Shown: in pieces, positions 1-64,000 of the stretch
How the letters are laid out: each line of letters starts with the position of its first letter
Position numbering within the stretch: position 1 is the first letter of the stretch
Source of the DNA: Gemmatimonadota bacterium
Lineage (GTDB): Bacteria; Latescibacterota; UBA2968; UBA8231
NCBI GenBank assembly: GCA_038153405.1
Contig: JAYOYH010000008.1
Location: 59,398-123,397 of the forward strand
Direction: 5' to 3'
Length of the DNA stretch: 64,000 nt
Program-made: the position numbers and the translations under genes
The notes under the pieces: model-generated
What the model saw: the letters and a program-made list of their open reading frames with translations, nothing else
Told to the model about the DNA's origin: nothing
Database searches by the model: none

Positions 1-293
1 GCCTGGCCGGGACCCTGCGCACGGCCCAGCACCACAAAGCGCACCACGCCGCGCAGCATGCCGAATCGGGCGATCTTATTGAAGGTGGATACGATACCCC
101 ACGACAGCGAGTAATACCCCTGCACATCAAGGCCCATAAACAGGGTCACGACCCAGAGGAACGCTCCGCGCGAGGCCCTGCCCAACTTGCCAACAAATGT
201 GATTAAACCACCGCGCGCCAGATCCCTCATATCGCGCCGTTGCTCGGTCGCTAGTCGATCGCTGGGCTGCTCGGTAGGCGAAGACTGGTCCAC
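1..293 (-). CDS. Oligosaccharide/polysaccharide flippase family protein (Wzx/MATE-like), N-terminal part; runs off the window start
   Basis: Manual minus-strand translation from GTG at 293 (in-frame ATG at 308 possible): MDQSSPTEQPSDRLATEQRRDMRDLARGGLITFVGKLGRASRGAFLWVVTLFMGLDVQGYYSLSWGIVSTFNKIARFGMLRGVVRFV. The pattern 'LARGG..TF.GK...G.YSL...FG...GVVRFV' is typical of flippase N-termini. Not in the ORF track because it is truncated. Confidence 0.7.
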   Translation of the reverse strand, partial: MDQSSPTEQPSDRLATEQRRDMRDLARGGLITFVGKLGRASRGAFLWVVTLFMGLDVQGYYSLSWGIVSTFNKIARFGMLRGVVRFVVLGRAQGPGQ

Positions 294-456
294 GACCACT
301 TCCCCCATTTTTGCGCTCTGGCGCCGCGAAAGAGGGCGGCGCCTATCCCATTTAAAGTAATACATGATGGCAAAGTGCGTTCAACATTCCCCCGGATGCC
401 GCATAATCTTGCGCGATAGGACGGGTCTGTAGGGCATTTTTTGGCGCGGCTAATCG

Positions 457-485
457 TTGACGAAAAATGGCTTTATCTCTAAATT
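457..485 (+). promoter_or_regulatory. Putative sigma70-type promoter for the lipid cluster
   Basis: TTGACG-N17-TAAATT in an AT-rich intergenic region upstream of 661. Confidence 0.5.
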
Positions 486-660
486 ATTCAATATATTTCC
501 ACCATTTTTAAGCCATATCCCAACGCCGCTTTGAACGCTGTTTTTATCCATTTTGGGTTGCCATCGGGGCCCCCGACCAGCCCCCTTCCGGCTTCGCCGC
601 GCACAGCGCGTGCTCCCAGCGCATGGAAAAGGCCGACAAAGTGCCTATTGCAAGCAGATC

Positions 661-1422
661 ATGAAAGCGCTCATCCTAGCGGCTGGACGGGGTCGCAGAC
701 TGTGGCCCTTCACGGCAGAACGACCCAAATGCCTCCTCGAAGTAGGCGGTATGACCCTGCTCGAACGCCAGCTGCACCACCTGCGCACGGTGGGTCTACA
801 GCGCATCGTCGTCGTCTGCGGATTTGGCGTTGAAAAGGTCCGCTCGGTCGTCGACACCATGCCGTTTGCCGGCGTCGAGCTGCTGTACAATCCCTTCTAT
901 GCTATGTCGGACAACCTAATTTCGCTGTGGGTCGCCCGCAGTGAGATGAATGAAGACCTCATTCTGCTCAACGGAGACAATATCTTCCACCCGGGCACCG
1001 TGCAGACCCTCCTACAGCAGCGCACCCCTTGCAGCCTGTTGGCAGCGCGCAAAGCGCGCTATACCGACGACGATATGAAGCTCTATCTCAACGGCGAGTG
1101 CGTGTCGCACATCGGCAAAACGCTGTCCTGCCAACAGGCCGACGCCGAATCGCTCGGCATGCTGTTATTCCGCGACCGGGGCGTGACCGCCCTGCGCCAG
1201 GCGCTGGAGCAAATCGTCTTTCATGACAGCGCGCTCAACAGCCATTTTCCCGCCGTCATTCAGCGCATGATCGACGACGGCCACCCATTTACCAGCTGCT
1301 TCGCCCACCCCTTTGCCTGTTCAGATGTGGACACCCCAGCCGACCTAGCCCGCGTGCGCAGCGAATTAGACCGCTACTCCATCCCAACACCCGTTTTTGA
1401 CCACGTGGAAGGGAACACCTGA
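661..1422 (+). CDS. Phosphocholine/phosphonate cytidylyltransferase-family nucleotidyltransferase (LicC-like)
   Basis: MKALILAAGRGRRL...RPKCLL signature, NPFY...NLISL, LNGD, DDDMK and DVDTPADL motifs; ATG at 661 chosen within ORF 553..1422. Confidence 0.85.
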   Translation: MKALILAAGRGRRLWPFTAERPKCLLEVGGMTLLERQLHHLRTVGLQRIVVVCGFGVEKVRSVVDTMPFAGVELLYNPFYAMSDNLISLWVARSEMNEDLILLNGDNIFHPGTVQTLLQQRTPCSLLAARKARYTDDDMKLYLNGECVSHIGKTLSCQQADAESLGMLLFRDRGVTALRQALEQIVFHDSALNSHFPAVIQRMIDDGHPFTSCFAHPFACSDVDTPADLARVRSELDRYSIPTPVFDHVEGNT

Positions 1423-2795
1423 TGCGCCAGGCCCTACTGCTATTTCCCCCGGGAGCCAGCGGCGTTGCCCTATCCCGGCGTCGCGTAGCCGGCCTGCGTC
1501 TGCTCGACCGCCAAGTGCGCACCCTAGTGCGCGCCGGCGTCGAACACATCAGCATCGTGCTCCCTTCCGGTGCAGATACCAAGCTGACGCCCCTCGCACA
1601 GAAATTGCCCGTTCAACTCGAGTTCTCGACCCACGGTCAAACACCCACACTACCGGCTCCCGACGAGCCGTATCTACTGCTCATGGGCGAGTACGTCCAC
1701 CACCACTCGTCCCTTTCGGCGTGGCTTGGCGGCCGGCAGCAGCGCGCAGCGCTTGCCGTTCACGCCACCGAACACCCTGGTCAGCGCGGTCCGCTGCGCC
1801 AGGCCCAAGCAGGCCTCGGCGAAGTCGAGACCGAGGGAGGCGCTTTTTCGAGCGGTGCCTTCCAATGCAATCCGGCCACCCTTTCGCCGCGCGATTTGAG
1901 CGCTGCCGAGACCCCCTGGTCCCTCCTATCTTCGGTTGCGGCTGGGGACATCGACGTCGACGACACGGGTCAAGCCCTCTGGCGCCGCGTGGACCGCCCG
2001 GGTGGAACAAGGGCCGTCAAGAACATGCTCTTCGGCCAGGTTACCAAGTCGACCAGCGGCTTTATTTCGCGCCATATCAACGCGCGCTTGTCCATTCCCA
2101 CCAGCAAGCTGTTGGTCGAGACCGGCCTGAGTCCACACGCCATCACCGTGCTGCTCGTGCTGACGACCGGACTGTACAGTGCCTATCTGATCAGCATCGC
2201 CCAAGACTACGGCACGCTCCTGCTCAGCGGCACGCTGTGGCAACTAGCTGCCGTTTTTGACCGCTGCGACGGCGAGGTGGCGCGCGTCAAACTCTGCGAG
2301 TCAAAGTTCGGTGCCTGGTTTGATACCGTCACCGATAATCTCGCCTACCTGTGCGGCTGTATCGGCACGCTGGTTGGCATCAGCCGCCTCTACCCCGACG
2401 AGCCGCTATACGCCTACATGGGGGGGTCGTCGATCGTCGCCATGTTCCTGACCATCGTCGTGATGTACAGCTACGCACACAAGACGGGCAGCGGCAGCCT
2501 GCAGCACTATCTGCGCGCCCTAACCCAAGAAGTCTCCGAAGAGGAGAAGGGCTGGGTGCAGAAGTTGATGGAGCGCTACGGCTTTGTCGCCAAACGCGAT
2601 TTCTTCTCCTTCTACGTCTTTCTCGCCTGTGCGGCCAACCAACTGGCGCTAATCTACTGGTTTTTGGTGGCCGTGCTGCACTTGGCGGCGGCGGCCGTCC
2701 TGCTGTCCCGGCGCAAAATGCTGCACAGCCACCGTGCAATGGATCGGCGTCCAGAGGTCGCGGCCCAATCCGCCCTAGCCGAGGACCGGCGATGA
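1422..2795 (+). CDS. CDP-alcohol phosphatidyltransferase with degenerate N-terminal nucleotidyltransferase-like domain
   Basis: Family signature DRCDGEVAR...SKFGAWFDTVTD; GFISRHINARLS and SPHAIT motifs; C-terminal TM helices; N-terminal 'VAGLRLLDRQVRTLVRAGVEHI' resembles an NTase fold without the GxGxR loop. Confidence 0.88.
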   Translation: MRQALLLFPPGASGVALSRRRVAGLRLLDRQVRTLVRAGVEHISIVLPSGADTKLTPLAQKLPVQLEFSTHGQTPTLPAPDEPYLLLMGEYVHHHSSLSAWLGGRQQRAALAVHATEHPGQRGPLRQAQAGLGEVETEGGAFSSGAFQCNPATLSPRDLSAAETPWSLLSSVAAGDIDVDDTGQALWRRVDRPGGTRAVKNMLFGQVTKSTSGFISRHINARLSIPTSKLLVETGLSPHAITVLLVLTTGLYSAYLISIAQDYGTLLLSGTLWQLAAVFDRCDGEVARVKLCESKFGAWFDTVTDNLAYLCGCIGTLVGISRLYPDEPLYAYMGGSSIVAMFLTIVVMYSYAHKTGSGSLQHYLRALTQEVSEEEKGWVQKLMERYGFVAKRDFFSFYVFLACAANQLALIYWFLVAVLHLAAAAVLLSRRKMLHSHRAMDRRPEVAAQSALAEDRR

Positions 2796-3844
2796 AATTT
2801 TTCAAGTTTGCCATGCCCGCTATAGGCCTGCTCCTATTGGGCTACCTCATCGGCGCGCTCGGACCGGGAGAAATCGGTCGCCACTTAGCCGTCCTCAAGT
2901 GGACCTTTCCCCTCGTGTTGCTCTTGGCCTGTTCGTGGCATATAAGCAACTCCATCGCCTGGAGCTTTGCCTTTGCGCCAGAGGACAATACGCCCCGCCT
3001 GCGCTCGCTATTCATGGCCAAACTCGCCGGCGAAGCGGTGAGTCAGATCACCCCGCTGGCCAATCTGGGCGGCGAGCCACTCAAAGCCTACCTGCTGCGC
3101 AGCGAGGTGCCCGACTGGAGCGGCCTGGCGGCCGTCGTCGTCAACAAAGCCGCACAAACGCTTACCGGCCTTGCCTTCACCATGATCGGGTTGAGCATGG
3201 TGTTCTTTTACTGGGATCTGCCGCTGGAAGTCCCCCTGGCCATCCGCACGGGCCTCGTCGGGTTGATGACGGCGGCCGTCTTACTTGTGCTGGTCCTGTG
3301 GAAGCGGCAGCAGCGGCTGTTCTCGTCTATTGTGCGCGTGCTAAACCGCTTGGGAATGCGCGCGCACGGCATCGAAGAGCGCATGGCCAAGGCCAGCCGC
3401 ATCGACGCCAGCATTGGCCGCTTTTATCGCGAGCATAAGGGGCGTTTCTTCCTCGTCCTCTTCTTCCATAGCATCGGATGGATGCTGGGCGCCTGTGAGA
3501 CGTATGTCATTCTGCGGACATTGGAGCCGTCGATTAGCTTTCCCGTCGCTTTCTTAGTCACTTCGCTGACCGTCATCATCAACAGCCTCTTTTTCTTTAT
3601 GCCCTCCAACATCGGCATCTTAGAAGGCGGTCAGGTCTTCCTGCTTACCACGCTGGGCCTCAACCCGGCCATGGGCCTGTCGCTGGGCATTGCCAAGCGC
3701 ATGCGCAAGGTGTTCTGGATTTCCATCGGCTGGCTTTTTCTTACGCGCCTAAGCCACCGGGCACTGACCAACGAGCCCGCAGGGCGCAGACCGCTCTCCC
3801 CAGCAGAACCGCCCATAGCGCACGGGGAGTTGCACTACAATTGA
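2792..3844 (+). CDS. Lysylphosphatidylglycerol synthase TM-domain / flippase-like membrane protein (UPF0104, HpnL-like)
   Basis: ATG at 2792 overlaps the upstream stop (ATGA); motifs 'GEAVSQITPLANLGGEPLKAYLL' and 'FFMPSNIGILEGG'; multiple TM helices. Confidence 0.85.
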   Translation: MKFFKFAMPAIGLLLLGYLIGALGPGEIGRHLAVLKWTFPLVLLLACSWHISNSIAWSFAFAPEDNTPRLRSLFMAKLAGEAVSQITPLANLGGEPLKAYLLRSEVPDWSGLAAVVVNKAAQTLTGLAFTMIGLSMVFFYWDLPLEVPLAIRTGLVGLMTAAVLLVLVLWKRQQRLFSSIVRVLNRLGMRAHGIEERMAKASRIDASIGRFYREHKGRFFLVLFFHSIGWMLGACETYVILRTLEPSISFPVAFLVTSLTVIINSLFFFMPSNIGILEGGQVFLLTTLGLNPAMGLSLGIAKRMRKVFWISIGWLFLTRLSHRALTNEPAGRRPLSPAEPPIAHGELHYN

Positions 3845-5190
3845 TTGCCCTTCTCCTATCGTGTGCTTTTGCCACCGGCCTCTTAGCACAGGAATCCCCT
3901 GCTCCCTACGCGCTCGAGGAACTCATCGCGCACGCGCTCGAGCACAATATGGACATTGCGGCCGCGCGCTGGAAGGTCGCCGCCGCCGATGCCCAACTGC
4001 GCAAAGCCGAATCGGCGCGCGTTCTACCCCGCCTGCGCATCGACAGCGAGAGTGGGCTCGTGCCAGAAGCCAAAGGCGACATCTTCAACCCCCCGTCCGA
4101 CACGTCCGGCGTTCGTCCGCTCGGACCGTTTAACCGCACCGAGCTGGAATTCATCCAGCCCATTTACCCGGTTAGCCGTGGCCGCCAGCTCAAAGCGGCG
4201 GCAGAAAACGGCGTGGGCGTCGAACAGGCCGACTTGGCCGATGCGCGCGTCACCGCTGAATACGAGATAAAGAAGCTATATCACGGCGTGCTGCTGGCGC
4301 AGGATCTGAACGCGCTGGTGCGGCGTCTAACGGACGAACTCGACGAGCGCCGGGACGATATAGCCCAGTCCGACGCCTTGCCTATATCGAGCCGCTATAA
4401 GCTGGAGCTAGCTCTGCTCGAACTGGAAAAGCAGGAGCGCGAAGTGACGATGCAGCTCAGCATGGCACAGCGCGCGCTGGCATGGCAGGCGGGTATGGCC
4501 GATTCGACGGCGCTGACCCTGCGCGCGCGCTGGCTGGCCCCGGTCCAAACGGAGATCCCTGCAATAGAATACCTTATGCAACAGTCTCTCGCCCAGCGCC
4601 CAGACTGGCGCAAATTACAGGCCGGCATAGCCGCTAAGAGAGCGCTGCGCGAGGCCGCAAAAGGCGCTTACAAACCGCAGGTATTTATCGGCGGTGGGCT
4701 GCGCTTTGCCATAGCGCCGGGGCGCACCGACCAACACAATCCCTTTGTCAAGGATGAGTTCAATCTCTTTAACGGAGCCGTATTCGTCGGCGTGCGCCAA
4801 TCGCTTGAGTTCCACCTGCTCGCCGCAGACGTAGCCAAGGCCGACGCCGAATACCGCCAGCTGGCCTCCATGCGCGAAAGCGCGCGGCAGGGCATGCAGC
4901 TAGACGTGCGGCGCGCTTACGCCGAATGGCAGCGCGCCGAGGGCGATTTGGCTGCGGCGCAGCAGAGCAGACAGCTGGCCCGCCAGTGGCTCAAAGAGGC
5001 CCAGGAAGAATACGAATTTGATTCCGACCAACTCAAAGAGCTCATTGCCGCATTCGAGAGTTGGGCGCAGATCGAACGGGCGCACTTTCAGGCCATCTAC
5101 GATTTCAACCTCAGCGTAGCTGCCCTAGAAAAAGCGTGCGGCGGTCTGCCGCTGAGTCGGGAAAACTTAGATGCACTGCGCGATGAATGA
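3841..5190 (+). CDS. TolC-family outer membrane efflux protein
   Basis: Signal peptide; two OEP repeats (LEELIAHALEHN...AARWKV; LAQRPDW...YKPQV); C-terminal 'AIYDFNLSVAALEKACG'. Confidence 0.85.
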   Translation: MIALLLSCAFATGLLAQESPAPYALEELIAHALEHNMDIAAARWKVAAADAQLRKAESARVLPRLRIDSESGLVPEAKGDIFNPPSDTSGVRPLGPFNRTELEFIQPIYPVSRGRQLKAAAENGVGVEQADLADARVTAEYEIKKLYHGVLLAQDLNALVRRLTDELDERRDDIAQSDALPISSRYKLELALLELEKQEREVTMQLSMAQRALAWQAGMADSTALTLRARWLAPVQTEIPAIEYLMQQSLAQRPDWRKLQAGIAAKRALREAAKGAYKPQVFIGGGLRFAIAPGRTDQHNPFVKDEFNLFNGAVFVGVRQSLEFHLLAADVAKADAEYRQLASMRESARQGMQLDVRRAYAEWQRAEGDLAAAQQSRQLARQWLKEAQEEYEFDSDQLKELIAAFESWAQIERAHFQAIYDFNLSVAALEKACGGLPLSRENLDALRDE

Positions 5191-6493
5191 GCTCCTCAAA
5201 TCCGCCCTATTGCTCTGTGCGCTAGCGGCGACGGGACTGCAAGCACAGCCTGCGCGCTTTACCGAGGCACTGGGACAGCTACACCAGCAGCTACAGCAAT
5301 CCGATCGCCAAGGCGCAGCCATGGCCGAAGACATCGTGCGGCAGTGGGTGGACGTGCGCAGTATTGCCGTCGCTGCATTTGGCCAGTATGTCGAACAAAG
5401 CCTCGAATCGTATCGCGAAGTACTCGACGATCGAACCTTCTCCGAGTTGGTCGAACTATACGAAGGACGCTTGACCCAAGCGGTGGGCAACCGCCTTGTT
5501 GTCGACCTCGGACACCAGCTCGACAACCCGGCGCTGGCCGGCGTCGAGCTGCGCGATTTGCGCGGCGACGCAGCCGGCAACACCGCTTCGCTGGCCGCGA
5601 TAAATGCACATGGCGGCACGACGGCTCTCTCGCTGGAGATGGCCGCAGACGGCGGCACTTGGCGCATCGTTCGAATCGCTATCGACGGCCGCGACCTAGG
5701 CGAGCACTACCGCGCGCTGTGCAGCGATATCGTCGCCGCGCGCTACTCGCTGCCCGTTCTCGTCAGCCGACTAGAAGAGATGCCCTACATCGCCGTCGAA
5801 GACTTTGCCCAGACCCCGATTGGGCAAACGCCTCTCGACTGGGGATCCTGGCGCGAAAAGGACAAGGGCAAACCGCGCCTGTACCGCGTTCACGCGCGCG
5901 GAGAACAGCGCTATATCGCCGCCAGCGACTCGGGCTACTCGGTCATCTTGGGCAAATTCGTTCACTGGAATCCGCGCGAATATCCCATCATGACCTGGTG
6001 CTGGCGCGCCAATGCGATCCCGCCGGGCGGCAATGAATTTCTCGACCACGCCAACGACAGCGCCGCCGGACTCTACGTCATCTTTTCGCAAAACTGGCTG
6101 CACGTGCCCAAACAGCTCAAGTACGTGTGGAGTTCGACGCTACCCGAGGGGACGGTGGGACGGCGCAAAAAGATTTTCAGGCCTTGGTTCTTCGTCCTTG
6201 AAAGCGGCGAGGAAAATTTGGGGCAGTGGACCTTCGAGCAGGTCGATCTCGAACGAGACCACCGGCTCAAACTCGGCGGTTTGCCCTCCGAACGCACGAT
6301 TGGATTGGGCTTGTTAACCGATGCCAATTCAACCCGCTCCTATGCCGAAGCGTTTTACGCCGACATGCGCGTATGGAAGCGAGAAGCGTTGGAACGGCGC
6401 CAAATCGCCGATTATTGCGGCGGCCTGCGCGACAACGGCCCGACAGCGCGTCGAGGGAGCGCGCTATGGGGCCGCGACCCAATGGACCGATAA
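5183..6493 (+). CDS. Exported MlaC/Ttg2-like + DUF3047 fusion protein
   Basis: Signal peptide; N-half 'WVDVRSIAVAAFGQY...WRIVRIAIDGRDLGEHYR' is MlaC-like; C-half 'YPIMTWCWRA...NDSAAGLYVIF...LKYVWSSTLPEG...LLTDANST' is DUF3047-like. Confidence 0.7.
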   Translation: MNELLKSALLLCALAATGLQAQPARFTEALGQLHQQLQQSDRQGAAMAEDIVRQWVDVRSIAVAAFGQYVEQSLESYREVLDDRTFSELVELYEGRLTQAVGNRLVVDLGHQLDNPALAGVELRDLRGDAAGNTASLAAINAHGGTTALSLEMAADGGTWRIVRIAIDGRDLGEHYRALCSDIVAARYSLPVLVSRLEEMPYIAVEDFAQTPIGQTPLDWGSWREKDKGKPRLYRVHARGEQRYIAASDSGYSVILGKFVHWNPREYPIMTWCWRANAIPPGGNEFLDHANDSAAGLYVIFSQNWLHVPKQLKYVWSSTLPEGTVGRRKKIFRPWFFVLESGEENLGQWTFEQVDLERDHRLKLGGLPSERTIGLGLLTDANSTRSYAEAFYADMRVWKREALERRQIADYCGGLRDNGPTARRGSALWGRDPMDR

Positions 6494-6508
6494 GAGAGAA
6501 CACACACC

Positions 6509-7129
6509 ATGAAGAAACAATATGTCGGACTGCTGCTGACGCTATGGATAGGCGCCGTCGCGGCCTGGGCGCAGCCGGAGCAACCTGCACAAAATGGCCC
6601 CATAGACTTTCTCGTCGAGCACGATGCCAGGGTCAGGGGGCTGCTGCAAGAAGCGCCCGGCGATACGCTGCCTAGGGCGCTGAAGGACACTATCAAGGCT
6701 CGGATCAACGCGGCCTTCGACTTCGAGGAGTTGAGCCGCCTCGCCCTCGGGACGCACTGGGAACAGCGCACACCGGAAGAGCGCGCCCACTTTGTGCGCA
6801 CGTTCAGCGGCATTATCCGCGAGCAGAACTTCGACAGCTTTGTGCGCTATTACAGAGAGGGCACCATCCGCTACGACGGCCAGCAAATAGACGGCGACAG
6901 AGCCGTCGTCAAGGCATCGGTCCCCCTCGAGCGCGAAACGGTGTCCATAGCCTACGACTTGCACAAGCGAGGCGACCAATGGCTCGTTTGCGACCTCAGC
7001 ATCGACGGGGCGAGCACGGCCGAGGGCAACCGGCGGCGCTATGCGCGCTACTTGGAGAAAAAATCATACGCCATGCTCATTCAGCAGTTGGATAAACAGT
7101 TGGCGCGCTTGCTGGAGGACGGGAAATAG
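6509..7129 (+). CDS. MlaC/Ttg2D (HpnM-like) periplasmic lipid-binding protein
   Basis: Signal peptide; 'FDFEELSRLALGTHWEQRTPEERAHFVRTF' and 'WLVCDLSIDGAS...NRR'. Confidence 0.85.
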   Translation: MKKQYVGLLLTLWIGAVAAWAQPEQPAQNGPIDFLVEHDARVRGLLQEAPGDTLPRALKDTIKARINAAFDFEELSRLALGTHWEQRTPEERAHFVRTFSGIIREQNFDSFVRYYREGTIRYDGQQIDGDRAVVKASVPLERETVSIAYDLHKRGDQWLVCDLSIDGASTAEGNRRRYARYLEKKSYAMLIQQLDKQLARLLEDGK

Positions 7130-7137
7130 CCCACGCC

Positions 7138-9540
7138 ATGCGCATCAACTATCAACGACTCGTCCACTACATATACCACCACCACATCGGCATCATTGCG
7201 TTGGCGCTGTTGGTTTCCCTGTTCTCCGGCTTCTTTGCTGCCAAGCTATCCAAGAATATCAAGACCGATTTTGCCGACCTGCTGCCCGACAACTACGTCA
7301 GCGTGCACGAGCTCAACCGCATCAAAGCGCGCGTGGGCGGCATCGGACCGCTGATGATCATCATAACCAGCGATGATCTGGACAAGGCCGTCGAATTTAT
7401 GTCCGTCTTGGCCGACTCGCTGGAGGACAGCCCGTATATCAGCTCGCTCAGCACGCGCGATAGCCGCAAGGAAATGCTGAGGAAAAACCGCCTGCTCTAC
7501 ATGGACGTGCAGGATATCGAAACAATCTACAGCCGCTTGGACGACCATATCGAGCTGGAGAAACTCAAGCAGTCCCCCCTCTACTTTGCCCTCGACGACG
7601 AGGAAGAAGACGACCTCGACTTCTCCGATATAGAGGAGAAATACAGAAAAAAGGTCGCAGCGAAGTCGGATATAGCCGCGCGCTACGACTCCTATATCCT
7701 CACCGAAGAAGAAAACGGCGTTATCCTGCGCCTCTACCCATCGGGCGTCATAACCGACGTCCAGTTTTCACAGGCCCTGCTCGAGAGCCTTGACCGCACG
7801 ATCAAGACCATCGATCCCAAGCGTTTCCATCCAAGCATCGAGTATGTCTACAAGGGCAGTTTTAAAAATAGCGCCAGTCAGATAAAGATCATTATGGAGG
7901 ACCTCAAGTCGACTGCTGCCTACAGCATTATCGGCGTGCTCCTTCTGATCTCGATTTACTTTCGCCAGGTCCTCGCCTCCTTGTTCATCGCCCTGCCGCT
8001 GCTAATGAGTCTGGCCTGGACGTTTGGCGTAACCTATCTGTTTATCGGCAGCCTCAACATGATCACCGTCGGTCTCTTCGCCATTCTATTCGGACTGGGC
8101 ATCGATTTTGGCATTCACATCTTTGCCCGTTATAGAGAGGCGCGACGGCGCGGCACCAACGTGGAGGAAGCGCTGACCGAGACCGTCGTCAATACCGGCA
8201 GCGCCCTGACGACGACAGCTGTCACCACTTCCGTGGCCTTTTACTCGCTGCTGATAACCGATTTCAAGGGCTTCTCCGAATTCGGCTTTATCGTGGGCAC
8301 TGGCATCCTCTTCTCGCTAGTGGCGATGATCATTATTTGCCCAGCCTTTATCGTGGTTGGCGAACGCCTGCACATCGTGCGCCTAGCGCGTCAAGACGTG
8401 CCGCGCCACCTGCTGCGCCGCGGCCACTATCCCGCCCCGATCATCACGCTGCTCCTCGGCGTTATCGCCTCGCTGTACTCGCTGTACCACACCGACTACA
8501 TTGAGTTTGAGTACGATTTTAGCAAGCTCAAGCCGGCAGCCGAAGCCAACGAAGGCCGAGTCAGCTTACCCGAATCGCTCAAAGAGGGCCGCTCGCCGGC
8601 CATCGTGTTAACGGAGAGCTACGACGATGCCATGGAGGTGGTCAATACCGTCAAACAAATCCGCGCTAGCCACGGCGATTCATCGACGATTAACTCCGTC
8701 AAAAGCGTCTACTCAGTGCTGCCGCGCAGGCAGGACGAAAAGCTCGAGATCATCGCCAATATTCGCGCGCTACTCGACGATAATGAAGGTCTGTTCAGCG
8801 AAGAGCAGCGCGTCAGGGTCGATTCGCTGCGACCCTATGTAGACGTGACCAAACTCACGCTCTACGACCTACCGGAAGACCTTACCAACGAATTCAAGAG
8901 CAAGAACGGCGAGATCCTCAGCTTCGTGGCCATCAACGCCTCTGTCCAGCTCAAAGACGGACGCAATGCCATTCGCTTTGCCGACGAAATTCACACGATT
9001 ACAACGCCGTCCAACAAAACCTATTACGCCTCCAGTTCGCATGTCATCATCGCCGAGATGCTGCGCGTCATGCTCGACGACAGCTCGCTGGCCGTCATGC
9101 TCACCCTGTCTGTCGTCGCGCTGGTATTGCTCATCGACCTTCGCTCTGTCGTCGATACCCTGCTGGTCCTAACGCCCTTAGTGACTGCGCTCATTTGGGT
9201 CATGGGCTTTATGTACATCTTTGATATCAAGCTCAACCTCTACAACATGGTTGCCTTCCCGACGATCATTGGCATGGGTATCGATAACGGCGTTCATATT
9301 TTTCATCGCTATCGCGAAGCCGGCAGGGGATCGCTGCGCCTAGTCCTGCGCACGACCGGCGTGGCCCTGCTGGCAACCTCGATGACGACCATGGTGGGCT
9401 TTTCCGGGCTAGTTCCCGCTCACCACCCGGCGCTGACCTCTATCGGCGTGCTATCGCTAATCGGCTTGGGCTGCTGCCTGCTGACGTCCGTCACGCTGCT
9501 GCCCGCCCTCCTGCAGCTGCGCGAACGCCGGCAGGGCTGA
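7138..9540 (+). CDS. MMPL/RND-family lipid exporter (HpnN-like)
   Basis: Two RND halves with GLGIDFGIH and GMGIDNGVH motifs; large periplasmic loops; about 12 TMs. Confidence 0.9.
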   Translation: MRINYQRLVHYIYHHHIGIIALALLVSLFSGFFAAKLSKNIKTDFADLLPDNYVSVHELNRIKARVGGIGPLMIIITSDDLDKAVEFMSVLADSLEDSPYISSLSTRDSRKEMLRKNRLLYMDVQDIETIYSRLDDHIELEKLKQSPLYFALDDEEEDDLDFSDIEEKYRKKVAAKSDIAARYDSYILTEEENGVILRLYPSGVITDVQFSQALLESLDRTIKTIDPKRFHPSIEYVYKGSFKNSASQIKIIMEDLKSTAAYSIIGVLLLISIYFRQVLASLFIALPLLMSLAWTFGVTYLFIGSLNMITVGLFAILFGLGIDFGIHIFARYREARRRGTNVEEALTETVVNTGSALTTTAVTTSVAFYSLLITDFKGFSEFGFIVGTGILFSLVAMIIICPAFIVVGERLHIVRLARQDVPRHLLRRGHYPAPIITLLLGVIASLYSLYHTDYIEFEYDFSKLKPAAEANEGRVSLPESLKEGRSPAIVLTESYDDAMEVVNTVKQIRASHGDSSTINSVKSVYSVLPRRQDEKLEIIANIRALLDDNEGLFSEEQRVRVDSLRPYVDVTKLTLYDLPEDLTNEFKSKNGEILSFVAINASVQLKDGRNAIRFADEIHTITTPSNKTYYASSSHVIIAEMLRVMLDDSSLAVMLTLSVVALVLLIDLRSVVDTLLVLTPLVTALIWVMGFMYIFDIKLNLYNMVAFPTIIGMGIDNGVHIFHRYREAGRGSLRLVLRTTGVALLATSMTTMVGFSGLVPAHHPALTSIGVLSLIGLGCCLLTSVTLLPALLQLRERRQG

Positions 9541-9567
9541 TCTCGGCCGGCGCGCGCATAAAAAACA

Positions 9568-9597
9568 AAAGGCTCACCTATTAGCAGGTAAGCCTTT
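9568..9597. terminator. Hairpin, probable intrinsic terminator between the convergent MMPL gene and tRNA
   Basis: AAAGGCTCACCT-attagc-AGGTAAGCCTTT; preceded by an A-tract (U-tract on minus strand). Confidence 0.55.
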
Positions 9598-9627
9598 ACA
9601 CTCAACGAGTTTTAGATATATTCACAA

Positions 9628-9663
9628 CAACGCGCCGCCGGAAAGCAATCCGACGGCGCGTTG
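9628..9663 (-). terminator. Hairpin directly downstream of tRNA-Gly, probable terminator
   Basis: CAACGCGCCGCCGGA-aagcaa-TCCGACGGCGCGTTG near-perfect inverted repeat 5 nt after the CCA end. Confidence 0.6.
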
Positions 9664-9668
9664 AAAAA

Positions 9669-9744
9669 TGGAGCGAGAGACGAGACTCGAACTCGCGACA
9701 ACCACGTTGGCAACGTGGGGCTCTACCAACTGAGCTACTCTCGC
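9669..9744 (-). tRNA. tRNA-Gly: tRNA-Gly (anticodon GCC)
   Basis: Reverse complement GCGAGAGTAGCTCAGTTGGTAGAGCCCCACGTTGCCAACGTGGTTGTCGCGAGTTCGAGTCTCGTCTCTCGCTCCA: 76 nt cloverleaf, anticodon arm CCACG-TTGCCAA-CGTGG, TTCGA T-loop, encoded CCA. Confidence 0.97.
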
Positions 9745-9771
9745 CTGCGAAATCAAATTTATAAGGAGCAA

Positions 9772-9800
9772 AATATAAGCATGGCCCAAAGAGTCGTCAA
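9772..9800 (-). promoter_or_regulatory. Putative sigma70 promoter of tRNA-Gly
   Basis: Minus strand TTGACG-N17-TATATT about 27 nt upstream of the tRNA 5' end; overlaps the start of the divergent CDS. Confidence 0.55.
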
Positions 9801-12800
9801 GGCGCCGTACGCCCTTTTTTATATCCTAGCCCTCTTTGCACTGGGCGCCTGTGCCCCCGCTCAACAAACGGCCGATGGGCCCGATAAACACCCACCTTCG
9901 CGCGCGCGCTGGCACAACAATCAGGGCGTTGTTTACATGGATCAGCACAACTACACGCGCGGCCGCAGCGAGTTTGAGCGGGCGATCTCCATAGCGTCTG
10001 ACTATGCAGTAGCCCACGCCAATTTGGGCATCTCACTCTACAGTTTGGGCAAGTACGATAGCGCTGCCACTGCGCTGCAGACAGCACTGCGCCACGACGA
10101 CAACTTGCTGCAAGCGCACTACACGCTGGGACTAATCTACAACGCCCAGGGCAAAGAGCACGACAACGCCCTGCAGTCGCTCAGCGCGGTGGCTTCGGCC
10201 GACCCGGATGATCCCCACGTGCGCTACTACCTGGGTCAAGTGCGCGCCAAGCTGAGCCAGAATGAAGCGGCCATTGCCGATTTCCTAGAGGCCATACGCC
10301 TCGACCCCTACAACGTCTCTGCCTACTACGGCATGGCCAACGCCCACCGCCGCTTGGGCAACGAAAAGGACTGGCGCGCCGCGCTGGAAAAATTCAACGA
10401 ATTGAGCCAGGCTGGTCACCAAGGCGTGAGTTCCTCATACCAGGGCCAAGGACGCTATGCAGAAGTCGTCAGCGATGGCAGTGGCGCCGATCGGAGTGCA
10501 GATGATCGCAGCGGCCCCTTTGCCTTTGCCGACCCGCAACGCATTGCCCCCACACCACCGCTCTACGCGACGCTGATCGACAGCGACGGCGACGGCGATG
10601 CGGACGTGCTAAGCGGCGCGCCGCTGGCTCTCTACGGGCGCGGCACCGATGCCATTGAGCTGAGCGCCCCTGCCGTGCCGGCGTCCTTCGCACTGGCGGC
10701 AGACCTCGACAACGACGAGCGCCAGGAAGTGGTTTTATGCGGCGCGACAACCGCGCTGCTGCACGGCCCAACGCCCTCGCAGTGGAAGACGACGGCTACT
10801 CTTCCCGCCGCTCAGAGCGCCGTCGCGGCAGATGTCGATCACGACGGCGACCTCGATCTGCTGCTAATGGGCGAACGGCATCACCTGATGACCAACGACG
10901 GTCAGGCCTCGTTTAGCGACGCGACCGACGCAGCCGCACTCGGCGGTCAACCCCCTATCCAATGGGCCATTTTTAGCGATTTTGACGACGACCGCGACAT
11001 AGACTTCTACGCCATCTCGAGTGAAGGCCTACACCTCTACAGCAACAACCGCGACGGCACCTTTAGCGACGTAGCTACCGCGCTGGGCCTCACCGTGTCG
11101 GCGGCCCGCGCCATAGCGGTCGAGGACGTCGATCAAGACGGCTATATGGACCTGCTCGTTGCGGCAGATGACGGCGCAGTAACGCTCTGGCACAACGACG
11201 GCGGGACGCGCTTCACCCGCGGGCACTCCATCGATGGAACGGGGGCGGTGGCGCTGCTGAGCGCCGATGCCGACAACGACGGCGACATGGACTTCTGGGC
11301 GCTGGGCAACAGCGGCGCTACTCTGCTCGCTTGGCACGATGGCGCCCTGCGCGAAACCGAGCGCGTCCTTGAGGGGCAAAAGGCATATCCGGCTCTTGCA
11401 GCAGACTTCGACCGCGATGGACGGACGGACCTATGGAGCGCAGGGGCGCTCATAACAAACCAAACGCAGGGAGGGCGCTGGGTTCGCATAGCCCTGCAAG
11501 GGCTCAACAGCAACCGCGCCGGCATTGGCACAAAGGTGGAAATCAAAACCGAAAACCGCATGCAGAAACGCGAGGTGCGCGGCAATGGTGACGCCGAGAG
11601 CGAGCTGCTGTTTGGCCTGGCCGACAACGACTCGCTGGAATTCGTGCGCATCCTCTGGCCCGGCGGGGTGCGCCAAACGGAACTGGCCACTGGAGCCGGC
11701 CAGCGCCTGGCCCTTAAAGAGCTCGATCGCAAGGGCACGTCCTGCCCGATACTCTACGCTTGGGACGGCGAGCGCTACCAATTCGTCACCGATATTCTCG
11801 GCGGCGGCATCATCGGCTACTTTATCGCGCCGGGCCAGTACTACTATCCCGACAGCGACGAGTACGTTCCGCTCGGCGCCATCGAAGTGCGAAACGGACA
11901 CTACTCGCTCAAGTTGACCAACCAACTCGAGGAAATCATCTACATAGACGCGCTTGAACTGGTCGCCGTAGACCATGCCCCCGACGTCGCGGTCTATCCA
12001 AACGAACGCCTGCTATCAGCCCCTCCCTACCCGGAATTTGCGCTCTATCCGCTCGCCGACCTGCACCCGCCGCGCGATGCTGTAGACCATCGGGGCCGCC
12101 GCGTTCTGTCCGACTTAGAAGCAATTGACGACGTCTGGTACGACGACTTTGGCCTGACGGATATACACGGCTACGCCCAAGAGTACAGCCTCACGCTGGA
12201 CTTAGGCGATCTGAGCGACGTCGAACACCCCGCCCTGCTCGCCTACGGCTGGGTTGACTACGCGCATTCCAGTTCAAATTGGGCGGCGGCCCAGCGCGAT
12301 TTGTCCCTATCGCCGCCGCGTATTGAAGCGGCCGACGGACGCGGTGGTTGGCGCCTTCTAAGCAGCGATATGGGCACTCCAGCCGGCCTGCCCAAGCACA
12401 TGCTTTTTGACCTGCGCGATGCCTTCACAAGCGATGATTATCGCGTGCGGATCACGACAAATGCAGCGATTTACTGGGATCAGTTTTTGGTAGGATCCGC
12501 GCAAGACAGCCCACTGCGCGTGCAGCGCATGCAGCCGACGGCGGCCGATTTGAGCTGGCGCGGCTATCCAGCTCACACGTCGATCCACGGCACATTTGCC
12601 TTTCGCTACGACTACGACCAACTCCATCTAGAAGCGCCCTGGGGCACGCACGGCGGAGCCTACACGCGCCTTGGTCCGGTCGGCGAACTGGTCGATGCGA
12701 TCGATGATCGCTTTGTCATTATGTTCCACGGAGACGAGCTGAGCTTCGAGTTTTCCGCCGACCACTTGGCACCGCCCGCCCCCGGCATGCAGCGCAGCTT

Positions 12801-12993
12801 TCTGCTCTATGCCAACGGCTTTGGTAAGGACATGGACTTCCACTCCGCCCATTCGCAGACGGTGGAACCCCTACCCTTCCACGGCATGTCATCCTATCCC
12901 TATCCGGCAGAGGAGCGCTATCCGCAGAGCGAGGCCCATTTGGACTATGTCGAAGAATACAATACGCGCCGCGTGCGCGGTTATTACCGCTAG
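9781..12993 (+). CDS. TPR + FG-GAP/VCBS repeats + ASPIC/UnbV domain lipoprotein (CRTAC1-like)
   Basis: Lipobox FALGAC; TPRs (aa ~45-210); repeated DxDxDGDxD motifs; 'LQGLNSNRAGIGTKVE...LLFGLAD...VRILWPGG' ASPIC domain; 'SCPILYAWDG' C-terminal module. The ORF-track start at 9661 overlaps the tRNA, so ATG 9781 was used. Confidence 0.85.
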   Translation: MAQRVVKAPYALFYILALFALGACAPAQQTADGPDKHPPSRARWHNNQGVVYMDQHNYTRGRSEFERAISIASDYAVAHANLGISLYSLGKYDSAATALQTALRHDDNLLQAHYTLGLIYNAQGKEHDNALQSLSAVASADPDDPHVRYYLGQVRAKLSQNEAAIADFLEAIRLDPYNVSAYYGMANAHRRLGNEKDWRAALEKFNELSQAGHQGVSSSYQGQGRYAEVVSDGSGADRSADDRSGPFAFADPQRIAPTPPLYATLIDSDGDGDADVLSGAPLALYGRGTDAIELSAPAVPASFALAADLDNDERQEVVLCGATTALLHGPTPSQWKTTATLPAAQSAVAADVDHDGDLDLLLMGERHHLMTNDGQASFSDATDAAALGGQPPIQWAIFSDFDDDRDIDFYAISSEGLHLYSNNRDGTFSDVATALGLTVSAARAIAVEDVDQDGYMDLLVAADDGAVTLWHNDGGTRFTRGHSIDGTGAVALLSADADNDGDMDFWALGNSGATLLAWHDGALRETERVLEGQKAYPALAADFDRDGRTDLWSAGALITNQTQGGRWVRIALQGLNSNRAGIGTKVEIKTENRMQKREVRGNGDAESELLFGLADNDSLEFVRILWPGGVRQTELATGAGQRLALKELDRKGTSCPILYAWDGERYQFVTDILGGGIIGYFIAPGQYYYPDSDEYVPLGAIEVRNGHYSLKLTNQLEEIIYIDALELVAVDHAPDVAVYPNERLLSAPPYPEFALYPLADLHPPRDAVDHRGRRVLSDLEAIDDVWYDDFGLTDIHGYAQEYSLTLDLGDLSDVEHPALLAYGWVDYAHSSSNWAAAQRDLSLSPPRIEAADGRGGWRLLSSDMGTPAGLPKHMLFDLRDAFTSDDYRVRITTNAAIYWDQFLVGSAQDSPLRVQRMQPTAADLSWRGYPAHTSIHGTFAFRYDYDQLHLEAPWGTHGGAYTRLGPVGELVDAIDDRFVIMFHGDELSFEFSADHLAPPAPGMQRSFLLYANGFGKDMDFHSAHSQTVEPLPFHGMSSYPYPAEERYPQSEAHLDYVEEYNTRRVRGYYR

Positions 12994-13002
12994 TCCTGCA
13001 CC

Positions 13003-13938
13003 CTATGAAATGACATCCATGGCGCAGCGGAATCCTATGTACTCCTGGTAGACCTTGGGGTTAGCCGAGTGGCGTGCCGCGGCGCGAATATCGACGCGAT
13101 TGGTGTGATACCCACCCCCGCGATACACCTTTATGCTGCCCTCCGGTGGCCCCTGCGGATTCGACTCGGGGCTGCGCGCATAGTACTTTTCCTCAAACCA
13201 GTCGGCGACCCATTCGCCGACGTTGCCGCACATGTCCCACAGGCCAAATTCGCTCACGCCCTTGGGATATTTTTCAACCGAGGTCGTCTTGCCCTCCGCA
13301 TTGGCGTAGTTGGCAAATTCGGGCGTGCACTGCTTGCCCCAGGGATACTCGCGCTGCTCCGTTCCGCGCGCCGCCCATTCCCATTCGGCTTCTGTAGGCA
13401 GGCGCTTACCGACCCACTCCACGTAGGCGCAGGCATCTTCCCACGAAACATTTACCACCGGATGATCCGCTCTCCCACTGGGAAATGTGCCGTTTTGCCA
13501 GTGGACCGGCGTGCGGTGTCCCACCACGTCGACAAAGTCCTTATACTGCATGTTAGTCACTTCGTAGCGATCTAAATAGAACGATTTTAGCTGCACTCTG
13601 TGCTCCGGATTTTCTTCCAGATTGCCCGTCGAATTGCTGCCCATGCGCAGCGTGCCACCTGGCACGAGAACCATTTCGCGCTGGTTAATTTTTTCCTGCA
13701 GTTCGAGCCGCTCGTCTTCCATACTAATAATGCCTTCGCGCAGCCCCTCTATTTGTCTGAGTATATCGGCTCGACTTGATTCGGCCTCCGTTATCTTATC
13801 GTTGAATTCGCGCTTGCGACTAGCCACCTGCTCAACGCCGGGCATCACCCGCATCAGTTTTTTGCGGTAGTCTATGAAAATGTGTACCCAGAGCAGAGCA
13901 CATAGGGCAATACCTAGTCCATAAGTCCAATCTTCCAT
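13003..13938 (-). CDS. Membrane-anchored coiled-coil protein with FGE-sulfatase (SUMF1-family, C-type lectin fold) domain
   Basis: HPVVNVSWEDA, RLPTEAEWEWAARG, FGLWDMCGNVGEW, IGFRCA motifs; N-terminal TM plus coiled coil; FGE catalytic Cys pair not seen. Confidence 0.9.
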   Translation of the reverse strand: MEDWTYGLGIALCALLWVHIFIDYRKKLMRVMPGVEQVASRKREFNDKITEAESSRADILRQIEGLREGIISMEDERLELQEKINQREMVLVPGGTLRMGSNSTGNLEENPEHRVQLKSFYLDRYEVTNMQYKDFVDVVGHRTPVHWQNGTFPSGRADHPVVNVSWEDACAYVEWVGKRLPTEAEWEWAARGTEQREYPWGKQCTPEFANYANAEGKTTSVEKYPKGVSEFGLWDMCGNVGEWVADWFEEKYYARSPESNPQGPPEGSIKVYRGGGYHTNRVDIRAAARHSANPKVYQEYIGFRCAMDVIS

Positions 13939-14008
13939 AGATCCTCACTTTCTTGACATTTATCGGGCCCAATGGGATATTTAACGCCAACCTCGCCCAG
14001 TGGGATTC

Positions 14009-16117
14009 ATGGCAAAACGCATCGCCCTATATATACTATCATTTTTTTTGTTCTATGCACTCTGCCTCGTAGGGGTCTACCTGTCGTTTAACGACAACCT
14101 GCCCGATATTGCAGCCTGGAGTTTCCAACCCAAACGCATCACCAAAGTCTACTCACAGGATGGGCAGCACCTGCAGGATTTCCTCGAAGAAAACCGCGAA
14201 ATCCTCACCTACGAAGAAATCCCCAAGTCCATCTTAGACGCGCTCATTTCAATCGAAGACCAGCGCTTTTTTTCCCATTGGGGCATCGATATTCGCCGCA
14301 TTTTCGGCGCCGTCATTGCCAATATTCGCTCCGTGAGCCTGACTGCACAGGGCGCCAGTACCATTACGCAACAGCTGGCGCGCAACGTCTTTGTCGAAGA
14401 AGTAGGCAACCAGCGCAGCAGCGCATCGGTCGATGCTGTCATCGCCACCTATGCCCGAAAAATCCGCGAGCAAATCACCGCCGTCTACATAGAGCGCCTC
14501 TACACAAAACAAGAGATACTGACCATGTATCTCAACAAAGTCTACTTTGGCCACGGCGCACATGGCTTAAAAGCAGCGGCTCATTACTACTTCGACAAAG
14601 ACGTCAGCGACCTCGACGTAGAAGAAAGCGCCATGCTGGTCGGCCTGCTCAAGGCACCAAACGGCTACAGTCCCATCCGCCGGCCAGAGCGCGCAATCAA
14701 GCGCCGCAATCAGGTGCTCTACAGCATGGTTGAAAACGGCAAACTGTCGCGCACGACCTATGAGAAGCTGATTCGCCAGCCCATTGCCACCCGCCTGCGC
14801 AGCCGAGCCGAAACGTACGGCTTGGCCCCCTATTTCGTCGAACACGTTCGCCAGCAGATGCAGCGCGAGTTTGGCTCTGCCATATACAACGAGGGCTTCT
14901 CCGTGCAGACGACGCTGGACTCGCGCCTGCAGCGCATAGCCGAAATGCACTACGCCAGCGAAGTGCGCCGCGTGCGCGACAACGTCAACAGCTATCTGGC
15001 GCGCCAGGACTCGTCGGAGGGCCTGCCCGATTCGACCATTGTCCAAGCCGCTTTTGTGGCGATGGATCCGCGCACGGGCCGCATTCTCGCCATGATCGGC
15101 GGACGCGATTTCAGCGAGAGCAAATTCAATCGCGCGACGCAGGCCAAGCGCCAGCCCGGCTCCTCGTTCAAGCCCTTTGTCTACACGGCGGCGATAGACA
15201 ACAATCGCTTCACCATTGACATTCTCGACGACAACGCCATTACGCTGCTCGACGAGACGACCGGCGAATTTTGGGACCCGGAAAACTACGACAAAAAGTT
15301 TAAAGGGCCCATGACGCTGCGCGAAGGCTTTAAACAGTCGCGCAATTTAATCGCTCTTAAACTAGCCGACGAGATTGGTCCCTCCCTCATCCGGCGCTAC
15401 GCGCGCAATATGGGCATATCGACCTCCATCCGCGCCATCCCCTCTATTGGCATCGGCACCAGCGAGGTCAATTTATTGGATATGGTTGCCGCCTACTGCG
15501 TCTTTCCCAACAAGGGCATCTACGTCGAACCCTTTTCTATTGCGCAGGTTGACGATAAAGATGGCAATGCAGTCTACAGCGTAGAAGGCGGCGCCAAACG
15601 CGAAGTGTTGCGCCCAGCAGTGGCCGTCATTATGACCGACATGATGCGCTCCGTCATAGACGAAGTGGGCGGCACCGGTCACGCCATTCGCACGCGCTTC
15701 CGCTTTCGACCCGCAGCCGGCGGCAAGACCGGCACGACCAACGACTACACCGACGCTTGGTTTATCGGCTTTACCCCGCACCTAGTCGCCGGCGTTTGGG
15801 TGGGCATTGACGATCCGAGCCTGCGCCTGTGGCCACGGCAGGCTGGCGCCGCCGCGGCCCTGCCGCTGTGGGCGCTGTTTATGAAGGACGTATACGCGCA
15901 GGTCGAACCGTATAAAGGTCTTGCTGGAGATGAATTTGACTATGCGGATGGGCTGGTAACGCGCCTGCCCATTTGCAACGATACGCACAAATTGGCGACG
16001 CGCTTCTGCCCCGACCAGAGCGAGGATATTTTTATAGCGGATGAGGCGCCGCCGGCATCGTGCCCGCTGCACGGCGGCAACTCGACGCCGGCGCAGTCGC
16101 GCGTGCAGCGCTTTTAG
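14009..16117 (+). CDS. mrcA: Class A penicillin-binding protein (PBP1A family)
   Basis: Transglycosylase EDQRFFSHWG, GASTITQQLARN, RKIRE; transpeptidase SSFK, SRN, KTGT. Confidence 0.93.
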   Translation: MAKRIALYILSFFLFYALCLVGVYLSFNDNLPDIAAWSFQPKRITKVYSQDGQHLQDFLEENREILTYEEIPKSILDALISIEDQRFFSHWGIDIRRIFGAVIANIRSVSLTAQGASTITQQLARNVFVEEVGNQRSSASVDAVIATYARKIREQITAVYIERLYTKQEILTMYLNKVYFGHGAHGLKAAAHYYFDKDVSDLDVEESAMLVGLLKAPNGYSPIRRPERAIKRRNQVLYSMVENGKLSRTTYEKLIRQPIATRLRSRAETYGLAPYFVEHVRQQMQREFGSAIYNEGFSVQTTLDSRLQRIAEMHYASEVRRVRDNVNSYLARQDSSEGLPDSTIVQAAFVAMDPRTGRILAMIGGRDFSESKFNRATQAKRQPGSSFKPFVYTAAIDNNRFTIDILDDNAITLLDETTGEFWDPENYDKKFKGPMTLREGFKQSRNLIALKLADEIGPSLIRRYARNMGISTSIRAIPSIGIGTSEVNLLDMVAAYCVFPNKGIYVEPFSIAQVDDKDGNAVYSVEGGAKREVLRPAVAVIMTDMMRSVIDEVGGTGHAIRTRFRFRPAAGGKTGTTNDYTDAWFIGFTPHLVAGVWVGIDDPSLRLWPRQAGAAAALPLWALFMKDVYAQVEPYKGLAGDEFDYADGLVTRLPICNDTHKLATRFCPDQSEDIFIADEAPPASCPLHGGNSTPAQSRVQRF

Positions 16118-16422
16118 TCTTCCAGCTTAAACTTGGTCGGCTTGCGGCGCCGCTCGCGGGCGCGAAATTGCTCGACTTTTTTCTGCACCTCGCCGAGCTC
16201 TTTCTCCATTTCGGCGATTTCCTTCTGCAAATTTTCAACCTCTTGCTTGGTCGAATTGGCAGTCGATTGCTCGCTCTCTATGCGCATTTCGCACTCGCGA
16301 ATTTCCTGCCGGGCCAACTCGGCCCGCGGCTTTAGCCCAGAAGAAGCATTCAGGTAGTCGATGATAATCCAGACCAGAAAACCAGCGGCACCGACGGAAA
16401 TTGCAATGTATACCCAGGCCAT
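16114..16422 (-). CDS. Small single-TM coiled-coil protein
   Basis: N-terminal TM then heptad-rich helix; aligns without gaps to the N-terminus of 13003..13938. Confidence 0.8.
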   Translation of the reverse strand: MAWVYIAISVGAAGFLVWIIIDYLNASSGLKPRAELARQEIRECEMRIESEQSTANSTKQEVENLQKEIAEMEKELGEVQKKVEQFRARERRRKPTKFKLED

Positions 16423-16437
16423 GGCGGCCCCCTTTGA

Positions 16438-17016
16438 TTAACGGGGCAATTCCCGTATGATTTTCGTGATGCGCGCGGCAAAATCCGGGTCCATACTGCC
16501 CATGATTTTGGCCATTTGCTGCGGCTGCAGCATTTTCATCAAGGTCGCGACGGTCGTATCACTCAGTTCGGTTTCCTGCTGGAGAATTTCCGCAGCGCGC
16601 TGCGCTTTGATCTTGTCGTAAAACGTCGCCAACTGGCGCAGGCTCGCCTCGCGCTCTTGCTGCGCAGACGAGTCGGACTGAACGCCCAACTTCTGCTCCC
16701 TATCGAGAAGCTCTTCCCTATCCATCTGCAACTGGGCGCTCATCGTAGCCAGGCTCTCTTCTCGGGCAGCCGCCTGCTGGTTCATCTCCTCATAGCGCGT
16801 CTTGTATTCTTCTGTCAGCACCGCCAGTTCGGCCAGGCGGTCCTCTTTTAGGCGAAACTCTTCAAAGATATCGGTCGAATCCTGGTTGCCCAGTACAAAA
16901 GAGACCAATTCCTCGGGCGTCTTCACCGTCTTTGTAAAAAAGAGCATGGCCACCAGCGCGGCGCCAAACGAGAAGAACATGCCAACAATCAGCAGGGGAG
17001 CCATTAAATACTTCAC
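16438..17016 (-). CDS. MotE/FlbB-like (MgtE N-terminal-like) flagella-associated protein
   Basis: N-terminal TM, coiled coil, C-terminal 'LATFYDKIKAQRAAEIL...VATLMKMLQPQQMAKIMGSMDPDFAARIT' repeat typical of the family. Confidence 0.7.
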   Translation of the reverse strand: MKYLMAPLLIVGMFFSFGAALVAMLFFTKTVKTPEELVSFVLGNQDSTDIFEEFRLKEDRLAELAVLTEEYKTRYEEMNQQAAAREESLATMSAQLQMDREELLDREQKLGVQSDSSAQQEREASLRQLATFYDKIKAQRAAEILQQETELSDTTVATLMKMLQPQQMAKIMGSMDPDFAARITKIIRELPR

Positions 17017-17046
17017 GCCTGACCTCGCTCGAGTTCGTCCGCTGAA

Positions 17047-18738
17047 TTACAGTATGAAGAAGATGTAGACCAATCCCCCGATTATGCTGGCAGAAAGGCC
17101 GCGTTCAACCATCTTATTATCGGCTTCAATCATCGCGCGCTTTACCGCCTCACCGCCCAGTATGTCAACGCTGGCGCCAGGCACGGAATCCTCGAGATAG
17201 GAGCGAATTCTGCGCTCCCACTGCACCGTGCCATGGCGCTGCTCTACCAGGCGCAGGACCAAATCGCCGTAGGCTGCGCGCTTTTTGTTGCTGGCCAGCA
17301 GCGGCCAGCCACCGGCCGAAGAATAGACTATGCGCGAACTCACTAGGCGGTAGTGAATAATACCGGCGTTTTCGCCCGGTTCGGGCGCGCGCACCATGAG
17401 TTGATAGCCGCGCTTTCGCAGTATTTCGGCCAGCGCATCTTCGACGATCCAATTGGCGTCGTTTTTGGCATCGCTCTGCAGGTAAATGGGCAACTCGCCT
17501 TCCATAGGCAACTGGCCCATCTGTTCGGCCAGCGCCAGCAAAAAAGACTCGGAGACCAGCTCTAAATCGGTGGGCCACGTCGATCGTTCAGCGGCCTCGC
17601 GCCCCTCGGGCCAAGCCACGTCGACTGTCATATCACCAGCCAGAGGAATAAATTCGCTGCGCCCCGGTGGGCGGGCAAAAGATCGCCAGGTAAACGGGCC
17701 CGGACGCTGCGGCGTTAGGCGCAGTTCGATTTGGACGTGCTGACCGGGTTCGATCGATGCGAGGCCTTCGACGACGACGACGCGCTGCCCGTCGCGGACG
17801 TCGATGCGCATACTGGCCGACTCTTCGACGAGGGCCACGTCGGCAAAGGCCGAGTTGATATCCAGTCGCAGCGCCTCGACGGGAATGCTGTGCGCGCTGG
17901 CATTGCGCCAGCGGAAGGCAATGGTGCGCTCGCGCCCAACTTCAATGATTTCCCCGTCGACTTCGGCTACGGGCAGGGGGTCGACGCGTAGGATTGCCGG
18001 GGCCAGCGCCACGGCCGGCATAGCACCTACGCTGGCTAACGCGCCGATTTCGACGGTGCCCAACGCACCGTTGTCTGCCGTCACTTCTATTTCTCTTACC
18101 GCGCTCTGACCGGACGCCAATTCACCTTCCATCGATTCGCCAGCGCGCACGGGCCGTATTTCCCGCGGCCACTGCCACTGCACGGCGCGCAGCGGGCGTT
18201 CTGCATCATCGGCGTGTTCGACGTGGACTTCGAGGCGAGCGGTCTCTCCCTGATAGAGGCGCTCGGGTTTGATCCGCCACGCGGTTTCCACGCCGTTTTC
18301 CATCCGCAAGGCGACTGTCGAACGGTGGGCGACGCCCTCCCCGGCAGAGGAAAATATCGCCAGTTCGAGCGGTATTTCGCCGTCCCGCCGCAGCGTCTGA
18401 GCCTCCAGATACACCGTGTCGACAAACGACCCCGTCAGCGGCCGATCCGCGTAGTCGATCTCCACGTGTGCTGACCCCACTCGGGCGGTCCCGTGTTGGG
18501 CCGCTGCCTCGCGCACGCTCAGATCAGCAGGGGCAAAGGCAACCCGCGAGCGCACAACGGCTTCGCCGTCGCCGATAAAATACTGTAGATAGAGGGCTAT
18601 GCGCTGCTCCGCTTCGGCGGCCAGCGCCTCGTTGACAGGGCGTATAACCCCCGTTGAGCGGGCCTGTAGTTCGTTTGAAAAACCCGCTAGTAACAGGCTG
18701 CAAAAGGCCGGTAATACCCTGGTCAGCACCCCATTCAT
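17047..18738 (-). CDS. Hypothetical exported protein with Ig-like central segments and C-terminal membrane anchor
   Basis: Signal peptide; CARDB/DUF11-like segments 'GELASGQSAVREIEV', 'SIEPGQHVQIELRLTPQRPG'; C-terminal hydrophobic helix. Confidence 0.6.
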   Translation of the reverse strand: MNGVLTRVLPAFCSLLLAGFSNELQARSTGVIRPVNEALAAEAEQRIALYLQYFIGDGEAVVRSRVAFAPADLSVREAAAQHGTARVGSAHVEIDYADRPLTGSFVDTVYLEAQTLRRDGEIPLELAIFSSAGEGVAHRSTVALRMENGVETAWRIKPERLYQGETARLEVHVEHADDAERPLRAVQWQWPREIRPVRAGESMEGELASGQSAVREIEVTADNGALGTVEIGALASVGAMPAVALAPAILRVDPLPVAEVDGEIIEVGRERTIAFRWRNASAHSIPVEALRLDINSAFADVALVEESASMRIDVRDGQRVVVVEGLASIEPGQHVQIELRLTPQRPGPFTWRSFARPPGRSEFIPLAGDMTVDVAWPEGREAAERSTWPTDLELVSESFLLALAEQMGQLPMEGELPIYLQSDAKNDANWIVEDALAEILRKRGYQLMVRAPEPGENAGIIHYRLVSSRIVYSSAGGWPLLASNKKRAAYGDLVLRLVEQRHGTVQWERRIRSYLEDSVPGASVDILGGEAVKRAMIEADNKMVERGLSASIIGGLVYIFFIL

Positions 18739-18974
18739 CCTTCGCAACTTCTGTCCATTTTGATCCTGAAAATAGAGCGGGAGGAAATCGTCTGAAACTC
18801 TTTTAGCACTTAGACTTGCGTCAAAACAACCTTAATATAAAAGCCCGTGACTGTCAAGGCGTTTCTCCCGTACTTTGCCCCGCCGTCAACGCGGCAAACT
18901 TGACTTTAAATACCCCCGCTCAGTACGTTGTAGGGGGACGCGATTTTCGCCCCCTCTTGCCCAATCGACGAGCC

Positions 18975-19670
18975 ATGTTAGAAATACTATTCTATCTCCT
19001 TCTTGCACTTAGCTTTATCGTATTTGTGCTTCCTCTTTCACTCGCCCTGAGTGCCCGTCGATCACACCCAGAGGCTCCACTGACCATCGAAATCGCCCTG
19101 GGGCTGTACCGGGCGATCCTCGGCGTGGGACTGCGCGTTCAGCCAGAGCTCCGGTCCGTACATATCTCCTTTTTTAACAAATTGATACATGCTCCCTGTT
19201 TCACGCTCAAGCGCCGGTCTACTCCACGTTCCTCCACCCCTATCTCGCCGCCGTCCGACCCTGCCGAGCAGACACCGGAAGCCGAGGCGCCTCCGGCGAG
19301 TACGGCCAGACCCCGTGGCGCCATGGACTGGCTGCGCATCACCACCGCTCCGACCATCCACTTGGTCGGACGCTTCCCGCGCGCATTCAGCCTCAACCAC
19401 CTATCGGCGCATGGTCGCTTAGGCCTGGACGACCCCATGCAGACGGGAGCACTCTACGGCTACCAGCGCGCCCTGATGGCCTTGCCTTTTAAGCGCCTGC
19501 GCTTAGACTTAGTGCCAGACTTTGGCCGCCGCGGATTCAGCGGGCGCGTCGACTTGGCCATCGGCATACACCTAGGTCGAATTCTCTACCATGCCCTGCG
19601 CTTTGCGCTGCACACCGGAGTGCGCTACGCCATAATGCGCTACACTCATAGATCGCTTCGCATATTCTAA
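18975..19670 (+). CDS. DUF2953 (YtfI-like) membrane-anchored protein
   Basis: 'GRLGLDDPMQTGALYG...LVPDF' motif; directly upstream of ytfJ; ATG 18975 chosen. Confidence 0.75.
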   Translation: MLEILFYLLLALSFIVFVLPLSLALSARRSHPEAPLTIEIALGLYRAILGVGLRVQPELRSVHISFFNKLIHAPCFTLKRRSTPRSSTPISPPSDPAEQTPEAEAPPASTARPRGAMDWLRITTAPTIHLVGRFPRAFSLNHLSAHGRLGLDDPMQTGALYGYQRALMALPFKRLRLDLVPDFGRRGFSGRVDLAIGIHLGRILYHALRFALHTGVRYAIMRYTHRSLRIF

Positions 19671-19684
19671 AAAGGCGGTACTGC

Positions 19685-20068
19685 ATGCCATCCGTAGAAA
19701 ACCTCATCGAGCGCGTCATGGGCGAATTGCACCGCATCGTGCAAACCGAAACCGTCGTCGGCGAGCCCGTGCAGGCCGGGGACCTGACCATTATCCCCGT
19801 ATCGAAAATATCCTTTGGCTTCGCCGCCGGCGGCGGCCAGAACGACAAGGGCCAGAGCGGCACCGGCGGCGGTGCCAGCGTCGAGCCCATTGCCTTTTTG
19901 GTGATCGACGGGGACGGCAAGGTGCAGATTATGACGCTCACCGACAAAGAGGTGGGCTGGGGCCAGCTAGCGGAGTTGGTGCCCGATGCACTAAGTAAGA
20001 TCAAGCGTTTTGTCGAAAAAAAGCGCGGTGACGGCCAAGAAGACGAGGGCGAAGAGCAGCCAGATTAA
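19685..20068 (+). CDS. ytfJ: YtfJ/GerW family protein
   Basis: 'ETVVGEPV...IIPVSKISFGFAAGGG...GGGASVEPIAFLVI'. Confidence 0.9.
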   Translation: MPSVENLIERVMGELHRIVQTETVVGEPVQAGDLTIIPVSKISFGFAAGGGQNDKGQSGTGGGASVEPIAFLVIDGDGKVQIMTLTDKEVGWGQLAELVPDALSKIKRFVEKKRGDGQEDEGEEQPD

Positions 20069-20592
20069 TGGTGGTTGCCCTCGGTTGGAAAGAAGCGAAA
20101 GCGCCCATCCAGTAGCAGGTGCGTATACCACCCCGCCATGCACCCCATCAAATAGACGAGGTGGCCCTCCATCAGACCGTGCACGTTCTCCCACGAGAAT
20201 GAGCCGATAAACGCGTGGCGGGCCCGCCAGTATTCGTAGGTGGCGCCGAGCAAAATCGACACCACCAGCGGACTGATCTTCCAGTGCGTCCAACCCCGGT
20301 GATGGTCGAGCAGCGGCAGCAGCGAAAGGATGGCCACTAGCGTGGCCAAATCGTAGCGCTCATTCCACCCCAGGTAGAGCAGCGCGGCGAATACGCAGCG
20401 AAAAAACCAGCGCTGCGGCACGGAAGCCGTATCGAGATCGGGAAAAAGAGAGAAAAACGCCGTGGTCGCGCACACTCCGCCCCAGGTGACATGGTCGCCC
20501 GCCTCGATATACGACAGGCGCATTGCCCCTTCGGCCACGCCAATACCAACGACAATCCCACTGATGAGGTGCCCTTTAAAATTCACCGGCAC
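20065..20592 (-). CDS. Membrane-bound metal-dependent hydrolase (YdjM/DUF2227-like)
   Basis: GH...G, FSLFPDLD, HHRGWTH, GWYTHLLLD motifs. Confidence 0.8.
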   Translation of the reverse strand: MPVNFKGHLISGIVVGIGVAEGAMRLSYIEAGDHVTWGGVCATTAFFSLFPDLDTASVPQRWFFRCVFAALLYLGWNERYDLATLVAILSLLPLLDHHRGWTHWKISPLVVSILLGATYEYWRARHAFIGSFSWENVHGLMEGHLVYLMGCMAGWYTHLLLDGRFRFFPTEGNHH

Positions 20593-20603
20593 ACTTCCCT
20601 GTC

Positions 20604-21683
20604 TCAGATGACAGCGACACGCTCTGGCCCTTTGTCGAACAGCTGTCCGCAGGCCGCGTCGATATCGCGCCCCCGACTCTCGCGCACGGTGAATTCCACC
20701 CCTGCTTTTTCCAGCGTGCGGTAAAAAGCCTGCAAGCGCTGCTGGGAAGGACGGCGAAACGGGCCTCCATCCGCCAGTTCGTTATAGGGTATCAGATTGA
20801 TTTTACAGGGGATATCGCCGGTCAACTCAGCCAAGCGAACAGCGTCTTGTCCGCCGTCTGTCACGCCGTCCATAAGCACGTACTCAAAGGTGACCCCGTA
20901 GCCGCGCAGCTGGTGAAACTCGCGCGCTACGTCGAGCAGGTCGGCAATTTTAAAGCGGCGATTTATCGGCATGAGCCGCTCGCGCACTTCGTCCGTGGTC
21001 GCGTTGAGCGATATGGCTAACCCGACATTGAGGTCCTCCCGGGCCAGCTTGCGAATACCCGGAACGTAGCCGGCCGTCGACACCGTTATGCGCCGGCCAC
21101 CTAGTGCCAATCCCGTTTCCAAGCGCATGAGCTGCAGCGCGCGCACCACGGCGTCGTAGTTGAGCAGCGGCTCGCCCATGCCCATTAGGACGACGTTGGT
21201 AATGCGCTCATCGCGCGCGCGCGCATACGCCGAGACCTGGATGAGTTGGTCGAGTATTTCGCCGGCCTGCAAGTTGCGCACCAGCCCCATGCGCCCCGTG
21301 GCGCAGAACGCGCAGTCGAGCGGACAGCCCACCTGCGAGGAGATGCACACCGTGCGCCGCGCGCCGTCAATAATCAGCACGGACTCGACCCGCTCCCCCG
21401 TCGCTAGCTCAAAGAGAAATTTGACCGCCTGCCCCGTCTGCGAGGCGCGGTGCTCGACCGCGCGCAGGCGCGTGATATAGGCCACTCTATCCAGCGCCAG
21501 GCGAAACGCCTTGGACAAGTTGGTCATTTCGTCGATGCGTTCCACCCCTTTGTTGTGCACCCAGTCGACGATTTGACGGGCGCGGTAGTCGGCCTCGCCC
21601 AACTCGGCTACGAGCGCCTCAACTTCGGCGGGTAACGCACATGTTAAATCGATGCGTGGCGCATCGACAGCTTCGTTGCTCAT
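20604..21683 (-). CDS. rlmN: 23S rRNA/tRNA m2A methyltransferase RlmN (radical SAM)
   Basis: CISSQVGCPLDCAFC, MGMGEP, INLIPYN, RGRDIDAACGQL. Confidence 0.97.
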   Translation of the reverse strand: MSNEAVDAPRIDLTCALPAEVEALVAELGEADYRARQIVDWVHNKGVERIDEMTNLSKAFRLALDRVAYITRLRAVEHRASQTGQAVKFLFELATGERVESVLIIDGARRTVCISSQVGCPLDCAFCATGRMGLVRNLQAGEILDQLIQVSAYARARDERITNVVLMGMGEPLLNYDAVVRALQLMRLETGLALGGRRITVSTAGYVPGIRKLAREDLNVGLAISLNATTDEVRERLMPINRRFKIADLLDVAREFHQLRGYGVTFEYVLMDGVTDGGQDAVRLAELTGDIPCKINLIPYNELADGGPFRRPSQQRLQAFYRTLEKAGVEFTVRESRGRDIDAACGQLFDKGPERVAVI

Positions 21684-21707
21684 CGGATCCTAGCGCGGGG
21701 AAACTGC

Positions 21708-21744
21708 TTGACGAAAAATTGACATAGGTTTATTATAAATAAAC
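21708..21744 (+). promoter_or_regulatory. Putative sigma70 promoter with overlapping palindrome in the rlmN/M23 divergent region
   Basis: TTGACG-N17-TATTAT; palindrome GTTTATT-ATA-AATAAAC (21728-21744) over the -10. Confidence 0.5.
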
Positions 21745-21810
21745 AGTTTACCCATAATTGGTCAATGCCCCACGCCCCTCTCTACTCCTCGTGCGACGAC
21801 CTATAATTCA

Positions 21811-23205
21811 TTGAAGAAACTCGACCCATCTACGTGGTTTTGGGCCAGCCTAGCCGTGGCCGCCCTCGCCATGGGCATCCGCCTGGAGCGATTCCACGCA
21901 CTAGAAGCCCCCCCTGCCATCGACGCGGGCACAATCCTCGTTCCCATCGCCGCAGCGGACCCGCCGGCAGAGGCACCCGAGCAAGATTCCAACGCGCGCG
22001 CCAATCGATCGGAAGCGGTCGCGCCGGACTGGACTTTCGTTGGCCCTCCGATCGCACCGCCGATGACCATCGATACCGCACCCGACCACTTCGTCGTGCA
22101 GGACACCCTGCGCACCGGCGACTCAATTTACCTTTCGCTCAAGCGCAACGCCATTGGCGAACGCCAGATATCGCTGCTCAACGCCGCCCTCAGCAAGGTC
22201 TTCAAAGCCAGCAGCCAGTCGCGCCCAGACGACTACTATCGGCTCATCGTCGATACCAGTGGCGTCGTGCGCTCCTTTTCCTACACGCCCAGTAGAGAGC
22301 CCGAACGCCCCGTTTTCGTCGAGCGCCTCGACGGTAGACTGGTCGCCAAGCGCGAAGAGCTGGCGCTCGAAACGCGCCTCTTTGCGGCAGAAGTTTTTAT
22401 CGACGATAACTTGGCCAACGCCATCAGCGCAGCCGGAGAGAGCGATGCGCTGACCGATCGCATCACCGACAATATCTTTGGTTCGGTAATTGACTTTCGC
22501 CAAAATCCGCGCAAGGGCGACCGCATTCGCGCGCTGTTTGAAAAGGAATACCTGGAGGGGCGTTTTATCCGCTATGGGCGCGTCCTGCTGGCCGAGTATC
22601 AGGGGCAGGTCGTCCAACAGGCAGCCTTCTACTACGATCCCCCCAAAGGGAATGCCGGCTACTACGACGAGCAAGGCAATTCGCTAGCCCGCATGTTCCT
22701 GCTCTACCCGCTGCCCTTCCGCGGCATCAATTCGCATTTCAATCTGCGCCGTTTTCACCCCGTGCTCAAGCGCAATGTGCCCCATCTCGGCACCGACTAT
22801 GCCGCCTCGCGCGGCACGCCGGTCTTTGCCACGGCCATCGGCACAGTCACCCACGCCGGTAACAAAGGCAGCTATGGTCTCCTGGTAGAAATACAGCATG
22901 CCAACGGCTACCGCACGCGCTATGCCCATCTGAGCAAAGTGCGGGTCAAGCGCGGTCAGCGCGTCGCCCAGCAGCAGACCGTCGGCAACGTGGGCACGAC
23001 GGGTCGTTCGACCGGCCCCCATTTGCACTACGAGATTCTCAAGAACGGGCGCCAGATCAATCCCACTTCGGTCAACCGCGGAGAGCGCGGCAAGCCGTTG
23101 GACAAAGCCTATAATGGCCTCTTTGCCGCACACCGCGATTCGCTTACGCGCATGCTCAATTCCCACCTGCAACGCGCGGTGATAGCCACCTCGCAAACCC
23201 CCTGA
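21811..23205 (+). CDS. M23 peptidoglycan endopeptidase (MepM/Csd3-like)
   Basis: HLGTD (HxxxD), YAHLS, STGPHLHYE; N-terminal anchor. Confidence 0.92.
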   Translation: MKKLDPSTWFWASLAVAALAMGIRLERFHALEAPPAIDAGTILVPIAAADPPAEAPEQDSNARANRSEAVAPDWTFVGPPIAPPMTIDTAPDHFVVQDTLRTGDSIYLSLKRNAIGERQISLLNAALSKVFKASSQSRPDDYYRLIVDTSGVVRSFSYTPSREPERPVFVERLDGRLVAKREELALETRLFAAEVFIDDNLANAISAAGESDALTDRITDNIFGSVIDFRQNPRKGDRIRALFEKEYLEGRFIRYGRVLLAEYQGQVVQQAAFYYDPPKGNAGYYDEQGNSLARMFLLYPLPFRGINSHFNLRRFHPVLKRNVPHLGTDYAASRGTPVFATAIGTVTHAGNKGSYGLLVEIQHANGYRTRYAHLSKVRVKRGQRVAQQQTVGNVGTTGRSTGPHLHYEILKNGRQINPTSVNRGERGKPLDKAYNGLFAAHRDSLTRMLNSHLQRAVIATSQTP

Positions 23206-23291
23206 GTCTGCCCGCAAAGCCCCCTTGACACAGAAGGTCCTGCGCCTTCTATTGTGCACCGAACCACCCACTCTACCTCCGATTTTAGACT

Positions 23292-23699
23292 ATGAACGAA
23301 GCGTCAAAACGCGCGATAGAGGATCTGGCCGAACGCGACGGGCGTTATAGATTCGAGGCATATGCATTTATCTTCGAAGCCCTGGGATTCACCGTAGAGA
23401 AAATGGGCCGCGCCCATTTGTCCGACGAGGGGCGCCATATATCTGGGCGCGACTTACTGGCCGGCATCAGCGAATACGCCTTCAACGAGTACGGCCCCCT
23501 CACGCGCGCGGTCTTTGCCCACTGGCGGGTATTCCAAACGCGCGACTTTGGCGAAATTGTTTTCAGCTTGGTTGCCATCGGCGAAATGGGCAAGACGGAA
23601 CACGACCGCATCGAGGACTTTATCGACGTCTACGATTTTGACGAGGAATTCGACTGGAAAAGGCGCCGCGCCGCGCAGAAATCGATCAAAAAAACATGA
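23292..23699 (+). CDS. Minf_1886 family protein
   Basis: 'RYRFEAYAFIFEAL...HISGRDLL...YGPL...DFGEIVFSLV..GEMGKTEHDRIEDF..VYDF'. Confidence 0.8.
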   Translation: MNEASKRAIEDLAERDGRYRFEAYAFIFEALGFTVEKMGRAHLSDEGRHISGRDLLAGISEYAFNEYGPLTRAVFAHWRVFQTRDFGEIVFSLVAIGEMGKTEHDRIEDFIDVYDFDEEFDWKRRRAAQKSIKKT

Positions 23700-24958
23700 G
23701 GATTGCCTACTTCGACTGTTTTTCCGGCATCAGCGGTGATATGGTGCTCGGCGCCCTCGTCGACGCGGGACTCGATCTCGACGCCCTGCGCGCCGAATTG
23801 GCCAAGCTCGGCGTACCCCAACTCGATCTCACGCGAGAGCGGGCGGTGCGCCAGGCCATTGCCGGCACGCGCGTTCAGGTCCACATAGGCGGGCGCCCCA
23901 TGGAGCCCGAAGACGAACACCACTTTACCCCTATCACTCCGGCGACTACGCGCCCTCCTCTGCCCCTGCTCCCCCCCCAAGCTAGCAGGGGCCACCACGC
24001 GCACCATCGCTTGGAAGATATTCTATCCCTAATCGACAGCAGCCGGTTAGACGAGCCCGTGCGCACGCAGGCCCGCGCCGTATTCCAGCGGTTGGCCGAG
24101 GCCGAGGCCACCGTCCACGGCAGCCCACCCGAAAGTGTGCACCTACACGAGGTGGGCGCGCTCGACGCCGTCGCCGACATCGTGGGTGCGGTGGCCGGCC
24201 TGCAGCTGCTGGGCGTTGAAAAGATCTACTCGTCGCCGCTGCACTTTGGCACCGGCTTTGTGCGCTGTGCACACGGGCGCTATCCCGTACCGGTGCCCGG
24301 CGTGCTCGCCCTCTGCCGAGACATTCCCAGCGTCCAGACGGATATACGCGCCGAATTGGTCACGCCGACCGGCGCCGCACTCATCACCACGCTGGCCAGC
24401 CAATTCGGTCCCGCCCCCCCATTTGTCCAGACGGCCGTCGGCTACGGCGCTGGCAGTCGCGACCTCGAGCAGGTGCCCAATATGCTGCGCGTGCGCATTG
24501 GCGAGCAGGCCACCATCGCCAGCCGCGAGGAGCTGCTGCACGTCGAGGCCAATATCGACGATATGAATCCCGAGGTCTACGGCTACCTCTTCGAGCTGCT
24601 GTTCGAACGCGGTGCTCGCGATGTGTATGTGACTTCCATCGCCATGAAGAAGGGTCGCCCCGGACACTTGCTGGGCGTGTTGGTCGATGCGGCACACAGC
24701 AAGGACATAATCGACACCATATTGGCCGAAACGACGACGCTGGGGGTGCGCTACCACACCGTGGAGCGACAAGTGCTGCAGCGCGAGCAGCGGCAGGTCG
24801 ACACTCCCTATGGCCGCGTCGGCATCAAAGTCGGTGTGGTGGGCGATCGCCGCCGCGCCGCCCCCGAGTACGAGGACTGCGCCCGCCTGGCGCGCCAGCA
24901 CCGCGTTCCCCTCCTCACCGTTTATCAGGCGGCCAGTTTAGCCGCCAGCGAGGAATGA
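23696..24958 (+). CDS. larC: Nickel pincer cofactor biosynthesis protein LarC
   Basis: MRIAYFDCFSGISGDM, HLHEVGALDAVADI, ELVTPTGAA, EANIDDMNPE, MKKGRPG, PEYEDC. Confidence 0.95.
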   Translation: MRIAYFDCFSGISGDMVLGALVDAGLDLDALRAELAKLGVPQLDLTRERAVRQAIAGTRVQVHIGGRPMEPEDEHHFTPITPATTRPPLPLLPPQASRGHHAHHRLEDILSLIDSSRLDEPVRTQARAVFQRLAEAEATVHGSPPESVHLHEVGALDAVADIVGAVAGLQLLGVEKIYSSPLHFGTGFVRCAHGRYPVPVPGVLALCRDIPSVQTDIRAELVTPTGAALITTLASQFGPAPPFVQTAVGYGAGSRDLEQVPNMLRVRIGEQATIASREELLHVEANIDDMNPEVYGYLFELLFERGARDVYVTSIAMKKGRPGHLLGVLVDAAHSKDIIDTILAETTTLGVRYHTVERQVLQREQRQVDTPYGRVGIKVGVVGDRRRAAPEYEDCARLARQHRVPLLTVYQAASLAASEE

Positions 24959-25707
24959 TTATGTCATACCGCGTTGTATGCATCGCCCTATATTGCGCCG
25001 CCGCTTTCTCAGCTCCAGCCGCCAGCGCTTCCGACCTCGACGAATTCGACAATCTGCGCCGCCTCGAAGTGCGCGACGGGGTCGAGCGCATCGCATACGG
25101 CGATGCCAACGGACGCGTGCACATCCTAGAGGGCAAAGAATCGACCTTTAACGAAGTGTGGGTCAGCGAGTACATGGAAGGCGCCATCGCCGGCCTGTTT
25201 GTCGTCGACGTCAACGACGACGAACTCGATGAAATCGTCGTCTTCACCGATCGGGGGCGCATCCACTACATCGACTCGCAGGACTACCGCATCATCTGGA
25301 GCAATCCACCCGGCGAATACGAGCGCATAACCTGTCAGATCATCTACGACACCGACGACGATCCGCAGCCCGAACTGCTGTTCTGCGCCGACGGCTACCT
25401 CATCGTCTACGACGGGCGCGACCAGTACGAGCAGTGGCGCAGCGATCAGAGCAACCTCACATCGCGCCAAATCCTCATCGGCGATGTAGACGGCGACGGC
25501 GATCAGGAAATTGTCCTCAACGACGGCTACGTATTCGACGCGCGCTTTTTCGATCTCGAGTGGCAATCGCCCGATGCCTTTGGCGAACGGCTCGGCCTGC
25601 TCGATATCGACGAAGACGGCATAGCCGAATTAATCGGCGAATTTCAAGGGCGCTACCTGCGCGTCTTCGACGTCGATCTGCGCCGCGAAAAGTCGCTAGC
25701 GCGCTAG
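24955..25707 (+). CDS. Secreted FG-GAP-repeat protein
   Basis: Signal peptide; DVNDDELDEIV, DTDDDPQPEL, GDVDGDGDQEI, DIDEDGIAEL repeats. Confidence 0.75.
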   Translation: MIMSYRVVCIALYCAAAFSAPAASASDLDEFDNLRRLEVRDGVERIAYGDANGRVHILEGKESTFNEVWVSEYMEGAIAGLFVVDVNDDELDEIVVFTDRGRIHYIDSQDYRIIWSNPPGEYERITCQIIYDTDDDPQPELLFCADGYLIVYDGRDQYEQWRSDQSNLTSRQILIGDVDGDGDQEIVLNDGYVFDARFFDLEWQSPDAFGERLGLLDIDEDGIAELIGEFQGRYLRVFDVDLRREKSLAR

Positions 25708-25796
25708 CCGCTCTTCCTTGACACTCACCCATTGCCGAACGAATATATTCGACACCTTTTACGCGCTCAGGAATCCCTTAGACGAGGAGCTCCCTT

Positions 25797-26789
25797 ATGG
25801 CACGACCCGTAACCTTATTCACTGGCCAGTGGGCCGACTTAGATATCGAAACCATGTGCCAGAAGGCCAAGGACTTTGGCTACGATGGCTTGGAATTGGC
25901 CTGTTGGGGCGACCACTTCGAAGTGGGCAAGGCCAACGCCGCCTACTGCAAGGCCAAGCGCCAACTGCTGGAAAAGTACGACCTGCAGCTCTTTTCCATT
26001 TCCAACCACTTAGTCGGCCAAGCCGTCTGCGATAATATCGACGAGCGCCACAAGGCGATTTTAGCACCCGATATTTGGGGCGATGGCTCTCCTGAAGGCG
26101 TGCGCAAACGCGCGGCCCGAGAAATGATCGCCACGGCGAAAGCGGCCAGTCGCTTGGGCGTCGACGTAGTCAACGGCTTTACCGGCTCGTCCATTTGGCA
26201 CCTGATCTATTCCTTTCCGCCCGTTTCCCCCGCTATGATCGAGAAGGGTTACCGAGATTTTGCCAAGCGCTGGAAGCCCATTCTAGACCAGTTCCACAAA
26301 CTCGGCGTCAAGTTCGCCCTAGAAGTCCACCCGACGGAAATTGCCTTTGATATCGCTTCGGCAGAGCGCGCGATTGCCGCCCTCGACGGGCATCCGGCCT
26401 TTGGCTTTAATTACGACCCGAGCCACTTAGGCTACCAAGGCGTCGACTACGTCGAATTTATCCATCGTTTTAGCGACCGCATCTTCCATGTTCATATGAA
26501 AGACGTCGGCTGGTCCGCCACCCCAACGGAGGCCGGGGTATTTGGCGGACACGTCGACTTTGGCGACCGCCGTCGCTACTGGGACTTCCGCTCGCTGGGC
26601 CGCGGCAATATCGACTTTGAGGAGATCATTCGCGCGCTCAACCGCATCAACTACCAGGGACCCCTTTCCGTCGAGTGGGAAGACAGCGGCATGGATCGCG
26701 AGCACGGAGCGACGGAAGCGGCGGCCTTTGTCAAAGAGGTCGACTTCAAACCTTCGGACCTCGCCTTTGACGCCGCGTTTGAAAAATAA
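25797..26789 (+). CDS. Sugar phosphate isomerase/epimerase (xylose-isomerase-like TIM barrel)
   Basis: [40 protein letters not shown]. Confidence 0.9.
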
Positions 26790-27435
26790 GACAGCGCTCG
26801 GATCGGGCGGTCTCTGGCCACGTTTCTGGAGGCCGCCCTTCTGGGCTGCCGTCTTCGCCGCTGTGCTCGCCTCGCTCAGTCCGACAAATGCCCAACCTCT
26901 ACCCCCGGGCGGGCTGGACGCCATCCACCTGCGCCTGGCCGAAAAGGCGCTGCGCGCCCACTTGGTCAACCCCGACGAAAACGCCCTGCTACAGGTTCTG
27001 ATCGGGGCATCGCTCGCGCGCGACGCGTTGATCGATACGGCCGTCGTCTACGATATCATCGTCCACTACGACCCCAACCGCTACCAAGATCCGCGCGTTG
27101 GCACCTACCCCCTGCGCTTTGAAGAGCAGCTCGTTTTTTGGGGTAAGCGCGTTGCCCACTTTACCAAAAGCACGGAGTGGAAAAGCGGGCGTTTCTACCT
27201 GCGCGATTTGTCTACTGGACGCGTCGCATGGGTGTTTACCGCCGACGCCCGCAGACTCTACAATCCGCCCAAAGCGCCGCGCACGTCGCGCGATATATCG
27301 CCCTACACCGATTTGCAGACAACAGGCCAATGGCTGCGCGCCATTCACGAGGAGGATCGCGACGCCGTGGAACGACGCCTGCGCCAAGAAGCGCAACAGC
27401 GCGCCCAATCTCTGACCAAGGATTTGAAACCGTGA
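26779..27435 (+). CDS. Hypothetical exported protein
   Basis: Fills the gap between the isomerase and dppA with overlapping ends; signal-peptide-like '[18 protein letters not shown]'; start (TTG 26779) uncertain. Confidence 0.55.
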
Positions 27436-28994
27436 ACCACCTTTTGATGCTGTTTGCCCTGGCACTGCTGACCGCTTGTGGCGGCGCGCATACCAGCAGC
27501 GACACGCTGGTATTTGTCCGCGGCTCCGACTCCGTCGGACTGGACCCCGCCCTAGAGACGGACGGCGAATCGTTTAAAGTCTGCGACAACATCTACGAAA
27601 CGCTCGTGACCTACGACAAAGAGACGACGCGCGTGGTGCCCCAACTGGCCCATTCCTGGGACGTTGCCGACGACAGGCTGACCTGGACATTTCACCTGCG
27701 CACCGACGTACTCTTTCACGACGGCACGCCCTTTAATGCACGGGCCATGCTCTTTTCGCTGGGGCGTCAGTTCTTTCCAGACCATCCGCATCACCAAGTA
27801 GAAGGGGCATACAAATATTGGAAAGACATGGGAATGGACGAAATTGTCGCCGATATGACGGCACCCGACGACTCGACGTTCGTCATCCAACTCCGGCGCG
27901 CCAACGCCCCCTTCCTGTCCAACTTGGCAATGAACTTCTGCGCCGCCGTCAGCCCGGCAGCCGTCAACAAATACGGACGCGATTTTTTTAAAAACCCGGT
28001 CGGCACAGGCCCCTTTCGCTTTGTAGAATGGCGCAAGGACGAGCGCATTGTGCTAGAGCGCAACGAAGCCCATTGGGACGACCCTCCCCCTCTTAAACGG
28101 CTCCTTTTCAAACCGATCCAAGAGGCGTCCGTTCGCTTTCTCGAGCTGCAGCAGGGCACAGCGCAGGGCATGGATAACCTCAACCCCGAATACATCGAGC
28201 AGATTCGCAGCAACCCCGAGCTCAAGTTGCTGACCCAGCCCGGCATGAACGTCGGCTATTTGGCGATGAATATGGACAAGGCGCCCTTTGACAATCCGCT
28301 AGTGCGCCGCGCGATAAACCACGCCATCGACAAGCAAGCGCTGGTAGACAACTTCTATCAGGGAATGGCCCTCGTCGCCAAAAATCCCATCCCACCCACG
28401 CTGTGGAGCTACAACGACGACGTGCCGGGCTACGCCTACGACCCCCAGCGCGCGCGCCAGTTGCTCAGCGAGGCAGGATTTGCAGAGGGCTTTGCGACCG
28501 AACTATGGGCCATGCCAGTGCCACGACCCTACATGCCGCAGCCGGACAAGATCGCCCAGGCCATTCAAGCCGACCTCAGCAAGATCGGCGTGCAAGCCAC
28601 TATCGTGCAGTGGGAGTGGGGTACCTACTTAGACAAGGTGTCACAGGGCGAACACCCCATGGCTCTGCTGGGCTGGACCGGCGACAACGGCGACCCGGAC
28701 AACTTTCTCTACGTCCTACTCGATCAAACGGCGGCGGAAAAGCCGGCGCAAAACATCGCCTTCTATCGCAGCAACGAACTGCACGAATTGCTGGTAGCCG
28801 CGCGCTCCAGCGCCGAGCGCGCCGAACGCGAACGCCTGTACCGCCGCGCCCAAGAAGTCATTTTCCGCGACGCGCCCTGGGTGCCGCTAGTGCACGCCAC
28901 GCAAACGGCAGCGTTTCGCAGCAACGTAGACGGCTTTGTCATGCACCCGACCGGCAGCAAGCTGTTTCGCAGCGTGCGCATCAGCGCGCCCTAA
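27432..28994 (+). CDS. dppA: Dipeptide ABC transporter substrate-binding lipoprotein (SBP family 5)
   Basis: Lipobox LLTAC; PQLAHSW, FHDGTPFNA, PVGTGPF, MPVPRPYMP, GWTGDNGDPDNF. Confidence 0.9.
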   Translation: MNHLLMLFALALLTACGGAHTSSDTLVFVRGSDSVGLDPALETDGESFKVCDNIYETLVTYDKETTRVVPQLAHSWDVADDRLTWTFHLRTDVLFHDGTPFNARAMLFSLGRQFFPDHPHHQVEGAYKYWKDMGMDEIVADMTAPDDSTFVIQLRRANAPFLSNLAMNFCAAVSPAAVNKYGRDFFKNPVGTGPFRFVEWRKDERIVLERNEAHWDDPPPLKRLLFKPIQEASVRFLELQQGTAQGMDNLNPEYIEQIRSNPELKLLTQPGMNVGYLAMNMDKAPFDNPLVRRAINHAIDKQALVDNFYQGMALVAKNPIPPTLWSYNDDVPGYAYDPQRARQLLSEAGFAEGFATELWAMPVPRPYMPQPDKIAQAIQADLSKIGVQATIVQWEWGTYLDKVSQGEHPMALLGWTGDNGDPDNFLYVLLDQTAAEKPAQNIAFYRSNELHELLVAARSSAERAERERLYRRAQEVIFRDAPWVPLVHATQTAAFRSNVDGFVMHPTGSKLFRSVRISAP

Positions 28995-28997
28995 CCC

Positions 28998-30005
28998 ATG
29001 CATCGCTACATACTCAAGCGCATGGCCCTGCTCTTTCCGACCTTGCTGGGCATTTCGCTACTCGTCTTCCTCATGCTTTACTTCGTGCCAGGCGATCCGG
29101 CCCAAGTCATGCTCGGCGAGCGCGCCAACGCCGAGACGCTGGCCGCGCTGCGCGCCGAAATGGGCCTCGATCAGCCCTTTCACGTCCAGTTTTACCGCTT
29201 TTTTTCCGGCCTGCTCTCCGGCGATTTAGGCCGCTCAATTCGCACCCACGAGAAGATCACCGTTGAGATTTTCCAGCGCTTCCCCGCCACCATTGAACTG
29301 ACGTTTTTCAGCATGCTGATCGCCGTAGTAGTGGGAATCAGCACCGGCATTCTGGCCGCCGTGCGCCGCGGTAAACTCGTCGACCTGATCAGCATGATGG
29401 GCGCTACCGCCGGCATCTCACTGCCCATCTTCTGGCTGGCCCTGCTGATGGTGCTGCTATTCTCCGTCTACCTGCCCGTCTTTCCCGTCTCAGGCCGCCT
29501 CAGCACGCATATCTACCTCGAGCCCGTCACCTATTTCTACACGCTCGACGCGCTGTTAGTGGGCGACTGGACCGCCTTTTCTAACGTCATCTGGCACCTC
29601 GTTCTCCCGGCCCTAGCCCTGGGCACCATTCCCATGGCCGTCATCGCCCGCATGACGCGCGCCAGCCTGCTCGAAGTGCTCGGCGAAGACTACGTCCGCA
29701 CCGCTTGGGCTAAGGGCCTGTCGCGCCGCTGGGTCGTTCTGCGCCACGCCGTGCGCAACTCATTTATTCCCACGCTCACCGTCATCGCCCTTGAGTTCGG
29801 CTATTTGCTCGGCGGCGCGGTCATTACCGAGACCATTTTCGCCTGGCCCGGCGTGGGCCGTTGGCTCTTTCTGGCCGTGCAGGCGCGCGACTTTCGCGCC
29901 GTCCAGGGCGGCGTGCTGCTGATCGCCACGGTCTTCGTGCTCATCAATCTACTAGCCGATGTGCTCTACGCCTGGTTGGATCCGCGCATCCGCTACGACG
30001 AGTAG
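28998..30005 (+). CDS. dppB: Dipeptide ABC transporter permease B
   Basis: PGDPA, GDLGRS, FPATIEL, EAA loop 'EDYVRTAWAKGL', GGAVITETIFAWPG. Confidence 0.92.
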   Translation: MHRYILKRMALLFPTLLGISLLVFLMLYFVPGDPAQVMLGERANAETLAALRAEMGLDQPFHVQFYRFFSGLLSGDLGRSIRTHEKITVEIFQRFPATIELTFFSMLIAVVVGISTGILAAVRRGKLVDLISMMGATAGISLPIFWLALLMVLLFSVYLPVFPVSGRLSTHIYLEPVTYFYTLDALLVGDWTAFSNVIWHLVLPALALGTIPMAVIARMTRASLLEVLGEDYVRTAWAKGLSRRWVVLRHAVRNSFIPTLTVIALEFGYLLGGAVITETIFAWPGVGRWLFLAVQARDFRAVQGGVLLIATVFVLINLLADVLYAWLDPRIRYDE

Positions 30006-30024
30006 GAAACGCAGCACATACCCA

Positions 30025-30067
30025 TATAAATGGGCCGATGCGACCGCTGCGCACCGACCCATTTATA
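30025..30067. terminator. Inverted repeat between convergent dppB and oxidoreductase genes
   Basis: TATAAATGGG...TGCG...CGCA...CCCATTTATA. Confidence 0.5.
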
Positions 30068-30104
30068 GCTACTCGGATTTCTATCTACTCGAAAAAGGAA
30101 CGAC

Positions 30105-31235
30105 CTACAGGCGCGTCCACGCCCCCTTCTTTTTTGAACTCTCGACGGCCGCCTTGACGAACTTCATGCCCGCCACGCCCTCGTCAACGCCGGGGTGATC
30201 AAAGGCGTCGGGGACTTTCCCTTCGCCGTTTCTCTTGCGCACCAAGCGCTCCATTGTCGTGTGCAAATTGGCCAGCGCCTCAAAGAAGTCTTCGTGATGG
30301 CCAGCCGGCACGCGCAAATACGACGCCACCGAAGCCGGCTCGACGCCGGTACCAATCCAATAGATCTCGTCGTGGGCACCGCGCCGCACCAGCAATTTCT
30401 CGGCCGCTTCCTGATGCCATTCAAGCGATCCCTTGCTGCCGTAGATGCGAAAGCCGTTGTCGTTCTTATAGCCAATGGCAATCTGCGTAGCGGTAATAAT
30501 CGCCGTCGCGCCGTTTTCCATTTCGGCAATGACGTTGAAATCGTCGTCCAAAACGCGCCCTTCTACAAAGGCATTCAGGCGCGCCGACACTTTTTTAACA
30601 GCCAGACCACTCACCCAGGTAGCGGCGACAAAGGCATGTGTGCCTATATCGCCGCCGCAGTTGGAAATACCGGTGCGCTTGGGATCGGTGCGCCAAGCGG
30701 CCTGTTGCTGACCGCTCTGCTCTAGGTCGGTTGCCAACCAGCCCTGATTGTACCATGACTCGATCTTGCGCACCTGGCCGATTTCCCCGCTGCGCACCAT
30801 TTCTTTGGCCATCATCATCATCGGATGGCCGGTATAGGTGTGCGCCAGGACAAAGGGTACTTTTCTGCGCTTGGCCAAGCGCGCCAGATCTTGCGCCTCG
30901 GCCACCGTCATTGTCATCGGCTTTTCGCAGAGGACGGGGATGCCCGCCTCGAGGCATGCCTTGGCCGGCTCGTAGTGGGCAAAGTTGGGCGTTACGATCG
31001 TCACGTAGTCTAGCGCTAGATCGCCGCGCTGAACCGCTGCAATCATATCTTGGTAGTGGCCGTAGCCTTCAATGCCGTAGTCTTTTGCTGCGCGCAGCGC
31101 GGCTTTGGGATCGGTGCGCAAAGCGCCTGCGACGAGTTCCCGACTGGCGTCGAGCGATATGGCGCGCGTATGCACCATGCCGAAGAAACTGCCGGGACCA
31201 CCACCGCCGACCATACCAACTCTGAGTTTGGCCAT
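30105..31235 (-). CDS. Gfo/Idh/MocA family oxidoreductase
   Basis: GMVGGGGPGSFFG, TPNFAH, CEKP, GDIGTH. Confidence 0.92.
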   Translation of the reverse strand: MAKLRVGMVGGGGPGSFFGMVHTRAISLDASRELVAGALRTDPKAALRAAKDYGIEGYGHYQDMIAAVQRGDLALDYVTIVTPNFAHYEPAKACLEAGIPVLCEKPMTMTVAEAQDLARLAKRRKVPFVLAHTYTGHPMMMMAKEMVRSGEIGQVRKIESWYNQGWLATDLEQSGQQQAAWRTDPKRTGISNCGGDIGTHAFVAATWVSGLAVKKVSARLNAFVEGRVLDDDFNVIAEMENGATAIITATQIAIGYKNDNGFRIYGSKGSLEWHQEAAEKLLVRRGAHDEIYWIGTGVEPASVASYLRVPAGHHEDFFEALANLHTTMERLVRKRNGEGKVPDAFDHPGVDEGVAGMKFVKAAVESSKKKGAWTRL

Positions 31236-31410
31236 ATTCTCATCTCCTCACATTAGAAATTCACACAACAGCAGTTAATGGGTACGCATAAGGAAGGGGT
31301 CTGTCAATAAAAGCGCAGCGAGCAACGGGCCGTGCGCCGCCGAACATCGGAAGGGAGCCCGCTGGCCGGCTTGCGCCCGGCCGCCGGCGCCATTTTTTCA
31401 AGCGCAACGC

Positions 31411-32187
31411 TCAGTACACTACGCGCCGCAGATCTCCGTTCGGAATGCCGTGAACCACATCCTCGGCGCGCAGCGCGCGCTCGACGTCGTGGCGCTTGTA
31501 ACGCAGCGAGATGCGCGTCGATCCCTGCTCAATTTCCACTCGGCGCGGCAGCAGCGCCGCACCAACGCGCGCATACTCAGCCATCGTTCGTTCGACCAAC
31601 AGCATGCCCGACGGGCCTTCTATGCGTTCGCGCAACACCAAGCCGCGGTGCGTATCCACCCACAGACGCCGGTGGCCCTCTCCTTCGGCAAAGGTCACCA
31701 CCGCTCGATCGGCGCGCGGGTATTCGACCTCGACGGCAGCGGAATCTACGCCCGGTTCGACTAAGCCTAGTAGCGCGCGCGCCGGCGAGTAGGCACCCAG
31801 ATCTATACCCGTCAACTGGGCCAATAATGTTCCACGCGCGCTGCTCTTCCAAGCGCCGCCGACGGCCGGCCCGTACACCGTCAGGCTATCGCCTTCCTGT
31901 ATGGCGGTAAAAACGTGGCTGTAAAACGGCCCGCGCACCTCGAAGCGAAACAGATCCTCGCCCTTTATCATAACCAGCGCAGTGGCGCGCTCGCGCAGAT
32001 CCCCTTGGCGTAGCTCGACGTCCGCCTCCGCCGTCAGGCTTTCCAGGCCGGCGACTTCGCCCTCAAACAGGTGCCACAGCGCGGGCAGTCCATCCGCTTG
32101 ATGCCAGTTGCGGCGCACCTCTGGCGGTGGTGCGCAGGCCAAGCACAGACACAACAGCAGCAGCAGACCTGGCAACACTATAGACAT
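31411..32187 (-). CDS. Lipoprotein with LolA/LolB-like fold (DUF4292-like)
   Basis: Lipobox CLAC; 'FRFEVRGPF', 'RLWVD', 'LPRRVEI' beta-rich pattern; follows a TPR gene. Confidence 0.6.
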   Translation of the reverse strand: MSIVLPGLLLLLCLCLACAPPPEVRRNWHQADGLPALWHLFEGEVAGLESLTAEADVELRQGDLRERATALVMIKGEDLFRFEVRGPFYSHVFTAIQEGDSLTVYGPAVGGAWKSSARGTLLAQLTGIDLGAYSPARALLGLVEPGVDSAAVEVEYPRADRAVVTFAEGEGHRRLWVDTHRGLVLRERIEGPSGMLLVERTMAEYARVGAALLPRRVEIEQGSTRISLRYKRHDVERALRAEDVVHGIPNGDLRRVVY

Positions 32188-34095
32188 TTAATACTTCAGC
32201 TTTGTGCGCAGCGCACCGTTATCTGGGTCGAACTCCAGTGCGCGACGCCAGTGGCGCTCGGCTTCATCACTGCGCCCCTGGGCATGGGCAATATCGCCGG
32301 CGTGTTCGCATAGAACGGCCGCTTCCTCGGCATCGCCTTCGTCCATCCATTGCATGGCTTGGGCAAGATAGCGCTCGGCCTGAGCCAGCTCGCCCAGTTG
32401 ATAATAGGCCCAACCCAGGCTGTCCAGAAAGGCGCTGTTGCGCGGTTCAATGGCAATCGCGCGCAGCAGCAGGTCCACGGCTTCCTGCAAGTGGATGCCC
32501 TTCTCAGCATACATATAGCCCAAATAATTGAGCGCAAAGGCGTCTTCTGGATTGGCCTCAATGAGCTTTTGGAACGTCTCGATGGCCTGCTGGAAATAGT
32601 CTTCGCTCTGCGTTGCGCGCGAGGCCTGCTCGTAGCAGGCACCTAGGTAAAACAGCACGTTCAAATCGTCGGCCAGCAGCGGCACGGCCACATTCAGCTT
32701 TTCGAGTGCCTCCTCCCAGCGCGCCAACTGCCCCAGGGCAATGCCCCACTGCAGCCATACCTGGCCCTCTTGCGGATTGATGCGCCACGCCGCCTCGTAG
32801 CGCGATAGCGCCTCCTCCCAGCGCGCCAACTGCCCCAAGCAAATACCCCAGCGCAGATACAATTCGGCGTGTGGACCAGCCCGCTGTATGCCCTCATTGT
32901 AGCGGTCGATGGCCGCTTCCCACAGGTTCTGCTGTTCGAGTGCGATACCCAGATAGTGGTAGAGGTCGGCGTTGTCCGCCTGCCGCTCCAACCCTCCCTC
33001 GTATACTTCAACTGCGCGTTCAAAGCGCCCGGCGCGTTCGAGCGCCGTGCCCCAAAACAGATAGAGATCGCTGCTGTCGGGCATGGCGCTGACCGCCTGC
33101 TGCATCACCGAGTCGAGCTGTTCGTAGTTGTCGAGGTAGACGTAGTAATTGCCCAAGTCGATCCACTGCTCAACGCTGCTTGGTTGCATGTTGATCACCC
33201 GTTTGAACAGCAGAGTAGCGAGGTCGATTTTGCCGGCGTCCGACAGCACGACGCCCAATCGGTAGAGCAGGGCGGGCGACTCTTCGCCAATGATCTCCTC
33301 TACATCGGGCTCGGCGACGATAAGGCGTGCTAGGTAGTAGAGCGGCAGCGAGCTATCGGGCATTTGGCGCGCCGCATCGCGATAGATCTGCATCGCCTGC
33401 TGGCGCTGGCCCTGCGACAGTTTGAGCTCGGCCAACCCCAGCCAAGCGTCTTCCACCTCGGCATTTTCGCTGAGAACCTCCAGGTAAATTTTCTCTGCGC
33501 GCTCGCGCTTGCCGATCCGCGTATACACCGCCGCGATATCCACCTTGATCTCGGTCGGCGTTTTCGCATCGGCCAAAATGGAGTCGAATAGCTTGGCCAC
33601 CCGCTGTGCTTGTCCAGTTTCTAGATACAGGTAGGCCAAGTGGCGGTAGAGAGGCCAGCTCGCTTTCTCAAAGTCGAGCAATGCTTCTATCTGCTCTACG
33701 GCCTCTTCCTGATTCCCCTGCCGCTCTAGTATCTGAACGAGAAAACGCCGCAGCTGCACATCGGCCGGATTGAGATCCAATCCCTTGCGCGCAAAGTGCG
33801 CCGCCATGTGCAGATCGTCGATGCGCCGATAGTTGTAGGCCAGTTGGGCAAAAAGGGTGGCGGAGCTCGGGTCGAGGTCGGCGGCGTTGCGCAAAGCGAC
33901 GATGGCGCCCATATAATTGCCCTCTGACTCAAATACCTTGGCGCGGATAAAGTACTGCATCGCCTGGCGGCGTTCTTCCCCGTCGAGCCGCTCTCGATCC
34001 ACCGGGCGCAGGGAAGCACAGCCCGAACAGAGCACGACCAGCAGCAACAGATGCGATGCGGCGCGGCGCGCCGCTATGGATCGCGCTATGCTCAT
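32188..34095 (-). CDS. Tetratricopeptide-repeat lipoprotein
   Basis: Lipobox-like LCSGC; many TPRs; 'ALNYLGYMYAE...AFLDSLGWAYY...EHAGD' C-terminus; ATG 34095 overlaps the dppC stop. Confidence 0.9.
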   Translation of the reverse strand: MSIARSIAARRAASHLLLLVVLCSGCASLRPVDRERLDGEERRQAMQYFIRAKVFESEGNYMGAIVALRNAADLDPSSATLFAQLAYNYRRIDDLHMAAHFARKGLDLNPADVQLRRFLVQILERQGNQEEAVEQIEALLDFEKASWPLYRHLAYLYLETGQAQRVAKLFDSILADAKTPTEIKVDIAAVYTRIGKRERAEKIYLEVLSENAEVEDAWLGLAELKLSQGQRQQAMQIYRDAARQMPDSSLPLYYLARLIVAEPDVEEIIGEESPALLYRLGVVLSDAGKIDLATLLFKRVINMQPSSVEQWIDLGNYYVYLDNYEQLDSVMQQAVSAMPDSSDLYLFWGTALERAGRFERAVEVYEGGLERQADNADLYHYLGIALEQQNLWEAAIDRYNEGIQRAGPHAELYLRWGICLGQLARWEEALSRYEAAWRINPQEGQVWLQWGIALGQLARWEEALEKLNVAVPLLADDLNVLFYLGACYEQASRATQSEDYFQQAIETFQKLIEANPEDAFALNYLGYMYAEKGIHLQEAVDLLLRAIAIEPRNSAFLDSLGWAYYQLGELAQAERYLAQAMQWMDEGDAEEAAVLCEHAGDIAHAQGRSDEAERHWRRALEFDPDNGALRTKLKY

Positions 34096-34928
34096 TGGCG
34101 TATCGTCTTCGGGTCGAGCGCGTCGCGCAGGCCATCGCCAAAGAGATTTATGGCGAGCACCACGATAAAAATGGCCATGCCGGGAAAGGTCATTACCCAG
34201 GGCGCGTCGAACAGCAGTTCGCGTCCGCCCGCCAGCATGGCCCCCCACTCTGGTAGCGGCGGCTGAGCACCCAGTCCGAGGAAGCTCAGACCGGCCGCGT
34301 CGAGAATAGCCGTCCCTAAGCCCAGCGTCGTCTGCACGATAATCGGTGCCATGCAGTTGGGTAGCACGCCGACCATCACGATGCGCATCTGGCTAGCCCC
34401 CAACGCACGCGCCGCTTCGACGTAGGCTGTTTCCCGCACCGTCAGCACAGACGAGCGCACTAGGCGCGCAAATTGTGGAATCAGCACAATGCTGACGGCC
34501 ATGATGGCGTTGTCGATACCTGGTCCTGCAACGGCGACGATAGAAATGGCCAGCAGGATGCTGGGAAAGGCCAGCAGCAAATCCATAAGGCGCATGATCA
34601 GCGCATCGGCCCAACCACCCCAGTAGCCTGCCCACAGTCCGAGCAGCGTGCCCACGATCAGCGCTGCGCCAATGGATGCACCGCCGATGCGCAGCGAGAT
34701 GCGCGAACCGTAAATAATGCGGCTCAGTATGTCGCGCCCAAAATCGTCCGTGCCCAACGGATGGCCGAGCGAAGGCGGCTGCAGACGAGCGTAGAGGTTC
34801 TGCTCCAGCGGATCATAGGGGGCCAGCACGGGGGCCAGCACGGCGGTCAATACGAGCACCACCAACACCCCTCCTCCCGCCATGGCTAGGCGCTGCTGGC
34901 GCAGCTTTTTCCACGTATCACCGAGCAA
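34092..34928 (-). CDS. dppC: Dipeptide ABC transporter permease C
   Basis: HPLGTDDFGRDILSRIIYG, YVEAARALGA, LSFLGLGAQPPLPEWG, GDGLRDALDP. Confidence 0.92.
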   Translation of the reverse strand: MLGDTWKKLRQQRLAMAGGGVLVVLVLTAVLAPVLAPYDPLEQNLYARLQPPSLGHPLGTDDFGRDILSRIIYGSRISLRIGGASIGAALIVGTLLGLWAGYWGGWADALIMRLMDLLLAFPSILLAISIVAVAGPGIDNAIMAVSIVLIPQFARLVRSSVLTVRETAYVEAARALGASQMRIVMVGVLPNCMAPIIVQTTLGLGTAILDAAGLSFLGLGAQPPLPEWGAMLAGGRELLFDAPWVMTFPGMAIFIVVLAINLFGDGLRDALDPKTIRQ

Positions 34929-35030
34929 GACAGCTTCTCCCTAGCGGATTCATTGCGTCGAGACGGCCCGTTTTACACGCCGACATCTTAACCGTGGGCG
35001 CACCCACCGCGCTGCGTCTATTTGATTCGT

Positions 35031-37208
35031 TCAAGGGGTACCCCTCAGCACCAGCACGCCTAGCGGCGGCAGCTGCAGCACCGTCGAGGCTGGCTGTCCG
35101 TGCCAGGGAACGTCTTCGGCGACAAGGATTCCGCCATTGCCCAGCCCACTGCCGCCGTAGCAGGTTGCGTCGCTGTTGAGCAACTCGGCGTAGTGCCCGG
35201 CACGCGGCACGCCCAGCCGATAGTCCTGGCGCGGCACCGGAGTAAAGTTGCAGACGAACAAAATCTCTTCGGCTCCGGTGGATCGGCGCAGAAAGGAGAG
35301 GGTGCTATTCTCTCCATCGAGACAGTCGATCCAAGCAAAGCCGTGCGGGTCGGCGTCGGCCCGATGCAGGGCCGGCTCCCCGCAGTACGCTCCATTGAGA
35401 TCGCGCAGCCACTGCTGCACGCCGCGATGGAGCGCCGACTCCAGCAGCTGCCAGTCGAGCGCATGGTCGTGATGCCACTCATCCCAACCGGCCAGTTCAG
35501 CGCCCATAAAGAGCAGTTTCTTACCCGGATGACCAAACATAAACCCGTAGAGCAGGCGCAGATTGGCAAACTTCTGCCAGTCGTCGCCCGGCATTTTGGC
35601 CAGCAGCGACTTCTTGCCGTGCACCACTTCGTCGTGCGATAGCGGCAGCACGAAGTTTTCGTGGTGGGCATAGACCATGCTAAAGGTCAGATCCCCGTGG
35701 TGCCACCTGCGGTGAATTGGATCGCGCTCCATATAGTGCAGACAGTCGTTCATCCACCCCATATTCCATTTAAAACCGAAACCCAGCCCACCGGCGTAGA
35801 CGGGGCGCGATACGGCGGGCCATGCCGTCGATTCCTCGGCGATGGTCACCACGCCGGGACAGCGCGCATAGACTACGCTGTTGAGTTCCTTTAAAAATTC
35901 GATCGCCTCCACATTTTCGCGCCCGCCGTAGCGGTTGGGTACCCACTCGCCCTCCTGGCGTGAATAGTCTAAATAGAGCATGGAAGCTACGGCATCGACG
36001 CGCAGCCCATCGATGTGGTAGTGCTCAAGCCAGAACAGCGCATTGGAAAGGAGAAACGAACGCACTTCGTCGCGCCCGTAGTTAAAGATCATCGTGTCCC
36101 AGTCGGGATGCCACCCCTGACGCAGGTCGGCATGCTCGTATAGCGCCGTGCCGTCAAAGCGCGCCAGGCCGTGCGCATCCTTGGGGAAGTGTCCCGGCAC
36201 CCAATCGACGATCACGCCCATATTGTGCCGGTGACAGTAGTCGACAAAGTAGGCGAAGTCCTGCGGCGAACCAAAGCGCGCACTGGGGGCAAAGTACCCC
36301 GTTACCTGGTAGCCCCACGAACCGTCAAACGGATGTTCGGCAACGGCCATCAGTTCTAGGTGGGTAAACCCCATATCGCGCGCATAGTCGACCAACTGAT
36401 GCGCCAGTTCGCGCCAGTTCAGCTGGGTATTATCGCCATTTCGACGCCACGAACCGGGATGCACCTCATAGATGCTGACGGGGCGCTCTACCCATTGCCC
36501 TTCGACTCGCCTCCCCATCCACTCATCGTCGTCCCAGGTAAAATCGCCGATATCGGCGACGAGCGAAGCGGTACTCGGCGGCTGTTCGGCGGCAAAGGCA
36601 TAGGGATCGCTCTTGAGCATCACCTCGCCAGACAGCGCTAGCAGTTCGTATTTATACAGCGCTCCAACCCCGACATGCGGCAGAAAGATCTCCCAGATGC
36701 CCGAGTCGCCCAGCGGCCGCATGCCGTGGCGGCGGCCGTCCCAAGCGTTAAAGTCGCCCACTACGCTTGCTCTGCGCACGTTGGGCGCCCACACGGCAAA
36801 GTAGGTGCCTTCGACCCCATCGACTTCCCTAGGATGAGCACCGAGAAAGCGGTGGGCACCGTGCTGCTTGCCCTCGTTGAACAGATAGCGATCCCCTTCG
36901 GGCAACATCGGCCAAAAAGAGTAGGGATCCCGGATACATCGCTTGCCGCAGCCCGGCTCGACCACTTCCAACTCGTAGGCGAAGAGATCTGCGCGATCGT
37001 CTATGGCAGCTACCAACAGACCCTCGTGGGCAATAGGCCGCATGGGCCAACGGCCCGCACCACCGCGTTCGACGACGCATGCCGAATCGATGCCGGGCAA
37101 GAACGCCCGCACCTGTAAGGCGCCCTGCACCCGCTGCATGCCCAGCACGGCAAACGCATCCGCGCATTCGGCACGCAGTATCGATTCAACGATGGCGTCG
37201 GGCAGCAT
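35031..37208 (-). CDS. glgB: 1,4-alpha-glucan branching enzyme
   Basis: [48 protein letters not shown] 37208. Confidence 0.97.
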
Positions 37209-37216
37209 AGGAGCGC

Positions 37217-39073
37217 CTAGTGGTGATGGTGGTGGGCGGAATGATCGGCGGCGTGTGCGTGACCACAGCCACACTCATCGACTTGGTCCCCCTCGGCGGT
37301 ATGGCGGTGGCCGCCGTGGTCGTGGTCGTCATCGCCGCCTGAAAATACTTCGCCGACAAAGGCCCGCGGCCCCATGCGAACGAGCGAGACGAGAAACAGT
37401 GCGGCGAGGGCGACAGAGCAGAGACCTTGCCCACTGTGCCATTCCAAAGCTTCATCCGCAATGAACTGCGGCGCGTCAACCGTCGGCAGCAGCGCATTGA
37501 GCGCCCAACCGAGCAAGATCGCTAGTGCCATAATCGCCCCGGCAAAAGCGAGGGCCAAGTTCCGCCCGTGCAGGCGCGATAATACGCCAAATGTCGTCAG
37601 GTTGGTCGCCGGTCCGATCAGCAAAAACGCCAGCGCCGCGCCGGGCGAAACGCCCTTATACACGAGCACGGCCGCCAGCGGCGTCGCCCCCGATGCGCAG
37701 ACGTAGGTCGGCACGCCGAGCAGCGCAAAGAGCGCGACTTCCGCTACGGCAGGTAGCGCCATCAGCCAGTCGGCGCTCAGCAGCGAATCGGCGAGTGCGG
37801 CGACGCTAAGGCCCAGCACAATCCACGGTGCTGTATCATCGACGACTTCGCCTAGGCCGATCCGCATGCTGCGCAACAGGCGCGCGCGCAAACCCAGCGA
37901 TTGTCGAGGCTCGCTCTCTTCTATCCCATGCACCGCCGAGACCTGAGCCCAGCGACCAATGCCCCAACCAATGACCAGCGCGACAACGGCCGCACAGCCG
38001 ACGCGCACCAAGGTGAACTCCCCCCCCAGTAACGGCAGCGATATGAGCACCGCGTCCAGGCTCAATTCAGGCGTTGCCACTAAGAAGCTGAGCGCAGCAG
38101 AAACCGGCACGCCCTGGCCGACCAGACTGCGGTAGACGGGAACCACGCCGCACGAGCAAATGGGCAGGGGCAGGCCAAAAGTGGCGCCGCGCAGGGCCTG
38201 CGAGAAATGACCTCCGCGCCCCATCCACGCCAGCGAAGCCTTTGGCATAAACTCGTAGACCAAACCCGCCGCCACATAGGCCAGCAAAAGAGCCGGCGCA
38301 CTCTCCCATACCAAGCGCAACAGGACCTGGCCCGCTTCGAGCATTCGAGGATCGAGGTGGTCGGCTGCCATAAAGGAGAGCAGTGCCATCCCGCCAACCG
38401 CGCCAAGGCCGGCGTGGCGCCGACGCTCCGCTGGCGAAGAAGACGACTCGGCAATGGGATAGGATCGGTGGACTACGACGTGCAGCAGAGTACCGGCCAC
38501 CAGTGCCTGAAATAGGCCGCGGCCATCGTTGGCCATGCCCCCGACGGCCGTCTCGCCGAGCGAAAAGCCCAGAACGGTCGCCACGCCGATTAACATTAGG
38601 GTCGCCAGAGCCAAGGGCAATCCGTACACGGGGCGGATCAGAAACCAGACCATGAGCCCGACCGGCAGGCGGTGCAATACAACGGCCATGGGCAACATGT
38701 GCTCGCCGCCGTGCTCGTGCCCGCCCTGCCCCAGCGCCAATCCATCCGTAAAGGCGTGCAGACCGATGCCGGCCAGCGCTAGGAGCAGCGCAATGGCATG
38801 CGCCTGACGGGCCAGTCCCCTCAGCCTGTGCTCGACCAGTCCAGGCCCCAGCAGCCCCAGCGCCAGGGCGGCCAAGGCCGGCCAGCCGGCCAGATGGTAG
38901 GTTTCGGGAATGATGTGGATAAAGACCAAGCCGCCGATCGTTACAAACACGAATCCGTCCAGCGCGGTCAGCATCGATCCGGTGACGCGTGCCAGCTGGT
39001 GCAGCGCAGGCCCTACAGCCAGCACCAACAGGCTCAGGACCAAGAGGTAAACTTCGGTTTGTTCGCCGTGCAC
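37217..39073 (-). CDS. Metal permease: ZIP-like N-domain fused to ArsP/DUF318 (SO_0444-type) permease, His-rich tail
   Basis: N-half HIIPE, LHAFTDG, VVLHRLP, GTLLHV; C-half [30 protein letters not shown]; tail ending HHHHH. Confidence 0.8.
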
Positions 39074-39242
39074 GTCTCTCTAACTGAGCTTCGGGTAGCG
39101 GCGCCTCGCGCGCCAACAGCAGGCTTTTAAAATAAGTCAATTTGCGCAAAGCCCCAAGCCGGGGACTTGCCCTATGCCTTAGCTATCATTTTTATTTATC
39201 TATAACTTATAGCAAATTTCAACCAAAATAAAACTCGCGCCA

Positions 39243-40574
39243 TTGAAATCGCATACCCGCAGCGGCTGGGGGCTCTATCCGCAAATCGAGACGCGCGTCG
39301 TTCGCGCCCACCAAGCCGTCGATCTGGCCCGTGCCCATCCGAATGCTTCTCTGCTGGCACAGGGCAGTTGCCGCTCCTATGGCGACGCCTGCCTATCCGA
39401 GCGCGTCGTGTCGACCGCGCCCCTGCATCACCTACTCGAATTTGACGCCGAGCGCGGCGCCGTGCGCTGTGAAGCGGGCATCACGCTGGATCGCCTCATC
39501 GCCTTTATCGCGCCGCGCGGCTTTTTTCTGCCGGTGACGCCGGGCACGAAATTTCCCTCCCTCGGCGGCTGCTTAGCCGCCGATGTGCACGGCAAAAACC
39601 ACCACAGCGAAGGATCGATTGCCCACTTTGTCGAAGAAATCGAACTCGTGCTGGCCGACGGCTCATTGGCGCGCTGCTCGCGGTCTGAGCGCGCCGACCT
39701 GTTCTGGGCTACCCTCGGCGGCATGGGCCTGACCGGAGCGATCTATGCGGCAACCCTGCGCCTCAAGAAAGTCGCCTCTTCTTATATGCGCACGCGCACT
39801 ATCAAAACGCGCAACTTCGAGGAACTCTGCCGGGTTTTTGAGCAAACGCAAAACCAGTATACCTATTCGGTAGCCTGGGTGGACAGCCTAGCCAGCGGCG
39901 CCCGCCTCGGACGCAGTTCGCTCATTCTCGGCGAACACGCCAGCGCCGACGAAGCTCCGCCCACAGCCCCCTTCAAGGTACACGGCAACGGCGGGCCTAG
40001 CGTGCCGCTGTTCTTTCCCAGCGGCGCGCTCAACGGGCTGACGATGCGCGCCTTTAACGCACTGGTCTACCATCGCCAACTGCGCCGCCAATGCGATGCC
40101 ATCGTCCACTACGACCCCTATTTCTATCCGCTGGACTTCGTGCGCCAGTGGAACCGCATCTACGGTCGCCGCGGATTTCTGCAGTACCAGTTCGCCGTGC
40201 CCTTTAACGGCGGACGCGCACTGATGTCGGATATTCTGACCCGCATTGCCCAGCGCGGCGTCGCCTCGTTTCTCACCGTGCTCAAGACGCTGGGCGCTGA
40301 GAGCGGAGGCCTACTCTCCTTCCCCATGCCCGGCTACACCCTAGCACTCGACATTCCGCTGCACGACCGGAGTATTATCGCCTTCTTAAATGAGTTGACC
40401 CAACTGGTCGTCGGCGCCGGCGGGCGCATTTATCTGGCCAAAGATGCCATATTGCAGCGCGCAGACTTTGAGGCCATGTATCCGCATCTAAACGAATTCA
40501 AACGCATAAAGCGCGCCTGCGATCCGCACGGCCGCTTCCGCTCACTGCAATCCGATCGATTGGGAATAACGTGA
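39243..40574 (+). CDS. FAD-binding oxidoreductase, decaprenylphosphoryl-beta-D-ribose oxidase (DprE1-like)
   Basis: GWG, RSYGD, PVTPGT, DVHGKNHH, YFYPLD..WNRIYG.RGFLQYQ, SFLTVLK, LSFPMPG, YLAKD. Confidence 0.88.
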   Translation: MKSHTRSGWGLYPQIETRVVRAHQAVDLARAHPNASLLAQGSCRSYGDACLSERVVSTAPLHHLLEFDAERGAVRCEAGITLDRLIAFIAPRGFFLPVTPGTKFPSLGGCLAADVHGKNHHSEGSIAHFVEEIELVLADGSLARCSRSERADLFWATLGGMGLTGAIYAATLRLKKVASSYMRTRTIKTRNFEELCRVFEQTQNQYTYSVAWVDSLASGARLGRSSLILGEHASADEAPPTAPFKVHGNGGPSVPLFFPSGALNGLTMRAFNALVYHRQLRRQCDAIVHYDPYFYPLDFVRQWNRIYGRRGFLQYQFAVPFNGGRALMSDILTRIAQRGVASFLTVLKTLGAESGGLLSFPMPGYTLALDIPLHDRSIIAFLNELTQLVVGAGGRIYLAKDAILQRADFEAMYPHLNEFKRIKRACDPHGRFRSLQSDRLGIT

Positions 40575-41311
40575 AAAAACGCGCACTCATTCTCGGCGCC
40601 AAATCGGCTATCGCCCGCGCCATCGCCGTGCGTCTGGCCGAAGAGGGCTACGATTTCGCCCTGGCCGCGCGCCAGGTAGAAGCCCTGCAGCCCTTTGCCG
40701 CCGATTTGGCACTCCGATGCGCGTGCCAAGTAGACCTGCTGGAATTCGACGCCTTTGATTTCACCGCACTCGAAGACCTACCACGGCGCGTCGAGCGCGC
40801 ATCCGGCCCCTTTGAACTGGTCGTGCTGGTCTTTGGCTATCTTGGGCAGCAAGCGGAAACGGCCCGCAGCACGGAGGAAATGCTCAAGGTGCTCAACGCC
40901 AACTTTACCAGCGCCGCCGTGGCATTGGGCCACCTGGCCAACTACCTAGAGCAGCGCGGGCACGGCGGTCTAATCGGCATCGGTTCGGTGGCCGGTGATC
41001 GCGGGCGCCAGAGCAATTTTTTTTACGGTGCCGCCAAGGGCGGCCTTGCCCTATTTCTGCAGGGCCTGCGCAATCGCCTCGCGCCCAAAGGCATCCACGT
41101 CCTGACCGTCAAACCCGGCTTTGTCGACACGCCAATGACCGAGGATTTGGACGGCCTCTTTCTGGTGGCCAAACCAGAATCCGTAGCCAACGACATTGTG
41201 CGCGCCTATCAGCGGCGCAGAGACGTGCTCTACACGCCGTTCTTTTGGCGCTGGATTATGTGGATCATCCGCACCATTCCCGAGCGCATCTTCAAGAAGC
41301 TAACGCTCTGA
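40571..41311 (+). CDS. SDR oxidoreductase (DprE2-like)
   Basis: LILGAKSAIA, SVAGDRGRQSNFFYGAAKGG, VKPGFVDTPMT; overlaps the DprE1-like stop. Confidence 0.88.
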   Translation: MKKRALILGAKSAIARAIAVRLAEEGYDFALAARQVEALQPFAADLALRCACQVDLLEFDAFDFTALEDLPRRVERASGPFELVVLVFGYLGQQAETARSTEEMLKVLNANFTSAAVALGHLANYLEQRGHGGLIGIGSVAGDRGRQSNFFYGAAKGGLALFLQGLRNRLAPKGIHVLTVKPGFVDTPMTEDLDGLFLVAKPESVANDIVRAYQRRRDVLYTPFFWRWIMWIIRTIPERIFKKLTL

Positions 41312-41328
41312 GCGCTGCGCCGGCGACT

Positions 41329-43503
41329 CTATACGATCTGCTGGCCCACTTCGACTTTCTCTCCCACCTCGCCGCGCAGGCGCTGCTGCAGCGTCGTAAA
41401 GCGCTCCGCGACTTCGTTGTTTTGCACGGCCATGCCCAGTGCCTGCCGGGTGCCGACGATGACGATCATTTGCTTGGCGCGCGTAATGGCCGTATAGAGC
41501 AGGTTGCGCTGCAGCATGACGTAGTGCTGCGTCGTCAGCGGCAGTATGACCACCGGAAACTCCGATCCCTGCGAGCGGTGCGTGCTAATCGCATAGGCTA
41601 GCATCAACTCGTCGAGATCGGGCACGTCGTACTCAACGCTTTCGTCAAATCGGACCCGCAGCACCTGCTTCTCACTGTCTATGTGCTCGACAAATCCCAT
41701 ATCGCCGTTAAAGACACCCTTGTCGTAGTTATTTTTGACCTGCATTACCTTGTCGCCTATGCGAAACTCGCCGCTGCCGTGGCGAAAGGCCGGCGCGCCG
41801 CCGTTGAGTTTTTCCTGCAGTCGCTGGTTGATGTTGAGGGCGCCGGTCTCTCCCCTGTACATCGGCGAGAGCACCTGTATGTCGCGCAGCGCATCGTAGC
41901 GCCCGTGGGCGGGTAAGCGCCGCGCGCACAGGTCTTCGACGACCTCGACTACCCGCGCCGGCTCGCGCTCTTCGACAAAGAAGAAGTCGCGCGTTTGCTT
42001 GTTATCGAGCAGCGGCATTTCGCCGTCGTTTATCCGGTGTGCGTTGGTAATGATATGACTGGTCGATTCTTGGCGAAAAATCTGCGTCAGGCGCACCACC
42101 GGCACTTCACCCGAGCCGATGATATCGCGCAGCACGTTGCCCGGCCCGACCGAGGGCAGTTGGTCGACGTCGCCGACGAGCACTAGGCGCGCCGCATCGG
42201 GCAGTGCGCGCAGCAGGGCGTTCATCAGCACGACGTCGATCATCGACGCCTCGTCTACGATCAACGCCTCGACGTCTAATTTGTCGTCGTAGCACTTTTT
42301 AAACTGCCCCTCGCCGGGCTGAAATTCCAACAGGCGATGGATCGTGCGCGCTTCGCGCCCCGTCGCCTCCCCTAGGCGCTTGGCCGCCCTGCCCGTGGGC
42401 GAACACAGGGCGACTTTGAGTTTGCCGAGCTCGAAATTGTGCAATATGCGTTTGGTTACCGTCGTCTTGCCGGTGCCCGGTCCACCGGTCAGCACCATCA
42501 CCTTATGCGCAAGGGACAGGTCTACCGCTTCGCGTTGGGTGGGCGCCAGTTCAAGCCCGTCGTCGCTCTCTACCTGTCTGTCTAACAGCTTGGCAGCCGA
42601 AGTGCGCAACAGCCTCCGCAGAGATGAGGCCACGCCAACTTCGGCGTGGTAGAGCGGCGGCAAGTAGTAGCGCAGATCCTCCGTTACTACGCCGTCGTCG
42701 GCGCGCAGCGCCTCCAGCGCCGGCGGAATGAGCTCGGCATTGATATCGAGAATATCTTTGGCCAACTCGATCAGCCCGGCGCGCCCGGGCTTTTGCCGCC
42801 CTCCGGGCAGGTAGACGTGTCCGTCGTCGGCCGCCTCGTTGAGCAAGTAGCGAATGCCGGCCTGCACGCGCTGCGGGGCGTCTTTTTCCAGACCCAGATT
42901 CTGCGCGATGCGGTCGGCGATGCGAAAACCGATGCCGCGAATATCGCGCTCTAAGCGATAGGGATTGCTGCGCACTACCCCAATCGAATTCTGGCCGTAC
43001 TGCTTGAAAATTTTGACCGCATAGCCGGTCGTGATACCATGCGACTGCAGAAAGACCATCACGTCTTTGACGTGGCGCTGGGCATCCCAGGCTTCGGCAA
43101 TCATATCGATGCGCTTCTTACCTAAGTTCGGCACTTCGGACAGGCGCTGGGGATCGGCATCTATAATGTCGAGCGTTTCCTCGCCAAAGTGCTCGACGAT
43201 GCGTTTGGCCGATACGGGACCAACGCCTTTAATCAGCCCTGAACCGAGATACTTTTTGATGCCCTCTAACGTCGTCGGATACACCAACCGATAATTGTCT
43301 ATCTTAAATTGGCGGCCATACTTAGCGTGATTTATCCACTGCCCTTCAACTTCTACATTCTCCCCCTCTTCAAGAGCGGCAATCGCCCCTACTACAACGA
43401 TCTTTTCCCGCTCCCCTTCGGCGACCAGGCGCGCAATCGTATAGCCATTTTCCGGATTGTGGTAGGTTATCCGGTCTATAAATCCTTTATAGGTCTCAGC
43501 CAT
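41329..43503 (-). CDS. recD2: ATP-dependent RecD2-type DNA helicase
   Basis: N-terminal OB/HhH (YLGSGLIKGVG, NPYRL), GGPGTGKT, VDEASM, GDVDQLPSVG, THRSQGSE. Confidence 0.95.
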   Translation of the reverse strand: MAETYKGFIDRITYHNPENGYTIARLVAEGEREKIVVVGAIAALEEGENVEVEGQWINHAKYGRQFKIDNYRLVYPTTLEGIKKYLGSGLIKGVGPVSAKRIVEHFGEETLDIIDADPQRLSEVPNLGKKRIDMIAEAWDAQRHVKDVMVFLQSHGITTGYAVKIFKQYGQNSIGVVRSNPYRLERDIRGIGFRIADRIAQNLGLEKDAPQRVQAGIRYLLNEAADDGHVYLPGGRQKPGRAGLIELAKDILDINAELIPPALEALRADDGVVTEDLRYYLPPLYHAEVGVASSLRRLLRTSAAKLLDRQVESDDGLELAPTQREAVDLSLAHKVMVLTGGPGTGKTTVTKRILHNFELGKLKVALCSPTGRAAKRLGEATGREARTIHRLLEFQPGEGQFKKCYDDKLDVEALIVDEASMIDVVLMNALLRALPDAARLVLVGDVDQLPSVGPGNVLRDIIGSGEVPVVRLTQIFRQESTSHIITNAHRINDGEMPLLDNKQTRDFFFVEEREPARVVEVVEDLCARRLPAHGRYDALRDIQVLSPMYRGETGALNINQRLQEKLNGGAPAFRHGSGEFRIGDKVMQVKNNYDKGVFNGDMGFVEHIDSEKQVLRVRFDESVEYDVPDLDELMLAYAISTHRSQGSEFPVVILPLTTQHYVMLQRNLLYTAITRAKQMIVIVGTRQALGMAVQNNEVAERFTTLQQRLRGEVGEKVEVGQQIV

Positions 43504-43506
43504 GGG

Positions 43507-44142
43507 CTATCCCATCCAGCGCGCATATAGCAGGCCAAAGGACAGGATACTCACACCACATCCTAAAGCCAGACCGGCAACTACCTGAAGGGGCGTATGG
43601 GCCCTCAGGTGCAGGCGCGCCCATGCCACGAGCGCCACGGCCAACAAACAGGGCCAGGCCTCCCCCAAACCGAATGCCAGCAGCAGCAAGCTCGCCGCAC
43701 CGCCAACGCCAACGCAGTGAATGCTTATTTTCCAGCGCAGATTAACCAAGAACACCAACAGAGTTGCCGCGGCAAAACTGACACCAGCGGCCAGCAGCAG
43801 TACGGGCGCAGCGGCGATGTAGAGGGCGATACCCCCCAGCATATAGCTGACGACCCCGACCAACAACAGGCCGTTGCGCTGCTGGCGCAGCCGAGGGTAG
43901 AGCGCGTCGATGCGCCCCGCCCGCACCATACATATAATACTCAAGGCCGGCAGCGCGACGTAGAACAGCAATCCAAGCAGCGCCGGCTGACGATCCTGGG
44001 GATGGAGATACCACCATCCTCCCCATACGGCAAGCGCCACTCCGGCCGGATTCAGTCCGTGCGAAATCCAGCGAGCGATGTGACATTGCATTGGGCAACT
44101 CCCCCTGGTGCTGCTATCCAATATACGATCAATAAAGCCCAT
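43507..44142 (-). CDS. PAP2-like integral membrane protein
   Basis: 'WKISIH', 'WARLHLRAHTPLQVVAG' motifs; about 6 TMs; start uncertain. Confidence 0.7.
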   Translation of the reverse strand: MGFIDRILDSSTRGSCPMQCHIARWISHGLNPAGVALAVWGGWWYLHPQDRQPALLGLLFYVALPALSIICMVRAGRIDALYPRLRQQRNGLLLVGVVSYMLGGIALYIAAAPVLLLAAGVSFAAATLLVFLVNLRWKISIHCVGVGGAASLLLLAFGLGEAWPCLLAVALVAWARLHLRAHTPLQVVAGLALGCGVSILSFGLLYARWMG

Positions 44143-44166
44143 ATACCGAGTGAGATGAGTTTTTTC

Positions 44167-44194
44167 TAAAGATTTTTCCCCACATAGTCGATAG
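44167..44194 (+). promoter_or_regulatory. Putative sigma28 (FliA/SigD) promoter of flagellin
   Basis: TAAA-N16-GTCGATAG versus consensus TAAA-N15/16-GCCGATAA. Confidence 0.65.
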
Positions 44195-44424
44195 TAATCT
44201 TAGAGATACTAAGTAATATCTTGTAATATGCTAAGAAATTAAATAGTTCTTTATTGGACTATTAACAAGCATAACTATAAAAAACAACAACTTAAAAACA
44301 TAAAGCTGAGATGACACCCCCTTAAATAAGGGAATGTCGATCTCGACAAAGGAGGTATAATCGCACAAAAAGGCCCGAATAACGGGCCAAGGAAACTAAA
44401 AAACGAACACAATTAGATATCCAT

Positions 44425-44459
44425 TTCAAGGATGAACGCATAGGAAACAAGGAGGTTTC
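44425..44459 (+). promoter_or_regulatory. Putative CsrA-binding hairpins in the flagellin leader
   Basis: TTCA-AGGA-TGAA and GAAAC-AAGGAG-GTTTC (SD in the loop) with GGA exposed in loops. Confidence 0.65.
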
Positions 44460-44461
44460 TA

Positions 44462-45622
44462 ATGCCATTACGCGTCAACAATAACATCGCGGCGATCAAC
44501 TCGCGCAGGCGGTTGAATGCCAATAACCGAGACTTAAACACTCGCTTAGAGCGCCTGTCCTCGGGTTTGCGCATCAATCGCGCCGCCGACGATGCCGCCG
44601 GCCTTTCAGTCCGCGAAGGTATGCGAGCTGAAATCTCCGGTTTGAAGATGAACGTGCTCAACGCCGAGCAGGGGTCCAACCTCTTGCAGGTGGCCGAGGG
44701 CTCGCTCAACGAGATCAATGCCATGCTGATTCGCATGCGCGAACTGGCAGTGCAGTCGGCTTCGAGCACGGTCAACGACTCCAACCGCGAGTCGATTCAG
44801 GCCGAATACTCGCAGCTGACGCAGGAAATAGACCGCATTGCGCAGTCTACGACCTATAACGACCAGGTGTTGCTAACCGGTTTCGGCAACAACGTCGATG
44901 CGGATTCATCGGCACTGACGGCGAGCAATGAAACGGGCGTTACAGCCATCAAGATCTCGGGAGCGTCTACCGGCACGTATAACTTCATCGACGGGGAAGA
45001 CGACAGCGAGATCACGCTGGGCAACGGTACCGTCACGCAGACCATCCGCGTGGCGACCCTGCTCGACGGCAACGAGGTTGCCACCGGAACGACCATCGTG
45101 GCCAATTTCGACCGCCTCGGCGTCCAGGTGACGCTGGCCGGTGCCAACGTCAGCAATGCCACGGGCAGCTATGCCGATGGCGGTTTGGACGGAAGGCAAA
45201 TCGTCGTCGATTCAAGCACGGGCGGTTCGTTTCAGGTCGGTCCGGACGACGGCATCAACAACCGCATCGAAGTCGGCATTCAGGACATGCGCGCCTCCGG
45301 CGCCATACTGAACCTGAATGCCACCTCGGTCGCCACGCTCGACGCATCGCGTGCGTCGATCACGCAGATCGACCAAGCCATTTTTAAGGTGTCGAATCAG
45401 CGCGGTGATCTGGGTGCCTTTATGAACCGACTGGCCTTCACAATCTCGTTCACCGAGAACGAAATTGAGAATATCCAGAACTCGGAGGCTTCGATCAGCG
45501 ATGCCGACGTGGCGGCGGAAGTTACGGCCTTCACGCGCTCGCAGATCCTCAGCCAAGCGGCCACCTCCATGCTGGCTCAGGCCAACGTGGTGCCGCAGAC
45601 AGCGCTGTCTCTGCTGCAGTGA
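44462..45622 (+). CDS. fliC: Flagellin
   Basis: LERLSSGLRINRAADDAAGL, RMRELAVQ, ISDADVAAE...MLAQAN..PQTALSLL. Confidence 0.97.
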   Translation: MPLRVNNNIAAINSRRRLNANNRDLNTRLERLSSGLRINRAADDAAGLSVREGMRAEISGLKMNVLNAEQGSNLLQVAEGSLNEINAMLIRMRELAVQSASSTVNDSNRESIQAEYSQLTQEIDRIAQSTTYNDQVLLTGFGNNVDADSSALTASNETGVTAIKISGASTGTYNFIDGEDDSEITLGNGTVTQTIRVATLLDGNEVATGTTIVANFDRLGVQVTLAGANVSNATGSYADGGLDGRQIVVDSSTGGSFQVGPDDGINNRIEVGIQDMRASGAILNLNATSVATLDASRASITQIDQAIFKVSNQRGDLGAFMNRLAFTISFTENEIENIQNSEASISDADVAAEVTAFTRSQILSQAATSMLAQANVVPQTALSLLQ

Positions 45623-45646
45623 TGGATTGCGCCAGACGCAAACGAG

Positions 45647-45673
45647 AGAGGGGCGGGATATTCCCGCCCCTCT
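45647..45673. terminator. Intrinsic terminator after fliC (possibly bidirectional)
   Basis: AGAGGGGCGGGA-TAT-TCCCGCCCCTCT followed by TCTATTTTTT. Confidence 0.8.
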
Positions 45674-45674
45674 T

Positions 45675-46100
45675 CTATTTTTTCACCCACTTCTTTCCGC
45701 TGGCCGCGCCGGGATCGGGTGGCCCCTCTTCCCCCTGCAGGACAAAGCCGATAAAGCGCTTTTCCCCCAGCGTCTTCAAATACTGCAGCAGCGAGACCTC
45801 GGCCTCTTTCCGGTTAAGCTGGTAGGTGTCGCTGAGCTTCTCAATCATCTCGCCTACCGAGGTGCGACCATTGCACATCTGCCAAACTTCGGTGCCGACT
45901 TCGTCGAGCGTTATCTTGCGTTTCTTGGGAATATAAAACAGCTTCGAGAGCAGGCGCACCTTCCACGTCTCCTGGCGCACAATGCTGATTTGCACCTCGC
46001 CATCGTCGGTCTTTTCCCACTCAAGCGACTCATTGCGCGTCGGTCGCGACGCCAGCATCGCTCCCCTGTTTAGCTTCGGCTTCTTCGATAAAATGCCCAT
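45675..46100 (-). CDS. PqqD-family / RRE-like protein
   Basis: 'ITLDEVGTEVWQMCNGRTSVGEMIEKLSDTYQL...AEVSLLQYLKTLGEKRFI' winged-helix PqqD pattern. Confidence 0.8.
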   Translation of the reverse strand: MGILSKKPKLNRGAMLASRPTRNESLEWEKTDDGEVQISIVRQETWKVRLLSKLFYIPKKRKITLDEVGTEVWQMCNGRTSVGEMIEKLSDTYQLNRKEAEVSLLQYLKTLGEKRFIGFVLQGEEGPPDPGAASGKKWVKK

Positions 46101-47025
46101 GTACCACGGTATCCACTAGGTCAGAGGCGCCGTCGCGTTTGCGGTAGAGATGTTCGACGATGCCTATTTTGTCTAGGTCTTGGCGATGCCACACCCGCGC
46201 ATCGAGAAAGAGGCGCGGGCGCGGGTTGACAAAGGGAAGCGGGCGCAACAGCTGCCGCCAGCGGCTGCGCGGACGCCCAACCAGGCGCAGGCCGCTGTGC
46301 TCCTCGACCAGTTCGGCCGTTATTTCGGTTTGAAAATCGCGCAGCTGCTTTTTAAAGAATGCCGGGTACCAGTTTTCCAGCGCACTCCCCTTGAGCAGAA
46401 GGCGCGCCATACTCAGGCGATGCACGCGGCACTCTTTGCGCCCGCTTTCGAAGCGCAGCTGGATATGTCCGGACTTGAGCTCGTGTCCGGCCAGAGCGTA
46501 TTCGGACGACATAAAAAAACGCAGGCCATATACGCACCACAGGTATTGTTCGGCGTCGGCCTGATCGCGCAGCGAACGAAATACGCGGTCCACCACGTCG
46601 CTCATATCTTCGCTGCGATGGGCCAACACGCGCAACAAAACGACGCGCTGAGTCGAGATAAAACGCAGGGCCAAATTGTATGCGCGAAAGTCGGCATCCC
46701 ACGTGAAAACCTCGTAGTCAAACCCGTCTAACCACTGTTTTTCCCGCAGGAAACGGGCACGGCGTTGCACCTCAAAATCAGCGCCGGCCTTGTCTGCCTT
46801 TTTTTTAAGCCCCTCTAGGTAGCGATCGACCAGTTCGCTCAGCGGCACGCTCACCTCGCGTCCCTTGAGCTTGCGCCATTCGACTTCGGCGCGGACAATC
46901 TCGGCATCGTCGAGGCGCGCATAGCCCTTTTCCGCATTGCCATCGACGCGACCCAAGTTCCAGTCGGCCGGCACGCTCAGGCGCAGTCCTTGCCAGCCGA
47001 ATTCTTCCCAACCCTCTTCGACCAT
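46030..47025 (-). CDS. Hypothetical soluble protein, two similar halves (possibly PsbP/Mog1-like)
   Basis: Halves begin FGWQGLRLSVPADWNL and WCVYGLRFFMSSEYAL; abuts the upstream gene and overlaps the downstream gene. Confidence 0.7.
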   Translation of the reverse strand: MVEEGWEEFGWQGLRLSVPADWNLGRVDGNAEKGYARLDDAEIVRAEVEWRKLKGREVSVPLSELVDRYLEGLKKKADKAGADFEVQRRARFLREKQWLDGFDYEVFTWDADFRAYNLALRFISTQRVVLLRVLAHRSEDMSDVVDRVFRSLRDQADAEQYLWCVYGLRFFMSSEYALAGHELKSGHIQLRFESGRKECRVHRLSMARLLLKGSALENWYPAFFKKQLRDFQTEITAELVEEHSGLRLVGRPRSRWRQLLRPLPFVNPRPRLFLDARVWHRQDLDKIGIVEHLYRKRDGASDLVDTVVHGHFIEEAEAKQGSDAGVATDAQ

Positions 47026-49440
47026 TTAAAATAGCAGCACGGAAACCGACTTCTGAATGAGCGCTATACCGACGGATGCCATGCCCATAAGGGCCATGCC
47101 GCAGGCAAAGCCCACCGCTAAAATCGGCGCGTACTGGCGCCACTGCTGGCGCCCGTACTTGTTCCAGAAATAGTAGCGGGCCAGCAGAGCACCAATCACC
47201 TCGGTGACGATAAAGTGCGGCAAGACCGTAAGCGAGCGCACAAAGCCAAAGATGAGCAGCACGGGCAGGCCGAGCACGGAGAGCAGAGCAAAACTGACAA
47301 TGCCAAACCCCGCACCAATAGCTATGACATCGGGCTTGAGCGCACGGAACAGCCATGGCTCATCCGTCGAGCGCTGGATCCAGGACGAGGTGAACAGCGG
47401 GTCAGTATCGACTTCAAAATAGTAGTGCCAACCGCTTGGAACGGCCGCATCGGCGCGCACCTTCAGCATCGGTCGCGGATCGCGCACTACGGTGTCCATT
47501 ACCGGCCCTAGCGGACCGAGCATCGGCAACCCCCCGGCTATTTCCTCGCTGGGATCGCTGGCGTCGCGCAGAAAGCGGTCGGCGGCGATATCCGGTTCAC
47601 CCGTTTCAAAGTGCGTATAGAAAACCTGTGTTTCCGACCACGATCCCACCTTGCCGAACTTGCCACCGCTTTCTAACCACTCATCGTCGACCAAGCGCGC
47701 ACGCCAGTACCACCACTCGTCTTCTATCAGATTGGCAGGTGTCCAATCGGCTTGCTGTGCCGTCATGTTGAGCTCGCTGCGCATGGTCCCCGTTATAAAG
47801 AGACACTGCTGGTAGGCGCGCAGACGCCAGATCAACTGGGCGTAGGGATACGAAGCAGAGGGAATCGGCGCCAGTTTCCATATATAGGAGCCGTAGAGAA
47901 AGCTGGTGAATAAAATTACGGGAACCATGAAAATCTCGGCGCGCATAATGCTGGTGAACTTGGTGCCCGTTAGCTCGATCTCGCGAAACTTCTGCGTCTG
48001 CGCACCATAGTTGCCTATCGGAAAGGGAATAAACCAGATATCGACGCCGCGATAACCCGAGAGAATAATCGTCGCCTCGCGCACAAAGGGAATTTCCACC
48101 GTCTGGCCCACCAAGCCCACCAAGCGCGCGTTGACAAACGACTGAAAGGGCGTGAATACAAAGCCGAAGAAGAGGAAAAACCAAATGAATTGACTAAAGC
48201 CAGGAAGCAGCCAGGCGGCGATGCCGATCAGCGCCGTCGTCGCCAACGAGTAGAGTCCCAAGGCTATCCAAATGGAAAAATCGCCGCGCCCCTCGGGCAC
48301 GGCAAAGCTGCGGCGATCACCGCTATCGACATCCGAGGCCCGCGAACGGCGCACGCCCTGCACTACCTGATAAATGCCAATCAGCGCTATGGCAATCGTG
48401 GTGCCAATGCCAAAGCTCATCCAGAAGTCGACGTTATTGACAAAGAAGGTATCGATCGTACCCATGCCCTGTCGCCACAGCGTCAGGTAGGGTTCATCGC
48501 GCCAAGGCGGCGTGTAGATATAGAGAATTGGATTGGCTATCGCCGCTACGCACACGCCTATAAACGTGCCAATAACGCCCCAAAATGGAACGACGAGCCC
48601 GGCAAAAATCGGCCCGAGGTGCGCGGTAAAGCCCAGCGGCGTAGCGGGAATGAAATTGCCCGTCACCTGGGTGAAATCGACAAAGGGAATGGGAATGAGC
48701 TGAATCGGCTCGGTCAGCAGCGCCCCCGTAATGGCCGGCAGCGCTACATAGATCGTGCCAAACACCAGACCGATCATCGCCCCGGCAGAAAACACGCGCC
48801 AGCGCCAGGTCTCGGTCCCCTCCGTGGTTTCGGCCAGGGCCGTAGCGCCCTGCGCATTTACCGGCGCAAAGGGAAAGGGCAGGCGCTCGTAGTCGGAGTT
48901 GAGGCGAAACAGCGCATAGGACATCGTAAACCACGACACGCGCGATATGAGCATGCCGGCCACCAACAAGACAATGGGCATCAGCCAGTCGCGGTGCAGA
49001 AAGGTGCGCTCGATAATGGCCTCGGAGTCGGGCGATGGCGCCACCCAGGTCGGTATCAGATTGGTGATGCCGAACTGCTTGGCGGCCGGCGACTGCACCA
49101 AGTACTGATTGTAGAGCAGTCCATCAAATGCGCCTTCTGACCCAACAAGCGAAGAGGCAACATAAAAGAGGAGGTACACCTCTTGGCGCTTGAGCGTAGA
49201 AAAAGAGCGCTTGGTAATCTCGGCGAAGAGGATGATCGTCACCCACTCTGCAGCCGCCCCCATCGAGCCCCCAATCATCAGGCTCAAATACATATTGCCC
49301 GGCACCATGATGAACGCCACGAAGAATACGCCGAGGATGGCTTTTATCGTAAAGCCGTCCTCGAATTCGTCAGGGACCTGCATCAGATCCCTATACTCTT
49401 CGATCTCCTGGTTCGGGTTTCTCTTTTTTCTTTCGGCCAC
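47026..49440 (-). CDS. OPT-superfamily-like multi-pass membrane transporter with inserted soluble domain
   Basis: 'EDGFTIKAILG', 'LKRQE', 'YERLPFPFAPV', 'APILAVGFACG'; many TM helices; ~150-aa hydrophilic insert. Confidence 0.7.
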   Translation of the reverse strand: MAERKKRNPNQEIEEYRDLMQVPDEFEDGFTIKAILGVFFVAFIMVPGNMYLSLMIGGSMGAAAEWVTIILFAEITKRSFSTLKRQEVYLLFYVASSLVGSEGAFDGLLYNQYLVQSPAAKQFGITNLIPTWVAPSPDSEAIIERTFLHRDWLMPIVLLVAGMLISRVSWFTMSYALFRLNSDYERLPFPFAPVNAQGATALAETTEGTETWRWRVFSAGAMIGLVFGTIYVALPAITGALLTEPIQLIPIPFVDFTQVTGNFIPATPLGFTAHLGPIFAGLVVPFWGVIGTFIGVCVAAIANPILYIYTPPWRDEPYLTLWRQGMGTIDTFFVNNVDFWMSFGIGTTIAIALIGIYQVVQGVRRSRASDVDSGDRRSFAVPEGRGDFSIWIALGLYSLATTALIGIAAWLLPGFSQFIWFFLFFGFVFTPFQSFVNARLVGLVGQTVEIPFVREATIILSGYRGVDIWFIPFPIGNYGAQTQKFREIELTGTKFTSIMRAEIFMVPVILFTSFLYGSYIWKLAPIPSASYPYAQLIWRLRAYQQCLFITGTMRSELNMTAQQADWTPANLIEDEWWYWRARLVDDEWLESGGKFGKVGSWSETQVFYTHFETGEPDIAADRFLRDASDPSEEIAGGLPMLGPLGPVMDTVVRDPRPMLKVRADAAVPSGWHYYFEVDTDPLFTSSWIQRSTDEPWLFRALKPDVIAIGAGFGIVSFALLSVLGLPVLLIFGFVRSLTVLPHFIVTEVIGALLARYYFWNKYGRQQWRQYAPILAVGFACGMALMGMASVGIALIQKSVSVLLF

Positions 49441-49470
49441 GCGTTATTCCCTTATCCCTAAAAGTATTCC

Positions 49471-52400
49471 CTAAGCGGTTATTTCCTGGCGCACCCCTTC
49501 GAGCATATCGCTACCCTGGCGCCGATACTCCTCTTTGGCCTCGCCGTCGACGGTGCGCCAAATGAGGAATTGCTTGCGTATGACATTCATAAAGCGCTGG
49601 TTGACGCGCCGCCACGAAGCGTCTTCGCCGCTGAGCCGCTGCAGCCTCAGCTCAACCGAGTAGATATTGTGCTCGGCGTCTGGAATCGCGCGCAGTGTGA
49701 CGTGCTGACTAACGCCAAGATCAAAGGGTGCCAGCCAGATATTCATATCAATCGCATACGACGTGCCTGCCGGAATCTCTTCATACGAGAGTCTGGCCCC
49801 GTCGGTGTAAAAGGTGCCGATCGACTCCTCGCTGTACGAATCGAAATAGCCAATGAGAAATACGTTGAGCCCGAGCACCTCGTGTCCGCTGACGGTGAAG
49901 GGGAACTCAAAATTCCACTCGTCGCCTTCGGGCGGCGGCAGCTTCCACTTGCGCGTTACGTCGGGAACGGCCATCTGCGACGCCTTGCGCGCCGGATAGA
50001 TCGTAGAGAGCATCACCACGGCCATCACCATCATACAGGACAGCACGGCAGCTAACGACGAGTAGTTGAGTGTAAAACCAGCCAGCAGATCGAGCTCGAT
50101 CAGCACTTTGGCAATGATCTGACCGCTGAGGTAGCCGGCTACTACACCTAGGACCGAATAGACGCACGATTCGGCGATAAACAGCCAGGAAATATGCCCA
50201 GGCGCCAACCCTACCGACGAATAGATGCCAATCTCGCGAAAGCGCTCGTAGACGCTGCCCATCATCGTATTGAGCACAATCAGCGAGGCAATTAAGATGG
50301 GGATAAACAGGTTGCTCATACCCGAAAAAGACGTTAGGCCCAGCGACGAGTAGATCGAAACTTTGATGTATTCGTCGCCGGTTTCTTTTATGCCGGCAAA
50401 GAGCGTCACGGCAAGGCGCGAGAGAAAGTTCTCCACCTCAGCGCGCTCGTCGATGCCCTCGTTAAAGCGCACGGCGACCGACTGCAGCGGGTTGCCGCTG
50501 CCGATATTGCGCAGTGTCTCATAGGGAACGATCAGCGTATTGGCAGGCTCCAAGTGAACAAATGGCTTTATAACGACTTTCGTATCTTCCAAGCCCTGTT
50601 TTTCGCGCTGCTCTTCCTCGGCCATTTCCTGCACCGCCTGCCCGCCCGTCACGGCAAAGTCGGCCGGCGTCAGAATTTCGTCATCGAGGTCCTTGAGGTC
50701 TTTAATGCGGCGCGAATCGAGCACACCGATCACCGTAAAGTAGTCGCCAAATACGCGAACCTGCGCCGTGCCTACTTCTTCGAGCGGAATATTCAAATTG
50801 CCGGAGGCGATCATATCGCTGGGCAGGATACACACTTTTTTCTCGCCCGGCTCAAACCAGCGCCCGGCGATAAGCGCCCGGTCGAGGGCCATAATATCGC
50901 GCTCTTGGGGGGTCAGGCCCAGCACGCCGAGCGCATTGTGCGCGTAATCGCCGTGCTTCATCTTGATGTGTGCTTTAGACTTGTTGCTGTACCAGCTGCG
51001 CGGCGCGACGGTGCCAACCTCGGCGAAATTGCTCAACGCGTAGTCGAGGACCGAATCCTCCATCGGATTCCATGCCTTACTGCGAATTAAAATGCCTTCG
51101 TAGAGCCCTTCGTTGTCGCGTTGAATCTGGTTAAAGCGCATCCCCGTGCGAATCGAGGTAAACGACAGCACCGTAAAGGTGAGCAACAGTAGAGTTAGGA
51201 AGGTGAGTATCGTTCGCGTCTTGCGCCGCTTCATATTGGATATGCCGAGCTGAAAGGCGGTCAACGAAGCGCTGGAGCGACTGACGTCCGTATCGTGGAT
51301 CACCGCCACTTCGGTGCGCAACTTTTTCATTTGCTCGTTAAAGCGCCCCGATATAATCGATATGACCAATACGGCCAGCGCAATAATTATGAAGGCCAGT
51401 AGTATGACAAATGGGTTGGATAATTGGAAGGCCGGGTGGACCAACCACAGCACGGTCCAGATGGTCATAAATACGCCAATAAAACCCAGTATCTGATTTT
51501 TGATCGTCGACGCCGTTATGATCAACCGCTCGGTGAAAAATGCGCAGGGAATAACCAACGCCATAAAGAAGATGATGCCCTGCACGACGTCGTTCTGGGT
51601 CGACTTCACGTCGGGATAGGCGCGCGATTCAAGGCCAAATGCAGCGCGCGTGTGGCGCACAAAATCACCCCAGCGCATCTCGCTCTGCGCCTTGTCGGCC
51701 GCGTCTAACTCGACGCGTGCACGCTCATGCAAATCGTTGAGGCGCTGGTTTTCAATGGCAAAGCTTTTCAACTCGCGCATGCGCGACTCGTCGAGCATCC
51801 ACATATCCTTGGCCGCTTGGTAAGTCGTGCGCGCAAAGGACACGCCGGAGCGAATATCGAAGCCTTCGCCTTCGGCCTTGCTCTTGTCGGTCACGCTAGT
51901 CGCATTGAGCAGCAGCGAGCGAAAACCCAATAACCCTGCACCAAAGCCCATCTTGATGCGCGAACCCGGACGGGCGAAGAGCACGCCGACCGGCTCGTTG
52001 GCCGCCGAGGGCCCCTCCCCCGTTGTAAAACCGTACTCGACGGGCGCGCTATTGGACTCGTCGAACACGCTCACCGCACTCAGCTTGGTCAAATAGCGGG
52101 GGTCGACAATATCGAAAAAGTTATAGGCCACGCAGGGGAAGAGAATCACCATCCACTCTTTGTCGCGCCAGTCCATGGTCACCAGCATGGGATACGCTTC
52201 GTCGCCCTGCACGCCCTTGTCCGGCGCATAGACGATGCTGCCGGTGATCGGGTCCATGTAGTACCCTTCTACCTGAACGCGATTCACGCGCACGCGATTG
52301 ACATAGAAGGAACCCGTCTCGTCTACGAGCTCGAAATACTCTCCGCGCACGCCCTTATACGATTTCTTCTTGCCGTTGCGCACCGCAGCCACAGCGCCGG

Positions 52401-54237
52401 TGCGCGGCAGGTCGGGAACGATGCTGCGGCGCGGAAAGACCATCGTGCGCCCGGTCAGCGAGCGCAAATTATCGCGCAGGCGCATCTTGAAGTCGGGAAA
52501 GAGCTCCGGGTCTTCAAAGGCCATGTGGAACATGCCGGCCAGCATGCGAATCTGCTTCGAGAGGTTTTCGTAGTTGACCTTGTCGGCGCGGTCGAGCGGC
52601 GTGTCGACGAGGAAGCGCGCGTCGTTGACGGTAACAAAGGCCAGAGCCGGGGTCCCGGTAGCCAGCACCAGCTCGCTGTTGACCGAAATTTCGCCCGGCA
52701 CGAACGTCGACCAACTCATGCCGCCTTCCGGACTAATGCCGTTAACCAAAACGTCGCGGCGTTGATAGTCTAGCTCGTGGCTAATCTCTTGGGCATAGCG
52801 CATGAAGTTCTTGCCAAAGGGGGCAAAGTAGCGCTTATAGTAGAACGAGCTATTGCTGTTCCACACACCCAACTCGTCGGTCTGCGTGGAAAGGTCCAAG
52901 CTGATAAAGAGCTTGACCTGCAGCGAGTCCACTTTGGGATCGACCCACTGGCGGAATAGTTGTAGGCGCACATCCTCGTCCGACAGGGCCTCTTTCTTTA
53001 GTTCGTCTCCGCCCGCAAAGCGCTCGTCACCAACGACGAGGGCGTTGCCCTCACTGCGGACTAAGCCGTCGGCTACCGCATCGTCGACGATGCGCCCGAT
53101 CAGCACCTCGTCGCCTTTGACTATGTGGCGCACCAGCGCCTCTTTGCCGGTGAACTCCTCGCGCCCCAACTTGTACTGGATGCCGTCTTTGTCGATCAGG
53201 TTGCGCGCCAACGCCGCATCGACGACGCGACGAACGAGCATGTGGTCGATAAACGGGTCTTCTTTGCGCAGATAGCGCTGGATAAAGTCGTCGACGCCGC
53301 GCAGACCTAGGTGGTGGGCTGACGTAGCCAGGAATACGATGGTGCGCGCCGGCGGATGTTCGCGAAAATAGCGCGCCAGTTCCAACAGGGCCGTGGCGCT
53401 GGCCGCCTGCTCAGCGCCGGGCGCCAGCGATGGCACGACGGACATCGCATCGTAATACCCCTCGAGGACGACCACGTCTTCCTTCAGCAGCGGATCGGAA
53501 CCCGGTATGGTCCCCATTACGTTCCAGGCAGGGCGCCGCTCCCAGTCCATGCGATAGGCCAACTTGGCCGGCAGCGACGGTTCGACCGCCAGTCGCTCGC
53601 GCAGTCGTTGGCCATCGGCCTTGCTCACCCAAAAGCGAGGCACGTCGAGCGGCATGGAGAGGAACTTCTTTTCCCCTTCCAGATAGACCGTCGAATCGGG
53701 TTCGATAAAAATCAGGGCGCTGGCACCGAGATAGGCCGCATTGAGCCAGGCGTCGCCGGAGTTGAAGTCCATTAGGACGGCAGCGCCCTCGACTTCAAAG
53801 CCGTCCATTGCCGAGTACTCCCCTCTACCCGCATCGATGAGCGGCGCTTCTATGCCGCCTTCGGGCAATGTAGAGGTCTTTACCAGATTGGGCCAGATGC
53901 CGTGCAGCCGCACGGCATCGCCCGTCGACGGCAGTGAAAGCTCACCGCCCTTGTCGATCGGTATGGATACGTCGTATTCGTGAATGGTAATTTCGTCGAG
54001 ACCGATCTCGCGGAAATTGTCCTGAATAAAGCGCGCAGCCTCGTCGGCGCCCGGGTAGCCCACGACGCGAGACCCGAAGCCTGCCAGATGACCGAGCGTC
54101 TGCTGCACGCGCGCCGTGGGTGCCGCCTGCGCCAGTTCGGCAAAGTCGACCTCGGCTGCGGCCCAGTGGGGCCATGTAACCGCCACGGTGCTCAACAGCA
54201 GAGCAAAGCACCTGGTCAGGAAGTCTATCTTTTTCAA
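49471..54237 (-). CDS. Exported M28/PA-like domain fused to multi-TM region and MacB/FtsX-type ABC permease
   Basis: Signal peptide; 'LAGFGSRVVGYPGADEAARFI', 'NVMGTIPG', 'LLELAR' (M28 fold); 'SNMKRRKTRTILT', 'LIAGRWF', 'VLNTMMGSVYERFREIGIYSSVG', 'YPARKAS' (MacB/FtsX). Confidence 0.85.
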   Translation of the reverse strand: MKKIDFLTRCFALLLSTVAVTWPHWAAAEVDFAELAQAAPTARVQQTLGHLAGFGSRVVGYPGADEAARFIQDNFREIGLDEITIHEYDVSIPIDKGGELSLPSTGDAVRLHGIWPNLVKTSTLPEGGIEAPLIDAGRGEYSAMDGFEVEGAAVLMDFNSGDAWLNAAYLGASALIFIEPDSTVYLEGEKKFLSMPLDVPRFWVSKADGQRLRERLAVEPSLPAKLAYRMDWERRPAWNVMGTIPGSDPLLKEDVVVLEGYYDAMSVVPSLAPGAEQAASATALLELARYFREHPPARTIVFLATSAHHLGLRGVDDFIQRYLRKEDPFIDHMLVRRVVDAALARNLIDKDGIQYKLGREEFTGKEALVRHIVKGDEVLIGRIVDDAVADGLVRSEGNALVVGDERFAGGDELKKEALSDEDVRLQLFRQWVDPKVDSLQVKLFISLDLSTQTDELGVWNSNSSFYYKRYFAPFGKNFMRYAQEISHELDYQRRDVLVNGISPEGGMSWSTFVPGEISVNSELVLATGTPALAFVTVNDARFLVDTPLDRADKVNYENLSKQIRMLAGMFHMAFEDPELFPDFKMRLRDNLRSLTGRTMVFPRRSIVPDLPRTGAVAAVRNGKKKSYKGVRGEYFELVDETGSFYVNRVRVNRVQVEGYYMDPITGSIVYAPDKGVQGDEAYPMLVTMDWRDKEWMVILFPCVAYNFFDIVDPRYLTKLSAVSVFDESNSAPVEYGFTTGEGPSAANEPVGVLFARPGSRIKMGFGAGLLGFRSLLLNATSVTDKSKAEGEGFDIRSGVSFARTTYQAAKDMWMLDESRMRELKSFAIENQRLNDLHERARVELDAADKAQSEMRWGDFVRHTRAAFGLESRAYPDVKSTQNDVVQGIIFFMALVIPCAFFTERLIITASTIKNQILGFIGVFMTIWTVLWLVHPAFQLSNPFVILLAFIIIALAVLVISIISGRFNEQMKKLRTEVAVIHDTDVSRSSASLTAFQLGISNMKRRKTRTILTFLTLLLLTFTVLSFTSIRTGMRFNQIQRDNEGLYEGILIRSKAWNPMEDSVLDYALSNFAEVGTVAPRSWYSNKSKAHIKMKHGDYAHNALGVLGLTPQERDIMALDRALIAGRWFEPGEKKVCILPSDMIASGNLNIPLEEVGTAQVRVFGDYFTVIGVLDSRRIKDLKDLDDEILTPADFAVTGGQAVQEMAEEEQREKQGLEDTKVVIKPFVHLEPANTLIVPYETLRNIGSGNPLQSVAVRFNEGIDERAEVENFLSRLAVTLFAGIKETGDEYIKVSIYSSLGLTSFSGMSNLFIPILIASLIVLNTMMGSVYERFREIGIYSSVGLAPGHISWLFIAESCVYSVLGVVAGYLSGQIIAKVLIELDLLAGFTLNYSSLAAVLSCMMVMAVVMLSTIYPARKASQMAVPDVTRKWKLPPPEGDEWNFEFPFTVSGHEVLGLNVFLIGYFDSYSEESIGTFYTDGARLSYEEIPAGTSYAIDMNIWLAPFDLGVSQHVTLRAIPDAEHNIYSVELRLQRLSGEDASWRRVNQRFMNVIRKQFLIWRTVDGEAKEEYRRQGSDMLEGVRQEITA

Positions 54238-54360
54238 ATTTGCATACCCCGTTTTCGACGTGTTCCCCTACGAGTCGTGCTAATATAAACAAAAGACGAT
54301 CGAGTTCCACCTCAAAGCCACCGCGCAGCGCGGGTCGACGCCGCCCGAGGCCTCCACTGC

Positions 54361-54882
54361 TTACCCATCGCGGCGCGCGGCGATCCAAGCGGAGCGCACA
54401 CCGATCCAATGGGCCAATAGGCCGATTAAGATACCGCTTATCAAGGCGCCGAGCAACGCAATCGGCAGGAGGCGAAACACGCCCAACTGACCAATGTAGA
54501 TGTAGGCCAGAACGAGTTGGGCCAGCTGGTGGGCCAGTGCGCCCCAGATTGCCAGACCGACCGGGCTGAATAGGCGCCGCGCCACCGACCACACCGCCGA
54601 CATAACGAGCCAGCTGCACGCGCCGGCGCCTCCGCCTATGAAAAAGGCCGGCCCGGCCAGCGCCCCACTCAATAGGCCACCCAGCAGCAGCTTGAGTACG
54701 CTGACGATTAGGGCAGCCACCGGACCGTAGGCCATAAGCGCCAGCACGACGGGTAAATTACCCAGACCTAGCTTCATCCATGGGAGCGGGCGCGGCGCTA
54801 GCCCCTCGAAGACATAGAGCACGACAGCGGCGGCGGCCAGCAAGCTAATGCGCGCAATGCGCTGCGTGTTCGTAGCCACCAT
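54361..54882 (-). CDS. Gx transporter family / heptaprenyl diphosphate synthase component I-like membrane protein
   Basis: 'FEGLAPRPLPWMKLGLGN', 'FSPVGLAIWGALAHQLAQL'. Confidence 0.85.
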   Translation of the reverse strand: MVATNTQRIARISLLAAAAVVLYVFEGLAPRPLPWMKLGLGNLPVVLALMAYGPVAALIVSVLKLLLGGLLSGALAGPAFFIGGGAGACSWLVMSAVWSVARRLFSPVGLAIWGALAHQLAQLVLAYIYIGQLGVFRLLPIALLGALISGILIGLLAHWIGVRSAWIAARRDG

Positions 54883-55274
54883 CAGCGCACCACTGCGTCG
54901 ATACCGGCGTGTTCGCCCAAGAGCGTGAGGACTACCTTATTCGGCACGCAGACGATGGCGTCACCCCGGCGCAGGGCCCAACCGCGCAGCACGCAGCGCT
55001 GTTGGCGGCAGGGCGATGCGGTTATACGCACTCCCTGAGGCCCCACTTCGACTTGGCTGATGCCCAGCGGCCCGCCCACCGCATGCACCGCGCTTTCCGC
55101 CAGATCGTACACGCGGGCGGCCTCTCCGCTCTGCACGAGGACACGCCGCCCCGGTTCGGCGCGGTAGTCCAGAGCCAATAGTACGGCAATCACCGCGCTA
55201 AGACCAACGATAAGGAACCAGTCGGCTAGGGTGAGAAGCGCTATCCCAGCAGGTGATCTGCGGTCGTTATCCAC
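54882..55274 (-). CDS. NusG domain II-containing membrane-anchored protein
   Basis: 'GPLG', 'SPCRQQRCVLRGW', 'IVCVPNKV', terminal 'DAVVR'. Confidence 0.88.
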   Translation of the reverse strand: MDNDRRSPAGIALLTLADWFLIVGLSAVIAVLLALDYRAEPGRRVLVQSGEAARVYDLAESAVHAVGGPLGISQVEVGPQGVRITASPCRQQRCVLRGWALRRGDAIVCVPNKVVLTLLGEHAGIDAVVR

Positions 55275-55318
55275 ACTCCCCCTCCGCGTATATATCTCCT
55301 ACCCACATATAGACTTAC

Positions 55319-55347
55319 TTGACACTAAGTGCCAACTTTACTACACT
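55319..55347 (+). promoter_or_regulatory. Putative sigma70 promoter
   Basis: TTGACA-N17-TACACT upstream of 55397. Confidence 0.55.
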
Positions 55348-55396
55348 TGCTTTTTGAGAATTTCCCAATTTGTTGCCCTTCTAAAGGAGCGGGATT

Positions 55397-55708
55397 TTGG
55401 CCAATACCCTGGGTGAAACCATCCTACAACACCTCAAGTACGTCGAGGGTGTTGAGGGTGTCTTGGGACAATTTTATTATCTTAGCGATCCCGAAGCGTT
55501 GCAGCAAGGCATTGAGCGCTGGCTTTTGCAGACTCCCGAAGGGCGTGCATGGATGGACGGTCTGGGCTTTGTCAACAAAGAGGCCGTCATCAAAGTTATA
55601 GAGCAGATAGAGACTAACCTAGAGGAATCTAGCCGGGAGCTAGTGACGAAGATTCAAACGCTGCGTTCCTATGTGGATGCCAAGGGCACGACATCGCCCA
55701 TTTCCTAA
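55397..55708 (+). CDS. Hypothetical protein
   Basis: AAGGAG RBS before TTG start; promoter upstream; protein-like composition. Confidence 0.65.
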   Translation: MANTLGETILQHLKYVEGVEGVLGQFYYLSDPEALQQGIERWLLQTPEGRAWMDGLGFVNKEAVIKVIEQIETNLEESSRELVTKIQTLRSYVDAKGTTSPIS

Positions 55709-55785
55709 CCCTTCGCACTCTGCCACCGGCTCAGAGCACTCCGTAGCAAGCGGCGCTCGTCGCCGCGTTTCGAGTTGAGGATCTC

Positions 55786-56112
55786 ATGCCTTGGTTGATC
55801 GCAACCGTAGTCTGCGTCTGTGCAGCACTCATCATCCAGTATTTCTGCTCCAGCCGACTGCTGCATATGAAACAGCAGATCTCCATAAAGAACATGGCGT
55901 TGCGCGACGCGCGCGAGGAAGGCTCGCGGCTGGAGGGGCAAGAGACCGAGCTCAAGAACCAGCAAAAGAGCCTGGCCTACAGCATCCAGCGGCTGCGCAC
56001 AGATATCAAGCGCCTGCGCAATCAGATCCGGGACAAGGGTTTGGAAGTCCCTACGCCAACGTTTCCAGTCGAAGAACTGGAGGGCGGTAGCGAAGAAGAG
56101 GATGAAGCATGA
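55786..56112 (+). CDS. Small single-TM coiled-coil protein
   Basis: GAGGA RBS; N-terminal TM, heptad repeats, acidic tail. Confidence 0.7.
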   Translation: MPWLIATVVCVCAALIIQYFCSSRLLHMKQQISIKNMALRDAREEGSRLEGQETELKNQQKSLAYSIQRLRTDIKRLRNQIRDKGLEVPTPTFPVEELEGGSEEEDEA

Positions 56113-57778
56113 GTGCCGCGCTGATACTGGCTTGAAGAGATCAGCGCGGGTATCGCGGCTCGCCGTCCTCTGTTTCTGCTGCCTATTTCTCCACACAGCC
56201 TGGGAAAAGTCACCGACCTGGGATGAGGTCGGCTATATAGGGCTGGGCGCCTATCTGCTCAAAACCGGCCAATGGGATGTCCCCGCCTCCGGCTCGCATC
56301 CCCCCCTCGCCTTCTACATCAACAGCCTGCCGTCTTTTCTCTATCCGCTCGACTGGGCGCTCTGGCACTATTCCAACAGCGAGCGCGACGTGCGCTTTCT
56401 GCGCATGGCCGACACAGGGCGCGGCAACGCGCTGCTGCTCGACCAGCGCTACGACGGCGAGGTCTTCTTTTTCTTGACGCGCGCAACTTCGCTCTTTTTT
56501 GCCTGCGTCCTATTTGCCGTCTTGCTGTGCTGGAGCAGGGAGATACTGCCCTATCCGCGCAATATACTACCGGCTTTTCTCTGCGCTCTATCCCCCAATA
56601 TCCTAGCCCATGCCCCCCTCATCAACACCGACTTTGCCCTGACGACCACGTTTATCTGCGCGGTCTTTGCCCTGCGCGCCCTGCTGTACGGGCCGTCGAT
56701 GGGCCGGTTTTTAGCCTGTGGCCTGGCCCTCGGCCTGGCCCTGCTAAGTAAGCTATCGGCCCTCGTACTGCTGCCGATCTTTGCCCTTTTAATCGCCCAT
56801 TTCTATCTCTTTGCCAGCGACCAGCAGCGCGAGGCCGTAGACCACTTCCTCTCACCGCTGCCCTTGCGTCAGCTGCCGATTCGCCTAGCGCTGTGCTTTG
56901 GCGCTCAGTGCGCGCTGGCCGCCTTTGTGCTATGGATTGGCTATGGCTTTCAGATTCTGCCGTACTGGCAAATGGTGCAGTCGCAACTCTGGGATTTACA
57001 AACGGGCCACTCGGCCTATCTAATGGGCGAATTCTCCACGCGCGGATGGTGGCACTACTTCCCGATCGCCCTGTTGATCAAAACTCCTATTGTCACGCTG
57101 CTGCTCGTCGCCGCAGGCCTATTTCCCCTGCTGTTTCGCCGCAGCCTGCGCCTCGAAATGGGTTTCCTACTCATCGCACCGCTGATACTGTTGGCCGGCT
57201 TTGTGCTGGGCAACAGCAAAAACATTGGCCTGCGCTATATCCTGCCCATCTACCCCTTTATGTTTTTGGTTTCCGCATACGCCGAGTTTCCACTGCGCTC
57301 CAGAGTGCGCCCGTGGATTGCAGCGGCGCTGTGCGGCTGGTATGCCTTTTCCTCGCTCTCTACGCACCCACACCACCTGGCCTATTTTAACGAAGCCGTC
57401 GGCGGGCCTGCCAACGGTTACCGCTATATGGTCGACTCAAACCTCGACTGGGGACAGGATTTAAAAGGCCTCAAGCGCTATATGGACGAGCGCGGTATCG
57501 ACTCGATAAAGCTGAGCTATTTTGGCACAGTAGACCCGCGCCTCTACGATCTGCGCTACGAGTGGCTGCCCAGTTTTGTCCTGCCCAACCCAGATGCTCA
57601 GCGACAGGTCGTCTTTCCAACCGATGGACTCATTGCCATTAGTGCGACCAACTTAGTGGGCGTATATATGGATCAGTACGGCCACGGCAAGCACCTTTTC
57701 TCTTGGCTTGACCAGCACCAGCCCATCGCACACATCGGCCACTCCATTCTCATCTACGACATACCGCCCCAGTACTAG
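56102..57778 (+). CDS. GT-C fold glycosyltransferase (family 39 / ArnT-PMT-like)
   Basis: 'SPTWDE', HPPL, SPNILAHA, LALLSKLS, GWWHYFP, IGLRYILP, LAYFNE, DSNLDWGQD. Confidence 0.85.
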   Translation: MKHECRADTGLKRSARVSRLAVLCFCCLFLHTAWEKSPTWDEVGYIGLGAYLLKTGQWDVPASGSHPPLAFYINSLPSFLYPLDWALWHYSNSERDVRFLRMADTGRGNALLLDQRYDGEVFFFLTRATSLFFACVLFAVLLCWSREILPYPRNILPAFLCALSPNILAHAPLINTDFALTTTFICAVFALRALLYGPSMGRFLACGLALGLALLSKLSALVLLPIFALLIAHFYLFASDQQREAVDHFLSPLPLRQLPIRLALCFGAQCALAAFVLWIGYGFQILPYWQMVQSQLWDLQTGHSAYLMGEFSTRGWWHYFPIALLIKTPIVTLLLVAAGLFPLLFRRSLRLEMGFLLIAPLILLAGFVLGNSKNIGLRYILPIYPFMFLVSAYAEFPLRSRVRPWIAAALCGWYAFSSLSTHPHHLAYFNEAVGGPANGYRYMVDSNLDWGQDLKGLKRYMDERGIDSIKLSYFGTVDPRLYDLRYEWLPSFVLPNPDAQRQVVFPTDGLIAISATNLVGVYMDQYGHGKHLFSWLDQHQPIAHIGHSILIYDIPPQY

Positions 57779-57881
57779 CAGCGTCGGCACTGCCTTCATA
57801 AGGCTTATTGGGCGAAGATTGTCTTATGGCAAACGGCCCATCTTTGGTATATTCCTCCAATGAGGAGACCTGCGACCCAAT

Positions 57882-60119
57882 ATGGCCAATAAACTTCACC
57901 CCACCGAGCCACCCAGCGCGCAATTCGAACGCGCCCTGCCTGCGGTAGCCAGCGACCTGGACGCCGTCTTAGAACAGGCCAAGGATCAGCTACAGCTGCA
58001 GATGCTGCTCATTGAAGTGGCCTCGTGTGACGATGGTGCCGACTTCGCCCTTATTGCGCGCGCCTACGATTTTGCGCGCCTGCGCCACGAAGGCCAACAC
58101 CGCAAATCCGGCCATCCCTTTCTACACCACTGCGTAGAGGTCGCGCGCCTGCTGGCCCAGTTGCGCATGGACGACACCACCGTAGCCGCCGGTTTGCTGC
58201 ACGACGTCATCGAAGATACGCCGGCGACCTATCGGGAAGTGGCCGATCTGTTTGGTGCCACAATCGCCGACCTCATCGACGGCGTCACCAAGATCGACCG
58301 CTTTACCTACGAGAGCCGCGAAACGCGTCAGGCAGAGACCTATCGCAAAATGCTCTTATCGGTCGTCAAAGACATTCGCGTTATTCTCATCAAACTGGTT
58401 GACCGCCTGCACAATATGCGCACCCTCGAGTACATCGGCGCCGATGCGCAGGAACGCATTGCCCGCGAAACCCTCGAAGTGTACGCACCTCTGGCCCACC
58501 GCTTTGGCTTGGCGCGCATTCGCTGGGAGCTAGAAGATTGCAGCCTGAAGTTTCTCCATCCTGAGGTGTACGCAGAACTGCGCGAAAAAGTGGCGATGAA
58601 GCGCCGCGAACGCGAAGACTATATCGAGGAATTTAAAGCGCCGATCGACGCGGAACTGCGCAAGAGCCACATCGAAGCCGAGATCGGCGGACGCCCAAAA
58701 AATTTCTATAGCATATACAATAAGATGAAGGCGCGGGAAAAACCGTTTGAGGAGATTTACGATCTGCTCGCCGTGCGCATCATCGTCAACAGCATGCGCG
58801 AATGCTACCACACACTAGGACTAGTGCACGGCATTTATCGACCCGTTCCCGAGCGCATAAAAGACTACATATCGATGCCGAAGAGCAATATGTATCAGTC
58901 CCTGCACACTTCGGTAATCGGCCCGCGTGGCCTGCCGGTCGAAGTGCAAATCCGCACGCGGGAAATGCACCATACAGCCGAGATCGGCATCGCCGCACAC
59001 TGGCGCTATAAATCGGGAGACAGCGCGCCCAACGACCTCGACCAGCACATTAGCTGGCTGCGGCGGATCGTCGATATACAGCACGACGAAGCCGATCCGG
59101 AAGAGTTCCTAGAAAACCTAAAAATCGAGCTTTTTCAAGACGAGGTCTTCGTCTTCACACCCAAGGGCGACCTCCATCAATTTCCCAAGGGCGCGACGCC
59201 GATTGACTTTGCTTTTAACATACACACCGATATAGGTCTACATTGCCTAACGGCCAAGGTCAACGGACAGGTCGTGCCGCTGAGTACCCCACTCACTAGC
59301 GGAGATACGGTGGAGATCGTCACCTCGTCGCACCAATCCCCCAACCGCTCGTGGCTCACCGCAGTGCAGACGGTCAAAGCGCGACAGGCCATTCGCCGCT
59401 GGTTAAAAGAGGAGCAGCATGCCCACAGCGTGCGCCTGGGCCAGGAAATGCTCGACCGCGAGCTCAAACGCTATCCCAATGTGGAACTCAAAGATGATTT
59501 GACCACACTAGCCAGCGAGTTCGGCCTAACGAACAGCGAAAACCTCTACGCAGCGCTCGGCAGCGGCGATATATCGATGGGCCGCATCATTGGCCGCCTA
59601 ATCCCCCAGCGCCCCAAGCCGAGCAGAGCCCGTCGCAAAGATCGGCGCGGCATTCGCATTCAGGGCATGGACGATCTGATGATCGGCTTTGGCAAGTGCT
59701 GCACGCCGATTCCCGGCGACTCGATTATTGGCCTTATCACGCGCGGTCGCGGCGTGACCGTACATCGCACGGACTGCCCCAACATAGGCCACATCAGCGA
59801 AGAGCCCGATCGCTTGTTAAACGTCAATTGGGACATGGATAGCGAGCAATCATTCACCGTGAAACTGCGCGTGCGCAGCTACGACCGAAAGTTTCTCCTA
59901 TCCGACATCAGCAAAGCACTCGGCGACAGCGGCTGCAATATTCAGTCGGCGACGACCCGGACCGTCGGCGAAATAGCCGAACAAGACTTCTGGGTCGATG
60001 TAGTCAATATTGCCCAGTTACAGCGAGCAATGGACAAGGCCAATGCCATCGATGGGGTGCTCGAAGTGCAGCGCATCGACGAAAAGGCCAGCGAAGAGAT
60101 GCGCGCGATGGGAGCATAG
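57882..60119 (+). CDS. rel: Bifunctional (p)ppGpp synthetase/hydrolase (RelA/SpoT)
   Basis: HD motif LLHDVIEDT; RIKDY, YQSLHT, EVQIRT, AAHWRYK; TGS and ACT domains. Confidence 0.95.
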   Translation: MANKLHPTEPPSAQFERALPAVASDLDAVLEQAKDQLQLQMLLIEVASCDDGADFALIARAYDFARLRHEGQHRKSGHPFLHHCVEVARLLAQLRMDDTTVAAGLLHDVIEDTPATYREVADLFGATIADLIDGVTKIDRFTYESRETRQAETYRKMLLSVVKDIRVILIKLVDRLHNMRTLEYIGADAQERIARETLEVYAPLAHRFGLARIRWELEDCSLKFLHPEVYAELREKVAMKRREREDYIEEFKAPIDAELRKSHIEAEIGGRPKNFYSIYNKMKAREKPFEEIYDLLAVRIIVNSMRECYHTLGLVHGIYRPVPERIKDYISMPKSNMYQSLHTSVIGPRGLPVEVQIRTREMHHTAEIGIAAHWRYKSGDSAPNDLDQHISWLRRIVDIQHDEADPEEFLENLKIELFQDEVFVFTPKGDLHQFPKGATPIDFAFNIHTDIGLHCLTAKVNGQVVPLSTPLTSGDTVEIVTSSHQSPNRSWLTAVQTVKARQAIRRWLKEEQHAHSVRLGQEMLDRELKRYPNVELKDDLTTLASEFGLTNSENLYAALGSGDISMGRIIGRLIPQRPKPSRARRKDRRGIRIQGMDDLMIGFGKCCTPIPGDSIIGLITRGRGVTVHRTDCPNIGHISEEPDRLLNVNWDMDSEQSFTVKLRVRSYDRKFLLSDISKALGDSGCNIQSATTRTVGEIAEQDFWVDVVNIAQLQRAMDKANAIDGVLEVQRIDEKASEEMRAMGA

Positions 60120-60124
60120 AGCAC

Positions 60125-60403
60125 TTATTGCAGCGTGCTCTGTAACTTGTCCATAATGGCGCGCTCCTCCGTATTGCGCACTTCCCTACCCAAGCTTCCA
60201 GCCATCTGATCTTCGGCCCATCCCCACAGAATTTTCAGCTGAATTCGGCTCAGTTCAAGGGGCTGGTCGCCGTCCAGTGCGCGCTGCAGTTTGGCGACCA
60301 AGCGCATTTCATCCGGCCAAAAAACTTCTTCTTTCCAAGAGAGTATATAGGTAATTTCGCGCTTGGTGAATGGTAGGATCACGGCCCTTACCTCCGTTGA
60401 CAT
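60125..60403 (-). CDS. Hypothetical protein with internal duplication
   Basis: 92-aa ORF in an otherwise empty gap; two similar halves. Confidence 0.65.
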   Translation of the reverse strand: MSTEVRAVILPFTKREITYILSWKEEVFWPDEMRLVAKLQRALDGDQPLELSRIQLKILWGWAEDQMAGSLGREVRNTEERAIMDKLQSTLQ

Positions 60404-60506
60404 AACGCGCGGCGTAGCGTTAAATTTCGTCCTCGCTCAAGTGCAAGAAACAACGAACCCTCGCGGACGCGCGCCGTGATGGAACACACCCAACGGATGC
60501 GCTACC

Positions 60507-61565
60507 ATGTCGACAAACGGCCCACTGTTCCGCCCCAATATCGCACGCATGAAAGGCTACGTTCCCGGCGAACAGCCGCAGTCGGGCGGGTTCATAAAAC
60601 TAAATACAAACGAAAACCCCTATCCCCCCTCGGCGGCCCTGCTCGAGAAGCTGCGCCAGGCCTGCACAGACGACCTGCGGCTCTATCCAGATCCAAGTGC
60701 TACGGCGCTGCGCGCCCTGCTATCGCACACTTTTGGCCCATCGCCAGACTGCTTTATCGTCGGAAACGGCTCCGACGAATTGCTGACCATCATCATTCGC
60801 AGCTTCGCCGGCGAAGGCGATTCCATTGCCTACGCCTACCCGACCTATGGATACTATCAGCCGCTTATAGACGTGCAGGGCGCGCGGGCGGTAGTCGTCG
60901 ACTATCCGGAAGACTTCTCTCTGCCTCCCGCACTGGCAGAGACGGGAGCGAACCTCACCTTTGTGGTCAATCCCAACGCCCCTTCCGGCACCCTAGTGCC
61001 GGTCGAACACATCGCCGATTTAGCCGGACGTCTGCAGGGCGTGCTCGTCGTCGACGAAGCGTATGTAGATTTTTCCCAGGGCGGCTGTATCGACTTGGTC
61101 GGCGATCGCGCCAATGTAATTGTCGTCCGCACCATGTCCAAGTCCTTTTCCCTAGCTGGGATGCGCATTGGCTTTGCCTGCGCCTCGCCCGAAATCGTCG
61201 CCGGCATGTGGAAGGTAAAGGAACACTATAACCTGAATCGCCTGAGCCTGGTAGCTGCCCAAGCCGCACTTGAAGATATTGAGACGATGCGCCACCATGC
61301 AGCGCGCATTTGCGCCACGCGCGCGCGCCTGACGGAGCAACTGCGCGCACTCGGATTTTTTGTCTGGGATTCAGCTGCCAATTTCGTACTCGTGCGCTGC
61401 GCGACAAAACCGGCCGTCGAATTGTACGACGCCCTCAAGGATCGGCGCATCTTGGTGCGCTATTTCGATCAAAAGCGACTCGAGGATTGTTTGCGCATTA
61501 GCATTGGCACCGACGATGAAACAGACGCACTCGTCGCATCCCTGCGCGAAATCCTCGCAGCCTAA
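60507..61565 (+). CDS. hisC: Histidinol-phosphate aminotransferase
   Basis: KLNTNENPY, GNGSDE, NPNAPSG, VDEAYVDF, RTMSKSFSLAGMRIG. Confidence 0.95.
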   Translation: MSTNGPLFRPNIARMKGYVPGEQPQSGGFIKLNTNENPYPPSAALLEKLRQACTDDLRLYPDPSATALRALLSHTFGPSPDCFIVGNGSDELLTIIIRSFAGEGDSIAYAYPTYGYYQPLIDVQGARAVVVDYPEDFSLPPALAETGANLTFVVNPNAPSGTLVPVEHIADLAGRLQGVLVVDEAYVDFSQGGCIDLVGDRANVIVVRTMSKSFSLAGMRIGFACASPEIVAGMWKVKEHYNLNRLSLVAAQAALEDIETMRHHAARICATRARLTEQLRALGFFVWDSAANFVLVRCATKPAVELYDALKDRRILVRYFDQKRLEDCLRISIGTDDETDALVASLREILAA

Positions 61566-61570
61566 GGGCG

Positions 61571-61966
61571 TTAGCTTCGGCGCCGCAGGTGCATCATGCG
61601 CCCCATCAGTTCGACCTCGGCAACGCCCAACCCTAACTCCCTAGCCACCGCCGCAGGCGACGCCCCCTCGTCCAGTTTGCTCCAAGCGCGGCGATAGACG
61701 TCATCCGCCTCGTTGCGCGCGGCCGTATCGATTGCCGGCGCTCCGTCTGCGTGCCGACGACTCATAGCCTCTATTTCCTGGCAAAGGGAGTCCATGTGTT
61801 CGCTCGTTCGCTGCAGGCGCGCCTGCTGGGATTCCAGTGCATCCAAGCGCTGCTGTAGTTCGCACCGCTCGCGCTTGACCCAAGCGCGAAACGACAAGCC
61901 CATGCCGGCTACCGCGCACAGCAGCAGTGCGTCAATCAGCGCAATGTGCCACAGTTCGCTATCCAC
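61571..61966 (-). CDS. DUF2802/DUF6115-like TM-coiled-coil-HTH protein
   Basis: GTG 61966 with RBS; TM, coiled coil, 'GASPAAVARELGLGVAEVELM'. Confidence 0.65.
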   Translation of the reverse strand: MDSELWHIALIDALLLCAVAGMGLSFRAWVKRERCELQQRLDALESQQARLQRTSEHMDSLCQEIEAMSRRHADGAPAIDTAARNEADDVYRRAWSKLDEGASPAAVARELGLGVAEVELMGRMMHLRRRS

Positions 61967-63419
61967 TCCAACTTCCTTGCCAACGGGGAAAGCGCAGAGT
62001 AAAACGGGCGCCGTGATCGCATGTGCTATCCACCTCGATGGAGCCGCCGTGACGCTCGACGATGCCATAGCTAACCGATAGACCTAACCCCGTTCCGCCC
62101 TCGTGCGGCCGCGTGGTGAAAAACGGGTCAAAGATGTGTTCGAGAACCTCTTCCGTCATGCCCACGCCAGTATCGGCAAAGCACACCTCAATCTTCTCAT
62201 CTATCTGGCGAGCCGAAATCTGCAGCTGTCCACCGTTGGGCATAGCCTTTTTCGCATTGACGATCAGATTGATAAAAACCTGCTCTAACTCACCCATATT
62301 GCCGCCAATGGGCGACAACTCAGCCGCGCACGACAGGGCCGCGTGGACCCCGGCCTCGTCGAGCTGAGGCTGCACCAATTCGAGCGTCTGCCGCAACCCC
62401 TGCTCCACATCGCACGGACCCCATTCGCGCTCGTCGGCAACGTGGCCGGCAAAGCCGAGCAAGCCGCGAATGATCTTGGCGATGCGCCGCACATTGTGTT
62501 CGACCAACCCCAACCCCTCTACAACTTGCGGCATGGCTCCGTGCTGCATGCGCATGAGCTGCACGCGGCTCAGGATTATTTGCAGCGGATTGTTTACTTC
62601 GTGGGCCACACCGCCGGCCAAGCGACCGACGACCGCCATCTTCTCGGCCAAGAGCAACTGCTGCTGCGACGCTCTGAGCTGATCCCTGCTCTCTTCGAGC
62701 TGGCTGTAGAGGCGCGCATTTTCAAGCGCAATCGCCGTCTGGTTAGCCAGCACGCTGAGCAACTCCATCTCGCCAGCAGTAAACTCGTCCTTGGCGCGTC
62801 GGCAGTAGAGCGCATATAGACCAATGCACCGGCCGCGCACCTGCAGCGGAGTCAACACAGTGCAGCAAGCCTGGCCTGCGCCGCTATCCACCGTGCCCAT
62901 ATCTTCGACGACGACGGGGCGCTGCTCGCGCATAACCCAATCGACAATGCCATCTTGCCAATGTGCGCGGGCGCTGTCCTCGGCGCGGCTATCGCCGCGC
63001 CGTGCCATTACTTCTAAACCCGCATCCGCCCCGAGTGAGAATACGCTGCAGCTCTCATACGGCATGCAGCGCGCGGAGAGATCCATCAGCGACTCGATTA
63101 TATCGGCGATGGCAAAACTGGTGCTAATTTTTTCGGTGAGTTCGTGCAGGTTGAGCAGTTCGTCCATCGAGGCGCGCAGCTCGGCGTAGCCTCGATGTTG
63201 GCTCCGCAGGCGATCCTGCAGCTGGCGCTTGTCCTCTTCTAGTCCACGGCAGCGCGCCGCGCTTTCCTTGAGCGATTCGGCAAGCGCGTCGATGTGGAAG
63301 CCAATTTCCCACGCCAGTTCGTCGCCGGGCCGCTCTTTGAGCTGATCGAGCAACTGGCGCGCGCGCGCGGCCAGTTCGGCCGCTGCAACAGCGGGCACGG
63401 CAGGTTCGCCGTCGCCCAT
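61959..63419 (-). CDS. Cytoplasmic GAF-domain sensor histidine kinase
   Basis: GAF ending 'AIALENARLY'; H-box AHEVNNPL; N, G1, F, G2 boxes (NLIVNA, DTGVG, FDPFFTT, GTGLGL). Confidence 0.93.
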   Translation of the reverse strand: MGDGEPAVPAVAAAELAARARQLLDQLKERPGDELAWEIGFHIDALAESLKESAARCRGLEEDKRQLQDRLRSQHRGYAELRASMDELLNLHELTEKISTSFAIADIIESLMDLSARCMPYESCSVFSLGADAGLEVMARRGDSRAEDSARAHWQDGIVDWVMREQRPVVVEDMGTVDSGAGQACCTVLTPLQVRGRCIGLYALYCRRAKDEFTAGEMELLSVLANQTAIALENARLYSQLEESRDQLRASQQQLLLAEKMAVVGRLAGGVAHEVNNPLQIILSRVQLMRMQHGAMPQVVEGLGLVEHNVRRIAKIIRGLLGFAGHVADEREWGPCDVEQGLRQTLELVQPQLDEAGVHAALSCAAELSPIGGNMGELEQVFINLIVNAKKAMPNGGQLQISARQIDEKIEVCFADTGVGMTEEVLEHIFDPFFTTRPHEGGTGLGLSVSYGIVERHGGSIEVDSTCDHGARFTLRFPRWQGSWSG

Positions 63420-63456
63420 TTCCTATACCCCCCTGCGACGGCCAAACGCCCGCCCG

Positions 63457-64000
63457 CTACGCGGCCACATCTTCCCCCTCTTCTTCTTTCTCTTCTTCTT
63501 TCTCTTCTCCGCGCGCAATTTGGGTAAATATATCGGCCTTAGCCATTTCTTCCTGTAGCAGCTCTCCGTAGGTGAATATGCGCCGTATCGCTGCTTTAGG
63601 CTCTTCGCGTATGCCAAATGCGCGCAGCGCGGCCGGATCCAAAGAGGGCAGCCGAGCGCCACCGCCGTCGCCGATTTTCTCTCGACGCGTCAGAAAATCG
63701 GCCAGGTGGATCAATGAGGCCAACTCCGATTCGCGCTCCATGCGCCCCGGGGCATGATGGTTGGAAATGGCGTCTACAAGCTTGGCTGGCAGATTCCACT
63801 TCTCGGCCAGCCACAGGCCAATTTCCGCATGCGTCACGCCGAGAACGCGCTCTTCGGCCTTGCCGATATAGAGGTCCTCATCGCGCGTAAGCGCGAGGAT
63901 TTCTTCGAACTCGTCGGTGAAATACTGGCTTAGAATAAGCTTGCCAATATCGTGGAGAATACCCGCGGCAAAGGCCTCGCCCTGCACGCGATAGCGCAGT
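63457..64000 (-). CDS. HDOD-domain protein, C-terminal part (runs off the window end)
   Basis: 'EAFAAGILHDIGKLIL...LGVTHAEIG.WLAEKWNLP...NHH'. Confidence 0.9.
   Translation of the reverse strand, partial: LRYRVQGEAFAAGILHDIGKLILSQYFTDEFEEILALTRDEDLYIGKAEERVLGVTHAEIGLWLAEKWNLPAKLVDAISNHHAPGRMERESELASLIHLADFLTRREKIGDGGGARLPSLDPAALRAFGIREEPKAAIRRIFTYGELLQEEMAKADIFTQIARGEEKEEEKEEEGEDVAA

Follow-up and report, generated by a model that had tools for sequence, protein, structure and literature searches.

A Latescibacterota operon encoding an M28-fold/FtsX fusion and an OPT-like protein, a candidate part of a larger type VII ABC gene set

What kind of machine joins a peptidase fold fused to an ABC-type permease with a solute-carrier fold, and can it work as encoded? 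The question is raised by four minus-strand genes at 45675–54237 of the window (the whole 64,000-nt stretch analysed), which the preliminary description treated as a complete system that captures, processes or imports peptides or proteins, or assists membrane or surface protein biogenesis. An ORF listing (at least 60 aa) and a hairpin scan upheld the gene order, junctions and hairpin end given there, all four ORFs being real at the following positions:

49471–54237, minus strand: giant protein, 1588 aa (ORF list, Pfam, hydropathy)
47026–49440, minus strand: OPT-like (OPT/YSL-fold membrane) protein, 804 aa (structure model comparison)
46030–47025, minus strand: tandem PsbP/Mog1-fold soluble protein, 331 aa (structure model comparison)
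45675–46100, minus strand: stand-alone PqqD/RRE-fold protein, 141 aa (Pfam)
45646–45674, no strand assigned: 13-bp hairpin, likely terminator (terminator scan)
54361–55274, minus strand: upstream NusG_II and Hpre_diP_synt_I (Gx) genes (Pfam)

Four genes and their folds

Counted from the giant, the genes are first separated by 30 nt, then abut (0 nt) and finally overlap by 71 nt. The hairpin separates the operon end from a convergent flagellin gene; its terminator score is on the plus strand, the minus-strand T-run is weak and terminator-like sites overall are near chance (17 found versus 13.5 ± 4.2 in shuffles). The two upstream genes adjoin the gene set in 4 of 29 long metagenome loci and are neighbours within this family only, so that they are probably not core parts.

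The giant opens with a likely signal peptide (judged by eye) and a PA/M28-fold ectodomain, followed by three extra TM helices (882–968, hydropathy), a MacB/FtsX core (TM1 ~1007–1031, a periplasmic core domain, TM2–4 ~1300–1420) and a conserved C-terminal tail of ~170 aa, with which an ESM Atlas search gave nothing usable. Pfam places Peptidase_M28 at 239–320, MacB_PCD at 1009–1200 (29.9 bits, cut-off 27) and FtsX at 1311–1422 (56.2 bits, cut-off 25.5). The membrane core has the type VII layout as defined in the accessible part of PMC5985334, with four TM helices and a periplasmic domain between TM1 and TM2. The coupling motif, ERFREIG, is intact.

Site residues were compared by alignment to solved aminopeptidases in AAP numbering, where we take E151 to be the catalytic Glu, H97 the first His ligand, and D117, E152, D179 and H256 further metal ligands. 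His308 occupies the catalytic Glu position (80% of 56 rows) and Tyr261 that of the first His, which is retained in only 1 of the 56 rows. Aligned rows are mostly acidic at the D117 position and lack Glu at E152; the D179 position holds Asp or His and the last His is missing, both mapped by motif only. Because the catalytic Glu and several metal ligands are lost, the M28 domain is probably a binding domain rather than a peptidase, making the peptide processing suggested earlier unlikely. The M28 region matches nicalin weakly and not significantly (E 0.4), and bacterial aminopeptidases score far better.

The 804-aa protein has no Pfam or NCBIfam match at cut-off, PF03169 reaching 25.2 bits (cut-off 25.8); some homologues in related genomes do pass that cut-off, on partial stretches. 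Its model adopts the OPT/YSL fold, core and scaffold included, matching barley HvYS1 (Foldseek E ~5e-8; VIA Z 19.3, rmsd 5.2, 549 residues aligned), plus a lineage-specific, weakly Ig-like β insert (~552–692). Sequence profile searches with this protein and the 331-aa protein found no solved relative; hhalign similarity is weak to DUF6785 (probability 13%, E 0.002) and weaker still to canonical OPTs (2.6%). ESM Atlas returned only the automatic name 'peptide transporter', perhaps from the protein's own cluster. D490 and D494, the proton-site pair of HvYS1, are conserved without exception in the 8 canonical bacterial OPTs compared. By motif anchoring the pair falls at A480/K484, positions that vary across the OPT-like family with Asp not among the common residues (80 rows); this mapping depends on a short motif, hhalign having left the region unaligned. 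Proton coupling could still run through two invariant acids, E455 and E489. OPT-family members described in the available parts of PMC9691689 and PMC13642987 take up substrates, and the family's cargo also includes metal chelates, glutathione and folates.

The 331-aa protein matches nothing in Pfam or NCBIfam, and its model (pLDDT 91.6) is a tandem PsbP/Mog1 fold whose halves are matched by different rows of the structural comparison: domain 1 by rows covering 4–156 (best Z 12.4, rmsd 3.2, 141 aligned) and domain 2 by rows covering 167–316 (best Z 9.8, rmsd 3.3, 122 aligned). BLAST of the two halves found no repeat, which only alignment and the model reveal. A Cys/His cluster conserved in ~80–87% of 135 rows of the family is largely lost in this genome's copy. 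The 141-aa protein matches Pfam PqqD (PF05402, E 4.7e-12) and scores under every curated RiPP-chaperone cut-off of NCBIfam; no modifying enzyme is found among the annotated genes, and in four genomes coordinates place the RRE beside a small FtsX gene instead. The identities first proposed from sequence are borne out for all four products, by Pfam for the M28/MacB–FtsX fusion and the stand-alone RRE and by models for the OPT-like and two-repeat PsbP-like proteins.

Motor genes, co-conservation and paralogues

In relatives the operon comprises 7–8 genes, the additions being a small FtsX permease nearly devoid of a periplasmic domain, a LolD-type ATPase and DUF6785/6784, another protein related to OPTs (probability 80%, E 1.3e-5 against canonical OPT by hhalign). 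Orthologues of these extra genes are present in the present genome on other contigs. On contig C18 the small FtsX and ATPase genes are adjacent, 59.6% and 76.6% identical to their operon-encoded counterparts. Walker A, signature, Walker B and H-loop of this ATPase all read as intact; its best NCBIfam match is LolD (E 1.5e-68), and a quick phylogeny places it with the ATPases encoded in operons (SH-aLRT 84, unstarred). Giant, small FtsX and ATPase all score below cut-off against the named-family models of NCBIfam (LolCDE, MacB, FtsEX, YbbAP). Gene order and orthology suggest that the C18 ATPase is cognate to the giant. ORFs and Pfam give no radical SAM, YcaO or ATPase gene in the operon, as originally reported, although a precursor peptide shorter than the 60-aa floor of the ORF listing may be present; since orthologues of the relatives' ATPase and small FtsX lie on another contig, the lack of an ATPase is true locally only. 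Nor do the four genes make up the whole system, as had been supposed: small FtsX, ATPase and DUF6785/6784 protein are also core.

A neighbourhood survey of genomes and metagenome loci, a check proposed in the preliminary description, shows the four families to be co-conserved and finds the linked ATPase in the operon of many relatives. Among the 29 metagenome loci of at least 14 kb (from 80 kept), the giant occurs in 29, DUF6785 in 26, ATPase and small FtsX in 22 each, PsbP in 18 and RRE in 17. Of 20 diverse loci from the phylum, four (L052, L054, L055 and L064, DUF6785 being in view in three) have the operon complete with giant, OPT-like, PsbP, RRE, small FtsX and ATPase genes, and in small assemblies of 1.8–3.1 Mb the full operon is kept with an exported TPR protein. 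The four genes are contiguous in certain lineages only: within the region fetched from each of 20 diverse genomes, 13 show no giant and no OPT-like gene near the PsbP gene. Lentisphaerae loci combine DUF6785, giant, OPT-like and small FtsX genes with two ATPases. Across 121 phylum genomes, DUF6785 is present in 110, small FtsX in 108, PsbP in 106 and RRE in 104, the last three each single-copy where carried. None of the four was found in the 11 genomes of family f10; this is one lineage, and the shared absence therefore counts as one event.

The present genome encodes 6 giants, 5 OPT-like proteins and 21 DUF6785 proteins. Of the five paralogous giants, four lie next to both membrane partners and one is fused to DUF6785; no ATPase gene lies beside any of the five. 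The remaining DUF6785 genes (16 of 21) have no adjoining giant, yet in a FastTree phylogeny solo and giant-linked copies are intermixed, and a solo copy on contig C56 groups with the relatives' operon copy. Paralogous loci adjoin a TonB-dependent receptor (C17) and ExbB/ExbD (C7).

Several side observations concern these neighbourhoods. Paralogous loci also include PPIase-like, PorV and T9SS-type proteins, and solo DUF6785 genes also adjoin secreted FlgD/T9SS-type proteins. GT28-like/glycosyltransferase and deacetylase genes occur on the flanks of several metagenome operons; five queries at E 1e-4 found no GT28-like or deacetylase gene in the present genome. Catabolic enzymes, in families picked after looking, neighbour 12 of 16 solo DUF6785 genes against an 18% background, a link that failed to replicate in three other genomes (~4 of 20 regions).

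Four RNA runs from one study contain short near-identical pieces covering all four genes. There are 45 pieces at ≥99% on 11.2 kb versus 31, under a different threshold, on a 19.9-kb control stretch; because only contigs were compared, the runs were chosen by this stretch itself and DNA is a possible source, the pieces are no evidence of expression.

A possible ATP-driven importer and its alternatives

Drawing on the gene content, folds, co-conservation, copy numbers, single giant–DUF6785 fusion and altered M28 site, all directly observed, we give about an even chance to the four genes being part of a 7–8-gene type VII ABC set with its motor encoded elsewhere, likely an ATP-driven importer that moves OPT-fold carriers. 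By analogy with LolC/LolE/LolD, the giant's FtsX core would pair with the small FtsX and two LolD-type ATPase subunits, and the inactive M28 ectodomain would serve as periplasmic receptor. The carrier pair would be the OPT-like protein, staying with its own giant, and one of many DUF6785 paralogues, which may confer differing specificities. Single-copy small FtsX, ATPase, PsbP protein and RRE would form a shared hub, with the latter two as cytoplasmic adaptors, and the system would import small organic solutes, for which peptides are one candidate. The gene fusion is the only direct link between parts of this putative complex. More tentatively, and at appreciably lower probability, this may be a new class of ABC importer, whose hub docks on several pseudo-peptidase receptor permeases and mechanically drives elevator-type OPT-fold carriers without proton coupling, with interchangeable DUF6785 proteins, dozens to a genome, setting the cargo.

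Against import stands the description, in the accessible part of PMC5985334, of type VII systems as acting in the periplasm and moving no substrate across the inner membrane. An envelope-biogenesis machine is an unlikely alternative: the same ATP-driven complex would extract, insert or export envelope proteins, lipids or glycans, and its inactive M28 domain would be a client gatekeeper like nicalin or nicastrin. Known type VII roles are of such a kind (available parts of PMC5985334 and PMC12646458), and retention of the operon with the exported TPR protein in small assemblies and the PPIase-like, PorV and T9SS-type proteins at paralogous loci agree with it. Solo DUF6785 genes lie beside FlgD/T9SS-type genes, and some metagenome operons beside glycosyltransferase (GT28-like) and deacetylase genes, neighbourhoods that envelope work fits as well; the latter genes, however, were not found by the five queries of the present genome. 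The nicalin match is not significant and is far outscored by bacterial aminopeptidases, the partners carry a solute-carrier fold and 21 DUF6785 copies suit many cargos better than one housekeeping client.

It is rather improbable that the carriers are ion-coupled, the ABC part only gating them or sensing cargo and signalling through the PsbP protein and RRE. The 16 DUF6785 genes without a giant, the invariant charged residues left in both carrier families and the PsbP Cys/His cluster, a possible sensing site, would suit such an arrangement; the intermixed tree, the failure to find DUF6785 in the family that lacks the hub and the lack of any recurring kinase or regulator neighbour in the loci listed argue otherwise. 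A cluster that matures and exports RiPPs or peptides, in which the M28 peptidase is active and the RRE binds the leader, would explain the PqqD match and the M28 fold, but is very improbable given the Glu-to-His change and lost metal ligands, the missing modifying enzyme among annotated genes, and an RRE that scores below all RiPP-chaperone cut-offs, is present as one copy throughout the phylum and has links to transporter genes. We place hardly any weight on a self-contained four-gene machine, as first implied: the operon and the five paralogous giants indeed have no ATPase alongside, but the orthologous ATPase and small FtsX lie on C18, are operon-encoded in 22 of 29 long loci, and the giant retains its coupling motif.

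Were the proposed importer real, it would show a type VII ABC motor driving uptake through a secondary-carrier fold, changing the view of this ABC class, and an RRE at work outside RiPP synthesis. DUF6785/6784, which has 21 copies here and was found in 110 of the 121 genomes of the phylum, would gain a function, with consequences for understanding Latescibacterota nutrition. Because the hub is single-copy, a single knockout could probe the system.

Relation to known systems

We found no matching characterised system, and targeted searches of the openly accessible literature returned no description of the gene set, in line with the preliminary description, which knew of no experimental characterisation. 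The accessible parts of PMC5898192 and PMC4454575 do not describe it, and searches on DUF6785/6784 found no paper; the set is widely conserved and apparently unstudied.

Type VII ABC systems (LolCDE, MacAB–TolC, FtsEX–EnvC, YbbAP–TesA) share the FtsX-type 4-TM core, periplasmic domain and coupling motif, and LolCDE likewise combines two different permease halves with a LolD-like ATPase. In contrast to these, the giant adds an M28-fold ectodomain of ~850 aa, three TM helices and a C-terminal tail; the second half is almost without periplasmic domain; the partners are OPT-fold, PsbP and RRE proteins; the operon has no MacA or TolC gene; and NCBIfam scores stay below named-family cut-offs. The match to OPT/YSL proteins (PF03169; barley YS1, PDB 7WSR/7WST) spans the whole fold, but identity is 13–14%, the Pfam score lies below the cut-off, the proton-site Asp pair is apparently not retained, periplasmic inserts vary, and the gene keeps company with those of an ABC permease and another divergent OPT relative. 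In group II ECF importers, one ATPase module is common to many scattered substrate-specific membrane subunits. Copy numbers suggest a likeness to these in logic only, the folds being unrelated, with FtsX and OPT in place of EcfT and S components.

Nicalin, nicastrin and the transferrin receptor are M28-fold pseudo-peptidases, with the same PA/M28 ectodomain lacking the catalytic set; the giant differs in having this domain fused to an ABC permease. PqqD/RRE peptide chaperones share the PF05402 match, whereas the present RRE has no modifying enzyme nearby and is single-copy and tied to transporter genes.

Gene block and protein folds

The four minus-strand ORFs follow one another at junctions of 30 nt, 0 nt and a 71-nt overlap, and a 13-bp hairpin, common to a convergent flagellin gene, lies 3′ of the last. 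ORF lengths, junctions and hairpin, re-read in the sequence, all agree with the preliminary description, as do its calls of a peptidase-fold/MacB–FtsX fusion and a PqqD-like protein: Pfam returns M28, MacB_PCD and FtsX for the largest product (the giant) and assigns the smallest (the RRE) to PqqD. Close homologues bear names that indicate Latescibacterota. Pfam has no match for the 804-aa and 331-aa proteins, whose proposed OPT-like and two-repeat PsbP-like identities are borne out by predicted structures. The 804-aa model (pLDDT 84, from 80 sequences) has barley YS1, an OPT/Yellow-Stripe transporter, as its sole match (Foldseek E about 5e-8, runner-up at 0.08; VIA Z 19.3, rmsd 5.2 over 549 residues), with a β insert at residues 552–692 that many homologues lack. 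One insert site in the OPT-like proteins varies, holding nothing, an Ig-like domain or a repeat-rich β domain (L052:8839-11718; L043:4115-6742). The 331-aa model (pLDDT 91.6, 135 sequences) comprises two PsbP/Mog1 domains. Family Cys/His positions 122, 125, 155, 243, 281, 313 and 314 are kept in about 80–87% of the 135 rows, a possible metal site; the window copy (46030-47025) has lost six of the seven. Distant homologues bear Planctomycetota and Armatimonadota names.

One further gene pair, which we take to resemble genes of flavin-based electron-transfer loci, is syntenic within the source genome's family only:

54361-55274: NusG_II with Hpre_diP_synt_I (Gx), separated from the giant by 123 nt on its upstream side

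An FAD-oxidase and short-chain reductase pair (39243-41311; identified by eye) and a PMT_2 glycosyltransferase (56102-57778) possibly belong to lipid-linked sugar metabolism.

Wider gene set and its distribution

The gene set is real and conserved across several phyla. Its families recur together in relatives, a co-occurrence that the preliminary description had asked to be checked for the four genes; the exact block is a family-level arrangement, since in 13 of 20 diverse loci the region covered around the PsbP gene holds no giant and no OPT-like gene. All four labels occur in 13 of 27 genome loci (filtered listing), the other 14 comprising contig ends, ORF-filter misses, two Lentisphaerae loci or intervening genes. 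These Lentisphaerae loci carry giant and OPT-like genes alongside DUF6785/6784, a small FtsX permease and two ATPases. The described lack of an ABC ATPase holds for the operon itself, but in 4 loci, out of 20 picked to span the phylum, small FtsX and a LolD-type ATPase follow the four genes, and the source genome has adjoining orthologues on contig C18 (59.6% and 76.6% identical, respectively, to the operon-encoded proteins). The C18 ATPase has intact motifs and groups with operon ATPases (quick tree, SH-aLRT 84). A second LolD-type ATPase (C2, L152:1760-2533; about 55% to operon ATPases), with no adjoining permease, may correspond to the second Lentisphaerae ATPase. A DUF6785 gene on C56 clusters in the tree with the copy found immediately upstream of the giant in relatives, so the window operon probably lost its own by relocation.

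A metagenome scan confirmed at least 582 relatives, of which the best 80 were kept. Among their 29 loci of at least 14 kb (51 shorter omitted; loci not independent), the giant is present in 29, DUF6785 in 26, ATPase and small FtsX in 22 each, PsbP in 18, RRE in 17, and NusG_II and Gx in 4 each. Judged from neighbours, many loci presumably represent sulfate-reducer DNA, an impression only. In one group (L088, L089, L094, L115, L129, L133, L142), GT28-like and DUF2334 deacetylase genes flank the operon, an unassigned ~210-aa gene separates OPT from PsbP, and an opposite-strand cluster encodes a ~840-aa ABC exporter; a search of the source genome with five queries at E 1e-4 found no such glycosyltransferase/deacetylase genes. 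Two relatives place 8–9 short genes between giant and OPT-like gene (L027:3756-9666; L028:1155-9565), and in the small-genome operons the gene immediately before the giant encodes a TPR protein (L054:2502-3254; L055:15608-16318; L052:16404-17261).

Searches of 121 phylum genomes matched DUF6785 in 110 of them and small FtsX in 108, the latter at E 1e-30, a cut-off meant to keep out generic FtsX; PsbP was matched in 106 and RRE in 104 (E 1e-12). No match to any of the four turned up in the 11 genomes of one family, f10, which counts as one shared absence; two of these, searched with the giant, gave generic FtsX matches only. Small FtsX and RRE have one match per genome, as does PsbP in all but two, where the gene is split over contigs. 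In four genomes the RRE gene adjoins small FtsX, not PsbP. The source genome encodes 6 giants, 5 OPT-like proteins and 21 DUF6785 proteins; four paralogous giants adjoin both membrane partners and one is fused to DUF6785 (C5, L044:9787-16155; 2122 aa, DUF6785/6784). Three FG-GAP proteins are encoded after this fusion; the ASPIC-UnbV domains are clear in two of them and weaker in the third. DUF6785 is OPT-related by profile comparison (hhalign probability 80%). Solo and giant-linked DUF6785 genes intermix (FastTree; seven changes, at least five forced by starred branches).

Mechanism and relation to known systems

The N-terminal part of the giant aligns to M28 aminopeptidases (best E 1.2e-9), and peptide processing had been suggested. 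We compared 56 giants, each below 88% identity, using the reference aminopeptidase numbering. Most have His at the position of the catalytic Glu, Tyr or Phe usually takes the place of the first His ligand, and neither the second Glu nor the last His is present (last two ligands placed by motif only); an invariant Asp and the bridging acid remain. These changes argue against an active peptidase and against processing, and we read the ectodomain as a putative binding domain. The C60 paralogue (L045) retains the first His. The FtsX coupling motif is intact.

We propose a heterodimer of giant and small FtsX, joined by two ATPase subunits, in which the M28 domain would capture cargo and PsbP protein and RRE would be cytoplasmic adaptors of the single-copy hub. 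The carriers would pair one OPT-like with one DUF6785 protein, by analogy with YS1, which is described as dimeric and as working in an elevator-like manner (PMC9691689). An ATP-driven assembly is very probable. Proton drive would be less expected, because the YS1 Asp490/Asp494 pair, invariant in 8/8 canonical bacterial OPTs, seems replaced in the OPT-like family (mapped by motif; other invariant acids present).

Import seems to us an even call. It would fit the uptake described for known OPT-fold members (PMC9691689; PMC13642987), the multiplied carrier genes, and the TonB-dependent receptor or ExbB/ExbD genes adjoining two paralogous giant loci. Against it, the published description of type VII systems is that substrate does not cross the membrane in which they sit (PMC5985334). 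The motor satisfies the type VII ABC criteria examined, but falls below every named family's cut-off. Peptides are doubtful as the main cargo, and gene content, read in ORFs of 60 aa or more, speaks against a RiPP cluster. Literature searches, with most subscription papers and supplements outside their scope, found no description of a matching characterized system, and the set is apparently undescribed; evidence that the motor drives the carriers would make the set a new kind of system, beyond a variant of type VII ABC.

Solo DUF6785 genes, those without an adjoining giant, have catabolic neighbours in 12 of 16 cases in the source genome, against an 18% background (post hoc), but three other genomes show such neighbours in only about 4 of 20 regions, where a mixture of hydrolases and secreted proteins lies nearby. 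Giant loci on C17 (L047:37-14946), C7 (L046) and C60 (L045) lie beside TonB-dependent receptor, T9SS-type protein and PorV genes, or TPR, ExbB/ExbD and PPIase-like genes. On C49 (L043:1-13299), DUF6785, giant and OPT genes precede YbjN/CesT-like, PspA/IM30 and flavin amine oxidase genes.
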